Assembly (NCBI GenBank): GCA_020184695.1
Contig: JAANOX010000013.1
Span: 1 to 13,553 of the forward strand
Direction of reading: 5' to 3'
Source of the DNA: Histomonas meleagridis 2922-C6/04-290x
Taxonomy: Eukaryota > Protista > Parabasalia
Length of the DNA: 13,553 nucleotides
A program made the translations under genes and the position numbers. Positions 1 to 13,553 of the stretch are shown here, piece after piece. Under the pieces are notes generated by a model. The model searched no databases. It had not been told where the DNA came from and was given only the letters and a program-made list of their open reading frames with translations. Positions within the stretch are counted from its first letter, which is position 1, and each line of letters opens with the position of its first letter.

Positions 1-105
1 TAATCATTTTGGCACTAAATTATAATTTTATTGTTAATAATTTTAGATGTTGGATAGTTCGGTCTGCTATGGGGGTACCTAAAAAAAGATTGGAATGCCT
101 TGAAA

Positions 106-929
106 TCAATAAACTTTAATTTTTTTCGTAATAATGATATTATTATTTATTACTTGATTGTTTATGTGTATCTTAATTCCTTTTGTGAAAATTATTATTA
201 TTTTAGTACATAAAAATCATTCATTTTAAATGTCGATTTTGACATTAATATTGTCGTTAAATTTTATCTATGTGTTAGTTATTTAAGGTTGTCGTTATTA
301 ATTTTTGTTTTAATCCTTAAATTATTTCAAATTTTTCATTTGAAATGATTAGTTGAGAAAAAATTGTAAATTTGATTGAATTCATTGTTACAACAATGTT
401 ATAAAGTAGTTGTATCTTAAATTAATAATTTAAATTAACTTTCTTTTGTCAATTTAGTTCGTTTGTAATCTATTTTTGTGTCACTTTTTGACATTCAAAT
501 AAGACGTTAATAATGTCAGTTTTAAATATACCTCAGAAATAATGTTTTAAAATCAAAAAGAATGTTTTAAAATCAATTTTGTTCAAAATTCTAAGTAAAA
601 AATATTCACTAATGTTGTTGTATTACTCAAAAATATCAAAAAATCGATTTTTATTAAAATTGAAAATTATTCAATTTTGACAAATTTTGAATTTAATGGA
701 AGAAAAAAAACTAGGATTTTGCAAGAATATCATATTTACTTCGAATTTTATTGTTAAAGAAAACTATATTTTGAATAATTTTGTCAAATATAGAAATGTC
801 AGAAAAATATTGGAAATTATGAGTTTTGATACTTTAAAACATTGTTTAATTGACTCTGTAGATTTCATTTTTCAATTTATTAGTAAATTTTGATATTTTT
901 ATTTGGATGGAAATTCGAAGATTTTGAAC
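106..929 (+). repeat. IGS subrepeat family A, copy A1 (~824 nt)
   Basis: TCAATAAAC...TAATAATGATATTATTATTTATT starts at 106 and again at 930. It contains an internal 20-nt-period duplication of AATGTTTTAAAATCAA (541, 561). Confidence 0.85.
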
Positions 930-1550
930 TCAATAAACATTAATTTTTTTCATAATAATGATATTATTATTTATTAATTGCTTGTTTTTGTGTGTATTGA
1001 TTCATTTTGTGGAAATTATTATTATTTTAGTACATAAAAATCATTCATTTTAAATGTCGATTTTGACATTAATATTGTCGTTAAATTTTATCTATGTGTT
1101 AGTTATTTAAGGTTGTCGTTATTAATTTTTGTTTTAATCTTTAAATTATTTCAAATTTTTCATTTGAAATGATTAGTTGAGAAAAAATTGTAAATTTGAT
1201 TGAATTCATTGTTACAACAATGTTATAAAGTAGTTGTATCTTAAATTAATACTTTAAAATAACTTTCTTTTGTCAATTTAGTTCGTTTGTAATCTATTTT
1301 TGTGTCACTTTTTGACATTCAAATAAGACGTTAATAATGTCAGTTTTAAATATACCTCAGAAATAATGTTTTAAAATCAAAAAGAATGTTTTAAAATCAA
1401 TTTTGTTTAAAATTCTAAGTAAAAAATATTCACTAATGTTGTTGTATTACTCAAAAATATCAAAAAATCAAATTTTTATTAAAATTGCAAATTATTCAAT
1501 TTTGACAAATTTTTGATTTAATGCAAGAAAAATAATTAGGATTGAGCAGG
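930..1550 (+). repeat. IGS subrepeat family A, copy A2 (3'-truncated)
   Basis: Near-identical to A1 at an 824-nt offset (TGTCAC at 479 vs 1303) until about 1500-1550, where it diverges into family B sequence. Confidence 0.85.
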
Positions 1551-1605
1551 TATATTTTATTTACATGAAATTTTTGAAATTCTTGAAATAACAAGAATCG
1601 TCGAA

Positions 1606-2210
1606 AAATCAAAAAAATAGGGATGCTTTATTTCGAACCAGTGGCGCTGGATGTTGGATGCAGCAATCCCTTCCATTGAGCTATCGGAGGAGAAAATTCC
1701 CCAAAATTTTTTTAGGTATTTAATATATAAATCAAAAAAATTTGAAAATGAAAAAAAATTCTAAAAATGAATTTATTCGAAAAATTTTGAGTAAAATAAA
1801 ATCTGGAAATTTTTAGTTTTTTTCAAAAATTTCAAAAAATCAAAATTTTTGAAAATCGCAAATTTTTCAATTTTGACAAATTTTTGATTTGAAGCAAGAA
1901 TATTAAACTACAAGATTTAGAGAATTTTTTATTTACTTCGAAATTTTTGATTTAAAGTAATTTTTTGGAAATGTTGAAATTTACAAGAATTTTGAAGTTA
2001 AAAGCAGAAAAACAAGTTTAAATGACTTGTTCATGACTAGAATATTAAAAATTTCATTTTTTTGAAATTAGTCAAAAAATTGAATAATTCAAAATTTCAA
2101 GAAAAATCAAAATTTTAATAGAAGAAAGTTCATTAAAATGATAATAGATGAAATTGTTCTATTAAAGATCTGTTTAATTTCGAAAATATTAAAAAGATTT
2201 CAACAAAAAA
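1606..2210 (+). repeat. IGS subrepeat family B, copy B1 (~605 nt)
   Basis: TTTCGAACC at 1631 and 2236 (offset 605). Downstream blocks such as AAAGCAGAAAAACAAG, GACTAGAAT and GATGAAATT are colinear. Boundaries are approximate. Confidence 0.85.
1618..1690 (-). ncRNA. tRNA-like (Pol III type-2 promoter) element, degenerate; copy 1
   Basis: The minus strand reads CCTCCGA-TAGCTCAATGG-AAGGGATTGCTGCATCCAACATCCAGCGCCACT-GGTTCGAAAT-AAAGCATCCC followed by a T7 run. It has an A-box and B-box at canonical tRNA spacing (T8 to G53 = 45 nt). The acceptor and T stems do not pair, so it is not a functional tRNA. Confidence 0.45.
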
Positions 2211-2818
2211 AATCAAAAAATATGCGGGTGACTTATTTCGAACCGGCGGCGCTGGATGTTGGATGCAGCAATCCCTACCATTGGGCTATCGTAGGAAAAA
2301 TTTCCCCAAATTTTTTTTAGGTATTTAATATATAAATCAAAAAATTTTGAAAATGAAAAAAAAATTATCAAAATGAATTTTTTCGAAAAATTTTTAGTAA
2401 AAAAAAATTTCAATTTTTTTAATATTTTTCAAAAATTCCAAAAAATCAAAATTTTCGAAAATTGCAAAATTTTCAATTTTGACAAATTTTTGATTTGATG
2501 CAAGAATATTAAACTAGAAGTTTTAAAGAAGATTTTATTTACTTAAAATTTTTTGATTTAAAGTAAATTTTTTGGAAATCTTGAAATTTACAAGAATTTT
2601 AAAGTTAAAAGCAGAAAAACAAGTTCAAATGCCTTAATTACGACTAGAATATAAAAAATTTAAATTTTTTGAAATTAGTCAAAAATTTGAATAATTCAAA
2701 ATTTCAAGAAAAATCAAAATTATAATAGAAAAAAGTTCATTAAAATGATGATAGATGAAATTATTCTATTAAATATCTGTTTAATTTCGAAAATATCAAA
2801 AAGATTTCAACAAAAAAA
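2211..2818 (+). repeat. IGS subrepeat family B, copy B2
   Basis: Colinear with B1 through GATTTCAACAAAAAAA (~2818), then unique sequence. Confidence 0.85.
2223..2295 (-). ncRNA. tRNA-like (Pol III type-2 promoter) element, degenerate; copy 2
   Basis: Minus strand has TAGCCCAATGG (2288-2278) and GGTTCGAAAT (2244-2235) at the same spacing as copy 1, with a T6 run just downstream. Confidence 0.45.
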
Positions 2819-3569
2819 TGAAAATTAACTGCAATTAAGTCTAAAAATAACAATTTAAAGAGAGTTATAATTAAAGGATATTGTGTTTTATTATCAAAAA
2901 AATGAAATTTAAAAAAAATATGAAAATTGAAATTTTCAAAAATTTTGAAATTTAATATAATAAATAATAGTAATCAACAACAATAAATGATTGTTATATT
3001 TAATAATGAATAAATTTAGTTTTAAATTAAAATTTTTATAATAATCAAATTTTTTAATTTCAAAATTTTGAAGTATAACAGCAATACTATAAGGTTAAAT
3101 AAAGTGAAGAAGAATTTTAAATAAAAGGAAATTAAAGAATAAAATAACGAGCGACCGTTAAGAGAATTAAAAAATAATTAATAAATAAAAAAGTTTAATA
3201 AATAAAAATTAAAAATAAAAATTGATAGTAAATAAAATGAATAAAATAAGATATAAAATATAAATTTAAACAATATTAAAAGATTTAAATAATTTTTAAA
3301 GTAATTAGATATCGATGAAAAAAATTAGGAAAAGAGAGAAAAAGAAGGAAAAAAGAAGAAATTAGAAGAGAAGTACAATTTAAAGCAATTAATTAAAGAT
3401 GTTATAATATATAAAACATTTAAAAATTTTACGGTTTTTTATGACGAAAAATTGAAATTTTCTCACCAAACTGAAGTAATATAACAAATGAAAGTATTAT
3501 TAAACAATAAGTCAGTAAGCAAAGTAAATAAAACAAGAGAAGAAGGAATAAAAAAATTTTAAGAAATAC

Positions 3570-3598
3570 TGACACTTTTCGTGTAAACCATTCAAAAA
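3570..3598 (+). promoter_or_regulatory. Candidate Pol I promoter-associated element
   Basis: TGACACTTTTCGTGTAAACCATTCAAAAA lies ~420 nt upstream of the 18S and closely matches TGTCACTTTTCGATAAACCATTGAAAAA at 9857. The function is inferred only. Confidence 0.25.
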
Positions 3599-3986
3599 AT
3601 TTTCAATACTTTACAAAAATAAAGTCTCCTAAAAACTTAATTGACAGGTTTATATTTCAAGCAAAAATTAGTGCTCTTGTCTATTAAAATTTTTACCTAT
3701 AAAAATGAAGTCGTTTTGCCCCTTATGAGGATAACAAGTAAAAAAATTCAGGAAAAAAATAAACTTAAAATAATTAAATAAAAATTAAATAGGAGAAACT
3801 CTATATTAATTATTCTTTATTTTTTTTCTATAAAAATAATAAAAGAAGCTTTATAATTTTAAAAGTAATTTAGGTTAATAAAAATAATATTAATTAATAA
3901 AGAATTTATTAAAATTATTTTTATTTATAATCAGTGGTAACAAATTAAAAAAAAAATTTATTAAATTATCAATTTTTGATTATTTA

Positions 3987-5300
3987 TACTTGGTTGATCC
4001 TGCCAAGGAAGCACACTATGGTCATAGATTAAGCCATGCAAGTGTAAGTTCAGGTAACTAAACTGCGAACAGCTCATTAACACACTTATTATCTACTTGG
4101 AAAAGATTTTTTAAAGAAATCATAAATGGATAGCAGAAGTAATTCTTGTGCTAATACATGTTTTTAAAATTTCATTGGAAATTAAATACAATGATAAATT
4201 TTTACCTTTTTATTAAGGAAATCCAATCGAATGAGTGACCTATCAGGCCAGTACTTAGGATCTTTTCCTAATTAAGCTATTACGGGTAACGGGCGGTTAC
4301 CGTCGTACTGCCGGAGAAGGCGCCTGAGAGATAGCGACTATATCCACGGGTAGCAGCAGGCGCGAAACTTACCCACTCGAAATTCTCGGAGGTGGTAATG
4401 ACCAGTTATAATTTTTATTTTTAATAATAAAATTATATAGGAATATAATTTTCCATTATATTGGAACCTAGCAGAGGGCCAGTCTGGTGCCAGCAGCTGC
4501 GGTAATTCCAGCTCTGCAAGTTTGCTCCCATATTGTTGCAGTTAAAACGCTCGTAGTCTGAATTAATATTAAGTAACTTTAAAAGGTTACGTTCACTGTG
4601 AACAAATCAGGACGCTTAAAGTAAGGATAAATATACTTGAATGATTTTGCGCAGTATGAAATTTTTATTTAACTTTCAGTAAAGTTAAATAAGATCAAAG
4701 AGATTCATCGGGGATAGATCTATTTCATGGCGAACGGCGAAATGTTTTGACCCATGAGAGAGAATGGGGGAACTACGACCGCAAGGCTGAAACTTGAAGG
4801 AATTGACGGAAGGGCACACCAGGGGTGGAGCTTGTGGCTTAATTTGAATCAACACGGGGAAACTTACCAGAACCAGATATTTTTAATGACTGATCAGGAT
4901 AAAGTTCTTTCAGGATATAATTTTTGGTGGTGCATGGCCGTTGGTGGTGCGTGGGTTGACCTGTCTAGCGTTGATTCAGATAACGAGCGAGATTATTACC
5001 AATTAAATAATTAATAATATTTTAAATATTAATATAATTTCTAATTGGGACTCCCTGCGTCTAAGCAGGAGGAAGAGGATAGCAATAACAGGTCCGTGAT
5101 GTCCTTTAGATGCTCTGGGCTGCACGCGCGCTACAATGTTAAAAACAATAAGAATAATTTAAAGCTAATTTGAAAAGATCATTTTTTAAATAAAATGAAA
5201 AGCTACTCTTATAATTTTTAACGTAGTTGGGATTGATGATTGTAATCATTATCATGAACCAGGAATCCCTTGTAAAAGTGTGTCAACAACGCACGTTGAA

Positions 5301-5346
<46 letters not shown>

Positions 5347-5469
5347 GATGACTCGGTGAAATCATTGGATTTTAAAAAAAAAAAAAAAGAAGGTGATTAA
5401 ATCACGTTATCTAGAGGAAGGAGAAGTCGTAACAAGGTAACGGTAGGTGAACCTGCCGTTGGATCAGTT
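3987..5469 (+). rRNA. 18S rRNA: 18S (SSU) rRNA, parabasalid type, with an internal deletion at 4764/4765
   Basis: 5' end TACTTGGTTGATCCTGCCAAGG; conserved GTGCCAGCAGCTGCGGTAATTCC, GGAATTGACGGAAGGGCAC and GTACACACCGCCCGTCGC; 3' end AAGTCGTAACAAGGTAACGGTAGGTGAACCTGCCGTTGGATCAGTT. The central h23-h26 segment is absent. Confidence 0.97.
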
Positions 5470-5542
5470 TAGTAAATAAAATTTAAACAATAATTTTAAA
5501 AATAAAAAAATAATATACAAAATTAATTTTCAATCATTAATT
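5470..5542 (+). other. ITS1 (~73 nt, almost all A/T)
   Basis: Lies between the 18S 3' end and the 5.8S start. Very short ITS regions are typical of trichomonads. Confidence 0.8.
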
Positions 5543-5701
5543 AAACCTTAAACAACGGATGTCTTGGCTCTTTACACGAAGAAGAACATTGCATAATGTG
5601 ATAAGCGACTAGATTAGCTCAATTTGTGATAAGTTCGATCTTTGAATGCATATTGCGTATTTATTAATTTATTAATAAATACATATATAATTTAGTAACA
5701 A
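5543..5701 (+). rRNA. 5.8S rRNA: 5.8S rRNA
   Basis: AAACCTTAAACAACGGATGTCTTGGCTC...GAAGAAC...GATCTTTGAATGCATATTGCG...AGTAAC matches trichomonad 5.8S motifs. The ends are approximate. Confidence 0.93.
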
Positions 5702-5757
5702 ATAATAATTAATTAATCATTTTAAATAAAAAATGAGAAACTATTTTAAGCTTTTTT
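5702..5757 (+). other. ITS2 (~56 nt)
   Basis: AT-rich spacer between the 5.8S and the 28S 5' segment preceding ACCCGCTGAAC (5783). Confidence 0.7.
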
Positions 5758-8613
5758 TAATTGTTCTAAATTATATAGGAAAACCCGCTGAACTGAAGCA
5801 TCTCAATAAGCGGAGGAAAATAAACTAACTAGGATACTCTTAGTAAGTGCGACCGAAGAGAGTAAAGCTCGATAATTTAAAATCTTTTTTTTTAGATTAA
5901 TGTAATTTATTAAACTTATTAATTAAAATATTAAACTATTGATTAAATACATGGCTATAAAGAGTTTAAGCCTCGTTACAATTATTTTAATTAAGCATAG
6001 GTTTAAATAAAGGAGTCGGATAGCTTGAGAATGCTATCTTAAAATAGGTAGTACATCCTATCTAAAGCTAAATATTGTAAAGAGACCGATAGTATACAAG
6101 TAGTGTGAACGAAAGATGAAAAGAACTCCTAAACGGAGAGTTAATAGCGCCTGAACTTGTTTAGGGTAAGGTATTTCATTAATACACCCGTCTTGAAACA
6201 CGGATTAGGGAGTTTGACTATAATACGAGTATTTAATTATTAAAATTTAAATGCGAAAAGAAATTAACTGCTCTTTTTTTTTGGAGATGGCTATAGAGTA
6301 TTATTGTCAAAACCCGAATGGAGGTGAACTATGCCTGTACAGATTGAAGTCAGGGGAAACTCTGATGGAAGATCGTCTGCGTTATTGATGTGCAAATCAT
6401 TTGCTTGATATGGGTATAGGTGCGAAAGACTCATCGAACCTCCTAATAGCTGGTTTCCTCCGAATTTTTCCCTAAGGATAGCTGTAATATTTATTAATAG
6501 TTAAGGAGAGTAGAGAAATGGGTAGAGGTGTAGTGGAACTCCGGTTCTGCAACTTATTTCCAAACTTCGAACCTTCTTAAAATGAATAATTTTTCTTAAA
6601 GAAATTAATCATCTTTGAATATATATTACAAGTGGGCTCTTACCGGTAAGCGGTTATGGCGAAAAGGGATGAACCTAACGTATAGATAAAGTGCCTAAAT
6701 TTACTATTAATGAAACCATTAAGAGAGTCCATGTATTTAGACAGCGGGTCGGTGCCCCTAAAAGCAGGTATCCGTTAATGAGTGTGTTAAAACTCCCCCG
6801 CCGAATACTCTGGCCTCGAAAATGAATGGCGCATATAGTAATTACTGATACTATACAAATAATTTTTAATTAATTATTTAGTAGGGGGATGTGAATAACT
6901 TGAAGAATTTTTAAATGTAAATTTAAATTAAAAGTTATTTATTACAAATCCTAATTGAAGTAGCGATTATCCAGGTTAAAATCCTGGGGGCTGATGAGGA
7001 GTAGGGTTTCTGGGCAACTTAAATAGACCCAGAGTTAGTCGAACCTAATTTCAATAAAGAAAGAAAGGGAATATGAATGATATTTCATAACTAAAAATTT
7101 TTTTTAATAAATAGTGGTAACACAAATTTAAAAAATTATCAATATTAATTAAATACTGTAAATAATAGGGATTTCTTTCCTATATAACTTTAATTATTTC
7201 CTAAGAATCAAATCAATTGGAGAATAGTTGAAATAATTTAGTAAAACTTAAAATTCGTTTTAAGTTACGGCTATTTAATTAATCCTTGAAAAGATAATTT
7301 AAACGAAAAAATTTTTACTCGTACCGATAACCGCATCAGGTCTTCAAGGTAAGTAGCTTCTGGCCATTAAGTTATAATAATTTAGGGAATTCGGCCAATT
7401 AGAGCTGTAACTTCGGGATAAAGCTTGGCTCTGATGGAAATCAGAACCGATAGTTACAAGGAGAGCCCAACTGTTTAATAAAAACTTAGTATTATGTAAT
7501 TACTAATAAAAGTATTAAACATAATATGAATCCTGCTCAGTGCTGTGTTTGTTAACTTGGAAAAATTCAATTAAGCGCCGGTAAATAGCTGGGGTAACTA
7601 TGACTCTTATCAAAGTAGCGAAATACCTCGTCACTTAATTAGTGACCTGCATGAACGGAGCTATGAGGTTCTCACTGTCCCAAATTATTACTTAGCGAAC
7701 CAACAGTTGTGGGAACGGGCACAAATTATCCAGCGGGGAAAGAAGACCCTGTAGAGCTTCACTTTGGTCTAATTTTGTATAGTTTCGTTAGGGGTGCAGA
7801 CTAGGTGGGACATTTAATAAATGGATTATGAGAAACCACTACCCTTTCTGGAATTATACTTACTTTTTAATTAAAAGGATAGAATTAGATAGAAAGTTTG
7901 GCTGGGGCGGCACACCTTCGAAAAAGCAGCGAAGGTGTCCTAAGTTAAGCTCAGTAAGGACAGAAATCTTACGTTGAGGATAAGGCCAAAAGCTTAATTT
8001 ACTGTGTCTTTTTTTGTACTAGAATCAGTTATGAAAGTAAGGCCTAACGATCCCTAATTAGTCTTAGGTATGTAAGACTTGGGGTGACAGACAAGTTACC
8101 TCCGGGACAACTGGCTTGTGGCTGCTAAGAGATCAAATCAACGCAGCTTTTTGATTCTTCGATGTCGGCTCTTCCTATCCTAGTGATGTATAAGTCACTA
8201 AGGGTTGGATTGTTCACCCGTATTAGGGATCGTGAGCTGGGTTTAGACCGTCGTGAGCCAGGTTTGTTTTTATCCTACTGGATATTTATATTAAGTATCA
8301 TGTTAGTAGTTTGATTTAGTACGAGAGGAACTGTTGATTATGGTCTCTGGTTAAGGAATTTTAGGAAACTAAATGTTCCAAAGCTACGCCATCTGAGATA
8401 ATGGCTGAAGGCCTCTTAAGCCAGAAACTCTTCTAAAAATTGATACTTTAAAACTATTTTAAAATTATGAGATAAAATTAATATATTTTTAAATAAAAAT
8501 CTCTTTAGTTTTAATGACCAAATGTAGAAGACATTTTGTCAACTAGGGTCCTGTAAGTGTAAGAGTGGCATTTAGTCACGATTCACTGAGGGTCAGCCTA
8601 AGTTGTATGGTTA
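5758..8613 (+). rRNA. 28S rRNA: 28S (LSU) rRNA, compact (~2.85 kb), no introns seen
   Basis: ACCCGCTGAACTGAAGCATCTCAATAAGCGGAGG (5783), ACCCGTCTTGAAACACGGA (6186), peptidyl-transferase motif TTCGATGTCGGCTCTTCC, sarcin-ricin loop AGTACGAGAGGAAC (8318-8331), and a 3' motif CACGATTCACTGAG. The ends are approximate. Confidence 0.97.
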
Positions 8614-8664
8614 TTATAATGTAATTTAAAAAAAAATTTTTTTCAATTTTTTTTACTTATTTTT

Positions 8665-8675
8665 GTCCGACCAAA
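8665..8675 (+). terminator. Candidate Pol I termination motif (first of four YCGACY-type motifs)
   Basis: GTCCGACCAAA lies ~50 nt past the 28S 3' end, after a T-rich tract. Relatives occur at 9096, 9821 and 10069. The function is inferred from position only. Confidence 0.25.
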
Positions 8676-9095
8676 TAAAAATTCAAAATATTTTGTATAC
8701 TTTATTATTATAATGAATTATTCTTAATATTATTTTTTCATCAATTTTGACAGAATTCAATTGTTATTTGGTCTGAAATACAAAATAAACTATTTAAAAA
8801 GTCTAATTTTTTACATTATTGGGGTGCTGCACAGCAAAAATCATCAAAATTTTCAAAATTTTTTAAATTGCATTTTTAAACTTACTAACTAATGACATTC
8901 ATGCTTTCTTATGATCATTTTACTTAATTTTCATTTTTTTTTGAAATATTCTAATTATTAATAATTAATTCTAATTTTTAAAATTAATCATAAATTCATC
9001 TTGAATTCATGATTTTAAGTATTTTTTATTAAGATAATTTTTGATGAAAATCAATTTAAAATATTCTTTATAAAAAAAATATTTTATGTTTTTTC
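8665..9095 (+). repeat. IGS subrepeat family C, copy C1
   Basis: TCATCAATTTTGACAGAATTC...GGGGTGCTGCACAGCAAAAATCATC; GGGGTGCTGC at 8821 vs 9276 (offset 455). Confidence 0.8.
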
Positions 9096-9549
9096 ATCCG
9101 ACCAGATAATATTTCACATCACATGTCTCTTGACACTTTTTGTAAACTAGTCAAAAGAAATTTGAAAAATTTTCATAAAAATTTCCAATTTTTCATCAAT
9201 TTTGACAGAATTCAATTGTTATTTGGTCAAAAATATCAAATAAACTATTTAAAAAGTCTAATTTTTTACATTAATGGGGTGCTGCACAGCAAAAATCATC
9301 AAAATTTTCAAAATTTCAAAAATCTATTTTTTAAACTTAATATCAGTAGTACTTCTCATGTTTTAATGATCATTTTGCTTAATTTTTCAATTTTTATTGA
9401 GATTTTCTAATTATTAATAATTAATTCTAATTTTTAAAATTAATCATAAATTCATCTATAAAATATGATTTTGAACAATTTTTATTAAGATGATTTTCAT
9501 CAAATATCATTTTGAAATATTCTTTTTTAATTAAATAAATATTTCTTAT
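9096..9549 (+). repeat. IGS subrepeat family C, copy C2
   Basis: Colinear with C1 and ends at the first TTAACGGTCA (9550). Confidence 0.8.
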
Positions 9550-9791
9550 TTAACGGTCATTTCAAAGGAAAAATTAACGGTCAATTAGAAATCAAAATTA
9601 ACGGTCAATTAAAATGAAAATTAACGGTCAATTAAAATAAGAATTAACGGTCAATCAAGAAGAAATTAACGGTCAATTAAAATAAGAATTAACGGTCAAT
9701 CAAAAATGTAAATTAACGGTCACTTAAACATAAAATTAACGGTCACTTAAACTTAAAGTTAACGGTCATTTAAAATAGAAGTTAACGATCA
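9550..9791 (+). repeat. Tandem array of 11 TTAACGGTCA motifs, period 22-24 nt
   Basis: Motif starts at 9550, 9574, 9598, 9621, 9644, 9666, 9689, 9713, 9736, 9759 and 9782 (the last is TTAACGATCA), separated by A-rich linkers. Confidence 0.95.
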
Positions 9792-10068
9792 TTTTGCGTA
9801 GAAATTATTTGACTAAGTCTGTTCGACCGAGTAATTTTTCACATCACATTTCAATGTGTCACTTTTCGATAAACCATTGAAAAAGTCGAATCTGACACTA
9901 ATTTTTCCTTTATTGTTTCTGCCTTCCTTTATTCGCATTTTTAAACTTAGAATGTTCAGTATTTATGCTCTAATATCCTAATTTCCCTTAATTTTCTATT
10001 TCTTCCTATTTCATCTAAAAAATCAAAAATTAACGGTCACCCATTAACAAATTATTTTGTTTAGGTTT

Positions 10069-10488
10069 GTTCGACTAGATAATATTTCACATAATATGTC
10101 TGTTTAAAATCATATCGTACTTTTTGTAAATCAGTGAAAATCCCATCGGTATTTATTTAATGAATGTAAAAAATAAACTATTCAAAAAACAATTTCGAAT
10201 TTTGCTGTGCAGGAACACAGCAAAAATCATCAAAATTTTCAAAAATTCAAAAATTGCATTTTTAAACTTAATACCTAATGGCATTCATATGTTCTTATGA
10301 TTATTTTGCTTAATTTTTGATTTTCATCGAGATTTTCTAATTATTAATAATTAATTCAAAAATTCAAAATTAATCATAAAATCATGCTTAAAATCAAATT
10401 TTTAGTATTTTTTATTAAGATGATTTTCATCAAAAATCATTTTAAAAATTTGTTTTTAATTAAAAAAAAAATATTTTATTAACGGTCA
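10069..10488 (+). repeat. IGS subrepeat family C, copy C3 (more diverged)
   Basis: CACAGCAAAAATCATCAAAATTTTC at 10216 and TAAGATGATTTTCATCAAA as in C2. Like C2, it ends with TTAACGGTCA (10479). Confidence 0.75.
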
Positions 10489-11204
10489 TTTATTAATGAA
10501 CTTTAAAATTGTTATTTTATGGTTATTTTTCAAAAAAATAATCAAAAAAAAATGTGTCACTTTTGATCGGCATATTATAAAAAAAACGTTTATTCCATCT
10601 TTAGAACAAAGAAATTGTGAAAAAAAATTGATAATTTTGATTAAAATATCAATTAATAGTGTTAAATAACTATTTGGTTGATTATATTTCAATTTTTTTA
10701 ATCTTAAAAAAATTCATACATTTTTGAATTTAATATTGGAATTAGGTTGTTTATAAAAAAGCTAAGTCATTTTAATAATTATTAACGTTGGTTAAATAAA
10801 ATTATGATGTTTCTTATAGTTAAAATTGAGATATTGATCATCGAAAATTTAGTCAATGATTTTGTAGAAAATTGTTATTATGAATCTACTTCTTGTATAT
10901 TTAAATTGGTTTAGTAAAAATTTTTTTCAATTTCATTTATTCATGAAATTGTCTAGATTTAGTTATTATTTAATATAAAATTAGTATTTAAAGATTGAAT
11001 TCTTTAATAATTAACCTTGTATTTGTTAATATAATTATTGATTTTATTTGTTTGTTTGTTGTTCAAAATTTGGAAATGTAAAGTTTTATAAATTTTAGTT
11101 TTGAACTAATATTTGTTAAATTATAACTTGTTTAAACTTAATTATATCATTTTAAGTTAAAATTTAGTTTTAATTATTGATTTTATTAGGTAATATTGTT
11201 AAAA

Positions 11205-11300
11205 ATTATTTCTTCTTTTGTCACTTTTTAACGTCCGAATGATACGTTAAGGAATACGTTAATGATTGTCAATTTTATGATAAACATCAGAAAAAATGTA
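11205..11300 (+). repeat. Degenerate family-A-like segment
   Basis: TGTCACTTTTTAACGTCCGAAT...ACGTTAATGATTGTCAATTTT...CATCAGAAAAAATG aligns by eye with A1 TGTCACTTTTTGACATTCAAAT...ACGTTAATAATGTCAGTTTT...CCTCAGAAATAATG (479-545). Confidence 0.55.
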
Positions 11301-12600
11301 AAGTATAGAATAGAAAATTATTTTAAAATTAAATTAATTTCATTTTATAATTAAAATATTTAAATTTATTTAATAAATTTATTTAATAATATTTTTAAAT
11401 TTTATTATATTATCAAAAAATTTAAAATTTATTCAATTTAAAAAAATTGATCTTAAATTTAAAAAATTTTAAAATTAATTAAATTGAATAATTTTTATTT
11501 TATATAATACTTTAAAAATATTCTTAAATTATTTTAAACTTAATTTTACTTAATATTATTTATATAATCTAATAAATTCATTTTAATGTTGAAATTTTTC
11601 AAAGTTTTTGTTTTATTAAAAAAGTTTTTTTATAATTAATATTTTAATTAATAATATAGTTATTAATATATTAGAGCATTTAATTAATAATATTTATTAT
11701 TAAATTAATTGATTTTAAATTATGAAATAAAAATTTTTTTAATAAGTGAAAATTTTAAGAGGTATTTTAAGTCTGAAAAAATCTACATTTCTTATATATA
11801 TTTTTAAAAATAAATGAAAAAAATTTTTTTAAAGTTTTAAAAATAGAATTTTTTAATATAAAAATTATAGATTTATTAATAAAACATTTAAATTTAAAAT
11901 ATTTTTAAAATATTTTTATTAAAATTATTGATTTTTAACATTTTTCAATTTTTTCATAATTTTAATAGAAAATTATCAAATAGAATGATTTTATTAAAAT
12001 ATAGTATATAAATATTTTATAAAATATTAAAAATTATGATTATAATTTATTAATATTATTAATGAATTAATTATATATAAAAAATTATAATCAATTTTTT
12101 AAAATTCCTGCATGGCGACCGTTAAGAACAAAAATTAAAATAACTTTATAATTAAATAATATTTGATAATTTAATCAATAAATTTAATTTTATTGTTTTA
12201 ATATTTAATTAATTATTTAATTAAAATTACAAAATATTTTAAATTAATAATTTTTTTTATTAAATTATTTAAAAATCCTTAACGGTCGCCACAATATTTT
12301 AATTTATTAAAAAAAATTTTGAATTCTTAAAATTTTTTAAAATTTAATACATTATTAAATTAAATTTAATTCATATTTATTATCTTTATATTCAAAATTT
12401 TGATTTTTTAAAATTTTGAAATATCTAAATTTATTCATAAAAAAGTGAAAATTTCATTATACTTTAAGTAAAAAAAGTTTTAATTTATTCCTAATGTTTA
12501 AAAATATTTAATCTTTTAATAAAAATATCTTAAAAAATTCAAAATTAATTTTTATTCATTTCATGAATTTTGATTTTTTTTAAATCATTTTATATTATAT
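11300..12600. other. Extremely AT-rich low-complexity spacer tract
   Basis: Almost devoid of G/C except for the two inverted-repeat arms; no ORFs in the track. Confidence 0.85.
12113..12291. repeat. Perfect 14-bp inverted repeat pair (TGGCGACCGTTAAG ... CTTAACGGTCGCCA) with a 151-nt AT-rich spacer
   Basis: The arms at 12113-12126 and 12278-12291 are exact reverse complements. Confidence 0.9.
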
Positions 12601-12603
12601 TCG

Positions 12604-13553
12604 TAATCATTTTGGCACTAAATTATAATTTTATTGTTAATAATTTTAGATGTTGGATAGTTCGGTCTGCTATGGGGGTACCTAAAAAAAGATTGGAATG
12701 CCTTGAAATCAATAAACATTAATTTTTTTCGTAATAATGATATTATTATTTATTACTTGATTGTTTATGTGTATGTTAATTCATTTTGTGGAAATTATTA
12801 TTATTTTAGTACGTAAAAATTATTCATTTTAAATGTTGATTTTTGCATTAATATTGTTGTTAAATTTTATCTATGTGTTAGTTATTTAAGGTTGTCGTTA
12901 TTAATTTTTGTTTTAATCCTTAAATTATTTCAAATTTTTCATTTGAAATGATTAGTTGAGAAAAAATTGAAAATTTGATTGAATTCATTGTTTTAACAAT
13001 GTTATAAACTAGTTGTGTCTTAAATTAATACTTTAAATTAACTTTCTTTTGTCAATTTAGTTCGTTTGTAATCTATTTTTGTGTCACTTTTTGACATTCA
13101 AATAAGACGTTAATAATGTCAGTTTTAAATATACCTCAGAAATAATGTTTTAAAATCAAAAAGAATGTTTTAAAATCAATTTTGTTCAAAATTCTAAGTA
13201 AAAAATATTCACTAATGTTGTTGTATTACTCAAAAATATCAAAAAATCGATTTTTATTAAAATTGAAAATTACTCAATTTTGACAAATTTTGAATTTAAT
13301 GGAAGAAAAAAAACTAGGATTTTGCAAGAATATTTTGTTTACTTCGAATTGTATTGTCTAAAAAAACTATATTTTGAATAATTTTGTCAAATATAGAAAT
13401 GTCAGAAAAATATTGGAAATTATTAGTTTTAATACTTTAAAACATTGTTTAATTGACTCTGTAGATTTCATTTTTCAATTTATTAGTAAATTTTCAAATT
13501 TTTATTTGGATGGAAATTCGAAGATTTTGAACTCAATAAACATTAATTTTTTT
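12604..13553 (+). repeat. Start of the next rDNA unit (or terminal overlap of a circular contig); copy of 1-950
   Basis: Direct visual alignment to 1-950 gives about 25-30 substitutions and no net indel. Confidence 0.93.

Follow-up and report, generated by a model that had tools for sequence, protein, structure and literature searches.

Organization of the rDNA unit

The window, i.e. the whole stretch of 13,553 nt analysed here, consists of one 12.6-kb rDNA repeat, very probably of Histomonas meleagridis, in which the 18S rRNA gene carries a clean internal deletion of 168 bp. A single rDNA transcription unit is detected by Rfam, on the + strand; no ORF of at least 100 codons is present anywhere in the window, and the G+C content of the spacers is 8-23%. 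The main features are listed below.

1-950, + strand: spacer, recurring at 12604-13553 with 97.2% identity (25 substitutions, 2 indels)
3987-5469, + strand: 18S rRNA gene, deleted form (Rfam RF01960, 973 bits, model positions 1-1831)
5544-5700, + strand: 5.8S rRNA gene, intact (Rfam)
5761-8615, + strand: 28S rRNA gene, collinear with that of relatives and free of large gaps (Rfam, alignment to relatives)

The unit measures 12,603 bp, and the window covers 1.07 repeats. Since the two spacer copies found at the window ends differ, neighbouring rDNA units can be told apart and are not identical in the spacer; the 25 substitutions also indicate that the contig retains repeat-specific variants, instead of an average over all repeats.

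The 18S gene is matched over the full-length span of the RF01960 covariance model, above its gathering score. Its length, set at about 1483 nt by the initial annotation, is exactly 1483 nt in the Rfam match, and becomes about 1651 nt when the missing piece is restored. When compared to relatives, ITS, 5.8S and 28S are aligned in a single collinear block: the contig features no further structural error.

Repeated sequences are also found in the spacers. An array of about 11 copies, with a phase of 22-24 nt and a unit containing TTAACGGTCA, is located downstream of the 28S gene, at 9541-9819, while families of sub-repeats, with periods of about 824, 606 and 456 nt, occupy positions 89-2818 and 8734-10465.

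The deletion junction and the lost helices

The localization of the deletion, relative to the helices of the SSU rRNA model, was obtained from cmscan and local covariance-model alignments; the relevant features are the following.

4539-4558, + strand: 5' strands of h19 and h20/h21, whose 3' partners are gone (cmscan structure line)
4701-4718, + strand: 5' strands of the h22/h23 base helices, whose 3' partners are gone (cmscan structure line)
4719-4763, + strand: retained h23 hairpin, with a GCGAAAU loop equivalent to the 690 loop (cmscan alignment)
4764/4765, + strand: deletion junction, where 168 nt of conspecific rDNA are absent (insert present in contigs L013-L021; reference L015:1865-2032)
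4765-4793, + strand: right flank, with the second half of the h19 3' strand (TG), followed by h27 (cmscan alignments)

The motif terminated by CCCATGAGAGAGAA ends at 4764 and is directly abutted by TGGGGGAACTACGACC, which begins at 4765. This direct joining had been pointed out by the initial annotation, and its coordinates are correct, as judged from both the alignments and the breaks in BLAST matches. The annotation had estimated that some 165-175 nt of the central domain are missing: the comparison with conspecific contigs gives 168 nt. The junction is blunt: neither microhomology at the 4764/4765 breakpoints nor a spacer between the flanks is found.

Seen from the Rfam model, positions from about 940 to about 1114 are absent; in the local covariance-model alignment, 126 model positions face 3 bases at the junction. 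The deletion starts after 4764, two bases past the closing pair of the h23 hairpin, and ends inside the 3' strand of h19, of which the first half is removed. Between these points are lost h23a, the 3' strands of h20-h22, h24, h25-h26 and half of the h19 3' strand, an assignment, already proposed in the initial annotation, with which the Rfam alignments agree. According to the alignment to the Rfam model, the missing segment includes the GCGAAAGC hairpin, which follows h23, and the h24 sequence GAUCAGAGACC, which forms the 790 loop. For h19-h22 only one strand is removed, not whole helices: the 5' strands of the nested helices remain at 4549-4558 and 4701-4718, facing deleted 3' strands. The 18S gene of the window is therefore without the complete central domain that characterizes eukaryotic SSU rRNAs.

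The missing segment is not found elsewhere in the window on either strand, as had been reported from inspection of the letters. Neither strand contains the 790-loop or the TAAACGATGCCGAC motif, and the 168-nt segment, when compared to the window by local BLAST, generates only chance matches of 9-14 nt, rich in A+T. The corresponding segment of a relative, taken with flanks of 30 nt (L002:810-1036), shares none of its 197 words with the window; it is contained at full share in at least 20 sewage-sludge RNA runs.

Three ways of producing such a deletion were considered and discarded. A hairpin-mediated event is suggested by a CCCATGA/TCATGGG pair, located near the breakpoints in the minimum-energy DNA fold; this fold, however, is no better than those of shuffled sequences (z = +1.3), and the centroid structure does not contain the pair. 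Excision by a contamination screen is unlikely, because the right flank, which is even more conserved, has been retained. End-trimming by racon was dropped as a cause, since this program would be expected to trim only windows of long reads.

Open reading frames across the junction

A spurious ORF spans the junction, and was used only as a handle for searches.

4754-5014, + strand: spurious ORF of 86 codons across the junction

A full-length form of this ORF, P0060, was found in the protein collection. The two share all 82 residues encoded downstream of the junction, while their N-termini differ (MGS... in P0060, MREN... in the window): the start codon of P0060 lies inside the missing segment. 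According to the collection look-up, P0060 is present on 14 contigs. The products of the junction ORFs, on both strands, are instead found in no assembly of this collection, which contains 15 billion proteins; no match was obtained there for eight window ORFs, the two junction ORFs among them, that were looked up by exact sequence.

A different deleted form was met in the same searches. P0008 and P0076-P0079, from Logan, ENA and NCBI contigs of related trichomonads, are spurious 18S ORFs in which a stretch of 30 codons (90 nt), flanked by two GGGG(G)AAC repeats, is missing. In this cluster h27-h30 are missing; the ends of this other internally deleted 18S form feature microhomology, unlike the window junction.

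The full-length form in conspecific and related sequences

Ten of the 14 contigs carrying P0060 (L013-L022), derived from ten different runs or assemblies, were compared to positions 3000-5290 of the window. Their identity is 99.0-99.8%, with about 1 kb of upstream spacer included. All contigs reaching the left flank (L013-L021) contain an insert of 168 nt, located exactly at 4764/4765; for L022, the shortest one, the alignment covers 4765-5142 only. Eight contigs share the same insert sequence, from which two others depart at a single polymorphic position. When the insert is present, the central domain is aligned to the Rfam model without gaps, and the homologous stretch scores 444 bits, versus 227 bits without it.

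Over about 1300 compared nucleotides, the 18S gene of the window differs from the conspecific ones at only two other places, 4199 and 5031-5034. The former is one extra T in a run of T; the latter, in a variable region, is a small A/T change, involving three positions. Both may reflect strain variation or residual consensus errors.

Related sequences were collected by scanning metagenome contigs with the 21-mer located just upstream of the junction: 11 parabasalid loci, mostly from human-gut assemblies, were found. All 11 are split by BLAST into two blocks exactly at 4764/4765. In the gut-metagenome parabasalids, 79-90% identical to the window, 165-167 additional nucleotides separate the blocks. 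The statement of the initial annotation, that in relatives the flanking motifs are separated by the segment containing the 790 loop, holds for these sequences as well as for the 168 nt of the conspecific ones.

Two of the contigs of relatives have a peculiar arrangement. In L004 (JAEEGH010071106.1, 5718 nt) a parabasalid 18S gene, on the minus strand, is split over the contig ends, with its 5' part at 875-129 and its 3' part at 5521-4858; the contig is thus a single, circularly permuted rDNA unit of some 5.7 kb. In L001, a human-gut contig, a second, far more divergent 18S-like stretch (11356-12760, 69-81% identity) is located about 10 kb downstream of the rDNA unit of a relative: a divergent second unit, or a chimeric contig, may account for it.

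Published PCR assays

Two published assays amplify the affected region from genomic DNA. The corresponding sites in the window are:

5158-5180, - strand: exact site of primer Hmr (sequence match)
4544-4972, + strand: span from 18S-F (15 nt of its 3' part) to 18S-R, 429 nt in the window versus 597 nt in full-length contigs (primers of Bilic et al. 2014)

The Hmf/Hmr pair is diagnostic for H. meleagridis, and is expected to generate a product of 574 bp (PMC4539355). The exact Hmr match, the identity of 99% or more to the conspecific contigs, the A+T richness and the set of runs containing the sequence (two DNA samples of 2021, with two runs each, and RNA runs of cultures) make it very probable that the window derives from this species; the last two features agree with its published genome project (PMC8529796). 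The Hmf site occupies insert positions 9-29; in the window no such site is found, even when three mismatches are allowed. A product of 577 bp is accordingly predicted from full-length contigs, and none from the window. When genome and viral contigs were scanned for Hmf, a single chance match, to a Vibrio genome, was obtained.

The last 3' base of the Hmf site (insert position 29, L015:1893) is variable: eight contigs have C and L020 has G, the A of the primer being found in L022 only. With a mismatch at the 3' terminus of Hmf, the standard PCR could be less sensitive for certain strains or genotypes.

With the 18S-F/18S-R pair, Bilic et al. 2014 obtained a product of 603 bp from 197 samples collected in the field, as well as from six clonal cultures (PMC3962415); the latter came from the same clinic as the genome strain, which was taken from its culture collection. 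The site for 18S-R is matched exactly in the window. If 18S-F has six further 5' bases, as is inferred from the size of the product, 603 bp would be expected from full-length genes and about 435 bp from the window. The products were sequenced directly, without double peaks; bands of the expected size were excised from gels, and no second band, shorter by 168 bp, is reported in the PCR studies (PMC3962415).

Both the 574-bp and the 603-bp genomic products require that the segment be contiguous with both flanks: they fit the full-length gene only.

Origin of the deleted copy

Since the gene of the species has the 168 nt in place, the 18S copy of the window, judged from its sequence, is not the working 18S gene of the organism. 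The reading preferred here, given about an even chance of being right, is that a young, non-functional repeat is truly present in the rDNA array of the sequenced culture. The deletion would then probably exist in the cells, not in the assembly only, and the copy carrying it is presumably inactive. The long-read assembly would have taken the deleted repeat as representative of the array, and polishing with short reads of 150 nt would have been unable to fill in the 168 nt.

The small subunit cannot function without the platform helices and the 790 loop. RNA transcribed from the deleted copy would have no platform, for want of h24 and its 790 loop, of h25-h26 and of the h19-h22 3' strands; unable to form a central domain, it would presumably be discarded. 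The expectation that the subunit is inactivated is reinforced by the presence of orphan 5' strands, in place of the removal of whole helices.

Of two marks expected of a defective repeat, one, the loss of a functionally indispensable element, is found in the platform helices and in the 790 loop. The other, further decay, is not: only two small differences are seen in about 1300 nt. The small number of other differences in the 18S gene, together with the collinearity of the 28S gene, suggests a unit that is healthy in other respects, and a young deletion. An old pseudogene is ruled out by the absence of any other decay in the 18S gene. If real, the defective copy would be either recent or kept homogenised with the others.

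The multicopy nature of H. meleagridis rDNA is indicated by a delta-Ct of about 7.4 between an 18S and a single-copy assay, which corresponds to an order of 100 or more copies, although only roughly, because the assays differ (PMC8529796). The retention of repeat-specific spacer variants in the contig speaks for the defective-repeat reading. This reading is weakened by the absence of the junction ORFs from public assemblies and by the lack of reports of a shorter PCR band; moreover, a minority variant would make an odd consensus, if no other rDNA contig existed in the assembly. The blunt junction bears on it too: neither replication slippage nor microhomology-mediated repair would usually leave a junction without microhomology, and an artefact of software or reads fits it equally well.

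Such an artefact is the main alternative: a substantial possibility, rated somewhat under even. All or nearly all repeats would contain the 168 nt, which would have been lost when the array collapsed to a contig of 13.5 kb, either because an aberrant long read served as backbone, or because the block was dropped by a consensus step; short-read polishing would not have rescued it. The published genome of the species was assembled from ONT reads by Flye, with the --meta option, and then polished with 150-nt Illumina reads in three racon rounds, the mapping being done by minimap2 with default parameters (PMC8529796). As reads of 150 nt cannot re-insert 168 nt, the deletion stays, however it entered the draft. 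This agrees with an artefact, as do the blunt junction, the identity of the rest of the gene to functional copies and the failure to find the junction ORFs in any public assembly of the collection. Only 0.70-0.88 of the 18S words of the window, moreover, are contained in the organism's DNA and RNA runs, and a shorter PCR band has not been reported, although the bands of expected size were cut from gels.

Two points argue against an artefact. An assembly that drops a block might be expected to contain other structural errors, and none comparable is found in the rest of the contig (ITS, 5.8S and 28S). Secondly, the polishing of a consensus built from many reads normally restores an insertion present in the majority of them. 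The Flye polisher follows, for each segment, the median read length; the survival of the deletion thus suggests that reads carrying it existed, as predicted by a young defective repeat.

A third possibility is that the deleted repeat is real and also abundant, making up a quarter or more of the repeats of the long-passaged clonal line, and transcribed: unequal exchange would have carried the defective rDNA across the array. Such abundance would agree with the usual tendency of a consensus to reflect the majority state. The share of window 18S words is 0.88 in the best DNA run, versus 0.85-0.86 in the best RNA runs, a gap too small to be interpreted. Field contigs, in contrast, are all full-length, the junction ORF is found in no assembly of the collection, and the clonal cultures gave clean 603-bp products without double peaks (PMC3962415). 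The abundant variant is therefore considered very unlikely. If true, a viable parabasalid would be expressing many 18S copies unable to build the platform of the small subunit, and would offer a natural system for the study of rDNA drift and of the disposal of defective pre-ribosomes.

A split SSU rRNA, or one reduced in evolution, with the missing piece supplied by another gene or dispensed with, has a negligible probability: it is favoured by nothing more than an assembled gene that is without the segment yet otherwise intact, and is opposed by the segment found in place in the conspecific rDNA of ten independent assemblies, by the 574-bp and 603-bp genomic products, by the absence of both a junction spacer and a copy of the piece in the window, and by a cut that runs through the h19 3' strand, leaving the h19-h22 5' strands unpaired, unlike reductions, which remove whole helices. 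At the species level, a split or platform-less 18S as the norm is refuted by the continuous conspecific gene and by the PCR products. The initial annotation had ranked a defective unit and a misassembly above a split rRNA: this order is supported, the split reading being contradicted by the conspecific contigs and by the PCR sizes.

Comparison with known systems

The 18S gene of the window is either a dead copy or the product of an assembly error, and does not represent a new type of ribosome. Both a dead repeat in multicopy rDNA and a 168-bp assembly error are ordinary, and carry little biological weight. The practical consequences are more direct: an 18S sequence taken from this contig for phylogeny, reference databases or primer design comes without the central domain and without the Hmf site.

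The closest known sequences are the full-length 18S genes of H. meleagridis found in L013-L022. They share with the window an identity of 99.0-99.8%, which includes the upstream spacer, and exact sites for Hmr and 18S-R; they differ from it by the 168 nt at 4764/4765, and at 4199 and 5031-5034.

Fragmented rRNA genes are known for the LSU of Euglena and for the mitochondrial rRNAs of Chlamydomonas and apicomplexans. In these systems the rRNA is made of separate modules, with breaks located in variable regions, and such an arrangement is normal for the species. Similarly to them, in the window a block of conserved rRNA is missing from its expected place. In the window, however, the flanks are fused inside a conserved structure, without breaks in variable regions that would leave whole modules, and conspecific genes are intact, so that the discontinuity is not the normal arrangement of the species. 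A reduced rRNA, in turn, would have lost whole helices throughout its lineage, while both conspecifics and relatives are full-length.

Errors of long-read assembly in collapsed repeats also resemble the window: a contig of 1.07 units stands for about 100 or more repeats, and the indel is longer than a short read and invisible to polishing. The contig differs from them in having no other structural error.

Defective or non-canonical repeats, either inactivated by insertions or rearranged, are found in the multicopy rDNA arrays of insects and humans. The copy of the window would resemble them, as a single repeat of a high-copy array with a lesion expected to render its product useless, and with its remainder as in working repeats; its putative lesion differs in being a blunt deletion of 168 bp in the central domain of the SSU gene.
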